Shown: positions 1-64,000 of the stretch, one piece after another | How the letters are laid out: every line of letters starts with the position of its first letter | How positions within the stretch are numbered: position 1 is the stretch's first letter | From: Eledone cirrhosa | Lineage: Eukaryota | Length of the DNA: 64,000 nt | Assembly: GCA_964016885.1 (NCBI GenBank) | Contig: OZ024743.1 | Coordinates: 168,454,001-168,518,000, forward strand | Reading direction: 5' to 3' | Notes under the pieces: model-generated | Database searches by the model: none | The model's input: only the letters and a program-made list of their open reading frames with translations | What the model was told of the DNA's origin: nothing | Made by a program: the position numbers and the translations under genes

Positions 1-535
1 AGTTATCACAAAAGCACAAGCCTTACACAAGTAAAATATGGTTATTATATGGTAGGGCTGAATAAAACAAGTTAATAGACAGTCACGGCACAAAAACAAG
101 CTATGCGCAAGCAGATCAGGGTTATTGTACGATAGAGCTGAAGCAATCTTATTTTATTAGTTGCTGTAAAATAACCGGTAAAGTTTTTACAATTGGTTAC
201 ATATTTCTCAAATTTCCACGGGTTAAACAGAAGTAGTAGGATATCAATTAAACGTAACAATCACATCCAAACCCATGACATTACATGCTAGATTAATACA
301 ACAGATAACCACTCTATATAAAAAATCACAGGCCGTATATTAAAAATTGTTCAAGAATGTGTTCCAGATTCAATTCAAACCAAAACTCCACACACCATCT
401 GGTCCCGAACATGTCAATACAATTTCTGGCAACAGAACTACACTACACTACACCCGACTCTCCCTATCTTTATTCTAAATGTTCGTGTGACTAGGTTTTT
501 GTGGAGCTTATACGCAACACTGTATTTATTAGGCA

Positions 536-574
536 CTGAGGATTCCTGCCAAAAGGTGAGGATGAAACATTGTA
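536..574 (+). ncRNA. Hammerhead ribozyme-like motif (type I, stem I decayed)
   Basis: CTGAGGA, T-TCCT...AGGA-T (stem II), GAAA, CATTG, TA. Stem I pairing is poor. Followed by AATAAA. Confidence 0.5.
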
Positions 575-696
575 AGTAAATAAAGACTGTTTGCGTATGT
601 AAGCGTTCTTTGGTTTCTCTTGCATATGTGTGTTTTGCAACGGGTCACTTTGTGGCTCAATGAAGAGTTAATAAATTAAATAATCAGAGCTATATA

Positions 697-1355
697 TCAT
701 AAAACATGTCTATAGAATCACCAGATAAAATAAATACCATTTTCTCTCCCAATTAGCATAATTAACCATATAAAAAATAGATTAGACCAAGCTATAAGAA
801 TAAAGGCTTCTATGAAGAAATATCCGACAAATAACCGAAAGCAGCCCTTCGCGCCGGCTGCGACGGAATATTTATCGCTCAGATATACAGTCAAACAAAC
901 ATAATTAGGTGTAAAATAAACTAGGAGAAAAGTGAACATATTTAGTTACCTCTACCATGGTTTCGTTCGCATTTTAAGATATCCGATAGCATCGGACATC
1001 TAGAGCACCGGACTCTTCAGGAAGTTAGCTCAAATTTAGACAATAAATTTTCCAAAGTGATCGCGCCAAGAATACATTAAAAAATGCGGACGAAACCATG
1101 GTAGAGGTAACTAAATATGTTTACTTTTCTCCTAGTTTAAGTTTGTTTGACTGTATATCTGATCGATTCATACACGCTGTCGAAATACTCGATAAATATT
1201 CCGTCGCAGCCGGCGCGAAGGGCTGCTTTCGGTTATTTGTCAGGGATTTCTTCATTCTTATAGCTTGGTCTAATCGATTTTTTATATGGTTAATTATGCT
1301 TATTGGGAGAGGAAATGGTATATATTTTATCTGGTGATTTTATAGACATGTTTTC

Positions 1356-1359
<4 letters not shown>
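697..1359. repeat. Fold-back non-coding element (arms ~697-975 and ~1081-1359) carrying an HHR; PLE/retrozyme-type inversion
   Basis: Arms are reverse complements with small indels (e.g. gcagcccttcgcgccggctgcgacggaata / tattccgtcgcagccggcgcgaagggctgc); flanked by TA repeats. Confidence 0.85.
948..1025 (-). ncRNA. Type I hammerhead ribozyme, long stem II, palindromic stem III, GUA site
   Basis: Minus strand: acttc CTGAAGA GTCCG..[inner hairpin gatgtccgat-gct-atcggatatc]..CGAAC (CGGAC in the other arm) GAAA CCATGG TA gaggt. Confidence 0.75.
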
Positions 1360-1403
<44 letters not shown>

Positions 1404-1624
1404 TGTTTGAGATATGTTGGCTGAGAGCTTTTGACGGGAGCGGAAATATTTGTTTCTAATCTCCTGCAACCACATAAATGTGTAAATCGGCGGCCGATCG
1501 GGAGACAGAGTTGTATCAGATTCCAGTTGCTAATCACTTTACTGTGTCGGCAGTTAGAAACAGTCATAGCCGGCATCGACTGGAGTTGAATCCTGTCGAT
1601 CGATTGGTTATTGATTAGGCGATA

Positions 1625-1717
1625 CCCGCTGATGAAGCCACATGTGCCGATTATGCATTGTTGAATAATATATGCAGACGGAGGGTGCATTAAGTGTGGC
1701 CGAAACTCGAGTCCGGG
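1625..1717 (+). ncRNA. Type I hammerhead ribozyme, GUC site
   Basis: cccg CTGATGA AGCCACAT...GTGTGGCC GAAA CTCGAG TC cggg; stem III palindromic (ACTCGAGT). Confidence 0.8.
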
Positions 1718-1880
1718 AACTACTATAGGCACCCGTTTACGTGTGTTTTATTGAAGCTAATAACTATGTGTATACTCTGGGAATGTATTCTACATTACCT
1801 ATTTAGTACGCTAAGATACAACCGGTCCTGGCATTGATAAATATGCTGGGTCCGTCAACTCCTTATTTTATATATATATA

Positions 1881-2495
1881 CTAGCAGAATGTCCTGGCGT
1901 TGCTCGGGATTTGCTCTAGCGTTCTTATATATTTGATATATATTTATCGTTTGTTTATATTTTGTTATTGTGCATGCAAAAATATCTGTATATATAAATA
2001 ACAGTACAGAGAAGTACGGAATACCTCGGCCTCGGGTTGGTGTCTACATTTTGTGCTTATAAAAAAAGTTCGTCGTACATTACCAGTGTTTTTTCCGTTA
2101 TAAGAAAATCAATATTTTATCGCGAAATAAATACTTTTGTTTATATATATATGCAAAATATCTGTACACATAATTATATATATATATATATTAAAATAAC
2201 AGATTAAAGTTTAAGCAAAGAATCGCTGCTTTCACCCTTAACGGGATCTTCTGAAACTAAAATAATAAATATGTGATCGCAGAAATAAATATTTAGAAAA
2301 ACGTTACACACTGGGGTCGATTTAATCGACTAGCCCTCGCCCCAAAATTGCTGGCTTTGTGCCTATATAAGAAACCATTATAAAGGCGCAACGTAATATC
2401 TATGTATCTATCTGAAAAGAGAAAGACTAAGAGCGAGAGAAAGAGATCGCTAAATCGCCTAATGCGGCCCCTAGGGCATTGAAAATTTGAAATTT
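1881..2495 (-). mobile_element. Non-autonomous Helitron, 3' part; contains a captured PLE-tail/HHR-like segment and a SINE tail
   Basis: Minus strand ends cccgagcaacgccaggacattctgCTAG|T; colinear with 47215-47857. Confidence 0.75.
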
Positions 2496-2504
2496 TTTTT
2501 TTTT

Positions 2505-3050
2505 TCATTTAGCTTTGGTTGGAATTTATCAATAACATTCTTTTCTTTAATTTTTCTCTTGATTTCACTTGGGCTGTGTAGTTTGTAGAATGGAAATATT
2601 ATAAATATTTTCTGACCACATGTTGCTAGATGGTTACTCAGGGGTATCTGACGGACATTTGGGTGTCTGACTTGCTGTCGGTGCACCCGTGCACGTTCCG
2701 ATAGTGCATTTCCAGTTTGACCGACATATAGTTCTTCACAAGTCGGGCATTTAATGCAGTAAATTAGATTGCTGCTTTTGCAGTTCATATTTGCCTTTGG
2801 GAATATTTTTCCAGCTTTTGTGTTCATATATTGACCAGTATGTATGAATTGACATGTGCCACATTGACTATCATTGCATTTAGATACAGTGAATGATTGG
2901 TCTTTTTTGCCTTTGTTAGTAATTGCTTCACATTTTCGGCTGTCTTTTACTAAGAATCAAAGCTCGGTCTGTGATTAAACCTTTTAATTCATGACTTTGA
3001 GCAATGATCGGTAGGTTTGCTTTGGCTGTGTTGAAGACATTTTTACACAT
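2505..3050 (-). pseudogene. Penelope-like element 3' fragment (GIY-YIG endonuclease)
   Basis: CNDSQCGTC...NLIYCIKCPTCEELYVGQTG...ERARVHRQQ...IDKFQPKLN; same family as 44170-45783. Confidence 0.85.
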
Positions 3051-3875
3051 ACTTCATATTTCTCTCTCGTTTATATATACATACGTATTAGTGTGTGTAT
3101 GCTTGCATCTGTGTATACGTGTTCTTGTGTGTGCGAGAGAGACAAAGAGCGAAAGGGTGAAAGGTGTATCATACCATAAGCTCGAGCTTACCCTCGTCTA
3201 TTGAACACTCGCTTCAAAGTCGCACACAATTCTGAGAAAAAGATCAAAGCAGTCATCTGACATCGGCTTCAAATGTTTCTCAAATGTACGCCTCTTCATC
3301 CCTCCACCTCTCTGTCCTCCCACCACCAACGTTTTCAAGCCACTATCACTGCCATATCAACCCTTTCCCAGCCCACCACCTGTCATACCATTCCCCTACC
3401 ACCTATGTTATACCTCCTACACCAGCTATCATACCATCACCCACTACTCTCATACCACCCCACTCCTCCACTCACACTTATACCATACCAACATTTTCTC
3501 CTTCGGCTACGACGATAACGAATCTCACCTCGGTCAACATTGCCTTTTATCCTTTCGAGTACTATTCCAGTAATTAGATCGATTCTTCCTCATTTCCTCT
3601 CCCCCTCTCTTTCCTTTTCTTTTTAGAAAAAAATCAGCTGTATTCTGACCGAAAGAGGCGATGGACCTTGCCAGAATCCGTAAGCAAATGAGGTTAATCA
3701 GCCCATATACATAAGAGATAAAACTATGTTTGCACCTATATTGAATTCCAGAAATAGCTGTCGGTATTTCCCCCTTGGAAATCGCTAGTTGGCGCCCTGC
3801 CACCACCTTTTAAAATCTACAGCCTTTCAAATGTTTATTCGTAAACATATCGTATATTAATTTATAGACAAAATT

Positions 3876-4044
<169 letters not shown>

Positions 4045-4192
4045 ACGTGTGTTTAGCAATCGATCATTTCAAGGTGCGACATGATACTGATCGTGCCCGA
4101 CTCGAGAATCGATAGCTTATCAGACTTGTGGATTCTTAAGGATAGCGGCGACTATGGTGAAATACCAAACCTAGAACCCCACATCGTATTCT

Positions 4193-4223
<31 letters not shown>

Positions 4224-5869
4224 AAGAACAAAGCTCTTATTATATACACACTGCGCTGTATCGAGTGCTGACCTCAGTACTCTCACCAGTTTTCTTCGGA
4301 CTTACTGAGCGTTTTGCACGTTATATATATATACACACACACATTTCTTCAGCATATATGCGTTCATATGCATCTGCAATTTACCCATGTTACTATAAAT
4401 TGTTCTCCACACCTCGCGTCCAAGCCCCTTCTATAGGTTACCCCATTTGCTGGTTCCTTATAGTTGTCTTCTTGTTGTAGTTGTAGTCGCTGTTGTTTCT
4501 GTTGCTACTGGTGGTCGTGGTATAAATACAGTTGTTGATGATGGTGGTCGAAGTAATTGGTTGCTGTCATTGTTGTTGTTGGTCTTGATGTTATTACCAT
4601 AGATGTTGTTGTTACCGGTGTTGTTGTTAATACTGATTTTGTTGTAGGTCTTGTTGCTAATACAATACTGTTGCTGTTGTAGGTCATCATTATGTTGTAA
4701 CTTTTGGATCTATTGTTGTTGATACTGCGATTGTTGTTTATCATAATTTTATTGTTGTTGTAACAGTCGCGTCTATTGCTGTTCATACTGCTGTTATTGT
4801 TTTTGTTCTTATTGCCGTTGATGTTGTTGTAGGTCTTGCTGCTATTACAGTTGTTGTTCTTGTTTATCATAATGTAACTGTTGGGTTTATTGACAGTGCT
4901 GTTGAAACAGTGATTGTTGTTATTGTTGTTCATCCTAATATTGTTGTTGGTGGTGTAGTTGTAACTGTTGGCTCTATTGCAATGGCAACTGTTACTATAG
5001 ACAGGAATCGGGTTACCAATGAATGACAACATGGAAAATTTATCTTTTATCTCGATAGTCATTTCCTTCCCTGGCCCAGCTGACATGTTGATCGATTGGG
5101 CTTCCGGTTTCTATCGAACTATTTATACGGATGGCTCTAATTTTAGTTTCGACATCTAGCTTACCGCTACCCTCATTCACATGCACAAGTGGACATACAC
5201 ACTCGCATAAACACAGGCATACAGAAACAGACATTTACACAGACAAACATACACGCACACGCACACATGACGACGACACACTCACACACTCACACATACA
5301 CAGCAACGTACACTCACAGTGACATACACACAGGCGTAGACTCATACAAACGCACACACACATGTACAGACACACATGTATAAACGGCTCAATTCAATCA
5401 ACACCCGTTTAATTCTAACTTACACACTCTTCTCACACATTTCGCCAGATAAGCCTACATTAAAAGTACTTTCCCAACAAATCTCCGACACCCCATCACA
5501 CACTCCTCCTCTGACCACCAGAAGTACATATATTTTAAAACTTTCTATAAATGTCTGTCTATCTTTCTAATTAGTAATGGATAGTAATTTATAATTAAAC
5601 GCTAACCACACACGATACTCTGTCTTCGCCCTCCCACTTTCTACCCAATATTCTGATTTTTTTTTTAATGAATATTTCCTTTTCTAAGCAATGAGAATGC
5701 GTGAGTACACATACATTTGTGTGTAAGTAAGTGTGTGTTAGGAAGGGAGGCGGGTCATGGGATAAACCAATGGTTGAATGAGCAAGAATATTCACTACGT
5801 GATGTAGTATTATCATATTTCAAAGAAGCTTAACTAAGAGTCACCCCAAGCTTCACATCTTCATTGGGG

Positions 5870-5997
5870 TTAGCTTTGCCTTTCATTCTTACAGGATCGA
5901 TAAGATAAAGCACCAGTAATGCACTAGCGTCGATTTAATCGACTTCGCCTCCCCTAAAATGTTTGGCCTTGTGCCCATAGTAGAAACCATTATTATA
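5870..5997 (+). mobile_element. SINE 3' fragment (Deu/Nin-like domain family)
   Basis: ctttgcctttcattcttacaggatcgataa...ggccttgtgcccatagtagaaacc matches the window's main SINE. Confidence 0.7.
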
Positions 5998-5999
5998 AA

Positions 6000-8715
6000 T
6001 ATGGCACCGTGAATGTTCTCTTCGCTACACCCGAAGAATCCAGAGGACACTCCAATACGCCACTCCACAGCGAGGAAATAACCATGGTTCTGACGTACTA
6101 TGACCAAACAATTGTGAGGGTACAAGTGACCTAGGTTCTGGACTCAGTAGAAATCGCTTGGCTGATGGCGGCCTTTCTTGCTGACGTCGAAGAAACGACT
6201 ACCATCTTAGACAATATGTGAATCAAACAAGGAAGCTGGTCTGGATCGGAGATGGAGCTGATAATCTAATCCGATCATGAAAATATAGAGGCCCTCTCCG
6301 AAGTGATCGACCAGGACGACGGCAGCCACCTACCAGTGACTGTCGAAGGTAGACGGACAAGTTGTCACGGATGTGGAGATAAAACGCACCTAGAGGCCTT
6401 CTGCCCAAAACTAACCATGACGGAAACGAGCCCCCCTCTTTTCCCTGTGCCGTGTCCCACGACTGGAGTGGCCAAACCATCTGTGGCCGCAGTGGATACA
6501 AAACTACCGGCACAGGCACCAGTACCAGCGATATCAACAACAGAAACACCATCTCCACCACCAACAGCACCACAAAGGCCAGTGGAGAATATGCTCTTCC
6601 CAATATCGCACAATCGGACAACGAGAGGGATGACGGTGAAGGGTGGAAAACTCTCGGAGCGAGAAAAAAACGGAAAGACCTCGCACCTTTCGACCTAAAA
6701 AAAAATGGGGGAAACAAAAAAAAAAAAAAGTGAAGACGTTAATGTCACCCCCACCATCATCAATAGCCCCACTGCCTCAACCACCAACACCATCACCACC
6801 CCCACCATCATCATCATCAACCCCATAGTCACCTCCATCAACACCGCAGCAGACACAAAAAGCACCAGCATGTCAAACACAGATACAATACACAGCGATA
6901 CACACAAACAACAAAACAACTCATATAAATTACATACAGCACAACACCAACATCACAGAAACAACTTACATACTAACCCCAAACATTGCACCTCCCATAC
7001 ACATTAAAATAATCGAAATTTCACAAAAGACTTGAACAATTTTTAAAGAGTCCCCCCGAGGCAATTGGAGACTATCGATGGAAACTATCGAGGAAGAAAC
7101 CCACCACTGCCCGAAGGGATGGATCACCCACCCTCTTTCTAAAAAGCCAAACGTAAAGTCTCCCCCCCCCTCATTTGTTTTCCTCCTATCTTATCCAACA
7201 TGGCTTCCCTGAGGTTATGGGGTCGTCTTGGAAATCAGGGACACCTGCACAGCGATCTCAGGTCACTAAACTTAGTTTTATTGACCATTAGCGAAACCGC
7301 AATCTCCGTGGTACGGGTATTCGCACCCATTTTCGGCGGCGAAGAAGTGTACGCATCTTCAAACCGTTCGGGTGTTCGAGGCGGAGTGGCAGTGTTGTTC
7401 CGTAGAGGTCTTGATCTCGAGATATGGACAATCTTCTTCAATCCAGAAGGTACGTTGGTGATGCTGGACGTGACCAGCGGAGAAGAGCACGCTTTCAGGC
7501 TAGTGGCCGTCTACGCCCCACAAGGGCAGGATGTCCTGACTTCTTCCGCGCCTGGATACCTTTCTTGGAATGTCGCGCTCTTTGGTGTTAGTGGGTAACT
7601 GGAACGGAATCTTGAATGCACGCTGGGACTCTGTGGACGAACAGATAGAACCTTCTCAGACATTTCCAACTGTTTTACAAGTATCGTCTGAAGTAGAGGG
7701 AAATCTAGTTAGAAAATTAGACAAGGTACTTAGAAAAGGCATTGAGACCGACATGCTGGCGGCGAGATTGGCCCTCGCCAACGCAAATCACGAAGGTAGC
7801 GTTGTCAGAGTTATGATGCGTGCTCTCAGACACGAGGGGATGAAAGTCGTTCGATGGGCCAGAGTGGTGGAGGCGCATCGTGGTAACAAAATGCCGATCC
7901 GGTCTTTAGAGGAACACGACTGACGCATATTAGTCGAACCCGAGCAAATCTGCGCGGCTTTTCAGCATCAATTCGTCCAGCTGTTGAGGAGTGGGGGCGG
8001 CACGAGTCGTGGAATGAACATTATCCAAACCTCGACTGCCTGCCGCAGCACTCGGTGCCGGAGGAGTGCTGCGAAAGGCGAATAATCTGAGATACATGAG
8101 GCAATGATGAGTGTAAAATCGCCTGGGTGGATGTTGTGCCCTACGAGCTTTACGTACACATGCCATACTTGCTCGGCAACCTCTTGGCAGACGTCTACTG
8201 CGACTGGCAGCAAAACGGGAGAATTCCCAGTTCTGAAAGCCGAGGAGTGGTGGCGCTTCTGAGAAAGGACCCGAACAAGGGGGACAACATAGATAAATTC
8301 AGGCCCATAACTCGACTAAATGTAGAGTTCAAAATTTTGGCCAAGGTATTAGCAACTAGGTTGGCGCTTGTCGTGGTTGGTTTGGTGGAAGAGGCACAGA
8401 TATTCGCCATTCCAAACAGATCCATCCACGAAAACATTGCACCCCATACAATACATCGTGGAGAGGGTAGCTAAAGAACCTGGCACCTGTGGGGCCCTGA
8501 TCAAATTAGATCAAAAGAAAGTATTCGATAGGGTCAACCATCGATACCTGGCGGCCGGCTTTGGGCCCGTTTTCTGATGCTGGGTCGCTGCAATGCACCG
8601 CAACATTTGCTCTATGGTGGGAGTGAACGCTCACCTTTCGGAACCATTCAACATCATGCGCTCGGTCCGCCAAGGATGTCCCCTCTCATCCCTGTACGTA
8701 TTGACTCTCGTGACA
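6000..8715 (+). mobile_element. Decayed Tx1/L1-type LINE (ORF1 zinc knuckle, APE endonuclease, RT fragments)
   Basis: CHGCGDKTHLEAFC (CCHC); GGVAVLF...FRLVAVYAP...GNWN (APE); FRPITRLNVEFKILAKVLA, LDQKKVFDRV, VRQGCPLS (RT); many frameshifts and deletions. Confidence 0.8.
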
Positions 8716-9834
8716 TTACATACGTACATACATGTATACATACAGACATACAGACACATTTTCGGTTGACTGTATGTGTGTGTATGTGTGTTTGTTTTTG
8801 TGGAATAAACATTAGAGTGGGAGGAAAGATTAGGTGATAGAAAATGCATTGGAATAGTGAATGCAAGATAACTGAACGTGAAGTCCTTTATCAGCTACCG
8901 ACTAAATATCAGTGCTATTTCGATTTATACATACATATTTAATAGCCTTTTAAGACGACAACCAATCTGCTTCTGTGTAAAATAAATAGTCATAGCGATT
9001 TAAGTGTTTTATTTAATATACAGGCTTATTAAACAGAACCTGATTAATAGCGTACATGCTCCATAAGAAGCAAACAAACACTTGCTTTCTTAGTACATTT
9101 TATCCTCATTGAGCTTTTTATTATGACTGTAAAATGTTATGACCCTTTATGTTTTCGGAGTTCAAATCTCGTCGAAATCACCTCTGCCTTTCATCCTTAT
9201 GGAGTTGATAGAATAAAGGACCAGTAACGCACTGGGGTTGATTTAATCGACTTTTCCCACCCCCAAGATTGTTGACCTTGTGCCTAAATCAAAACCCATT
9301 ATTATCACAATCATTTTTTACCTCAGGATTGATCTTATTCTTGGTAAGGTATTTGTGGGCAGTGTTCACCAGACTCACGTTACCCCAACTTATTTCTTTG
9401 AAGGAGAGCTGCAGTCGTGAGTCAAGCAAAGACGAAGAGGGAATGATTGGCAACGGAAATATTGCCAAAATATTGCCCTCTACTACATGGACACTGCGAT
9501 TAGTGAAAAGTTCACTTGTGCTTTGTATAGAAGATTAATGGAAAGTGAATGAGGTGACGTTCTTGGGGAGACTGTGGGCGTTGAAGGCAACGTACTAGCT
9601 GCTCTTTTCCGAAGAACTATCTGCTAAGAGTCAATTGATAACTTCTAGAATACCTGGTCTGGCAATGCTACCTGGATGGGTAGGGGGCATTGCTGGTTCA
9701 ACTTAAGCTCTACAGGCACAAACGTACCGTCAATTCAGCTTGTTCAAGATGGACACTGGGCAGCGAAACTATTCTGCACTCACCCGTGTTTTGTTTTGGT
9801 TTTGTGTTTCTTTTTTTTTTGTTTTGCTGTAGTA

Positions 9835-10035
9835 TGGCGCCGGTGAATTGGCAGTATCGGTAGAGCGTCCGACACCATGCTTTTCAGCATTTCAGCATAG
9901 AGTTATGGTCCTTTACGTTCTGAGTTTTAATCCGCCGAGGTTAACTTTGCCTTTCGTCCTTACGGGGTCGACAAAATAAAGCACCAGTAATGCACTTGGG
10001 TAATTGTTGGCCTTGTGCCAAAATTAGAAACATTA
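9835..10035 (+). mobile_element. tRNA-derived SINE with Deu/Nin-like central domain
   Basis: ggtgaattggcagtatcggtagagcg (A box-like)...gagttttaatccgcc (B box-like)...ctttgcctttcgtccttacggggtcgacaaaataaagcaccag. A partial copy lies at ~9150-9300. Confidence 0.8.
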
Positions 10036-10093
10036 TTTAGTAGTAGTATTCTTTTCATGTTAATCACATCTGTGAGTTCTATAGTTTAGTATA

Positions 10094-10220
<127 letters not shown>

Positions 10221-11479
10221 CGAAGAGATTGTTTTGGCAATAACAGGGGCAAGCAGGAGAAAGCTCTCAACATTCGTAGTTTGTAGTTACGATAGAGATT
10301 CAGTACAATAATAACATTTGTTGCTGTTACGAAAACGGTATCCACAGATGAAATTCGATTTTGTGATATGCTGCCGGTAGGAATAAAAACGCACGTCCTT
10401 CTGCTCATGCGTCCAGCAGACATATGAGTTCCTCAAAGGGTCTCTCAGTCGTCGTGTTCACAGGAGTAAAGTGCTATCCACGTGTCAATTAGCGGAATCA
10501 AGATTCACGCAAGCCACACCGAATTGAGGTCTGAAATCAGTAGAAAGGTAACCCTCTCAAGTATGTTGTGTTGATCTGTATCAAACGATAGTCTATGCAT
10601 GGCCAGAACCAAGTAGATAGTGGAAGCAATAAACGGAACTCTGAGGGAGTGCGAGGTATATATTTTGTTGACAGCCACATTCAATACAACAGCTACAACA
10701 ACAACATCAGCAACAACAACAACAATGACAACAAAAGCAAACACTGACCAGCGACGCGTACATTGGCCGCAGCGGTCGTAGTGATAGTATTACCCAGCTA
10801 ACAACAACAACGATAACAACAAGTGACGACGACAACAACAACAGCAATAAAAGGAACTCTTAGGTGGGGCGATATACACACTTGATGACATCCATCCTCA
10901 AGAAAACAGCGACAACAACAACCCAAACAACAGCAACACCACCCATCGCCCACACTGGTCATCGCAGTAATAGTGATATTAGTACCCAGCTAATGGCAGC
11001 GAGTACACCCCACCCGAGAGCCAGGCAGCTGCAACACTAACAACAACAACAAAAACACCTGTAATGAACCCATCACGGCGACAAAGGCCAATGTAGTTAC
11101 GTTGTTATTAATACTATCAATAGTGGCAAACATGTTCGACAGAAAGGGCTGCTAGACAGTGGAGGTGAGCTGTAGGAAGCGGATATAGCAACAGAAAAAT
11201 ATACAGATATAAATTCAGGTACACATATGGAGAACATAGGAACACGCGGAACAAAGATTATACATAAATACAAAAGTAGGTATACATACGGAGAATAAGG
11301 AACAAGGTACAAAGAGATATAAAACGATGGACCCTCATAAGATCCCATGTGTGCATACAAGTTATCCAGGGTTCGCCTGTCGATGGGGTTGTTGTGTGGC
11401 CACGTCCGGCTCCGATGGTCAATATTTGCACTGGCCCTCAACCAGTACAACTATGTTGTTAATCCATACAGTCTGAGGA

Positions 11480-13150
11480 AGGTTCCAGTTTATCTGTCGT
11501 GGCAGGTGCTGAACAAGTTACTTCTTTTATTGATAACCTGTGTTCCCCTCTCGATTATCTCCATAATCTCGGTAACACATAGATTGCACGAGTCATGCAC
11601 TCCTCCCCTGTAGGGTTGGGCTGAGGCGGCCTTGGACCACGCGGACCGTTTTTAATCTACTCCGGTTTAAGGCTTCTATATTTCGTTTCCAGGTTTATAG
11701 TCGTGGAGTAGGACAATTTAATTGTGTGCCTGTTGAAAATCTCGCGGAACCTGTGCTGTTTAGGGAAGTGCTTATCTAAGGTCCTGAAGAAAGAAGCCGC
11801 GAGTTTGCCGCGTAATCCTGCGCAGAAGGGGGGTTTATACCATACGGCATTGCGAGAACGGGTTCGCTTCCTGGTGTAGGCCCCAGTGCCGTTAGCTGTT
11901 CAATCCGAGTATGCATTACGCAACTGCTGTGGGCACCTGGAATGGTCACACACCCAGTTGGTCGTTGCCCGTTGGGTTTGCCATGCCTATTGGAGCAACC
12001 CGAAGTGTGCCGTCCCGGTTCGCAGCGAGGGCGATGGCTCGAACTGTCCACGCTCCCCCCTGGGGCTGCACAGTGTTCGCACGGTCCCACCACACCAGCG
12101 CCCTCTTTTCTATTGTAGGCGAAGCCTGGTCCCTGCATTTTGAACTTTGGTTTACTGTTCCTCTAGGAATAGTTTGCATTGTAGTTCCAGGGATGAGTGT
12201 TGCACTCCCAGCCGGTTAGCCCGGCCGTTGGTTCCTTCTGATACGTTACTGTCAGCGGTTGCGTTATTCATTCGATTGGGTATATACTTAATTTTATCTT
12301 TGTAACCTGAACTAATTAGGGTATTATTATAATAGTTAGCTACGTTGTTGAAGGTTTCCTGGTTAACTGATAGAGATTATATCCTACGGGATACGCTATT
12401 CACTATGGCCCTCTTGACTGACCCGGGATGGTTGGAATTCGCATTAACGTACTTGAGGCTCTTATTCGGCGTGTGGTACGGATAGTAGAGGCTGGATATA
12501 TATATATACATATTTGTGTACATGCTTGTTAATTGACATATTCATACGTTGATAATCCTTTCATTTTGTCTATTGGAACTGATAATCCGATTTCAGGTAC
12601 TTCAATGCCTAATCGTCCCTGAGAACAGTATCTAGCTGATTAGCTGTTTGTAGGAATTTATATATCTCAGCGTATGGTCGTTTTGTCAGTTTTGAGACCC
12701 TTATATGTTTATACCACATTCTTTTTGTTGGTATTTCAAAGTACTGGCATAACATCCATGCCTATGAATGCTCCAACTTCGTCATACTTAAAATGTATTG
12801 TTTTTGGTCAAGACTGGCCATCCAAACACAATAGGGCTTATAGTTTTCCCTCATTTTTACATATTCTGATGTTAGTTCATTTATTCTGCTTCGTTACATG
12901 TTTTTACTGCTTTCTGATGTGAAGGAATTGATCCAATACCGTAATGAAGTGTCTTTCAGTGCCCTGCGCTTCACAGCCAGTGTTAGGAATTACCTTTTTC
13001 TATTTCTATCCTGTTCAGTTTTTCGTGTATTGACCATGGAAAGTTTTTTTTTATGTCATCGCTTTAGCGTGGCATTCTGTAGTCCCAATTATATCTTAGC
13101 TTTTAGGGGGATTTTTGTAATATGTATTTTTGTTTCTCCTTTATTTTCAT
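11480..13150 (-). mobile_element. Decayed Penelope-like element (YRDD-type lineage) with internal deletion in the endonuclease
   Basis: Minus translation: LYYPYHTPNKSLKYVNANSNHPGSVKRAIVNSVSRRI; VWYKPPF...FFRTLDKHFPKQHRFREIFNRHTIKLSYSTT; SCNLCVTEI...INKRSNLFSTCH. All align with the 16590-17750 ORF. The upstream boundary is uncertain. Confidence 0.75.
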
Positions 13151-14466
13151 AACTGTCTATCTTTTCAGTTTAGCCTCCGTTTTGTATTTGGTCGATTGAA
13201 GATAGAAACATTTTTTCTTCGTATTTTGTAGATATTTGTATTAGTTTTACAATATTCTTTACGAGATAGATTTGTATTTCTACAGTAGATATTTTATCAT
13301 AGTTCTCTACTTGCACAAGGCGCTACTTTCATATAGTTGTGGTATGATGATTTATGTCAAATTTTGGGTAGTGTGTTCTAAATGCATGGTTTATTGATGT
13401 CTAAATGCTCCCCCACCCCAACTACTCTCCCCTGATAGATTTCATTTCCCTCTTCAACATTACATCAATTGTTAAATTAGCGAAGTCATCGTGGAGAGTG
13501 GGTATCGATCATTCGATGAACACGTACATGTCGTTAGTGACCATGGATACAGAATGTTGCAGTTGGCAATGAATTATAACAATCGATATAACTGTAGGTA
13601 TTATTAACTATCCATCAGAGATGGCAGACTTTTGATTATTTATTTGTTGATCTAAGGAGGAAGGACAATGTCCCATGGATAATGTTTTCCTTCATTCTTA
13701 GACCAGAAAACGAAGTAACAGTGATGTTAGTACGGTTAATATTCTGTTTGAAATATTGACCGTCTTTATCACTTAAGCGACCCTGAACAAATACAACTAT
13801 GATGAAAGGCTTTTCAGACATATTAAGAAGAACATCTAGAACTACATTAACCAGTGTGTATTTTACTTGTTTAAGACTATGCAATACGAATTGCGGAAGA
13901 ATTGATTACTATATCTAGTAGGTCATGTGGGGAATCATAAGGCTTCAAGACCAGGAACCGACATTTGCAGATGTAATTAAGCTGAGAGAATGCAATTTTC
14001 CAGAAAATGTGTCTATCTGCTGGGTATCATATATTTGAAATATGTGTATAGAGACCATTAAAATAAACGGAGTAGTTTTTTTATGTGTGGAGGCGTGTAG
14101 CTTCGTGGTTAGGATGTTCAGTGCACGATTTTAAGATCCATATTGCTAAATTAAGATGTATCTGTTATTCAGAGGGCTAACACATTTTATATGTAGCGCG
14201 TACGCTTCAGATATGAGTGAATTACCAACACTCAAATATTGGAAAAAATATTAAAAATGACCAAATATAAAATGTCTTTAAATTTTGAAAATAATAATAG
14301 TAATTTCGTCATGTTCAAATGGTTTGAACCTATAAAGATGCATGCAAGTTTGCCATGTGTTTTATATCATATAATATATTTATCCCTCTCTCTATGCTTA
14401 CATAACGATGGCTCATTTTTTCGTGACTACATTCCAATACTCAGGCAACTATATATATATATATAT

Positions 14467-14806
14467 CATCATCATCATCATCATTCTACGTTCAGTTTTC
14501 CCTGCTTGCAAGGGTGGGACGGGAACTGATTCTGGCTTGATTTCTACAGCTGGATGCCCTTCCTAACACTAACCTCATTTACAGTGAGTGGTGGGTGGTT
14601 TTTGCCGTGGCACCTACACGACCACTTTGCAGTGGAATGATAGGGACCCCAATCCCTATCATCTGATTTCTACAGCTGAGTAAACTGGAGCAATGTGAAA
14701 TAAAGTGTCTTGCTCAAGGAAGCAACACATCACCCGGTCTGAGAATTGAACTCACAACCTTTCGATTGCAAGGCCAATGCTCTACCCACTAAGCCATGTG
14801 CTTCCA
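14467..14806 (-). mobile_element. tRNA-derived SINE of a second family (Meta/V-like domain, (GAT)n tail)
   Basis: Minus: ggaagcacatggcttagtgggtagagc...gagttcaattc...ccttgagcaagacacttta...ggaagggcatccagctgtagaaa...(gat)n. Confidence 0.7.
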
Positions 14807-14808
14807 TG

Positions 14809-15027
<219 letters not shown>

Positions 15028-15155
15028 AAAGTTATATTTAAATTGTTGGGTTACAACTAGTAACTATTTATAACTGATATAAAAGCACTCAAGAAGTATT
15101 TGGAGTATATTTACGATATTAAATAAATGGAAACTATATTTATAAAACCATATTT

Positions 15156-15219
15156 ATTTCATTATATATATTTCAGGGATATCATATTAACAATATGTTA
15201 TGCCTTCCTCAGACAAAAT
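15156..15219 (-). ncRNA. Type I hammerhead ribozyme, AUA site
   Basis: Minus: attttgt CTGAGGA AGGCATAACATATT-gtt-AATATGATATCCCT GAAA TATATA TA atgaaat; downstream sequence shared with the 38166 motif. Confidence 0.75.
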
Positions 15220-16059
15220 ACAATATAGACAGTTTTATAGATAAATAGATTTGACATACCGTTCAACATCGACTTGTATTTGAAAAAGTTGATTTGGCAG
15301 TGAAAAATTGTAAACAGAAAGAAAGAAAGAGAGAAAGAAGGAAAGAAAGAAAGAAAACGAAGAAAAAGAAGAAAAAGAAGAAATGCATGCAACAAAATAG
15401 AGAGATGGAAAGATAGATACAGAGAAGAACTTCATGTAAAGAAACAGAGAAAGATATATATAGAGAGAGGAAATAGATAGAGATAGATATATATAGAGAA
15501 AAGTAGGTAGTTGGACATCCGTTGAATGAACGTATCAATGATACATTTATTTATTTATTTATTTATTTAGCTCTAGTATTAATGTAAGGGAGATATATGT
15601 GGTTAGGAAAGAAACCAGCCGTTATATAGAGAGAAAAAATGAAAAGTAACCAGACATAGGCGAGGCAGAATTTAAACCCTATGTTTTAATGTAGAAATAT
15701 TAGTTCGTATAAAAACCAGGCACTATAATGTAAATATCAGTATTCCTGAATGAGACACGTATCCATAATGTGTGAAAAGTAATGATCTTATGTCTAGTTT
15801 TAAAAATTCATATGTTTATATGATAACTACAGACATCGATGTGAATTTACGTGATCAACACTGCAAACCCCTATTTCACACGGAGAACATTCTCATTGTG
15901 CTATAAAAATTTAAGTATACATATATATATACACATATATATAGAGTCTATATTAATTTTAACAATACTATTCTTGTCTTTACTCTACATGATTATCTAT
16001 CAAGCAGAAATAGAGAACAGATTTCAATATATTAATAAAAAATATCAGAAACAAAAACA

Positions 16060-16092
<33 letters not shown>

Positions 16093-16589
16093 CAAATAAA
16101 TAAAATAGAAAACTAAAAAATATTACATATTAAAAATAAAAATATTAAAAATATTAAAAATATTAAAATTATTAAAAAATATTATTAAAAAATATTAAAA
16201 TAATAAAAATAAAAACATAATAGAAACATAATATGCCACGCAAATCGACCACAAAGATCAACCCTTCAAAATTAATTGACAATATATTGCCAAGTTCATT
16301 ATAAGCAGATAAAGCTAAAAATTATTTACCAAATCGCGTCTAGCAGAAATCATTTCAAAAAAGTTTAGGATGCCCATTTGGTCTACATATGTTCTTATAT
16401 TTAATATAGAAGTTTATCTAGTGTAACGTTTATTCGAAATATTTGGAGCATCAACTTTTAGGGTAGTTTAATTTTTCATGAAGAATGTTTAAATAAAAAT
16501 AAAAATAAAAATAAAAAGAAGAATAAAAAGAAGAAATCGAAAGATTTATCGGCTAGTTTCCCAAATAATTATAAATCAAACTAAATATA

Positions 16590-17738
16590 CTACATTTTAA
16601 ATTTAAATTTATATTTAAAAGTTGAGTTCAATCTATGTTTGCAGCAACTGAATAAATTTGTCCGTAGATTAAGGGAATTTTTAGATTTTAGTATAAAGAA
16701 TATCTCCTCCGCGCAGAGGTCACATGTCTCAGAGGATGAATTAAAAGGAGTCCCTCTTGAGACTATATTCCAAGCCGTCGAATATCTAACGTTATCTTGC
16801 CTAAGTTGCCAGAGTACGCCTGATAGTGCTGTTGAAGATTTTTTGCTTGGATCTGTGAAAGAATTCTTGTGGTTATTATAGCGAAGTTTAAATTCCGTCG
16901 ATGTGGAACCCACATAGTTAAAAGAATTAGAGTCCGTTTTAACATTACAGTTGTATATTATATTTTTAACTAAGTAGTTGTTATTTAACGGACATTTAGA
17001 TCTATCTCTACAGTTACATTTGTTAACTTGTATATTATTTATGCTATTATCGCTAGGTTTTAAGTTCCTATTATTTATTCTATTAATATTTTGTGCTAAA
17101 TTTTTGGTGGATGAGTATGTTAATTTTATAGTATGTCTATTGAAAATTGAGTGATACCTATGTGTTCTAGGGAAGCGATTATCAAGAGCTTTAAAAAATA
17201 GTTTAGCGATGTGGGTTTTAATGTTTAGTGAGAAAGGGGGGGCAAACCATATTATGTTCCTAGTTCTATTTCTTTTTTGGCTTTTGGAATTATTGTAATG
17301 CTTTCTATTATAGTTGTTAAGGTTGTGGCCGTAATTAAAATAGTTGTTATTTTGTTTAGTTTGTCTATCATTATCTATGTACATAATCTTATCACTATAT
17401 CCTGCTCTAGCTAACGCTTCATTGTAGTACTGGGCTTTTACGTCGAAAATCTTTCTATTAGACGAGATTCTAGAGATACGTTTTTGAACAGAGTTTACTA
17501 TAGTGTTTTTGACAGATCTGGGGTGGTTAGAGTTAAAGCTGACATAGTTTAAGTTTTCATTCAACTTGTGAAAAGGATAGTGAAGACATGTGTTGAGATT
17601 TAATGTTATATCTAGGAAATTGACTATTCTATGGTTGTTCTCAATTTCTATTTTTAGATTAAAGTAATTAAAAAATTGTGTAATTTGTTTTCTTTTTCTA
17701 TTTAGTTCAGAGTTATTATTATCAATAAGTAAAAGCAT
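16590..17738 (-). mobile_element. Penelope-like element, 5'-truncated: RT thumb plus GIY-YIG ORF
   Basis: Open ORF with VNFLDITLNL, SNHP, WFAPPFS, CNCR...CPL, IIYNC...YVGST...FKLRY, CDLC...LNLR...CKH. Confidence 0.9.
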
Positions 17739-17759
17739 TATTATTATCAATAAGTAAAA

Positions 17760-18152
17760 CCGACTCAGCTCAGGTAACTGACCTTGTGGGCTTATTTTTA
17801 ATCAATTCGCTACATAGGAAAATACCTGGTACTACCGGAGGTTTATATAGAGATGACATGCTTTTACTTATTGATAATAATAACTCTGAACTAAATAGAA
17901 AAAGAAAACAAATTACACAATTTTTTAATTACTTTAATCTAAAAATAGAAATTGAGAACAACCATAGAATAGTCAATTTCCTAGATATAACATTAAATCT
18001 CAACACATGTCTTCACTATCCTTTTCACAAGTTGAATGAAAACTTAAACTATGTCAGCTTTAACTCTAACCACCCCAGATCTGTCAAAAACACTATAGTA
18101 AACTCTGTTCAAAAACGTATCTCTAGAATCTCGTCTAATAGAAAGATTTTCG
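17760..18152 (+). mobile_element. Inverted, overlapping duplicate of the same PLE RT region, including the YRDD motif
   Basis: GLYRDDMLLLIDNNNSELNRK...NRKIFD; ~17857-18152 is the reverse complement of ~17443-17738. Confidence 0.9.
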
Positions 18153-18644
18153 ACTGTTGTTTCTTGTAAACAAACATTCGTCTCATTCTGACGTCACCAG
18201 CCCTGTCTTTCCTCATGTGCGTTTTATTTTTTATAATCACGCATGATGGTGAACTAGCCTGTTTTAAATTCCCTTTTTGGCATATTAATCTGTGAGAATC
18301 TTGGTTATCGAGTTGATCTCTGCTGAGGATCGAATTCCAACCGTGACCATCTCCACTGAAAATTTTCGTGAAATAGTCTTTAAGACTATACAGAGCATTT
18401 GAAGTTTTTCCAAATTGAAGGATGAGTATTTTAAACTTTATTTTATCATGAGTTAAGGCTCTATTGATTTTTCCCTGGATTTCACTAAATTCTGTGGATG
18501 AATCTATATCCTGATTCTCTTTGAAATGAGTTTGAATTATTTTTCCCACATCTTACGTTAACTTTTTTCCCATTTTGACGCTATAGTCACTTATATATTA
18601 TGGAATACTGTTGGCTTTTCGCTACAATGTTTTCTATACCTTTC

Positions 18645-18680
<36 letters not shown>

Positions 18681-18861
18681 GCGCCTTTCTGTGTCTCACA
18701 CATTTTTTTTGTAAGAAAAATCAGTGATATAATTTATGGAGAAAAAATCTGCATTTCAATACTACTCAATATAAAATGTAATGTGCACGAAAAATTGGAA
18801 AACATTATTTTTGGTAATATATCAAATCAAAATTCCATTTTTAAATCTTATCATTATTTTG

Positions 18862-19045
18862 TGGATTGGCAGTATCGGTAGAGGGTCGGACGCCATGCTT
18901 TGACGCATAGAGTTACGGTCCTTCCCATTCTGAGTTCAAATCCCGCCGAGGTTAACTTTGCCTTTCATCCTTACGGGGTCGATAAAATAAAGTACCAGTA
19001 ATGCACTGGGTGATTATTGGCCTTGTGCCAAAAGTAGAAACAATT
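18862..19045 (+). mobile_element. tRNA-derived SINE (Deu/Nin-like)
   Basis: Full head-to-tail match to the 9835 and 49940 copies. Confidence 0.85.
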
Positions 19046-19340
19046 ATTTTGTTTCTTGTAAATCATTTTTTTCAAAATATCAATTCAAAACTCTTGTGAA
19101 TAGGCATCATATCTTGTCATTTACCTATGGTTTAAATTTCATATAAAACGAAGGGAAAACGTTTTCAGCGCGGTTTTGTGCCCCCGGAGAACCCTTTGAT
19201 TAAAATCAAATATACTTATCCAAGTACCCTGGGCAATTTCATTTCAGAATATATATGGTTATGGGGTCTATCTCCAAAACCATAGGAGTAGTATGTGTAC
19301 AAACAAACAAACGGACAGGAATACAACTTTATATATATCG
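19044..19340 (-). mobile_element. Non-autonomous Helitron fragment related to 29801-30644
   Basis: Shares gaataggcatca...cttgtcatttacctatggtttaaatttcat and atacttatccaagtaccctgggcaat...ccataggag blocks. Confidence 0.65.
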
Positions 19341-19361
19341 ATGTATATTTAATATAGAAAT

Positions 19362-19510
19362 GGTTTCAGAAGATCCCGTTAAGGGTGAAAGCAGCGATTC
19401 TTTGCTTAAAATTTAATCTGTTATTTTAATCAATGTTTGATATATATTTATCTTTATCGAGCCCACTTTGGATTTTAGTCTTCACATTTATTATTATTAG
19501 TATATATATA
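19362..19510 (+). repeat. PLE tail fragment starting at the CAGAAGA hammerhead-like motif
   Basis: tttcagaagatcccgttaagggtgaaagcagcgattctttgctt; a longer inverted copy lies at ~20650-21095. Confidence 0.75.
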
Positions 19511-20202
19511 TATATATACTTTTACCTGTTTCAGCCATCCGGCCGAGGGTGTGGTGGGGGTACGACCCTTATATATATATATATATATATAATCGCAAAA
19601 AATCGAGCTATGTTTATATATGTATATATCATATATATATATATATACAAAACTTTGAGTATGTGTTGGTTGTTTACCGACACTTCAGTATGCAGGTTAG
19701 AGCACTCAACAAAGTGCACAGGTGGGTCTGTTTACTCTGGAGTAATGTAAAAAAAGAAGTATAAGTCAACAGGTTATATATATATATATACGCGCGCTTC
19801 GATACTTTTCACGTACACATAAACTTCAACACACGTTAAAATTTATGATACACTCACACATACTAATCCACTCTTCTCAAGCACATATACAGCACACACA
19901 TTCAAACTTACATTCACTCACACATACACGTCCACTGTCACTAACACATAGATTCATGAACACACTCACTATCTTTGTTACTTTACACAATTTACCGTTA
20001 AAAATTACACACGTTAAAAATTACACTTACACTCACACATAACGATACTAATACACACACACACACACTCCACTTTCCGTTTCTACTCGTTACTAGGACT
20101 GCCTAACTGTTTTCTTGTTTTCACTTTCCATTATCGCTTTTTTTCTGTGTCTTTACTGGACCATTTTTCTGTTTCTTCATTGTGATTCAGTCTCTATTTT
20201 GT

Positions 20203-20236
20203 ACTACTGAAGAAGGGCTTAAGTCCGAGACGTCGG
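20203..20236 (+). ncRNA. Degenerate minimal PLE-type hammerhead
   Basis: CTGAAGA A GGGC-ttaa-GTCC GAGA CG TC; GAAA mutated to GAGA. Follows an AC-rich PLE-tail-like stretch (19800-20200). Confidence 0.55.
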
Positions 20237-20264
20237 ACTTTATTTCCTCTTTTCAATATAAAGC

Positions 20265-20570
20265 GTGAAACTTAAATCTGTTATTTTGAGAGAGACATAT
20301 GCCGGCCTCCCACGCATATCTGTCGTTGTATGTAAAAGGAGAGTAAGATTTGCTGGCTACTGCCATCGTGCCACCTATGAGGTTGTGTCCCCATTAGTGC
20401 TTTGGAAACCACAAGCAGTCACTAATAACAGGGGGCGCAAGATCTCCTATCTCGATGTCATCTTCAGATATTCTAGTATTGAAATCCAGGACTTGGTAGC
20501 GGCAATGAACGACAGACCGACGTGCAGTTCAGTTGTTGAGTCGATTTCGGCTGAGGCCGCCGGATGATGA
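20265..20570 (+). mobile_element. RTE-type LINE 3' fragment
   Basis: YAGLPRISVVVCKRRVRFAGYCHRA...LVLWKP...RGR...YLDVI followed by a gatgatgat tail; ~20469-20517 is duplicated at ~21104-21152. Confidence 0.6.
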
Positions 20571-21189
20571 TTATTATATATATTATATATAATCCTAACC
20601 GAAAACTTTTCGGATTTTAGTCTTCACATTTATTATTACTATATATATATAGTAATAATAATAAATTTGAAGATTAAAATCCAAAGAGGGCTCGATAAGG
20701 ATAAATATATATCAAATATATAAGAACCGTAGAGCAAATATTTATTAAAATAGCAGATTAAAGGTTAGGCAAACAATCGCTGCTTTCACCCTTAACGGGA
20801 TCTTCTGAAATTAAAAATATCAATTTGTGAACGCAGAAGAAAATATTTCGAAAAACGTTGCAACTGAAGGAAGACAAGAAGACGATACTTTTGTTCATGG
20901 AAACGTTCCCTGGCAAAGAACGGAAAAAAACGAAGATAATACGTCATAATTAGGAGCGGTGAAAACAATTACACGCAAAGACAAAACCCCGTTTATGGTA
21001 TAAATGAAGTCGTAGACTAATATTATATAGGTGGTTCGTGGAGACGTTCTCTGGCAATGAACGGAAAAAACGAACATAATACGTCATTATGTAAAGCGAT
21101 GTGTATTCTAGTATTGAAATCCAGGACTTGGTAGCGGCAATGAACGACAGACAGACTGCCATATATATACTATATATATATATGGCAGG

Positions 21190-21872
21190 GGTTCTCTTTA
21201 TTTTAATTTTGAGTACATTTTTGACTGGCCACCTTCTTGGTAGCAAGGTTGTAAAAGAAAAGAAATTGTCATCCCTTGAATCGCAAGAATGTTTTGCGAA
21301 TTTTGAAGCTGCCAGCTATCGCAGCCATTTGTAGTCTATGAATTAGGGATCTGCGCTCTTTGTCCACAAATCCTGGTTCAGTTATACTTTGGTCTAAGCG
21401 GGTTGGTATATAACCTGAAACTCCAATAATGATGGGTATGAAGCTGAAGGTGTATCTTCGAAACTGGATCTGCAACCTCCTCAACAATGGTCCATAGATG
21501 TCCTTCTCTTGTTTTTTTTGTTACAACGTTGACATCATGTGGGCAGCTGATCTATACAACAGAGCACGTTTTCAAGGTGTTGTCCTAAACACCAATATCA
21601 GGATGGTTGTTTTAATTTGACCGGTTGTTTTAATTTGTTTTGAATTTTGTTTTCCTAATTGCGCTCCAGATGGTTCTAGCTATCACATAGTGTCTCATAG
21701 GGAGGTAGTAGCGAGACGACATACTTTCGCAGTTGGCAACAGTGTGACTAACATCTACGATCTTTGTTTTACAAAGCCTACATTTATTGTCGACTGATGG
21801 CCCTCCTCTTTTGTATAGCAGATATTTGGTAGGGATTTCTTGTTCCTGTATTACATAGAGATATCCTCCAAG
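21190..21872 (-). mobile_element. R4/Dong-type LINE 3' fragment (zinc finger plus RLE)
   Basis: IQEQEIPTKYL...CRLCKT...HTVANC...YLPMRH; 3' end nearly identical to 52513-53240. Confidence 0.85.
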
Positions 21873-21881
21873 GTGTGTGTG

Positions 21882-21929
<48 letters not shown>

Positions 21930-22087
21930 TACATACACACACATATATACATACACACATATATACACACACATATATACACACACATATATATGTATAT
22001 ATATATATATACATACACATACATATACACATACATACACACATATATCAACATATCCATACATACACATACACACAAATACACAAG

Positions 22088-22171
<84 letters not shown>

Positions 22172-22174
<3 letters not shown>

Positions 22175-22862
22175 GTCTCCGAACCTTCATGTATTTATTT
22201 GTAGGTATGTGTGTGCGCTTGTTATATACGTATATATAATTATTTATTTATTTGTACACAAGCATACACACATACACATATTTATATGTGCGTGGTTTTG
22301 TATACCTATGGTAAGGTTTTGCGTATGCTTGTGTATGTACGTATCTGTTTGCGTGTATGTATTTATTTGTTCCTATTACTTCTGTATTGTATTTATTTAC
22401 TTTGTTCTTAACTCTGTAGCGGAGATTCATTCGGTCTCCTAGTTAGAATTTTAGTCTACGACTTCTGCTATACCATTTACGTGGTTTTGTCTTTGCACGC
22501 TATTGTTCTCCACGGTCCACATATGACTTATTATCTTCGTTTTTGCGTTCATTGCCAGAGAACGTCTCTATGCACCACTTAGAGAACATTAGTCTACGAC
22601 CTCTTTTATACCATAAACGTGGTTCTGTCCTTGCACGTAATTGTTTTTCACCGCTCCTATTAATGACGTATTATTCGTTTTTTCCCGTTCTTTGCCAGCG
22701 AACGTCACCATGAACCAAAGTATCGTCTTCCTGTCTTCCTCCGGTTGCAACGTTTTTTGAAATATCCAGTTCTGCGTTTACAGATTGACTTTGTTAGTTT
22801 CAGAAGATCCCGTTAAGGGTGAAAGCAGCGATTCTTTGCTTAAACTTTAATCTGTTATTTTA

Positions 22863-22865
<3 letters not shown>
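22172..22865 (+). mobile_element. Solo PLE tail (pLTR) ending in the CAGAAGA hammerhead-like motif (22796-22846)
   Basis: Colinear with 39506-40245 and with the minus-strand 3' UTR of the PLE at 38250-38820; between (TA)n tracts. Confidence 0.8.
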
Positions 22866-22912
<47 letters not shown>

Positions 22913-23566
22913 ATATATACACATACATACACACAATATACACACATACATACACACAATCATACGTATATACACACGTACATACACGCACATACATACA
23001 CACATACATATACATGCATACATACGCATGCACAAATATAGATATATGTACACACACCTACGTACGCACACGATAATAAAAATACCGTCACATAAGAATA
23101 AAAATGAATAGAAAATTATTATAAAGTTGACAGCGATACAGGCAACAAATAAATGAACAAACGCACGTGGTAAGCAATACACGCAATTACGCATACACAT
23201 ACATACGTAAAAATAAATACACACACACACACACATACACACACATATACATATACAACACATACACATATACATACACACACACATATATATACATATA
23301 CATATATATATACATACACATATATATATATATATACACACATATTATACAAACACATACACACATACACACACACATATATATAAAAGAAGATACATAA
23401 ATATTATATATATATATAAATAAAAAGTTGGGAATACGACAAATAATAAATAATAAATAATTAGAAAAGGGTATAAATGTTTATAGCTCATTTAGAGCAC
23501 TCAACAAGTTCCTGGAGCAAATGATAAAAGAAAATAAGCATTAAATCACTGTATGTAAAAACGCAT

Positions 23567-23629
<63 letters not shown>

Positions 23630-23820
23630 CGCACACACAAACAACACAACCATACAAATACACACACATATACATACATATATACAAATACGTATATAAA
23701 TACACACATATAGGAAAAAGTATGACCCCACGGCAGAGCTCAAGCCGTTTCTGAGGCTATTATATATATACACACACAAAAACAATTATATGAAAATACA
23801 CACACCAAATATACACACGC

Positions 23821-23859
<39 letters not shown>

Positions 23860-23942
23860 AATACAACAGAAGCATATAAAATACAATTATATACACACAT
23901 ACATATACATACAGATATATAAACATACATACACATATACAT

Positions 23943-24012
<70 letters not shown>

Positions 24013-24014
<2 letters not shown>

Positions 24015-26848
24015 CGGCGATGAATTAGTTTTGCGAGGTTTTTTATATGAAATCGTGTGTCGAAACAGATATTGTTATATTTGGGGAGGGTCATATTTGC
24101 GTAATATTGCCAGAATTAATAACAGAACACACTCACTGTTTGGTTGGTTTTCGCTTCTCAAGCAGCGCACAAGGGATGGTGAGGTAGTGTGTCTACCCAC
24201 AGATAAGTCTGGTAGGATGTCAATAGATAGCATGCCGAACTACATCGAGGCAATGCAACCCCACACCACCAACACGAGCGAAGTTGCACAACTAACACAC
24301 GATGGGAGAGAAAAAATCCTCAACGCTCACATGATGATGTGGACTGACATCCTAAAGCCAAGCAGACGCACTGCCAACAACTTCCAGGCGTCTAACAATG
24401 GCATACCACCCTTGTATGGGCTCCGCAAAGACCACAAGACAGTCGACGACCCGACAACAGGACCACCAACAAGACCCGTATGCGGAGCTAATATAGCTAG
24501 CAACTACAGGATCTCTTACTTCCTCTCAATGGTTATACGCCCCATAATCAAGATGTCCCCAGATGTATGTGAAAGTACAGAGGACCTCCTCAGCAGAATC
24601 AGTGAGTGCAACAAAAACAGGAGCCTATCCAACTGCATAATAGGCAGCATGGATGTGGTGTCACTGTACCCATCCATTAACATTGATTTTGCTGTGAAAA
24701 GATGTGTGGAGATGATCATTGAGAGTGAGGTGGAGTTCTGCGACGTCGACACAGACGAACTGGGCCTCCTACTTAGACTTACCTACGACACTGACTACCT
24801 AGACAGCCATGACCTTAGATGTTTCTGCCCTAGTAGACCTATAAGTGGTAGACCCCCCACCATAACCTCAATGGCTAAAAAGACTCCCATAGGAAGGTGG
24901 ATTGGGTGGACCAAAGCTATACGGACCCCCCAAAACACTGATCAGGTAAGAAAAATGGTCGCACATGCAATAGGGGCTAGTATCAAAACTACCCTAAAGG
25001 GCCACATATTTAAGTTCAATGAGAAAATCTACACCCAAAATGAGGGAGCAGCCATTGGCGTCAGCATAGCTGGTGATGTTGCCAACCTTTTCATGGTATG
25101 GTGGGAAAGGAGACTTAAAGATCTCCTTAATGAAAGCTCCATAGACCTCATCATGTACTCTCGTTATGTAGACGATATCAATATAGTTATAAGAACACCC
25201 CCACTAGAGAGCACTAACAAGTTTGATTTAGAACGTAGCACGATGGAAAGCATCCAGCAGATAGCTAATTCCATACACCAGAGTATAACTATAACTATAG
25301 ACTTCCCTTCCAAACACCCTAACAATAGACTACCTGTATTAGACACAGAACTCTGGATTAACACTATAGACGAGAGAGCCCAAATTCTCCACTCACACTA
25401 TGCTAAACCCATGGACTCCAAATACCTGATACTCAAAACTCAGCAATGTCCAGTAGTGCTAAGTTTAATATTCTGATCGCAGATTTGGTACGAGTGATGA
25501 AGAATGTGTTCAGCATGTGCGACCCAACAGAAATGGAAGGACACATCCAACACTTCATCAACCGCATGCAGTTCTCTGGCTACAACCAAAGAGACAGAGT
25601 CAGAGTATACGAAGGAGCCATGGAAAAGTATAAGACCCTCATAGAACTGGACATGAAAGGAATTTGCCCACTATACAGGAGAAAATCATGGAATAGCTTA
25701 GATAGGGCTAGACATAAGATAGGGAAGGCCACATCATGGTACGACAACCAGAGATATCAGAGTGTCATGTTTGTGGACGCCACCCCTGGAGGGAAATTAG
25801 CTAACCAGTGTAGAAAGGCCCTGAGAAAGACCCACTTAAAAATAAAGGTGGTAGAAAAGCCAGGAACCACCATAAAATCCCTGATCAGCAAAACCTACCC
25901 TTTTAAGAAAACCCACTGTACCAATAGGAAATGTATCATATGTAAGGTGAACCCCCGGATAAACTGTAAAACTAGAAACGTAGTCTATAGCATAAGATGT
26001 ACAGAGGGTACTTGCAGAAACACGACAACAACATACATAGGTGAGACAGCTCGTAGCATAGGTGAAAGGATAGACCAACACTGGGGGGAACTAAAAGGAC
26101 GAAAAAACGGGTCAGTACTATACGAACATGCTAGACAACAACATGACGGTAACATAGACAACATAGAAATTAGAATAATATCTAAACATAGGAATGACCC
26201 AGCAGATAGGCAAATCAGAGAGGCCAGTGAAATAGAAATTAGAAGACCAAAGCTAAACAGAAAGAATGAGTGGAACAACAACAACACCCAAACAAACAAC
26301 ACTGACCTAAGAGAAGTATAAATAAATAAGTAAATTAAATTAAATAAATAAAATAAGATAAATAAATACATACACAAGCACATAAACACACACTAGTCAC
26401 CCAGCAGACACAACACTATACACACTAGTCACACATCACACATAACACTATACACACACGCAAACGCATGCGCAAAGAAGACAAAATAAAATAAGATAAA
26501 CAAACAAGCAAATAAATAAATAAATATATAGACAGACTGAACAAAAAAAAATGGCGTAGACATACAACACAACAGGAGGAACAATGAATATAACACCACT
26601 GACGATGTTGCAGATGTGCAACGAAAGATTTATGTAAATTATGTAAACTATATATATATGTGTTTGTCTATATTGTATCTGTATTATTTTTGACCGCCGG
26701 TCAGTCAATGGCAACATTGAGGACCGAGTAAGTTAGATCGCAGATATATATATATATAAAAGACAGCGAGAAGCGAAAACCAACCAAACAGTGAGTGTGT
26801 TCTGTTATTAATTCTGGCAATATTACGCAAATATGACCCTCCCCAAAT
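24013..26848 (+). mobile_element. Penelope-like element, 5'-truncated, with inverted terminal segment
   Basis: ~24075-24160 is the reverse complement of ~26766-26850 (gggagggtcatatttgcgtaatattgccagaattaataacagaacacactcactg); inserted in (TA)n. Confidence 0.9.
24160..26321 (+). pseudogene. PLE RT plus GIY-YIG polyprotein with a single frameshift at ~25437
   Basis: PTDKSG, PPLYGLRKDHK, RPVCGA, SMDVVSLYPSI, GAAIG, YSRYVDD, LPVLD; then C-x4-C-x2-C, NVVYSIRC...YIGETARS...R...H...E...LNRK. Adding one A at ctcaaaactca joins the two ORFs. Confidence 0.9.
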
Positions 26849-27869
26849 ATATATATATATATACATATATACACATATGCGCAACACGCACACAGAAATA
26901 AATATCTAAAAATAAAAAAGATGGGTATGTGAAGGGTAAGGTAGAAAGTAGGAGGGGGGAATAAATGACATAGGAAAAGGTTTAAATATAAGGGGAGATA
27001 AGGGAGAAAAAGAATATAAGAGTACAGAAAGTGTATTCAGAAGGTAAAAATCGTAGTGGATGTAAAGCGTAGAGAGCAGAGAAGTTCAAGGTGGTTGAGT
27101 TATCGTAGGAATGTCAATCCAGTTACAGATCAGATGTGATTTCAGGTGAGGAGAACATCTGAAGATCCATAGACACATACAGAGGAACAGAGAAAGATAG
27201 AGGGTGGGAAGAACCTAAATGTCCCTATATATATCTATAAACTATTGAAAAGCCTCGTTTGCAAGTTTTCTGTAGTTTTCCGACAACCAATATTGATTTG
27301 ACGGGACAAGAAAGAGAGCCAAAGTTTCAACGGAAGTGGGTGCATATATGCTATTGAATCGTCTTCAACGTATTTCTAAAATATATTTCATCGATCAATT
27401 TGGGATGAAATGCAAAACTCGAATCTGCAAAGATTTGAATTTGGAATCAAACATATATTTTAGTTCGATGAACAAACGTTTTTGTCAATCCATCACATTT
27501 TTAGTTGTAATTATTCATAAACAATTTCGGTTCCCGGTTGTAAAAACTATTTCAGTTTTCTTCACGTTGCTAATATACATTAGGAAGGCATAAACATCAC
27601 AATTACATTTATCCCAACTTATCCCTATGTAATAAATCAATATTATGGAAGACATAATATGTAGTATATGGTGATGTTTAACAGGCTTAAAATCAATTGT
27701 GCATGCGTATTCAGGCATTTATTATCGATCTGAGTATTTTCCTATTGAACATTGCATGTTATTGAAAGAAGTTACCAACCATGCGTTACTTCATTCGGTT
27801 TTTGGTTGGTTTCAAAATATTTAGTGAGGTTTTAGTTGCTGTTATTGACATTTTTTAATGTATGTGCCT

Positions 27870-27968
<99 letters not shown>

Positions 27969-27971
27969 TAC

Positions 27972-28082
<111 letters not shown>

Positions 28083-28383
28083 TGTGTATGCGTGTGTATG
28101 CGTGTATAATATTTTCTGTTTTCTTTTGATTATCCTTTCCTGATGATTTCGTCCGGTCTTTCACTCTTAGTTTGTAAACTTACAAAGAGTAGTGTGTATG
28201 ATCTAATCTATTGCATCAAACAATCTGCCTGTGGGTTTGTGTATCTGGCTGTTGACCGATACATATGTTTGTGCTTATGTATATAAAGATATGTATGTAT
28301 ATACACATACGTACGCACATATATACATATATATGTGCCTATGTGTGTATATACATATAAAAATGTATATGTATATATGTGTG

Positions 28384-28446
<63 letters not shown>

Positions 28447-29088
28447 GCGTGCGTGCACACATCATTTTCAACACAAACATGATCAAGCGTAAATTATTCT
28501 AATCACTTCTTTCTTTTCCCGTTTCACTCCCTCCCTCTTTCTCTCGCTCCCTTTATATACTTCTTTATGCTTCTCTTTCACTTATCTCGCCCCTCCTCCC
28601 TTCCCCCCTCTCACTCTCTCTCTCTGTTATATATATCTCTCACTTTTGTCTTTGTCTTTCTCTTCCCCCATCTCCATGCAACCTTCGTTTTTCACTTCAG
28701 ACTTTTCTCCATTAACCCCACCTCTTATATAACCCTACATCTAAAATGTTCTACCTGTGTATCTATCTATCACTGTTTAACATTCATTGTATATTTTAGT
28801 TAATAACTCTCTCTCTCTTTCACCCCCCCCCCCCACACACACTCACACAACAATCCAGAGACTTGCATGAAACATACATTCAGAAATGTTATAGCATCAT
28901 TAGGTTCAGCAATGAACACATGTGAACGAGAAGCAGAGTAACTACTATGGAAAGCATCCTTGAAACATTGAAAAGAGAATGGAAAGAGAATGGAAAACAC
29001 ACAACTTACATCACACGAAATGATTCCAAAAGCAGCAATCGTTATCGGAAAATAATAGAAAGGATAATAATCACTCTCAGTCAGTCTG

Positions 29089-29157
<69 letters not shown>

Positions 29158-29531
29158 TCGTGAGTGAATAACAATATTCGGTTTGTTTGCAAGCGAACAG
29201 CCCCATTAACACCATGTCTGTTTTCTAGATGACCAACGTCCTCCTCTTGTTTCAGTGGTAGTTGAGAAAAAACAATCGACAATTGTTTCGGAGTTTTTGC
29301 TCCTTATCGAGACTATATTCTGTATATGCATTGCTACCCGCTAGAACTGCTGAGAATACATAGTATTCTCAAATGTAAACATCTGCTGATTAGCCTAACT
29401 TGCACACCGAGCGATTTTATGTCCTGCTTTCCCAAAAATAAAAAAAATAAAAAAATTTGTTTCGCTCTTAACATGGTGGGTACCTAACAAACCGAATACT
29501 AATAATAGGATAATATTATTATAATACTATT

Positions 29532-29710
29532 ATGGCGGTGGATTGGCAGTATCGGTAGAGGGTCGGACGCCATGCTTTGACGCTCTTGCCATTCTGAGTT
29601 CAAATCCCACCGAGGTTAACTTTGCCTTTCACCCTTACGGGGTCGATAAAATAAAGTACAGCAATGCACTGGGTAATTGCTGGCCTTGTGCCAAAAGTAG
29701 AAACAATTAT
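29532..29710 (+). mobile_element. tRNA-derived SINE (Deu/Nin-like)
   Basis: Match to family; flanked by the direct repeat ttattataatactatta (probable target-site duplication). Confidence 0.85.
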
Positions 29711-29800
29711 TATAATACTATTATTATTCACTCACGAATACATTTAGGTATCTACCATGGTAAGAGCGAAAACAAATTTTGTTATATATATATATATATA

Positions 29801-30644
29801 CTAGCCGAATGACCCGCACATTGCTGCGTTTCACACATCTTATTCTTATTTTGTTTCTTGTAAATAACTTTTTATAAAATATCAATTCAAACTTGATCAT
29901 TTCATTTTTGTGTAAAGCATTATTTTCAAATTAGAAATTCACAGTTTAATTATTTATTTTTTGACATAATAAATACATGAAAATATTTTTTTTTACTTTG
30001 TCCTAATGAAGAACTTCAGAGTAAACAACATTTCTTGTCTTTCTTTGATTGGCTAAGATGTAGAGATTTTTTGAAGTTCCAGTTCTTGGAAAACTTGGGT
30101 TTGTCAGATCTATACCAATAGTTTTGAAAGTTTGACCTTGACTCTTATTGATGCTCATGGCAACGCATGGCCTCACTGGGAACTCCAGCCTCTTAAATGT
30201 AAAAGGCAACTCTCTATCACTTGGTATAAGTGGAATCCTCGGAATGAGAAGAGCTTGACCTTTGTAAGCCCCGAATATAATGGTTGCTTCAAACAAGTTC
30301 TCATGCAATCTTGTTACAACACATCTTGTTCTATTAATTCGCCAAAGTTGTCCCTATAGGGGGTTTAACCCCCATTAGGGTGTCTTAATATTATTGAAAT
30401 TTTCTGAAATTTTTTGAATAGGCATCACATCTTGTCATTTACCTATGGTTTAAATTTCATATGAATCGAAGGGAAAAGATTTTAAACGAGGGTTTGAAAT
30501 ATACTTATCCAAGTACCCTGGGCAATGTAGTTTCAGAATATATATGGTTATGGGGGTCTATCTCGAAAACCATAGGAGGAGTTCGTGAACAAACAAACAA
30601 GTAAACAAACAAACAGACAGGAACTACAATTCTATATATATAGA
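29801..30644 (-). mobile_element. Internally deleted Helitron with a PIF1-helicase C-terminal remnant (30003-30340)
   Basis: A|TC start and CTAG|T end on the minus strand; LIPRIPLIPSD..LPFTFKRLEFPVRPCVAMSINKSQGQT...TRNVVYSEVL. Confidence 0.85.
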
Positions 30645-32163
30645 TATATATAAGTGTATAGAACTAGACAAACAGAGTTTGTGTTAGTACGCCGAAATTA
30701 CCCGCTCGCTCAATGATTTCACGGGGCTTGTATTTCGGAAGTCCCTGTCCGTGATTCAGAGCGTACACATTTAGTTATTAGTGGTAAATTCGGAGCTATG
30801 TGCGGGTGTTGTATAAATCATCCCGTACCAAACGTAAATCGATGGTTTCATCACTGCATCCCTTGCATCGGGTGCATTTGCTGCACCCAGTACACAGAAA
30901 CCTTGCGTTAATTCCAGAATCATCAGGAATGAACAAAAGTGGCGATGACCAATACAGAGATTCGTCAACGGGGAGCCATCCTGTATGTTCTATTTCAAAG
31001 GTCTGTTAGTAGCAGTTCTCGACGGTTAACGTCTTCACGTGACTTCCAAAAGAGGAAGGAGACAGTCATAAGTGATAGAACCAATCACATATTTAGGCGA
31101 CTAAATTTCAAACAGTTTGAAAATAGCACCAAAAAGCTCTTAACTTATATAAAAATAAGTCAGAAGTGCATGATATATTGAATTAATATATTAAATAATA
31201 TGATATATAGAATATAGAAACATTCAACTTACGATCAGAGGTACATCCTTTGCGAAGGAGAATTAATATATGTGTATCGAACTAGACAAACTGAGTACGT
31301 TTGTATATATAAACTTAAGAGAAAAGCAAAGAGAGGATATTTTTTTACGGGGAAACATTAAAAAATTATTTTTTTAAAATAAAAATACAAACGAAGAACA
31401 CAGAACTCCAGTGTCATCGACCGTTGAGCTGGATTTTGGCAGTTTCGACACCTACCATGACATGCATTTGCTTTGCAATGTAAATAATTAAATACCAAAT
31501 ATTTATGTATAATGTAGATATATAACTACACATATTGAATTAGAAGCTTCATGTTAAAGGAAGACAGGTTAAACACTTTCTACTTTCGTACAAACTACAA
31601 CATTATTTTTATGCGATTTAAACATTATTTTCTCATCATCGTGTTGGTCCTGCCAGTAGAGGATTCTTGGTAAAATTACTATGTTAGTCAAGCATTAAAT
31701 TTATCTTAAATTTATTTTACTCTCTCTCCCTCCATTTTTCAAATTATATATCACTCTACCGCTTTCTCGTTCCATTTACCCCTTATTCTCTCCCTGTCCC
31801 GCCCCCACCTCTCTCAAAATAAATTAGAATGAAGACAATATTAGTTGTAAATAACTTTATTATTTAATATTCTATTTCTCTACACTGCAGAAACTCAAAG
31901 ACACAGAAATAGCCCATTTATAAATATAAATGTAGGAGAATTATGACATAATATAATTTTATTATGACAAATATAAATTTATATGTGTAACGCATAACGA
32001 TTTGGAGACATTTGAATAAGAAACAAATATGTTTTCACTATTTCACGTGATTCTCTCCCTTACACGAAAACGTGGATAAGCAATGTAATAGTAATACTGT
32101 ATGTTTAATTAAAAACATTTTGAAGACATTGCGCTATAATTTTCAACAAAGGTCGGCGAGTGC

Positions 32164-32209
32164 TAAGCTCTGATGAACACCAACAGTGTGTAACAGATCT
32201 GTCAGCTTA
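32164..32209 (+). ncRNA. Type I hammerhead with a GAAA-to-GTAA mutation, inside a fold-back (arms ~32093-32142 and ~32259-32305)
   Basis: taagct CTGATGA ACAC-caaca-GTGT GTAA CAGATCTG TC agctta. Confidence 0.75.
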
Positions 32210-32345
32210 TCTCCCTTCCCTTGTTGAAAAAAGAAGTAAGTGACATAGTCACTACTTTAAAATAATAGCGCGTCTTCAAAATGTTTTTAATTAAACATAC
32301 AGTATATCGCCAGATATACTATACATACATGTATACATCGCTATT

Positions 32346-32440
<95 letters not shown>

Positions 32441-33119
32441 GGTGGGGAGTGATACATGATTGAAATATACGTTAGAGAAATTCATATTTCTATAGGTTTG
32501 TTTAGTGAATTAGTCCTTGGTCTCAGAGAATCGTTTACCATTTCATTTTTCTTAATGCATTCTCCATTTTAATTTGGCTTGATTTTTCGAAATGGTATAT
32601 TGAGCACTCTTAACGAACTAAGAACTATATGCTGATGATGGTGGTACACACACACACACACACGCACATACAAATCACACAAACACACACACACACATAT
32701 AACCCAAACACACACACACACACAAACATATATATGTATATATATATATATAGATCCATACATATTTGTGTGTATTTAATAACGTGTGTATTTAATAACG
32801 TACCTATTGAACACACAAACACACACTCCCAGACACATACATATTCATACACACAATGTGACGTTTTAATCCAATGAAAATAAAAAACTATTACATATAG
32901 ATTCACACACACATACACTCACACACACACTCACACACATTATCTGTGTCTATGTGTAGATGTGTGAGTGTTTAATTCCATGAGGCCTAATATACATAAC
33001 AAACGCACAAACACACACACACACTCACAGACACATACACACTCATATACAAAATGTCAGTCGTGATGGTGGTGGTGGTGGTGGTGGTGGTGATGGTTTA
33101 CTATAGTTGACTATAAAAA

Positions 33120-33272
33120 TATTATTTCAGATAAATTCTTATATTGTTTTAATCCAAATGAAAATAAAAATTACATGTTGACACTCCCGGGTAAAATTTG
33201 ATTTGATTTGGTCCAGCCGTTAGAGAATGCATAGGAACATACAGACAGAGAGACAAAGAATTTTATATAGAG
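33120..33272 (-). mobile_element. Helitron-like 5' end fragment
   Basis: Minus: tctctatataaaattc...tgtctgtatgttcc...aacggctggaccaaatc, similar to the 5' end at 57164. Confidence 0.45.
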
Positions 33273-33346
33273 AGGGATATACAGGAAAATACTGTGTGTA
33301 TGTATGTATGTATGTGTGTATGTATGTATGTGTGTATGTGTGTATG

Positions 33347-36300
33347 GTCTTCTAGTTTTATAATTTCACAAAGTTTTACCAATAGAGAGAGAGTCGGTTT
33401 CTAACATAGACACAAGACTCTCTCATTGGAATTTACACAACATCAACTAGGTAGATATGTATGTATGCATGCATGTGTAGATATGGATGTCATTGTATGT
33501 GTGGATGTGTATGTTTTGAGTTGTATGTGTGCATGTGTATATGCTTTGTATCTGTACATGTGTATATGCAGTTATTAGATGCAACATTTTTGGAATGTTT
33601 TACATGTTTTTACTGTTCCATTAATGGATTGTACTTGTAATTTCCTAACTAGTTGTGTTCTTTCTGTTCCTGTGAAGCCTAGCTTCTCAAGATTTGTATT
33701 GAGGCAGTTACTAACATATTCCAGTGCCTCAATAGTTACAGGCATAAATCTGAAGGTGTAATCAGGGTGGAGTGTCTGCAGATTTCTCATCAGTTCTGCA
33801 TAAATATTCTCCTTTTCACTAATCTTTGATATTATATTGGCATCTGCTGGGCAGCTAATTTCCACTACTGTGCATGTTTTCTTCTCCCTGTCCCATATCA
33901 TAATATCTGGTCTGTTATGCCTGTATTTTATTGGGGTTTTTACTGGAACATTCCACCAGTACTCTTTCATGGATGTCTTCCACATTGTCGTAGCTTTTAA
34001 TGTTTTTATTATCGGGGCTACCTTTTTTACGAACTGCATTGTACAGTGATTTGGCCACTACATCATGCCTCATAGGTAGATAGTACCGCGATGACATCTC
34101 TGGACAGCTGCTGATGACATAGATGATATCCTCGATGTTAGTTCTGCAGAGTCTGCACTTGTTATCACATCTAGGTGTTTTGCCTGCATCCCTATCTCTT
34201 TTGTGAATCAGGTATTTCGTGCTAATCTTCTGTTCTTGGATTGCAAAAGCGTATCCTTCAAAGTGGGAGTCAATATAGCGGTTGTTGGTCCAAAATAGAC
34301 TACTTTCCTTATCAATATTTCTCTCACTCTGGAGCTTCCTGGCAACATATCCATGCATGATTTTTTGCTGATAGGCATGCAGTTTTTCATCCATGGATTC
34401 ACTGCGATACTGCTGGGTGTGAGTTTTTGATTATAACACAGGGAATATCTCCCAAGGAGTTCCTTCCCAACTCTCATGATCTTATCTGTTTCATGCAGAT
34501 AGACTTGCTCGAGAGACGGGCTCCTACGCTTCGAGGTTCGTAGATGTTGTCGGAGAGATATGATGCGACATTCAAATGTTGTCTGGACTGATGTTAGGCC
34601 TCTGCCTCCCTGCTTACGTTTCAAGTAAAGGCGATCTATGTTACTGTTGATGTGGAAGTTTCCGGTGTTGTTCAGTATTTTTCGAGTTCCAACATCAACT
34701 GCTCGGATTTCGTCTATCGTCCAATTGAGTATTCCAAACGTTGGTGTTAGGACAGGCACAGCAAACACATTGTGAGCCACTGTTTTGTTTTGCGCAGAGA
34801 GTTCCGATGACCAGATCTTTCTTAATCGGGTGTAGTATTCCCTGGTTACGCGTTCTTATTTACATATACCATTATAGGATATGTTCTTATCTATCCCCAG
34901 GTATCTGTAGCAGTCCTCATCAGATATCGGTGAAACAGTTAGACCATTGATGACAATGTTGCTAGATTGGGTTGTTGTTTTTCCCCGCTTTACAGTCATG
35001 TATGAGCATTTATCTTGGCCAAACTCCATTCCTATATCCTTTGAGAACGTTATAACAAGGTTAAGATTTTTCTTCATCCCATGCATGTTCTTGGCATAGA
35101 GTTTCAGATCGTCCACAAAGAAATTATGGGTTAGGTTCGTATTTCTGTCCTCCTGTGAGCCAGTGATGTATCCTTCACATTTCTTGAGCAGAAAAGACAA
35201 GGGGTTTAATGACAAGATGAACAATATCACAGAGAGACTGTCTCCCTGAAATATACCCCTGCAATATTTTATCAGTGAAAATAGAGTCCTCCCTCTCTGT
35301 CTTTAACCTTAGGATAGTAGCCCAAGAAGAAGACAGCCTCTCTATGGCTCTGACAATAATGTCTGGGACTTTAGCAAGTTGGAGGGCCTCTATCATCCAA
35401 GAGTGGGGAACAGAATCGAAAGCTTTTCTGTAGTCCAGCCAGACTGTAGTCATATTCCTCCTAAGTTGTCGCACCTCCGACATCGCAGTTTTGTTGATTA
35501 GGAGTTGTTCAGCACATCCCCAAACCCCTTTCTTTCCAGCTGCTTGTTCACCTGTGATGATGTTGGATTTTTTCACAGTGATCTTGGAGGAATAGCTTCA
35601 GACAGGCTGTATACATCTTATACATCAGGTTCTGACACGCAATGGGTCGGTAGTATTTTGCTAAGTGTGTGTCTTTGATCTTGGGGACCAGTAATGTTTG
35701 TGCTAATGTCAACTTTCTGGTATAAGTGTATCTCCCTTAAGAACTTAGCCACACTTCATCTTGGTTGAAATTTTTCTTTTCACCCCATATTTCTTTCCAA
35801 AAGGAATCTATGTCTTTCTGGGATGGGGCCTCAGTGACACTTATTATTTTGCCCTTCATATCTCTATAGACTGGTGTTTGGTTTCGTCTGAATCTTTTAT
35901 TAAGCACTTTTCTCTCATCTACCTTCTTCAGGTATCGACGTTTTTCGCTAACAGTTCTCAATTCTTGTTTGAGTGTGATCAGCTTATATTGGAGAGTTCT
36001 GGTTCTACTGTTACCAAACATCGTCTCTATTTTATTTTTCACTCTTTGTTGGTGAGGAGTGAAGTTTTTTGTGTTTGTTTGCATGTAAGGAGCATTGTCA
36101 CATATCCTATGTTTTTTCGTAGGTCAGCACTCTTTTTTTCTATTTTAGTTATATATGATGGTATTTTTGGAGGTGTTCTGTTCTTGTTAATATCTCTGCT
36201 ATCACCAAGATAATGCTTCACTGTCGTTGCTAGGGCATATAAACAGGCGTTGATTTGCCAAAATGTTGGGGTTTTTATCCGTCCTAAATATTCATCCCCT

Positions 36301-36912
36301 ATTTCGTCAATAACACGTAATATTTCATTATTTTTTTTTTTTTTTTTTATTAAACATTGTCGTTTTAACACGTTCAGCAAGAGAGATATTTATACATGAA
36401 TTAATTTCTCTCTGGAAGATTTCGTTGACGGAAATTTTCAATTGTTTATACTTTTGATTATCGTTATCGATAGTATTTTCCACAGCAGTCGCGGTAGACT
36501 CGGATGGTATACGTGGTGTCACAATTATTCGATTATTATTATTATTTCTTCGATTATTATTAATATCGATAGTGTTTTCCCCAGCATTCGAGGTAGACTT
36601 AGATGGTACATGTGGTGTCAAGTTTCTTACAAGCATAGTTGTTTCAAGTCGCTCTTCGACCTGGCTGCTAGCAGGTCTAGTAGCATGGCGACCTGTAGCA
36701 CGTGTTGTTGATTCCATGTTTGTTGTGGGGGACTTACAATTAATAATATTTATCTTATTTTTACGTTCAACAAACGTCGCTTGTTGGCGTAATTGTTTCG
36801 CTGTGAAATAATTTAGCTCTGGGTGCATTTCGTCCCAGTGTAGCTTCATTCCATAGCCAATGGAGGGATTGTTTTTTGCTATTTTATAAGAATTATATAA
36901 ATCATTATTAAG
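33347..36912 (-). mobile_element. R4/Dong-type non-LTR retrotransposon (RT plus CCHC plus RLE), decayed, flanked by (TATG)n
   Basis: YRPIACQNL, EQAAG, WLDYRKAFDSVPH, FQGDSLSV, HNFFVDDLKLY, LYLKRKQGGRGL, CRLC...C...RHD, NRPDI...VEIS; multiple frameshifts. Confidence 0.92.
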
Positions 36913-37229
36913 TATGTATGTATGTATGTATGTATGTATGTATGTATGTATGTATGTATGTATGTATGTATGTATGTATGTATGTATGTATGTATGTATG
37001 TATGTGTGTGTATGTATATATGCAGTCATATATGTGACCAGCAAACCAAAGATGTATGGTTATAATAACGATTTATAATTATGCTACATAAGTACAACTG
37101 TATATTGTGGTCAATTTATTCTTAGGCACATAGCTTACTTTGTAAATCATAAACAACGATTTCGGTAGTTTCTGCCCGCTTTCGTAGTCGCTAAACAGGA
37201 CATTATATATATATATATATATATATATA

Positions 37230-37997
37230 TGGAAGAGAATGAAACGAAATTTCATTTCTCACCCTTAGTACGGCTGATACTTAAATGTAAGTATATATAC
37301 GTACATACATATATGTATACAGACTTACAGTAGTATGTATATATACACATACATGCACACATATATATATGTACGTATGGGATAACCGAACATTTATTAT
37401 AATGTTCGATTTGTTTGTACGGCGTAATTCGGGCTGTTTGTTTACAAACCGAACATTATAATAAATGTTCGGCAAACCCATACGTACATATATACATGTG
37501 TGCATGTATGTATATATATACATACTACTGTACGTCTGTATACATATATGTATGTACGTATACATACTTACATTTAAGTATCAGCCGTACTAAGAGTGAG
37601 AAATGAAATTTCGTTTCATTCTTTTCCATTTATCGTTTTCGGAACGCCCGGCCGACTAAGTCACTCGATATGCAAATTAGGCTGCTCAGCCGTTAATATG
37701 CATAAGGAAAGTATATACTTTCAAACGTTCAATCATCTGACAGGAAGGTATACGATGCTGACGATAGCTAATAATTTTGAAACTAGTACATCGTTCCTTT
37801 GTCAGTGTTGAACAAATAGGCGACAATGGTTCCCGAACACTGTACGGCGTAATTCTGGCTGTTTGTTTACAAACAAACCGAACATTATAATAAATCTTCG
37901 GTAAACCCATACGTACATATATATATGTGTGCATGTATGTATATACATACTACTGTACGTCTGTATAGATATATGTATGTACGTATACATACTTACA
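37230..37997. mobile_element. Retrozyme-like unit: 425-bp partial tandem (37417/37842) preceded by an inverted arm (~37230-37415)
   Basis: gtacggcgtaattc recurs at 425-bp spacing; 37230-37415 is the reverse complement of ~37443-37628; flanked by (TA)n. Confidence 0.8.
37752..37794 (+). ncRNA. Minimal type I hammerhead, GUA site
   Basis: acgatg CTGACGA (weak stem II) GAAA CTAG TA catcgt. Confidence 0.7.
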
Positions 37998-38165
37998 TAT
38001 ATATATATATACGCTTTCATCAAATAAAATACAAAGTTGTTTTATAAATTTTGACATAACCAAGAAAAGATACCCTAACGGTTCAAGTTTTCTACAATCC
38101 AAGAAAAACTTGAACCGTTAAGGTATCTTTTCTTGGTTATGTCAATATTTATAAAACAAACTTTG

Positions 38166-38226
38166 TATTTTATCTGATGAAAGCGTACCAAAATGTTGGT
38201 ACCCTTGAAATATATATAATAGAATA
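38166..38226 (+). ncRNA. Type I hammerhead, AUA site, in a fold-back (arms ~38010-38090 and ~38104-38188)
   Basis: tattttat CTGATGA AAGCGTACCAA-aatg-TTGGTACCCTT GAAA TATATA TA atagaata. Confidence 0.8.
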
Positions 38227-38249
38227 AATATGGTTTTACAAATATTGTT

Positions 38250-40245
38250 TCCATTTATTTAATACCACAGGTATGCAAATACACGCACGTACACAAAAAA
38301 ACCAAAAAAAACCCCGCACGCACATACAGAACCCACGCAACGCCTGTACCCGCACGCATACGAATGCATACACCAAATATACATAAAAATATATATAAGA
38401 AAAAAAATATATATATATATGTGTGTGCGTGTATACATATAATTAAATAAACGTATATAAATAAATAAATACGTATATAACAAGCGCACACTCATACCTA
38501 CATGTAAAACCACACATATGTTCGGAGACGTACGTCAACCAAAACACAAAGTACACAAATTCACACACCCTACATACGTACGAACCCGCATACTCACACA
38601 GACGCAAAACTCACGTATACACTTAACCTAAAGCATATGTACCGGAATATATAATATATACGCCATAACATATACAATGAAATATACGTACGAGAAAGTA
38701 TACGTACCTTCACAAAACATACAGGTAATATATACTTACCTATACAAATAAGTAATGGTATAAACATAATATATACTTAGCTACCACATCAAGACGTAAA
38801 ATATCCGCGTATAGTTCGTACTATCCGTTAGGGTATAATGTGGGGCTGTAATACAGGAAAGTTTTGTGCAATTTATGTTTACAAGCCGAAATTGCCTCAG
38901 ATTTTTTGTTTAAGATGTGGTCTTTAGCGCAGGGTATTTCCAGGGCCTCAGCGGCGCAGAGGTCACATGGCCTTTTATTTCCGTTATACGATCTAGCCCT
39001 AGCTAGGATCTCCCAGTGTAACTTATATCGCGTGTGGTTGTTTTTTAGACTCCAGATATAAGCTGAAAGTGACGTCATATTCCTTCTTAAAGGGTTACGA
39101 AAAGAATGGTATGCATGTAAAGACGCTGCTTGAATCTATTGGCGGTTAACCCTATGTGGGACCTACAGGATGTGGGTGTTTCAACCTTACATTTGTAGAC
39201 AATGTTACTAGAGAGGAATTTCCCGGATAGGGGGGAAGTCAACCCGATTCCTACAATTACAGTTAGTACTAACTACAGGGTTGCACCTATTCCTACGGCT
39301 AGGTAGTTTAGCTAAATTTGAAACTGTGATGTTATGTGCAAGGTTAGGAGTCGTAGAGTAAGAAATTTTAATAGTATTTCTATTAAAAATGTTAATATAT
39401 TTATGTGTAGGGGGAAAATGCTTCATAATAAGGGAAAGAAAGATCTTAGCTAATGGTGTGGCTACCTCCATATTATATGGTGGGTTATACCATGTAATGC
39501 GTCGGTATGTGTGTGCGCTTGTTATATACGTATTTATTTATTTATTTATATACGTTTAGTTAATTATATGTATACACGCACACACACATATATATATATA
39601 TATTTTTTTTTATGTGCGGGTACAGGCGTTGCGTGGGTTCTGGATGTGCGGGTTTTTTGTTTTTGTTTTTGTTTTGTGTACGTGCGTGTATTTGTATTCC
39701 TATAGCGAGTGTTTTCGCGTATGCTTGTGTATGTACGTTTATGGATGCGTGTATGTATTTATTTAATTTCAAATGCCTCTGTATTTTATTTACTTTATTC
39801 TTGACTCTGACGCCGAGAATCATTCGGTTTCCAAGTCTACGACTTCAGTTATACCATTTACGTTGTCTTTGCGTGCAATTGTTCTCCCCGCTCCACATAT
39901 GACGTATTATCTTTGTTTTTTCCGTTCTTTGCCAGAGAACGTCTCTATGAACCACCTAATAGAATATTGGTCTACGACTTCTTTTATACCATGAACATGG
40001 TTTTGTCTTTGCGTGTTGTTTTTCACCGCTCCAAATAATGATGTATTATTTTCATTTTTCCCAGTTCTTTGCCAGGGAACGTTTCCACGAACCAAAGTAT
40101 CGTCTTCCTGTCTTCCTCCGGTTGCAACGTTTTTTTAAATATTCACTTCTGCGTTCACAGATTGACTTTGTTAGTTTCAGAAGATCCCGTTAAGGGTGAA
40201 AGCAGCGATTCTTTGCTTAAACTTTAATCTGTTATTTTAATAAAT
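38250..40245 (-). mobile_element. PLE 3' fragment (GIY-YIG, 38821-39505) with its tail repeated in inverted orientation at 39506-40245
   Basis: TWYNPPY...KHFPPTH...IFNRNTIKISYS...CNCR...IWSLK...CDLC...LNKKSE...CKH; the inverted tail ends in the CAGAAGA motif at 40173-40223. Confidence 0.85.
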
Positions 40246-40259
40246 ATATATATATAGAT

Positions 40260-40509
40260 ATAGTTTTGCGAGATTTTTTGCTATGAAATCGTGTGTCGAA
40301 ACAAATATTGTTATACTTGGGGAGGGTCATATTTGTGTAATATTGCCAGAATTAATAACAGAACACACATTGGTCAGTCAATAGAAACATTGAGGACCGA
40401 ATCAATTAGATTACTGATATAAAAGACACAGAAGCGAAAAGCGAAAACCAACCAAACAGTGAGTGTGTTCTGTTATTAATTCTGGCAATATTACACAAAT
40501 ATGACCCTC

Positions 40510-40513
<4 letters not shown>
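40260..40513. repeat. ORF-less fold-back made of the termini of the 24013-26848 PLE
   Basis: ggggagggtcatatttgtgtaatattgccagaattaataacagaacacac and its reverse complement, with the 26700-type spacer. Confidence 0.8.
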
Positions 40514-40557
<44 letters not shown>

Positions 40558-41384
40558 GGTTTCCCCAAAAATGTATACAAACTTTGATTAGAATGCTGTT
40601 GAAGTGTGTATACATTTTTTATATAAAGCGTATATATATATTCGTTCGCGTGTGTGTTAGTATGTATTATGTATGTATATACGTATTTGTATGTGTGTAT
40701 GTATGTGTATATGTATATATGTCTCTATGTATCTGTGTGTTCGGCAATCTGTCCGTACATTACAGAGATTGCCGAACTCGCACACACAGACGCATATTGT
40801 AAATGGACTATTTTAAAGACTACAAAATCTCGTAGAAACTACCTAAGACATTTTTTATTATTACTGGTAGACCGTCAAATAACATGCATTGCAATACATT
40901 GTTACGGCACTTTACGTTCTGAGTTCAAATCCTGTCGAGGTTAGCTTTACCTTTCATCCTTACGGGGGTCATAAAATAAAGTACCAGTAACGTACTGGAT
41001 TTTCAATAGCAATATTTGCTAGGTGTGTTTTGGCAGATCAATTTTTTGTGTGGAACTATCAATAGCTGTTTAAGTCCTTCTTCCATCCAGCTTTCTTCAT
41101 TCAGATTGAATGAGCCGGGGAAATTTGAGCTCGAAGAGTATCGAACTTATTCAACAATCTTATGTATAAAAATAACAAACTTGCTACCTTAGCGCTCAGC
41201 AACAAACACAGAACTATTGAAGACGTCATTGCAATTATTGAAGAAATTATAACCAAGTAAACATATTCAAGTAGTGTTCAAGCACCCTGCATATCACCGA
41301 TTCTAAAGCCCTTTGAGGAAGGGTAGTAACATCTCCTCTTCCCCCTCTCTCACTGAAACATCTTCTCTTTCCACCTTCCATTAT

Positions 41385-41700
41385 TAATTTTTATTGAAAT
41401 CCAATTACCCAGTCCTGTTTCTGAATATTAACTTAACATGTGTGTAAAGGTTCATGAGGATCGGATCACCGGTATAGGCGCCCACTAGTTATACACAGAT
41501 ACACAGATACACTGACAGGCAGAAATTTCCATTTATATAATAGATATATCTACTATAAAAATGTCAATTTCTGTTTCTGTGTTACCAGTTGGCGACTGAA
41601 CCATTGATCCGATCCTGATGAAACCTTACACACATGTTAAGCTAATATTCAGGAACAGGGCTGGCTAATTGGATTTCAATATAAATCAATAATCGAAGAC
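41385..41700. mobile_element. Two related Helitron-like 5' ends, head-to-head around ~41545
   Basis: Imperfect inverted arms, each starting TCTA(C/T)TATA...atttctg. Confidence 0.5.
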
Positions 41701-41878
41701 CTGGGGACATTAAACCCGCCCTCCCACTATTCCCCTTTCTCCTTCCACCACTCAATCCTCCAAAATGAGGCAACAACTTATTTGTTTTTTGTTCTTCATT
41801 CTGTAGAGAAAGAGAGAGAGGGAGGAGATAAGATAGAATGAGAGGGGATGAGAGAGAGACGATAAGAGAGAGAGGGGG

Positions 41879-41921
<43 letters not shown>

Positions 41922-43268
41922 GAGAGCCAAAGAAACTGAGAGAGGGGGATTAGGGAGAGAGAAAGATAACAGAAAATGAAAGTATAGTTCGATAACTAAC
42001 TTTTATTTATTTATTTTTTAAACGCTTCTTAACTCACTCCTTTCTTAACGTTACTTCTCTTTCTCTCTCTCTCTCTTTCACAAAAGTTATAATGGGACTG
42101 TGTGGATATTAAGAGCGTGTGTGTCTCGGCGTTCTTAAATTAGAGACAAGTGTGTGTGTGTGTTTATCACCGTACTTAAGTTAGAGGCATATGTATCCCA
42201 GTCTACTGTCTCATGTATGTATATATATGAAGCAAAAAGGAAACGTTGTATGTCACAACTCCATCTACTAGAAATATTAGCAAAATCCATTTCAAATCAC
42301 AGCGAACAGCCTTACAGACACAAATACACACACATGCATGTGTGTGTGTATGTATGTCATGGAAGCCGCTATAACTGTTGGTGTACCTAAAAGAAATAGA
42401 AAACAAATCTCTCTCAAACAAGATCCTACTGCTATAGAGGTAAAAGTTGGTGAAAGCTACAGTGTAAAAATTGTAATTAACCCAGGCTCTGCTGCACTTT
42501 GGGCCAAGGAGCGTAAACTCTCCAAATATTGGTCGCTCTCCGACAGGTTTGTTGTTGAGCCCATAGGAATGGAGACTTCTTGGCTGTAGGGCTACCTCCC
42601 AACTCACCACCATCGGCACAGAGTTGGCTTCCCGTAGGGGTGAGCCTCGCAAGCCGAAATGGATTTTCCAGTGCGTCTCCCTCAGCATCCTCTATTCCGA
42701 CCGCCTGGGCTGCGTGGCGGCCAGCGCATGGAACCCCATTTGCTCATGAGTGATGGAGAGATCGGTAGAGATGGAGGCAGTGACAGTGGGAGTTTGGTTG
42801 CTGGTGTATATGTATATATTTACCACACTTATACACACTTAAATAAACTTTCCTGAATTACAGAAATGAGTAAGTAAATTCTTCATTCATTTTTTATTGT
42901 ATTTTATTTGTGCTTTTTAAAATAGCCTTCACATTTACTTTGAATTTTAGAGGTTCTGATTGCGCAAAAAAAAAAAGATAAATAAAATCTAAATTGATAT
43001 TTTTGGTCTCGCCCTTTTAATTGACAACATACCTAATGATTCTTCCAAGTGCGAAGCATTATATATGCTGACTGTAATAGGGAACAGTATTAAACATTTA
43101 CCACTGGACAAAACTAATAATATTTTTATCTACATGATTTGCTTTAAACAAATGGCAATACATATTCCGCTATAATTCATAATTTAGTTAAAATTCAGCA
43201 ATCATATTTCAATGGTCAAATATTGTAACTTTAATAAAATACTTGGGAATCACCAGGTAGCTCAACTA

Positions 43269-43347
<79 letters not shown>

Positions 43348-43352
<5 letters not shown>

Positions 43353-44150
43353 TAAGATAAGCAGAACAAGTAAAATTCAATCAATTTTTTAAAATACATT
43401 AAAAAATATAATATAAATATTTACCTCTCCTAGTGGCCCTTACTGATCAGTTTCGCTTTGTAAAACCTCATAAATCCGATGGATTTATGATGGAAAACCA
43501 AAGCGCATCAGAGAAGCATTTTCCCCTCCTAGGGCTAAACGTCCCAGGAACGACAAAATATATAACCTTCTGCCAGCAAATAAAGGTCTGAAAGGTCGTA
43601 AAAGTGACCCGTATGTAAACTGGACCGAAGTAAAAGCGGGAAAATCAAAGACTTGCTGTCTACAATTACTACTAAAAAAATAGCAGCTAAATAGAACAGC
43701 AGAATTGTTCTCAACAGACGGAGAAAGAGATTGAAGTTAATATGTCCAGGGATACTAGGTACCCCCAGAAATACATAGGTTGTCTATGATTCAAGGTTGT
43801 TCAATGGTATTAATTTGATACACCAGAACTTTAATATTAAGATAAGCAGAACAAGTAAAATTCAATCAATTTTTTAAAATACATTAAAAAATATAATATA
43901 AATATTTACCTCTCCTAGTGGCCCTTACTGATCAGTTTCGCTTTGTAAAACCTCATAAATCCGATGGATTTATGATGGAAAACCAAAGCTCATCAGAGAA
44001 GCATTTTCCTCTCCTAGGGCTAAACGTCCCAGGAACGACAAAATATATAACCTCCTGCCAGCAAATAAAGGTCTGAAAGGTCGTAAAAGTGACCCGTATG
44101 TAAACTGGACCGAAGTAAAAGCGTATCCCTGGACATATTAACTTCAATCT
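43348..44150 (-). mobile_element. Retrozyme-like 485-bp tandem (1.6 copies) with a terminal micro-inversion
   Basis: tactgatcagtttcg at 43441 and 43926; 44124-44150 is the reverse complement of ~43728-43754; flanked by (TA)n. Confidence 0.85.
43922..44000 (-). ncRNA. Type I hammerhead, long stem II, GUA site (the copy at 43437-43515 has CTGATGC)
   Basis: Minus: ttct CTGATGA GCTTTG..[tcataaatcc-atc-ggatttatga]..CAAAGC GAAA CTGATCAG TA aggg. Confidence 0.78.
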
Positions 44151-44169
44151 ATATATTTATATATATATA

Positions 44170-45897
44170 TATATAACTCATAAGCAATGCATGCGACACT
44201 TCAACTAATAAATACATACAATTAACACCAGCAGAAGACTTAAAACTCAGACCAATTATAGCAGGCCACCATGCATGTCAAGCCCACAGACTTAGCAACT
44301 TCCTGGATATCTTACTAAAGCCCTTACTAAAGCACATACAGAGTTACATACGGGATGACCTGGACATGCTGAACTACCTCCCCAAAACAGTAAGTGTAAA
44401 CACTATTCTAGTCTCCTTTGACGTAGTAAATCTCTACACTAACATACCCCATAACTATGGAATAACAGCAATCCAGTTTTGGCTAAACACTCACCAATGA
44501 GAAATGCCAACACGCATCAACAAAAACTTCCTTATTGATGGACTCCGATATATCTTACAGAATATTCCCTTTACTTTCAATGACTCAACATACCGACAAA
44601 TCTCAGGAACTGCAATGGGCACAAAGGTAGCCCCCATATACGCCAATTTAGTCATGGGATTCTGCGAACAACAAATCTACAACCAATCCCTTCTATTATT
44701 CGGAGATTCTTTCCTTACACGTCTCAAAAACAACTGGAAGAGATACTTAGACGATTGCTTCATACTATGGCAGGAAGACATAAATACACTCACTCTTTTC
44801 AAAAATATGATAAATAACATTAACAATAATATACAATTCACAATGGAATCTAACTCCAAGGAATTAGCCTTCTTAGATATTCTCATTCAAAAAACAGATG
44901 GGAAATAGAAACAGACATCTTTTACAAACCGACAGACTCCAAACAGTACCTCCTATTCACATCAAATCATCCAAAATATACAAAACTTAACATCCCTTTC
45001 AATTTAGCCAAACGTATATGCATCTTAATATCAGACCCAGCTAAACGGGAACAAAGACTAAATGAACTCAAAAACACACTTACCTTAAGAGCCTTCCCAC
45101 TTGACATAATTAATAACGGAATATACAAAGCAAAATACGCAAATGTTCATCAACCCAACAACTAAAAGCACAGAGCCAGAAACAATACCTTACCATATGT
45201 ATCCACGTTCAACCCCAGAAACAGCGAAATGTTCGACCTCCTACACAAAAATCTCACCATTCTATTCAAAGTTGAAAAAATGAAAAAAATTCTAGAAACA
45301 CGCAAGATCATCAGAAGCAAAAGGCAACCAGAATGACTAAAACACATTCTCACTGGAACAAAGATACACAAACCTATCTCCAGCCTTACGGTAACAAAAT
45401 GCGGAAGAACAAACTGTGGAACATGCCTATAGTTAATTGAAGGACAAAAATTCATGTTTAAAGATGGCCAAACATTCACAGTGAAAACAACTTCACTCGC
45501 AACTCGGGGAACCTGATCTATGTAATCACATGTGGTAGTTGTCGACATAACTATATAGGACAGACGGAGTTGTCATTACGCAAAAGAATGATCATCTATC
45601 GCCAACAAATCCGAGACGTAAACACAAGGAAAATCCCCTTAAGTAGTCACATTGCAGTTTGTGCAGGAATGACTCTACCCACCTTTAAAATCTTCCCCCT
45701 TTCCAAGTGCCCCGATTCTTTCCCTCAACAACAAAGAATAAATACTATTTATTAACAGATTTAAACCTAAACTAAATATGTAATCACCCTCATTAGACCC
45801 CCCCCCCCATACACACAACACAAAGGGATCTGTGACAAACAGGCTGAAACACACACACACACACCACGACCCTCTTCTCACCCACACACATGTGCAC

Positions 45898-45955
<58 letters not shown>

Positions 45956-46770
45956 ATATGTGTGAAAGAAGTTTTTTTTTAGAAGGAAGGGAGAATCTTT
46001 TAAAGATATTTTTAATTTTTTTTATTTTTAAAGAAAATGTTTTTTGATTTTTAAATTTTTGGAGTCTGAGAATCCTTTGGATTTTAGGTTTTAATTTTTG
46101 ACAATTTTCTGAATTTTGAATAAAAAATTGTTTTCTTAATTTCCTTACACAAGGGTATAGACAGGCTGAAAAAGACACACAAACACACAACAACCCCATG
46201 CATACACACGCACGAGTCTATTGCTAAAGGGACTGTGACAGACAAACTGAAAACACACACACACACATGTGTGTATTGTTGTATATACACCCTCACTCTC
46301 TCTATATATATATATATATGTGTGTATGTGTGTATGTATGTGTATGTACAAACTGCCTGAAGCCACATATCAATAATAGAATTTCTCATACAATCCCACT
46401 ACTACTTCTTCAGAATTCACCTGTAACTTACAATCGCCTATCCCCTTTTGAACTATTGACCACTCGATTAACAATACACTCACAGGATGTTTTTCAAAAC
46501 ACAACTTTCTCCTGTGAAGAAAAACAAGTAACCTCTTTTCACCCAATTTTTCAGCAAGAAGGATGGCAGAAAATTTATCCAAACATTTGATTTTGATTTT
46601 AATTTTAGACCCTTCATTTTTAAGTCTTATCAACTCTTTTTAATTTTTTACACTCAACATTTGATAAGATGGATTTTAATAACACATCGAAACCGGTAAT
46701 TCTTCACATACTTTATACATTATATAAAAAAAAAATTTTTTAAAGAATTGTTCCTCTCATTTTTTTAATA
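44170..46770 (+). mobile_element. Penelope-like element (RT plus GIY-YIG ~44200-45783, decayed) with 3' tail
   Basis: LRPIIAG, SFDVVNLYTNIP, GTAMGTKVAPIYANL, WKRYLDDCF, AFLDI, YKPTD, CGRTNCGTC, LIYVITC...YIGQT, RFKPKLN; stops and frameshifts. Confidence 0.9.
46657..46702 (+). ncRNA. Hammerhead-like motif with U3-A8 core variant in the PLE tail
   Basis: TTGATAA GATG-(13 nt)-CATC GAAA CCGG TA; stem I only ~2 bp. Confidence 0.55.
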
Positions 46771-46774
46771 ATTG

Positions 46775-46948
46775 TTTCTATGTTAGGCACAAGGCCAGCA
46801 ATTACCCAGTACATTACTGGTACTTTATTTTATCGACCCCGTAAGGATGACAGGCAAAGTTAACCTCGGCCGGATTTGAACTCAGATCGTAAAGGGACGT
46901 AACTATGCTGGAAAGCATGTCCGACCCTCCACCGATACTGCCAATTCA
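46775..46948 (-). mobile_element. tRNA-derived SINE (Deu/Nin-like)
   Basis: Reverse complement of the family sequence. Confidence 0.8.
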
Positions 46949-47090
46949 AATTCAAATGTTATCTTTCCATAATGTCACTTTGATGAATAAAAAAAAAAAA
47001 AAACCCTTAAATATATTTCCCGTGCTATTTCCAACTTCACCTTTTCACTGTTTTGTATAGAAGCCTTACTTCCCTTTTCTAATATATATA

Positions 47091-47410
47091 TCTATATATC
47101 TAAAACAGACAATATCTGTGTGACTCCCTAAAACTTGAGAACCAACCAACCGATTGTTTTCAAGCTTTACACATGTAATACTTATGGTCCTGTGAGTGTT
47201 TTGAGCGAAAGATATTTCAAATTTTCAATGCCCTAGGGACGGCAGTAGGCGATTTTGCGATCTCTCTCTATAATTCGTAGTCTTCCTTTTTAGATAGATA
47301 CATAGCTATAACGTCGCGCCCTTATAATATATGTCTGTAGTATGTCTGCTGTCTGCATTACAACATTATGACGCTATATGTGTGTGTGTGTATATCTGTA
47401 TATATATAGG

Positions 47411-47452
<42 letters not shown>

Positions 47453-47563
47453 TATAACGTTTTTCGAAATAATTATTTCTGCGTTCACAGATTGATTTTT
47501 TAATTTCAAAAGATCCCGTTGGGGGTGAAAGCACCGATTCTTTGCTGAAACTTTAATCTGTTA

Positions 47564-47599
<36 letters not shown>

Positions 47600-47857
47600 T
47601 ATATTCGTGTACAGATATTTTTGCATACGCAATAACAAAATATTAAAAAAAGTATTTATTTCGCGATAAAGTATTGATTTTCTTCGCACGGAAAAAAACC
47701 CCTGGTAATCTACGACGAATTTTTTTATATAAGCACAAATTGTAGACACCATCCTGATGCCGAGGTATTCCATACTTCTCTCTACTGTTTCAGAAAGGGG
47801 GGATAAACATGCCAATCTATGTTTAGAATCCCGAGCAACGCCGTGCCATTCTGCTAG
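47091..47857 (+). mobile_element. Complete non-autonomous Helitron carrying a captured PLE-tail segment (~47455-47575)
   Basis: A|TC...cccgagcaacgccgtgccattctgCTAG|T; inserted at an AT dinucleotide. Confidence 0.8.
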
Positions 47858-47980
47858 TATATATATATTATGTATAGAAATTTCGTATTTCTAAAGAAAT
47901 ACGGTTTTAGGAAGCCGTAGCTATGCAAACATCGGGGGGCTAACGCCCTCTGATGGTGTCCAGCAGAAGCAAGGGGGACA

Positions 47981-48024
47981 ACCGTCTATGCATTTCAGGC
48001 TTGGCTGGCCATCGTCAGGACGAT
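47981..48024 (-). ncRNA. Minimal type I hammerhead, AUA site
   Basis: Minus: atcgtc CTGACGA T-GGC-cagccaa-GCC-T GAAA TGCA TA gacggt. Confidence 0.8.
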
Positions 48025-48283
48025 CCCTTCCACCGCTTGCGACTTCTGAACTTGGAAACAGCCGAGAATATATAGTTTTCTCGTCTGTGTAAATGCGGTG
48101 ATTAACCTCATTTGCATATGAAGCTGCATAAGTTGGCTCAACTTATAATAGAAAAGAAATAAGATTTCGCTTCAAGCATTGCTTTATACAATATGTATAG
48201 AAATTTAGTATTTCTAAAGAAATACGGTTTTAGGAAGACGTAGCTACGTCCACTGGTGGTGTCCAGCAGAAGCAAGGGGGACA

Positions 48284-48327
48284 ACCGTCTATGCATTTCA
48301 GGCTTGACTGGCCATTGTCAGGACGAT
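48284..48327 (-). ncRNA. Hammerhead copy with G8-to-A change (probably inactive)
   Basis: Minus: atcgtc CTGACAA TGGC...GCCT GAAA TGCA TA gacggt. Confidence 0.7.
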
Positions 48328-48536
48328 CCCTCGCCGTATTTCTTTAGAAATACGAAATTTCTATATATATTGTATAAAGCTATGCTTGAAGCGAAGTCTT
48401 ATTCCTTTTCTATTATAAGTTGAGCCAACTTTTGCAGCTTCATATGCAAATGAGATTAATCACCGCATTGACACAGACGAGAAAACTATATATTCTCGGC
48501 TGTTTCCAAGTTCAGCAGTCGCAAGCGGTGGGAGGG

Positions 48537-48580
48537 ATCGTCCTGACGATAGCGAGTCAAGCCTGAAATGCATAGACGGT
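48537..48580 (+). ncRNA. Minimal type I hammerhead, intact core, weakened stem II
   Basis: atcgtc CTGACGA TAGC-gagtcaa-GCCT GAAA TGCA TA gacggt. Confidence 0.72.
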
Positions 48581-49152
48581 TGTCCCCCTTACTTCTGCAG
48601 GTCACCACCAGAGGGCGGTGTTTGCATAGCTACGGGTTCCTGAAACCGTATTTCTTTAGAAATACGAAATTTCTATTCATATTGTATAAAGCTAATCTTC
48701 AAGCGAAATCTTATTTCTTTTATATATATATATATATATATACGTATATATATATAATAAAGCCAAGTGATAATTCTCCCTTTCCAAAATTGTTACTGGT
48801 ACGGACAGTTCGGGGAATCTGTCCTTACACTGAGGGAGTCTTTTGACAAGCTGACTATCTAGGTGTTCTTTTACTGCACTTTGGCTGCACACCAGTCGGT
48901 GAAACTGGGCAGTCGACACTACAAAGATAAGTAGGTATTTTTTGTCTATTTATTCTTCATACTTATAATTTTATATATGTATATAATATATATATATATA
49001 TACATACAAATATATGAGTGTATGTATGTGTATTTTACAAAGGGAAACTAGATAGAAAATATATATCATTATTGCTTTACAATATCAATAACATCACCAT
49101 CTTTATTAAACCACGTTCATTTAAACTCTTTTCATTTCTCCTTTCTTCACAG

Positions 49153-49801
49153 GGATGGCAAAGGTTTCAGAGCCAAGGATGCCTTTCCTATGGAAGTAGT
49201 TGATATGATACTTGAGAACAATGAAAATGGAAATTATTGTGTTGACACAGCTGAATTATTTCGACAAGACACCGAAAAGTACTTCCCCTCTGCTAATCAG
49301 GAGGAACTGAACGGTAACTTACGACTAGGCGCTGCCTGTATTCCAAACCCACCCTGTGAAACATTTCAGACAATTAATTGTTCGAGTGAAGCCGTACAAC
49401 GTTGCAGCAATTCTTCAACAGTTTACAGCGTTGCCAATACTGTGTCGAATAACCTTAAGGATAACTGTAACAATATACAAAACATCAGAGACAGTGTGTG
49501 TGTAGCAGTGAGCTCAGCACCTAATCTGAGGCCATCTCTCGGAACGAAGATTAGAGCACCTGTTCAGAAGGTCAGTGAACAGGTCCTTATTAACCCGATT
49601 CCGACTACCAATAGACACGTGTCAGTCGCCACAAACCGTCAGAGTTCAGCGTCTGCTATTTGCTCTAACATTGACTTGGCATTGGACTCAACGGCATTAG
49701 CAGTAACATCTGTTGCCGTAACAGATGCCCAAGGGATCATCGGAACTGAGAATCTAATTAGACAAATTCCTGCAGACGTAAATGCCGTTGGAAATGATCA
49801 G
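49153..49801 (+). CDS. Probable internal coding exon of an unidentified host gene (S/T/N/A/V-rich, likely disordered region)
   Basis: Pyrimidine tract plus cacAG acceptor; 649 nt open (DGKGFRAKDAFPMEVVDMILENN...AVGNDQ); CAG|GTAATT donor exactly where the ORF turns into (ATT)n; no transposon motifs. Confidence 0.7.
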
Positions 49802-49939
49802 GTAATTATTATTATTATTGTTATCAACATCACCACCATCACCACTATCACTAGCACTGCTACTATCATAAACAACATCATCATGTAGCTGTGAACATTT
49901 TTATGTTCCTAAGGTGAGTGCATTATTTATTGTCTTTTG

Positions 49940-50335
49940 GGCGGTGGATTGGCAGTATCGGTAGAGGGTCGGACGCCATGCTTTGCAGCAAAGAGTTACG
50001 GTCTTTTATGGTCTGATTTCAAATCCCGCCGAGGTTAACTTTGCCTTTCATCTTTACGGGGTCGATAAAATAAAGTACCAGTAATACACTGGGATAATTG
50101 CTGGCCTTGTGCCAAAAGTAGAAACAATTATTTATTGTCTTTTGGTGGTGAATTGGCAGTATCGGTAGAGGGTCGGATGTCATGCTTTGCAGCAAAGAGT
50201 TACGTCCCTTTATGGTCTGAGTTCAAATCCCGCCGAGGTTAACTTTGCCTTTCATCCTTAAGGGTCGATAAAATAAAGTACCAGTAATACATTGGGATAA
50301 TTGCTGGCCTTGTGCCAAAAGTAGAAACAATTATT
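49940..50335 (+). mobile_element. Tandem pair of Deu/Nin-like SINEs
   Basis: Two full copies, with ttattgtcttttgg before, between and after them. Confidence 0.9.
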
Positions 50336-50879
50336 GTCTTTTGGGAATGTAGAAATGCGTTTCTATACTACATCAGTTTTGCATTGCTGTGACGTTTGGT
50401 ATTTTTTTTCTGGTGTTAATTTAGTGTTTCATCTATTTTGGAGGGTATTCAATATACGGCTTATTTTATTTTGTTGGTTCATGTGTTTCTGTATCCTAAA
50501 TATAATGTGATAGTTGTTGTACTGTTATGTCAGTTATTGTATTGTTAAGTAAAGTTGTTATATTGTCAGATAAAGATTATGTTTTTGTTTGAGTTGTTAT
50601 ATTGTCAGGTAACGATCATGTGTTAACTAAGTTGTTATATTGTCGGATAAAGATTATATGTTGTGTCATTTTATTGGCTGTAGAGTATGTTGAGTATGTG
50701 TTGTGTGGTATTATCTTGGGGAGATTTTATTGAATATAATTTAAATGCAGTGGGTGTACTATTTGAGTTGTGTTATTGAATAGAATCATTGTTGCGTATG
50801 ATGGGGTCTGTGTCTAGCTAGAATTTGTTTTAGACTGTATGTAATGTTGAATCCTGTTTTTTCATATCTGGTGCAATCT

Positions 50880-51450
50880 CTGTCCGTACTGTTTTCATTT
50901 TCATGCCCTACCCGCTAAGTATCTCAATTTCAAGGTACTTCTATTTAGGGAGTTGTTGCACCTATTTCAGAACAATTTTTTATTCAAAACATGTGGAGAT
51001 ATCTATCAGAGTACCGAGAATTTCATTCCAGTCATTAGATATTATATTTTGTCACCTTTGCCTTTATTATCTCTTTGTCATTCTACCAGATGATGGTAGC
51101 CAAATCGTTGGCATATACTCGGTTCGGTGACTGTTAATATCACATCATATCCGTTTTTCCCGTCAAAGTATTCACACATAACCCAATGGTTACAGCTGTA
51201 GACTTGATCACTTTTGTGAATACAATCGGACTTAGCATAATAATTATCACTGTTATTGGCTGAGATTAGAGGAAGAAGTGTTTCCTTCTAGTGTGTTTTA
51301 TGAAAGATGGGCCAGAGTAGCGAGATTGAAGAGGTTGAATGGGTCTACCCTGAATCTACCTTTCCAAGCAGGAGAAGAGAAACCGGAAAATGCTCTTTTA
51401 ACGGCAACAGAGAAATCTAGATTTTGTGTGAGGTTCTTTTTGGGAATATT
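50880..51450 (-). pseudogene. Highly decayed PLE 3' fragment (tentative)
   Basis: Minus NNSLNRS...EILSG..HEN resembles the PLE C-terminus seen elsewhere in the window. Confidence 0.3.
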
Positions 51451-51626
51451 CTATTGGAAAACTGTTACTAGCTGACATTTCTTATTGTTTTATATTATTA
51501 TCATGACTATTTATTACAATTACTGTTATTGTTATACCAAATAATTTTCTTTTTGTGATGTCTCCTTTCCTTTGCTCAATGTAAACGCCGATATAAGAAA
51601 CTATTACAATTATTTCACAATTTAAG

Positions 51627-51825
51627 GGCGGTGGATTGGCAGTATCGGTAAAGCGTTGGGCAATATGCTTTGTGGCATAGAGGCATGGCCTTTTATGGTT
51701 TGAGTTCAAATCCCGCCGAGCTTAGCCTTGCCTTTCATCATTACCGGGTCGATAAAGTAAAGCACTAGTAATGCACTGGGGTCGATTTAATCAACATTTC
51801 TCACCCCCAAAATGGTTGGCCATTA
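51627..51825 (+). mobile_element. tRNA-derived SINE (Deu/Nin-like); further partial copies at ~40900-41000, 56960-57050, 60710-60840 (-) and 62410-62523
   Basis: Match to family. Confidence 0.8.
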
Positions 51826-51959
51826 TTTGAATATTTATCACAACCAACTTTGTTGTTGCCTGGCGCCGGTTATTTAGGGAATACCTGGCTACAATTAGTA
51901 ATCTAGGGTAATTCGAACATTTTCATATCATTCCCTGTCATTTCACTACCGCTGGTAGT

Positions 51960-52266
51960 CCAGAACCTTTCTTAATATTCGAGTGTTCCCAATAGGCATG
52001 GCTTCCGGAACGGTTAGTCCGTTGTGCAAAGTCTGTTTACGGCAGGTAGTTTTCAAGGTTCTTTGTCTCCATGTCAAGAGCACCAAACACCAACGGCGAC
52101 TGTTTTCATTTCTTTACTCCAGCATGTCATATTTTATGTCGATATATTTCCCTACTTTATCCTCTTTTCGTTAAATTTTAGTGTCAAATGTACACGCTCC
52201 ATCTATGAGGGTACAGTTTCTTTTCTCCTTCACAATTACAACAATATCTGGTACGTTGTGTTCAAT
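51960..52266 (-). mobile_element. R4-type RLE 3' fragment abutting (TTC)n at 52266-52397
   Basis: IEHNVPDIVVIVKEKRNCTLIDGAC and a frameshifted ACLLGT...ILRKVL terminus. Confidence 0.7.
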
Positions 52267-52512
52267 CTTCTTCTTCTTCTTCTTCTTCTTCTTCTTCTTC
52301 TTCTTCTTCTTCTTCTTCTTCTTCTTCTTCTTCTTCTTCTTCTTCTTCTTCTTCTTCTTCTTCTTCTTCTTCTTCTTCTTCTTCTTCTTCTTCTTCTTTC
52401 GTTTAGATCTGTTCTGTATACGCGTATACGCGTGAATGTATGTATGTATGTATGTATGTATGTATGTATGTATGTATGTATGTATGTATGTATGTATGTA
52501 TGTATGTATGTA

Positions 52513-55500
52513 TCTCTTTCTCTTAATTTCGAGCATATTTTTTTTGACTGGCCACCTTTCTGGTGGCAAGGTTGTAAAAGAAAAGAAATTGTCATCCCTT
52601 GAATCGCAAGAATGTTTTGCAAATTTTGAAGGTGCCAGCTATCGCAGCCATTTGTAGACTATGAATTAAGGAGCTGGGCTTTTTGTCCGCAAATCCAAGT
52701 TCAGTCATACTTTGGTCCAAGCGGGTTGGTATATAACCCGTAGCTCCAATAATGATGGGTATGAAGCTAAAGATGTATCTTGGATACTGGATTTGTAAAC
52801 TCCTCATCAATGGTCCGTAGATGTCCTCCTTCTCCTGTATTTTTCTGACAATGTTTACATGAAGTGGGCAGCTGATCTCCACAACAGAACACGTTTTCAA
52901 TGTCAGGCCGGTTGTGCTTTAATTTGGTGGCAGTTTTTATTTTCAGGTTCCACCAGTATTCCTTAGTGCCATCTGTCTCCATATATTCTTCCTCGCTTGT
53001 TGTTAATTTTGTTTTCCGAAGTGCGTTCCAGATGGTTCTAGCTATCCCATCGTGTCTCATGGGGAGGTAGTAGCGAGATGACATTCTTTCGCAGCTGCCA
53101 ATAATGTGGCTTACATCCTCGATCTTTGTTTTACATAGCCTACACTTATTGTCAGCTGCTGGCCCTCCTCTTTTGTGCAGCAGATATTTGGTAGGGAGTT
53201 CTTGTTCCTGTATTGCATAGAGATATCCCTTAAGGTGTGATGTCATAAACTTGTCGGAACTCCATGCCAGGCTTTTTGAGTGGTTTATCCCCTCTATGGT
53301 CTGTGTTTTACGTCTCAAGTATCCATGCACAACTTTTTCTGTAAATTGGTCAATTTTTTTATCTTGTTTGAACATTGAATAGGATCTTCCGATTTCTCTG
53401 GGTGAGAGATTTATATCAGGCTTTATTCCATATCTCTCCTCCAGATCAGTCGCTATTCTAATGATATTTTTTTTTTCATGCTCATAAACCTGGGCAAGAT
53501 TGTTGCCAACCTGTTTCCTCTGTTGAAGGTGTTGCTTCAGTGTTACTATCCGCGTCTCATATGTTGTTAATATTGATTTTAGACCCCGGCCACCTTCCTT
53601 GCGTGAGAAGTATAGCCTATCCACATCACCATTGATGTTAAAGTTCCCAGTAACACTGGGAAGTTTGCTAGTTGTAACATCCATCTCACTTAGTTCTTGC
53701 AATGACCAGTTCAGCAGGCCAAATGTTGGCGTTAGAATTGGCACAGCATAAGTATTGTGGGCAATGTATTTGTTGTACGCTGACAGTTCTGATGACCATA
53801 TTTTCTTTACTCTTCTGAGGTATTCAGTTCTGGTTCTCTCCTTATGGGTCCATCATATCTGACATTCTCATCCTGTCCAAGATGTCTGTAGTTGTCACCT
53901 GACTGTAGAGGTTGTATTGTCAGGCCTTTCATCTCTAGATTTCTAGAGGAGGGCACAGCTCTTCCACGTTTTACTGCCAAATATGCACACTTGGACTCAC
54001 CAAATTTCATTTTGATGTCGGTTGAAAATTGTCTAATGAGATCCAATTGTTTCTTGATGTCATTGATATTTGGCCCATACAACTTCAGGTCATCAACAAA
54101 GAAAATATGGGAGATACTTCTGGACCCACTTCTTTGTCCACTTTGTTTCCTGAGTAGGTAAGATTATGGATTCAGTGAGAGAACGAAGAGTAGCACTGAC
54201 AAGCTATCACCCTGAAAGATGCCCTTCTGGTAATGTATTTTATCAGTCTTAATTTGCTCCTTCTCACCTGTAAGGATCAAAGTGGTGTACCAGTTCTTGG
54301 TCAGGCGTTCAACAGCAGCTACCAATGGTTGTGGGACTTTGGCTAACTGTAAAGCCTTAATAATCCATCCATGAGGTACACTATCAAATGCTGTTTGATA
54401 GTCCAGCCACACCACAGTCATGTTTCAGCGATTCTTTGTTGTTTTTTCCTGAATCATTTTGTTAGTTAGTAGGTGATCTATGCAACCCCACACCTCCCTA
54501 TTTCTACCAGTTTGCTCAGGTGTTACGATGTTGTTGGTAGCACAGTGATCCTGTAAGAACAGGTTAAGGCACCCAGTATATAAGTTATACATGATATTTT
54601 GGCAGGCTATTGGGCGGTAATTTTTAGCAAGGGTGGTTTGGCTATTTTGGGGAATGAGGAGAGTAGTGGCAGTTGATAACCATCTGGGAAGTTCTTGTGT
54701 GCCTTTAATGGTTTCTGTAAACAGCCGTATGAGATCTTGCCGATAGAAAGTGAAATTCTTCAACCAGTATCCTGTAATGAGGTCTGGGCCTGGCGATTTC
54801 CTATTCGACATTTTCTGTAGAGCAGTTTCCAGTATTGACCCATCTATGTCATATTGTTTTGTCTGGACATGTTGGCAGTAGTCCTGTTCCTGTTCTTTTA
54901 GCCAATTATTTTGTCTGTTGAATCCGTCATCCGTTTCCCATACAGATCTCCAGTAGCTCTCAACCTGTTCTTTTGAAGGGGTGTCATTTACAGAGATTGA
55001 GTTTTTTTCCACCGAAACTGCGATGAACTGATTTAGGATCTCTGGCAAACAATCTATTCAGCACTTGTCGTTTATGCGCTGTTGACTTATATTTTAGTCT
55101 TTCTGTTGTAGTTGTTAGTTGCTGTTTCAACTGTGTAATTTGGAGTTCAAAGTTTTAAATTTTGTATCTCCAAATCGTCTCTCTAACTTTTTTTTAGGTC
55201 TTCCTGGTGTCGTGTGAAGTTGCTCTCTATGTTGCATTTCATAACGACTGCGATGTGTGAGATACTTCGTCTCAGGGACAAAATTTTGCTTTTTAAATTT
55301 CGCATCCACGCTGGTTCAGGCTTTCTGTTTGTATCTTGATTGCGTGGTTTTAGATGTGTGTTATATGATAGCAATGTGACAGCTGAAACATATAACAAAA
55401 TATTAAGCGTTTCAAATGTCGTTTCTACACCTTTAGATCGTATAGCCTTCAGATAATTGCCAGCTATTTCGTTCACCGCTTCCAATTCCAATTTAGTGGG

Positions 55501-55697
55501 TTCTTTACTGATTCTGGTGTTTTATGGTCTGTCACTCACATTAAGGCTGTGTATCTCTTGAAACATATCGTCCATAATCACTTGCAAGGTGTCCACAAGC
55601 TTTTGGTGTTCTGTTTGTTCAGTAGAGTGATGAATTTCAGCCTCGTTGTTGATGTGGTGACAATTACTACTAGAGTTAGCTGACCTTTCTCGCTGTT
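52513..55697 (-). mobile_element. Second R4/Dong-type retrotransposon, decayed, flanked by (TATG)n on both sides
   Basis: KSPGPD, YRPIACQN, WLDYQTAFDSVPH, GIFQGDSLS, HIFFVDDLKLY, RKEGGRGL, CRLC...HIIGSC...RHD, NRPDI, VEISCP. Confidence 0.92.
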
Positions 55698-55794
55698 GTA
55701 TGTATGTATGTATGTATGTATGTATGTATGTATGTATGTATGTATGTATGGCTTTATTTTGAAATCCATATCTCACATACACTTCAAATAAAAT

Positions 55795-55865
55795 TTCATT
55801 CTGATGAACGATTTCAAACGTCTGTGTCGAGCGCGTCTGTCTTCGTGAAACCTTTGGTAAATGGA
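55795..55865 (+). ncRNA. Type I hammerhead, intact core, GUA site
   Basis: ttcatt CTGATGA ACGA...TCGT GAAA CC-ttt-GG TA aatgga. Confidence 0.75.
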
Positions 55866-55891
55866 ATAATTGTCTTATGTTATTTATTAAA

Positions 55892-55922
<31 letters not shown>

Positions 55923-55926
<4 letters not shown>

Positions 55927-56228
55927 GGAAAAAATGAAACGAAATTTCATTTCCCACTTTAGTACGGCTGTTACTTAAATATAAGTATGTACACGTACAT
56001 ACTTATATGTATAAAGACGTACAGTAGTATGTACATATATATACATACATGCACATATATATATATATGTACGTATGGATTCACCGAACATTTATTATAA
56101 TGCTCGGTGTGTTTGTAAACAAACATCCCGTATTAAGCTGTAGTGTTTAGCAACCATCGTTGCTCGTTTGTTCAACACTGACAAAGGAACGCTGTATATT
56201 CTTTCATACGTTCAACAATTTGGCAGGA
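55923..56228 (-). mobile_element. Diverged copy of the 425-bp retrozyme-like family (37230-37997) with a short inversion
   Basis: aatgaaacgaaatttcatttc...agtacggctg...ccgaacatttattataatg...gttcaacactgacaaaggaacg. Confidence 0.8.
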
Positions 56229-57163
56229 GTGCGTGTGCACGTGTATGTATATGTCTATCTGCATGAGAGAGCGAGCGAGAGAGAAGTGTAGACCGTATTA
56301 TATTTACTGAAGTTTCAATGATCAATAGAGTGATATGGTGCCTTCTGTGTAGGTGTCTGTTACACTAATTTGTTTATGTACTATAACACATGCGCATGTC
56401 TTTACGAAAGTTTCTGGACGACCCATGTCTTGTGAGTGCAATTGAGTAGACGAACATTTTGTGAAAAGCCTGCCAGATGGATTGTATTTGTTATTCATAG
56501 GTTCAGCCTTGTAATATTTCTGTGACATTCTGATCCAACTAGGAAATTGTGTTAATGTCAAACTGTGGAATTCTCTTCTTACACATCCATTAATGAGCTG
56601 GACGTTCAGTTATTCGAACAAGTGAATGCTCATCGGCGAAAATGACGGAGTCCCATCATCATCATCATCATCATCTTCATTATCATCATGTATTTTATAA
56701 TTCAGGCGCACAGATGGGTCTTCATCAGCTAGTAGTAATCCAAGAGAAAGTATAGCAGAACGAATCCAGATTTCTTTCTGCGCAAATGGGCAACGTTGAT
56801 CTCGGAACTAGGTTTATATTGACTACAGCGCTAACTAGTTTCATTATATTATTGTTTCGTTCAATTTTAAAATTCTATTTTACCCTATCAAAAGTATTGT
56901 CAGTTTAAGGGAGCAAATTGTCGTTGCATTAAATCTCGTTAATTGATCAGCCTCATTGCGCTTTGAGTTCAAATGTCAACGGGGATCAACTTCATCTTTC
57001 ATTATTTCGAGGTCCTTAAATAAAGAACCAGTTCAGTATTGGGGTCGAATCCTTTTTTTGCTCCTCACCTATCTCTCTCTCTTTCACTCTGGTAAACAAT
57101 CGGCCATATTCGGCCTTGGAAATGGATGGGCTCAACTAAGTTTAAAATGCCCAAAACACACCA

Positions 57164-58197
57164 TCTATACTATAAAGCTGACGGCCGTATGTAGGTAACA
57201 AACTTTCCGCGAAACGGCTGGACCAAACAGCATCAAATATGCACCATAGATGTGTAGGGTATTTTTTACTACTGTATTTTGTTAAAGGATTAAAGACATT
57301 ATTTAAATATTCACTTCTTTAAAATTTCAAATGTCAACACTTCCGGTTATACGTCATTCCTCACTTTTTCTTATGACGTCGCACAACATGCCCCTCTTTT
57401 TCGTCTCTGTATGTCTGGCTGTCTGCATTAGATAAGGTTTTTCGAAATATTTACTTCTGCGTGCACAGACTGATTTTTTTAGTTAAGGGAGAAAGCAGCG
57501 ATTATTTTCTTAAACTTTAATGTTATTTTAATATATATATTCGTGTACAGATATTTTTGCAAACACAAAAACAAAAACCTATTTATTTCACGAAAGCACA
57601 GACGGCTTATCGTCATTGTTACTGTTCGAGGTTAGAGGACCACAGTCATTCCAAGATCTGAGAACCATCAATGGCCATCAATGCTCCACTTACCGTTTGG
57701 CTTGCTAGATGCGTGGTATTTTACACGATGACAGCCATTGGCACCTCACCCTGCAAGAAGCAGCAACTTCTAAAGTCACTTCTCAGCTGCGAATACTTTT
57801 TGCTATTATGCTGCACAACTGCGATCTCGCCGACCCTCTCGTAATGTGGAACAACCACCGTGAAAGTCAAGCTGAGGACATCCTCCACCGCACACGCAGA
57901 CACAATTCTAACGTAACATACGATGTCGTTTTCAATGAGACGCTCATTTGTCTTGAAAACAGTGTCCTGGAGATTGGTGGTAGGCCTCTAAGTCACTACA
58001 GCTTACCTGCTCCTGACAGGAGTGTCCACAGGTCAACGTCTACAGAGCTTCTCCGTGAGACGAGCTACGAGATCAGTGCTTCTCCCATGGTCAATTGTAT
58101 GTAGGATGCTCTAGGGTGAGCTCGCCAAACAATCTCTTCATCTTTGCTCCGGAGGGCCGAACAAAACATATTGTATACTCTGAGGCTTTTCTTTAAC
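57164..58197 (+). mobile_element. Helitron derivative: 5' TC end, captured PLE-tail segment (~57436-57540), RepHel remnants fused by internal deletion at ~58072
   Basis: LLLFEVRGPQSFQDLRTING...GILHDDSHW...LQEAA...QLRILFA, then FSHGQLYVGCSRV...TKHIVYSEA. Confidence 0.85.
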
Positions 58198-60386
58198 GTA
58201 CTGGTTACTGAACTGGGGAATCCTAAAAACTATTCAAACCCAACATCAGAGCACGTTAACCCCCCCCCCCCCCTCGTTGACTTGAGAGGGCGTGCAGTAT
58301 CTTTGCACTGAAGTGGAATGGGGATTCCTGAAAAGATAAAATGCCGGTATACCTAGCCGGACGGGCCAGGTATCATAAAGGTACCGCTATGACTCCAACG
58401 GCCATTTTTTATTTTTTATTTTTTATTTTTTATTTTTTTTATTTTTCATAGTGTATTGCATATGACAGAGTACGAGACGCTGATTCTTCGGTTAATAGTA
58501 TCGACTAATATAGCTGCAAGCCTTTTTGGGTAAAATATTGGGTGTCAATTAAAACAATGGTGCAATAGGAAGTGAACGGATAAAAGGTTTATGGGACACT
58601 CTGTGAAACTAAACTTGGAAGATTATGAGCCATATATTAAAGGATAACGTCTATTCTGTCATTGTATTATTTATTTATTCATTCCCCCTTTTTTAGTTTT
58701 TTATTTTCTATTCAGTCTTTCATATTTATATGTTTCTACTTCCTTAATTGTTATATTTCTTTCCGCCTTTTTCTGGTCCTTTCATAATTTTTTCATTTAC
58801 TTTTTGACTCTCTTACATACTTTTTTTTTTCTCTGTCTTCCTTTCCTTCTTTCTCTTCTTTAGCTTCCCCTCCTCTCCACACACTCCTACATTGTCTTCC
58901 TTTTCAACGCCCATCGGAAAGTCTCATATATCATCAGACTAATCATTCCAGATATTATGACAACCTGCCACCTCTGAACACATACTTGCTCATACAAAAC
59001 AAAAATGTCTTACAGCAATTGTTTATGTCTGTCACTTTTTTAAAATATCAGATAGATTCTTATTAATTATGTTTGAGGTGAAAGTAGTATAGGGGCAAAA
59101 TTAAAATTCGTTCTTGTCTTTGTGTTACATACAAAGCATTTGTGGTTCGACTTTACCTTTCTCTCTCAGCAGTTTGTAAAATAACTATTAGTAATAAACT
59201 TAATTGTATTCAGTGGTATCAAGATAATTCAACGCGAGTCAATTTTATCACTTTACAATTTTTTTACCATTCAATTATCGTTATTTGGTTAATTCATTAT
59301 TTGTCAATTCGTTGCCAGTTCAATTCACAGAATCCACATCAGAATGTTAGACTTACATATATGAGAAAAAAATAACCAAAACTTAAATATATTTATTTAA
59401 GATAATTTATTTATTTTAAAATTTGGTAAATTGAACTGCGTCAAATTTTCCAGGTCCTTTCATAATTTTTATATTTACTTTTTGACTTTCTTCCATACTT
59501 TCTTATTTTTCTGTCTTTCTGTCCTTCTTTATTTTCTTAGCTTCTCGGTCTCTCCACATATTCGTTCTTTCGTGGCTCTCTAGAATTGTTGAATTAGGGG
59601 TATCGATGAGATATCGAAGATCAGTCAATAATTTAGTTAGGTTTTGCTTCAAGATTTTTAATATTTCTTTGAACTTCGAATAGATGTCTAGGCAATTGTG
59701 GTTTTTAGGATCATAAAACATTAAATAAACAGCATCGACAGGATTACAACGTTTTTCATAACATGCAATTTAAAAATATGTTTTTAATTCTATCTACTTT
59801 TCCAAAACTCTTATACTAAGTATTTGAATAACTCATCGTGATGGAATATATTGAAAAAGCTATATGGATTGATATTCATCATTTATTGTCGCAAATAAGT
59901 ATGTATATTTTGGTTAGCTGCCTGTTCACTTTATTTTCTAATTGATACTCAAGTCCAGCAAGGGGATGGGAAAGTCGAATGGACCTCATAATTGTGAAAA
60001 GCAAAGCTGACTTCGGAGAGATTTGAAATAACAACATAAAACGCCGACAATAAAAGCAAAACATACTGCCAACCAACTGCTCTTCTTCACTATAAAATAA
60101 AAAAGACATCATTAGTGTGTTACACAAAAAAAAAACAATAAACATTCGCAGCCAACGATAATATAGTTTGAATTTAGGATACGTCTTGTTTTTAAATTAA
60201 ATTCTGAATAATTAAAAAAATATATATTAAATTGGACTAAATTATAAGGAAAATAACTAAAATTATGCGAATAGTTAATTCAATAGATTTTAGGGATTCA
60301 AATAGTAAATAATAATAATAAAAACTAACAAGTTAAATTACTAAGGTGTGAATCCTGCTATGATGTATTAATATAGTAGAATAATA

Positions 60387-60779
60387 CCTAGGGAGATTTA
60401 ATCGGCTTTTTCCTCACCCCAAATTCTTGGCCTTGTGCCTAAATCAGAAACCGTTATATCCCAGTTAGAAGCTAACAAATAATAATCTAACCAATGCCCA
60501 CCATAACAGTTTTATTCTACTATAATGATTGTTTCTACTTTTTGGCACAAGGCCAGCAATTACCCACTGCATTACTGGTACTTTATTTGTAATGCACTGG
60601 GTAATTGCTGGCCTTGTGCCACAATTATTAGAAACAATTATTATAGTAGAAAAAAACTGTTTTGGTGGGCATTGGTTAGATTATTATTTGCTAGATTCTA
60701 ACTGGTATATAACGGTTTCTGATTTAGGCACAAGGTCAAGAATTTTGGGTGAGGGAAAAGCCGATTAAATCTCCCTAGG
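60387..60779. repeat. Long imperfect palindrome (arms ~190 bp, spacer ~14 bp)
   Basis: cctagggagatttaatcggc...tgcattac / gtaatgca...gccgattaaatctccctagg. Confidence 0.85.
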
Positions 60780-60934
60780 TGTGTCACTGGTACTTTATTT
60801 TATGGACTAATAGGAATAAAAGTAAAGTTTACCTCGGCGTGTTTCTTATGTTTTTATCATACCTATATATTTAAGCATGGTTTTGGTTTTTACTGAAGTA
60901 TTGTTGTATATATATATATATATATATATAATTT

Positions 60935-61378
<444 letters not shown>

Positions 61379-62584
61379 AGTGTAGGTGATTCATTTATTT
61401 ACTGGTGGTGGTACCAATACGAAAACTTGATGCACAAGTAGATTGTATATATTAAGAAAAAACGCTGAAGTTTCTTTTACAAAGGAGACCCCGAACCAAA
61501 CACATGTAACAGGTGTATAATCAATAAAACATGCAGACGAATCTTCATCATTTTTTCTTTATATATATATGTGCGTGTGTGGGTGTGTGGGTGTGCGCGC
61601 GCGTGTGTGTGGTTATAGTGGAGTAATACGTGATATGAATTTAGGTCAATTCGTTACTTGGAATTTTATAAGTAAAAATTGTTAGTTTAAGTTAGATTAG
61701 TTCTGATTATTGTTACATTATACCTAAAATATTTTTGATAATTATATTTACTATGGACTATCAAAAGTACAGTTAAAGCCCCCAACGAACCAGATACACA
61801 CAGATATACACTTACGCATATAGAAAAAATATATATAAACATTCACTTATTTGAATACACGTGTATGCATATTTTTACCGACTCATATGCACGTATGCAC
61901 ACGTATTACAGTACATTATACAATATGCATTATAACTTGGCGTCAAATATTTTACGTAACATAAACGGGTAACACATCTCATAAAGCAAAATATTATATA
62001 ATATAATACTATTCGACACAGCATCGCATTGTACACTTTATTATAATTAATAATAAAAACTACAAAATAAAAAAATAAATAAAAAATAATAAAAAATTAA
62101 AATATAAAATAAAAAATTGAAAAATAATATAAATTAAAAAATAGAAAATAAAAAATATAGTAAAATGAAACCATACTAAATACATAGAAAATACGAAACA
62201 AAAATAAAGAATAAAGCAATAAAATAATTTACAAATATGTATAAAAAAACTATACATTTATACACAAGAAATATATAAAGAAATACATATAAAACGTATT
62301 AGAAATATAAAAATTAAAAAATATATAAAAAATCTCATTTCTATCTTAACTTAATTTATTCTTTATTAAAACCGATGGAGTTTTATTAAATTTAGCTATA
62401 TATATGTTAGATCAAATCCCGCCAAGGTTAACTTTGCCTTTCATCCTTACGGGGTCGATAAAATAAAGTACCAGTAATACACTGGTTAATTGCTGGCCTT
62501 GTGCCAAAAGTAGAAACAATTATTTGGTTAAAGTTTAGATATGATCGTTATTTTAATAATTACTATAATAAAAGGATTGAGATC

Positions 62585-62880
62585 ATTTATGTGAGCAGGT
62601 TGAATGTATCTTAGATTTTCTGTTAAGGATTATTAGTTTGGATTCTAGAACATAGAGACATTCAGTAAGGCAAAATGTATACCTTTTGCTTCCAGGTTCG
62701 TAAGTATGAGCGACTTCAAGTATCTTCCAATTAATGGAGTACTCAGTATTTGCCTCTTTGAGGTCCCAGGGATAACCCTAAGGATATTGCGCTATTAATG
62801 TTTTTTCTCTCTAAAGGATTGGTGGTGGTGCATATAATACCTAGGTTTAAAACTGTTCGAAGTGGCCCCTATATACCAAA
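62585..62880 (-). pseudogene. PLE GIY-YIG C-terminal fragment
   Basis: YIGATSNSFKPRY...WDLKEANTEYSINWKIL...FCLTECLYVL...LNRKS...CSHK. Confidence 0.75.
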
Positions 62881-63199
62881 TTTTATTCCAAATAAAGAAA
62901 ATTAACAATAACATTCTAAATAAGTAATAGATAAGTAATGCCTGGTACGTAAACCTATTTACTATCACCTATTAGATAATTCTCCACTCACGCAATGTCA
63001 CTGATTTAGGGAAAAATCCTGAACACCCCTACATAACTAAAAGTCGACTCGGCGAAATGTCTATAAATAATAACTAAAGTGAACTGTCAGTAGACTGTGT
63101 ACAAGGAGTCTCATTGGTAGTTCGAAATTACGTCTGGCGAATACTTGGGTTTTACCTTCGTTCGTACATATATACTAACAAGTATAACACACAAGTATA

Positions 63200-64000
63200 A
63201 CGGTGACGACGAGTTATTCGAAGCCTAGGTTGGACTGATTTTTTTTTTGTAAAAACGAAAAAAATAAAATAACTTCTTAATATGGAAGATTTATAGCCCA
63301 AGTGTTACAGTTGCAACAACAACAACAACAACAGTTAATAGAATGAGTTAATACTGAAGAAAACGGAAAATACGTCAAGTTTGTTTACCCCGGACGCTAT
63401 GGCGAACTCAATAGAATTCGTGTATAACCCAAATGAGGGCATTACCTTCTCAGCTTACTTCAGAAGACGGAAAGTTTCCGAAGAAGAATGCAGCGGCTAG
63501 GAAGGCGAAAAAAACCCACGACTTTTGTTGAGACAGTTGGCACCAGTCGAACATGAAAAATACTGTAACTATATATTACCGAAGAAACCAGGAGGGATCT
63601 GTTTTGAGGAAGCAGTAAATATCCAGTAAAAATCTTTTGAGAGAAAAGTTCTTTATTTAATACCCGTTGGCAGTGTGTGAATCTGGAGAAAAAAGCAGAC
63701 GAAGATTTTGTCACGTATGCCGGGATCGTAAACAACGAATGCGAAATATTTAAACTTAACGAACTAACTCCAGACATGTTTAAATGCTTAATTTTAGGGC
63801 AAGGATTAATTGCAAAGAAAGATGCGGAAATTTGTACCAGAATTCTGACAAAATTAGAGCAGAATCAGAACTTAAAATTACAGTAAATATCTGAGGAATG
63901 TCAGAGAATTATAAATCTGAGACACGATACGGAAAGAATCGAAAAGAGAGGCTGCTCTCGTATACAGTCTGTGCGACCTAAAGTAAAACACAAAAAATTA
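63200..64000 (+). mobile_element. Gypsy LTR retrotransposon (Mag-like), PBS-like site and decayed gag; LTR probably just upstream
   Basis: ggtgacgacgag PBS-like; EFVYNPNEGITFSAYFRR...EHEKYCNYILPK...SLFNTRWQC...EDFVTYAGIVNNECE.FKL.ELTPDMFKCLI. Confidence 0.75.

What the first reader, a model, noticed from the sequence alone, without database searches (positions are those of the whole stretch)
47870..48721. 323-bp non-LTR retrozyme array in bidirectional (inverted) arrangement
This is the clearest retrozyme-like locus: a non-coding 323-bp monomer with one minimal HHR each (6-bp stem I, ATGCAT stem III), in tandem on the minus strand and then flipped to the plus strand, inside (TA)n. Transcription from either side meets a ribozyme and also forms a long (over 300 bp) imperfect dsRNA. 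Predicted product of the family: a ~320-nt self-cleaved, possibly circular RNA mobilised by PLE RT.
Basis: partly seen in the sequence, partly recalled or inferred. Interest (0 to 1): 0.75.

Follow-up and report, generated by a model that had tools for sequence, protein, structure and literature searches.

The report
Decayed two-armed Penelope-type ribozyme insertion
This is one ageing copy of a protein-free 323-base repeat that carries a hammerhead ribozyme motif and occurs over a thousand times in this genome; its back-to-back layout is the family's usual form, likely left by a Penelope-type jumping-gene enzyme copying the RNA from both strands of cut DNA, and this copy is predicted to be unable to release its own RNA circle.

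Summary
The structure is real: two head-to-head arms of a 323-nt non-coding unit with three type I hammerhead (HHR) motifs. It is not special to this locus. The HHR pattern has 1,123 exact genome hits (reversed control 0). Of 83 position-ordered loci, 53 are head-to-head; 114 of 134 arm ends fall at two fixed sites about 40 nt apart, mostly beside (TA)n; 31 of 35 pairs with both ends defined use one site each. This is the published Penelope-like element (PLE) footprint, and an ORF-bearing PLE here shows it too. The two arms of a locus agree at 94% of diagnostic sites, against 53% between loci. No partner PLE was identified; expression is untested. This scan already reported the same footprint for other retrozyme families in this genome. 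Verdict: new member of a known kind.

The parts
47862..48332 (-). Left arm, about 1.5 units read leftwards (unit positions 165-323, then 1-323); 3' end at family site A, no tail
   Evidence: site statistics
47870..48192 (-). Outer full 323-nt unit, 7.1% from the family majority
47981..48024 (-). HHR1: type I hammerhead, intact core, U-U at the base of stem II; predicted cut between 47987 and 47986
   Evidence: folds in the arm alone (P stem I 0.95-0.99) but not in read-through RNA
48193..48332 (-). Inner 5'-truncated unit with a deletion of about 20 nt
   Evidence: (spacing 303)
48284..48327 (-). HHR2: core broken (CTGACAA, G8 to A)
48332..48334 (.). Head-to-head junction of the two 5'-truncated arms, one unassigned base at 48333
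48334..48725 (+). Right arm, about 1.25 units (289-323, 1-323 with an internal deletion, about 1-43); 3' end at family site B
48537..48580 (+). HHR3: intact core, damaged stem II; predicted cut between 48574 and 48575
48681..48722 (+). Tail of about 40 nt between sites A and B, present on this arm only
   Evidence: tail concept from PMC8557442 and PMC11167929
48721..48756 (.). (TA)n at the right end, the likely target
   Evidence: 101 of 134 family 3' ends have (TA)4 or more within about 30 nt, against 176 of 1620 control windows
47860..47869 (.). Short TA remnant at the left end, next to a different dispersed repeat

Best explanation
The locus is one decayed insertion of a dispersed, protein-free, hammerhead-bearing 323-nt repeat (a non-LTR retrozyme), and its two back-to-back arms were likely made in one event by a Penelope-like element's enzyme acting in trans. 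Steps: (1, inferred) a source copy is transcribed into multimeric RNA, which the HHR may cut and a host ligase may close into a circle, as shown for coral, mussel and axolotl retrozymes. (2, inferred from Poseidon biochemistry in PMC11167929 and from target bias shown here) a PLE RT/GIY-YIG protein nicks both strands of a (TA)n tract. (3, pattern shown, chemistry inferred) each nick primes reverse transcription inside the RNA at one of two fixed sites about 40 nt apart, one strand taking site A and the other site B. (4, shown) the two cDNAs come from the same sequence subtype, copy overlapping parts of the unit, run through the HHR cut site without stopping and end at scattered points. (5, inferred) their ends are joined head to head. 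(6, shown) the copy has since drifted 7-9% from the family majority and lost one HHR core; it is predicted to form a long hairpin that silences the remaining HHRs if read through. It is most likely an inert product, not a source of circles.
For: 1,123 exact HHR-pattern hits, control 0; about 1,500 loci estimated. All 100 listed hits were fetched and fall in 83 loci: 53 head-to-head, 28 single-arm, 2 complex. Of 134 arms in the 81 simple loci, 61 end at site A, 53 at site B, 20 elsewhere. Among 53 head-to-head loci: A+B 31, A+A 3, B+B 1, 18 with one end elsewhere; 31 of 35 against 50% expected, p = 1.6e-6. (TA)n at 101 of 134 3' ends against 176 of 1620 controls. Opposite arms agree at 349 of 373 comparisons over 11 common polymorphic sites, tandem units at 116 of 124, different loci at 35,182 of 66,465. 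5' ends near the HHR cut: 4 of 134, about 9 expected if uniform. 15 of 134 arms span the cut site twice. ORF-bearing PLE locus L177 is a 3,266-nt head-to-head palindrome (99.7%) with a 45-nt tail on one arm only and 126 nt from cut to site A, against 117 nt here. The inverted 5' copy, the tail at one end and (TA)n targets are described for PLEs (PMC8557442, passages); nicking and extension of both strands and two RT start sites were shown in vitro (PMC11167929, parts 1-2 of 4). Site A lies in the loop of a predicted hairpin.
Against: No autonomous partner found: a profile of the unit hit none of 80 PLE ORF loci (50, 30), and local alignment to 17 PLE 3' regions gave z 2.0 or less. No RNA evidence for the family was obtained. 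Long tandem source arrays were not seen: only 6 of 81 loci have two core-intact HHRs on one strand and the longest arm is 746 nt. Arm concordance shows the same subtype, not the same RNA molecule; only 52 of 906 rare-allele sites are shared between arms (2,210 of 168,610 between loci), and such pairs are not independent. Arm lengths are uncorrelated (rho -0.04). The sample is the first 235 Mb of one contig, chosen for an intact HHR. Site A coincides with my unit boundary, so its position is blurred by up to about 16 nt. 22 of 53 junctions have 1-36 unassigned bases rather than overlap. Folding results are equilibrium predictions.
Confidence: 0.8

Rival explanations
1. The copies are solo, 5'-truncated pLTR ends of an autonomous PLE that I did not find, copied from its linear tandem transcript; there is no independent small RNA or circle.
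For: Same footprint as ORF-bearing PLEs; Xenopus retrozymes resemble pLTRs (bioRxiv 10.64898/2026.07.22.740005, parts 1-3 of 5); HHR cleavage is not needed for Poseidon insertion in vitro; few long arrays.
Against: Arms that pass unit position 1 continue into another copy of the unit, up to 746 nt, not into ORF sequence. 0 of 80 PLE ORF loci carry the unit. The PLE protein hits near family loci did not adjoin the 5' ends in a shared way on reading (not tested statistically).
Confidence: 0.1
2. The inversion arose at the DNA level after insertion (fold-back replication or repair), or from two independent insertions into one (TA)n tract.
For: (TA)n is a hotspot for several elements here; arms of one locus differ by a median 8%.
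Against: A DNA fold-back would copy the same 3' end, but 31 of 35 pairs have different fixed ends. Independent insertions would not give 53 head-to-head loci with only 2 complex ones of 83, nor 94% subtype concordance.
Confidence: 0.04
3. One reading: the locus acts as a two-way self-cleaving or dsRNA-producing element, for example a hairpin in a host intron that is edited or diced.
For: Predicted hairpin of 379 pairs with perfect runs up to 45 bp. A single-copy, exon-like open frame lies about 430 nt downstream on the plus strand, so read-through is plausible.
Against: The layout is the family norm; the arms are decaying with separate deletions; intact HHRs are predicted buried; the host gene is unverified.
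Confidence: 0.06

Closest known systems
Metazoan non-LTR retrozymes (Cervera and de la Pena 2020, PMC7229834; abstract, Results parts 1-2 of 3 and Discussion read; Li, Clavereau and Pollet 2026, bioRxiv 10.64898/2026.07.22.740005; parts 1-3 of 5 read)
   Same: Non-coding unit within 150-450 bp, GC 43%, one canonical-type type I HHR per unit with a palindromic helix III, head-to-tail continuation, over a thousand copies, PLEs in the same genome; the U-U at the base of helix II in this subtype matches axolotl HHR_Amex2.
   Different: Mostly dispersed 1-2-unit arms rather than arrays; most loci are head-to-head with two fixed 3' ends, which the parts I read do not describe for retrozymes; expression, cleavage and circles untested.
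Endonuclease-bearing Penelope-like elements (Craig et al. 2021, PMC8557442, passages; Frangieh et al. 2024, PMC11167929, parts 1-2 of 4)
   Same: Inverted 5'-truncated copy, tail of about 40 nt at one end only, AT-rich or (TA)n targets, HHR upstream of two start sites; L177 in this genome has nearly the same spacing.
   Different: No ORF; no sequence similarity to the PLE 3' regions tested; HHR of canonical rather than min-HHR type (PMC4209133, passages).
LINE-1 twin priming (PMC2837659, search listing only; mechanism otherwise recalled)
   Same: Two primers on the two target strands give an inverted, head-to-head insertion.
   Different: Recalled: L1 pieces are consecutive parts of one RNA and end in poly(A). 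Here both arms start at fixed sites about 40 nt apart and overlap by 60 nt or more in 44 of the 55 two-armed loci; no poly(A) tail.

Membership tests
Metazoan non-LTR retrozyme | Non-coding unit of about 150-450 bp, GC under 50% | tested here: met
   323 nt, GC 0.43; no ORF of 120 aa or more
Metazoan non-LTR retrozyme | One type I HHR per unit with conserved core and stems | tested here: met
   Family: 112 of 115 motifs have the same helix III and cut triplet; stem II AGGC/GCCT 73, TGGC/GCCT 12, compensated AGAC/GTCT 4 of 115 (sample chosen by the pattern). Locus: 2 of 3 cores intact.
Metazoan non-LTR retrozyme | Head-to-tail tandem units | tested here: met
   45 of 134 arms exceed one unit; 3 exceed two; short tandems only
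Metazoan non-LTR retrozyme | 'Active' copy: two consecutive units with complete HHRs (Li et al. criterion) | tested here: not met
   Not met at this locus; met by 6 of 81 sampled loci
Metazoan non-LTR retrozyme | Multicopy and dispersed, PLEs in the same genome | tested here: met
Metazoan non-LTR retrozyme | Self-cleavage in vitro | not testable with these tools
   Only folding predictions
Metazoan non-LTR retrozyme | Expression as linear and circular unit-length RNA | not testable with these tools
   No suitable RNA data could be examined
Non-autonomous PLE derivative | Inverted 5'-truncated arm adjacent to the insertion | tested here: met
   53 of 83 loci
Non-autonomous PLE derivative | Two 3' ends about 30-45 nt apart, tail often at one end only | tested here: met
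   114 of 134 ends at A or B; 31 of 35 pairs A+B
Non-autonomous PLE derivative | AT-rich or (TA)n target | tested here: met
   101 of 134 against 176 of 1620
Non-autonomous PLE derivative | Sequence similarity to the pLTR of an autonomous PLE | tested here: inconclusive
   0 of 80 PLE ORF loci, a small part of the genome's PLEs (10,596 GIY-YIG candidates)
Autonomous PLE | RT plus GIY-YIG ORF | tested here: not met
   No ORF at the locus

The most novel reading that the evidence does not exclude
The family is a genome-wide record of a PLE enzyme dimer priming from both strands of a (TA)n nick and rolling round a circular retrozyme RNA: one subunit starts at site A, the other at site B, both copy the same subtype, pass the ribozyme cut site freely and often exceed one unit. 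That would be genomic evidence for the proposed but unshown route by which PLEs mobilise retrozyme circles, without needing pLTR sequence homology.
Probability: 0.45. Interest if true: 0.55.

Novelty: new member of a known kind. Interest (0 to 1): 0.3.

Why it matters
Which enzyme moves animal retrozymes, and whether the template is a circle, is proposed but not shown (PMC7229834 Discussion; bioRxiv 10.64898/2026.07.22.740005). This family gives a countable footprint that points to PLEs and names two exact start sites to test in the published in vitro PLE assay. The locus itself is ordinary and probably dead, and this scan has reported the same footprint in younger, cleaner families of this genome, which are better test objects.

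Tried and rejected
Rfam at gathering threshold: 0 matches in the window. Expression: no RNA holder listed. The three runs listed (kind not on record, one sample) were laid as contigs; no listed piece spans the locus or was shown to bridge its junction, so they say nothing either way. Assembly fold-back artefact: rejected, since the arms differ by 6-9% with separate deletions and 53 other loci share the layout. Cleaved linear monomer as template: rejected, since 5' ends do not pile at the cut (4 of 134) and 119 of 134 arms span it. Partner search: 30 GIY-YIG loci and 20 long-ORF loci, 17 3' regions by local alignment, 30 loci of two young PLE families: no match. HHR core conservation (98.5% against 93.8%) was not used as evidence because loci were chosen by that motif. 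Arm-length correlation: none. Nearby exon-like frame: no Pfam hit, no usable Atlas hit. Look-up of earlier findings by this sequence: none. Literature searches listed no title or abstract opening that describes two-armed, tail-at-one-end retrozymes; subscription journals are not covered, and I did not see the supplements of PMC7229834 or the 2026 preprint, which may show such structures.

Full report
1. What is in the sequence. Positions 47862-48725 hold two arms of a 323-nt unit pointing away from each other. With the unit numbered on the window's outer minus-strand copy (47870-48192), the left arm reads unit 165-323 then 1-323 and ends at 47862-47870; the right arm starts at 48334 and reads 289-323, 1-323 and about 1-43, ending in (TA)n at 48721-48756. 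No ORF of 120 aa or more overlaps it. Rfam gave nothing at gathering threshold. My descriptor scan found type I HHRs at 48024-47981 (-) and 48537-48580 (+). A third copy at 48327-48284 (-) has CTGACAA in place of CTGACGA. G8 pairs with C3 and its mutation abolished cleavage in a PLE HHR (PMC11167929), so this copy is likely dead. The motif has a 6-bp helix I, a 4-position helix II (U-U at its base here, A-U in most of the family) and a 1-2-bp palindromic helix III, the 'canonical metazoan type I' form that works better as a dimer (PMC4209133, passages).

2. The family. A DNA search gave 2,823 candidates, 40 scored. An exact HHR pattern gave 1,123 hits, the reversed pattern 0. I fetched all 100 listed hits, the first by position on contig C1, as 86 stretches, dropped 3 duplicates and mapped the unit on 83 loci. 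53 are head-to-head, 28 single-armed, 2 complex. Two-HHR loci are over-sampled; correcting for that gives about 59% two-armed and about 1,500 loci with an HHR-spanning segment. Copies lie a median 5.8% from the column majority; the window's three segments lie at 7.1, 9.1 and 8.7%. The inverted layout is thus the norm, and this copy is older than average.

3. The footprint. Of 134 arms in the 81 simple loci, 61 end at unit 313-323 (site A), 53 at unit 30-55 (site B, about 40 nt on) and 20 elsewhere; 101 have (TA)4 or more within about 30 nt, against 176 of 1,620 control windows. Site A coincides with my unit boundary, so it is blurred by up to about 16 nt; the printed flanks show most arms passing straight into microsatellite. 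In the 53 head-to-head loci the ends pair as A+B 31, A+A 3, B+B 1, and 18 have one end elsewhere; 31 of 35 against an expected 50% gives p = 1.6e-6. The window is an A+B locus. 5' ends are scattered, with 4 of 134 near the HHR cut; 104 arms span the cut once, 15 twice, 15 not at all. Junctions show 1-19 nt overlap in 27, none in 4 and 1-36 unassigned bases in 22 of 53 (BLAST edges, approximate). Opposite arms agree at 349 of 373 comparisons over 11 common polymorphic sites, tandem units at 116 of 124, different loci at 53%; the window's two full units agree at all 11. Median distance is 0.082 within and 0.109 between loci. This shows one subtype per locus, not one molecule.

4. Comparison with PLEs. 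Craig et al. describe an inverted 5'-truncated copy, a 30-40-bp tail often at one end only, and (TA)n targets (PMC8557442, passages). Frangieh et al. show that a Poseidon protein nicks and extends both strands at AT-rich DNA, starts reverse transcription at two internal sites that define the tail, is predicted to be a dimer, and does not need HHR cleavage (PMC11167929, parts 1-2 of 4). In this genome locus L177, with RT-thumb and GIY-YIG coding arms, is a 3,266-nt palindrome at 99.7% identity with a 45-nt tail on one arm and 126 nt from HHR cut to site A; the retrozyme has 117 nt. Head-to-head pairs of hits are also visible in the lists for two young PLE families (not counted). Site A lies in the loop of a predicted hairpin. 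No partner was found by sequence: 0 of 80 PLE ORF loci matched a profile of the unit, and 17 3' regions gave z of 2.0 or less. Clade names such as Neptune-like or Hydra-like for these ORFs are recalled from motifs and were not tested with a tree.

5. Folding the whole locus as RNA gives a hairpin of 379 pairs (-620 kcal/mol; longest perfect runs 45, 40 and 36 bp). On either strand the core-intact HHR has P(stem I) 0.00 and 0.95 long-range pairing; only the G8-broken HHR stays folded. The left arm alone folds HHR1 (P 0.95-0.99), though an 81-nt local fragment does not (0.17); HHR3's stem II is almost unformed in any context. The cut-to-cut unit on the minus arm would be 303 nt and needs the broken HHR. 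So the locus is predicted to give no monomer or circle. As circles, the 303- and 323-nt units fold with HHR stems I and II formed, z -4.0 and -3.1 against 40 shuffles of base pairs-of-two, in keeping with retrozyme circles (PMC7229834, Results parts 1-2 of 3 and Discussion). Only 6 of 81 loci have two core-intact HHRs on one strand; source copies must be a minority. A single-copy open frame with splice-site-like edges at about 49153-49802 suggests the locus may lie in a plus-strand intron; this is unverified.

6. Mechanism and odds. Best reading (0.8): a non-autonomous retrozyme RNA is copied in trans by a PLE enzyme that primes on both strands of a (TA)n target at sites A and B, and the cDNAs are joined head to head; this copy has since decayed. 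Whether the template is a circle or an uncleaved tandem transcript cannot be told here: both explain passage through the cut site and arms longer than one unit. The scarcity of long arrays leans to a circle, the lack of RNA data leaves it open (0.45). Rivals: solo pLTRs of an unfound PLE (0.10), a functional bidirectional or dsRNA locus (0.06), DNA-level inversion or double insertion (0.04).

7. Novelty. Retrozymes and their proposed PLE link are published (PMC7229834; bioRxiv 10.64898/2026.07.22.740005, parts 1-3 of 5), as is the PLE footprint. Five searches listed nothing that describes this footprint for retrozymes, but I read few full texts and no supplements. I reached the reading before consulting earlier scan notes; those report the same footprint for 310-, 318-, 430-450- and 500-nt families in this genome, and none matched this sequence. 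They are unchecked AI notes, not support. Verdict: a new family of a known kind, an ordinary and probably inert copy; interest 0.3.

Noticed in passing
window 3600-3875: Decayed copy of a second, related repeat family (482 candidates, 40 scored; profile hits up to E 1.5e-22). Its HHR position has different stems and often a T...A in place of C3/G8 in the core (read by eye); some loci are head-to-head too.
   Followed up: partly
window about 47090-47858: Dispersed repeat abutting the left arm, with a GC hairpin and CTAG end; resembles a non-autonomous Helitron (label recalled). Other copies in the window at about 2000-2500, 20738-20859, 22749-22898 and 40126-40262.
   Followed up: partly
window about 49153-49802 (+): Single-copy 216-codon open frame with acceptor- and donor-like edges, probably a host exon; no Pfam or Atlas hit.
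   Followed up: partly
window 23923-26321 (+); G000:C28:42004468-42061485: Young PLE family with open frames up to about 1,218 aa at 99% identity; on C28 a tandem array with about 4.15-kb period in both orientations.
   Followed up: no
window 16590-17801 (-) and 15138-15218 (-): Young PLE with a C-terminal GIY-YIG-like region (Hydra-like by recall), frames near 745 aa elsewhere; HHR about 1.35 kb past the stop, and again two alternative 3' ends.
   Followed up: partly
L177 (G000:C1:97884500-97893500) 2760-6025; L175 1489-5237: ORF-bearing PLE insertions that are near-perfect head-to-head palindromes of 3.3 and 3.7 kb (99.7% and 97.2%).
   Followed up: yes
window 37752-37794 (+): HHR of another family (ACTAGT helix III); the same motif recurs at 511-nt spacing in L178.
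   Followed up: no
G000:C12:17016430-17475708 (L004-L008, L010, L012, L015): Eight near-identical copies of this family with shared flanks about 55-95 kb apart: a large segmental tandem duplication.
   Followed up: no
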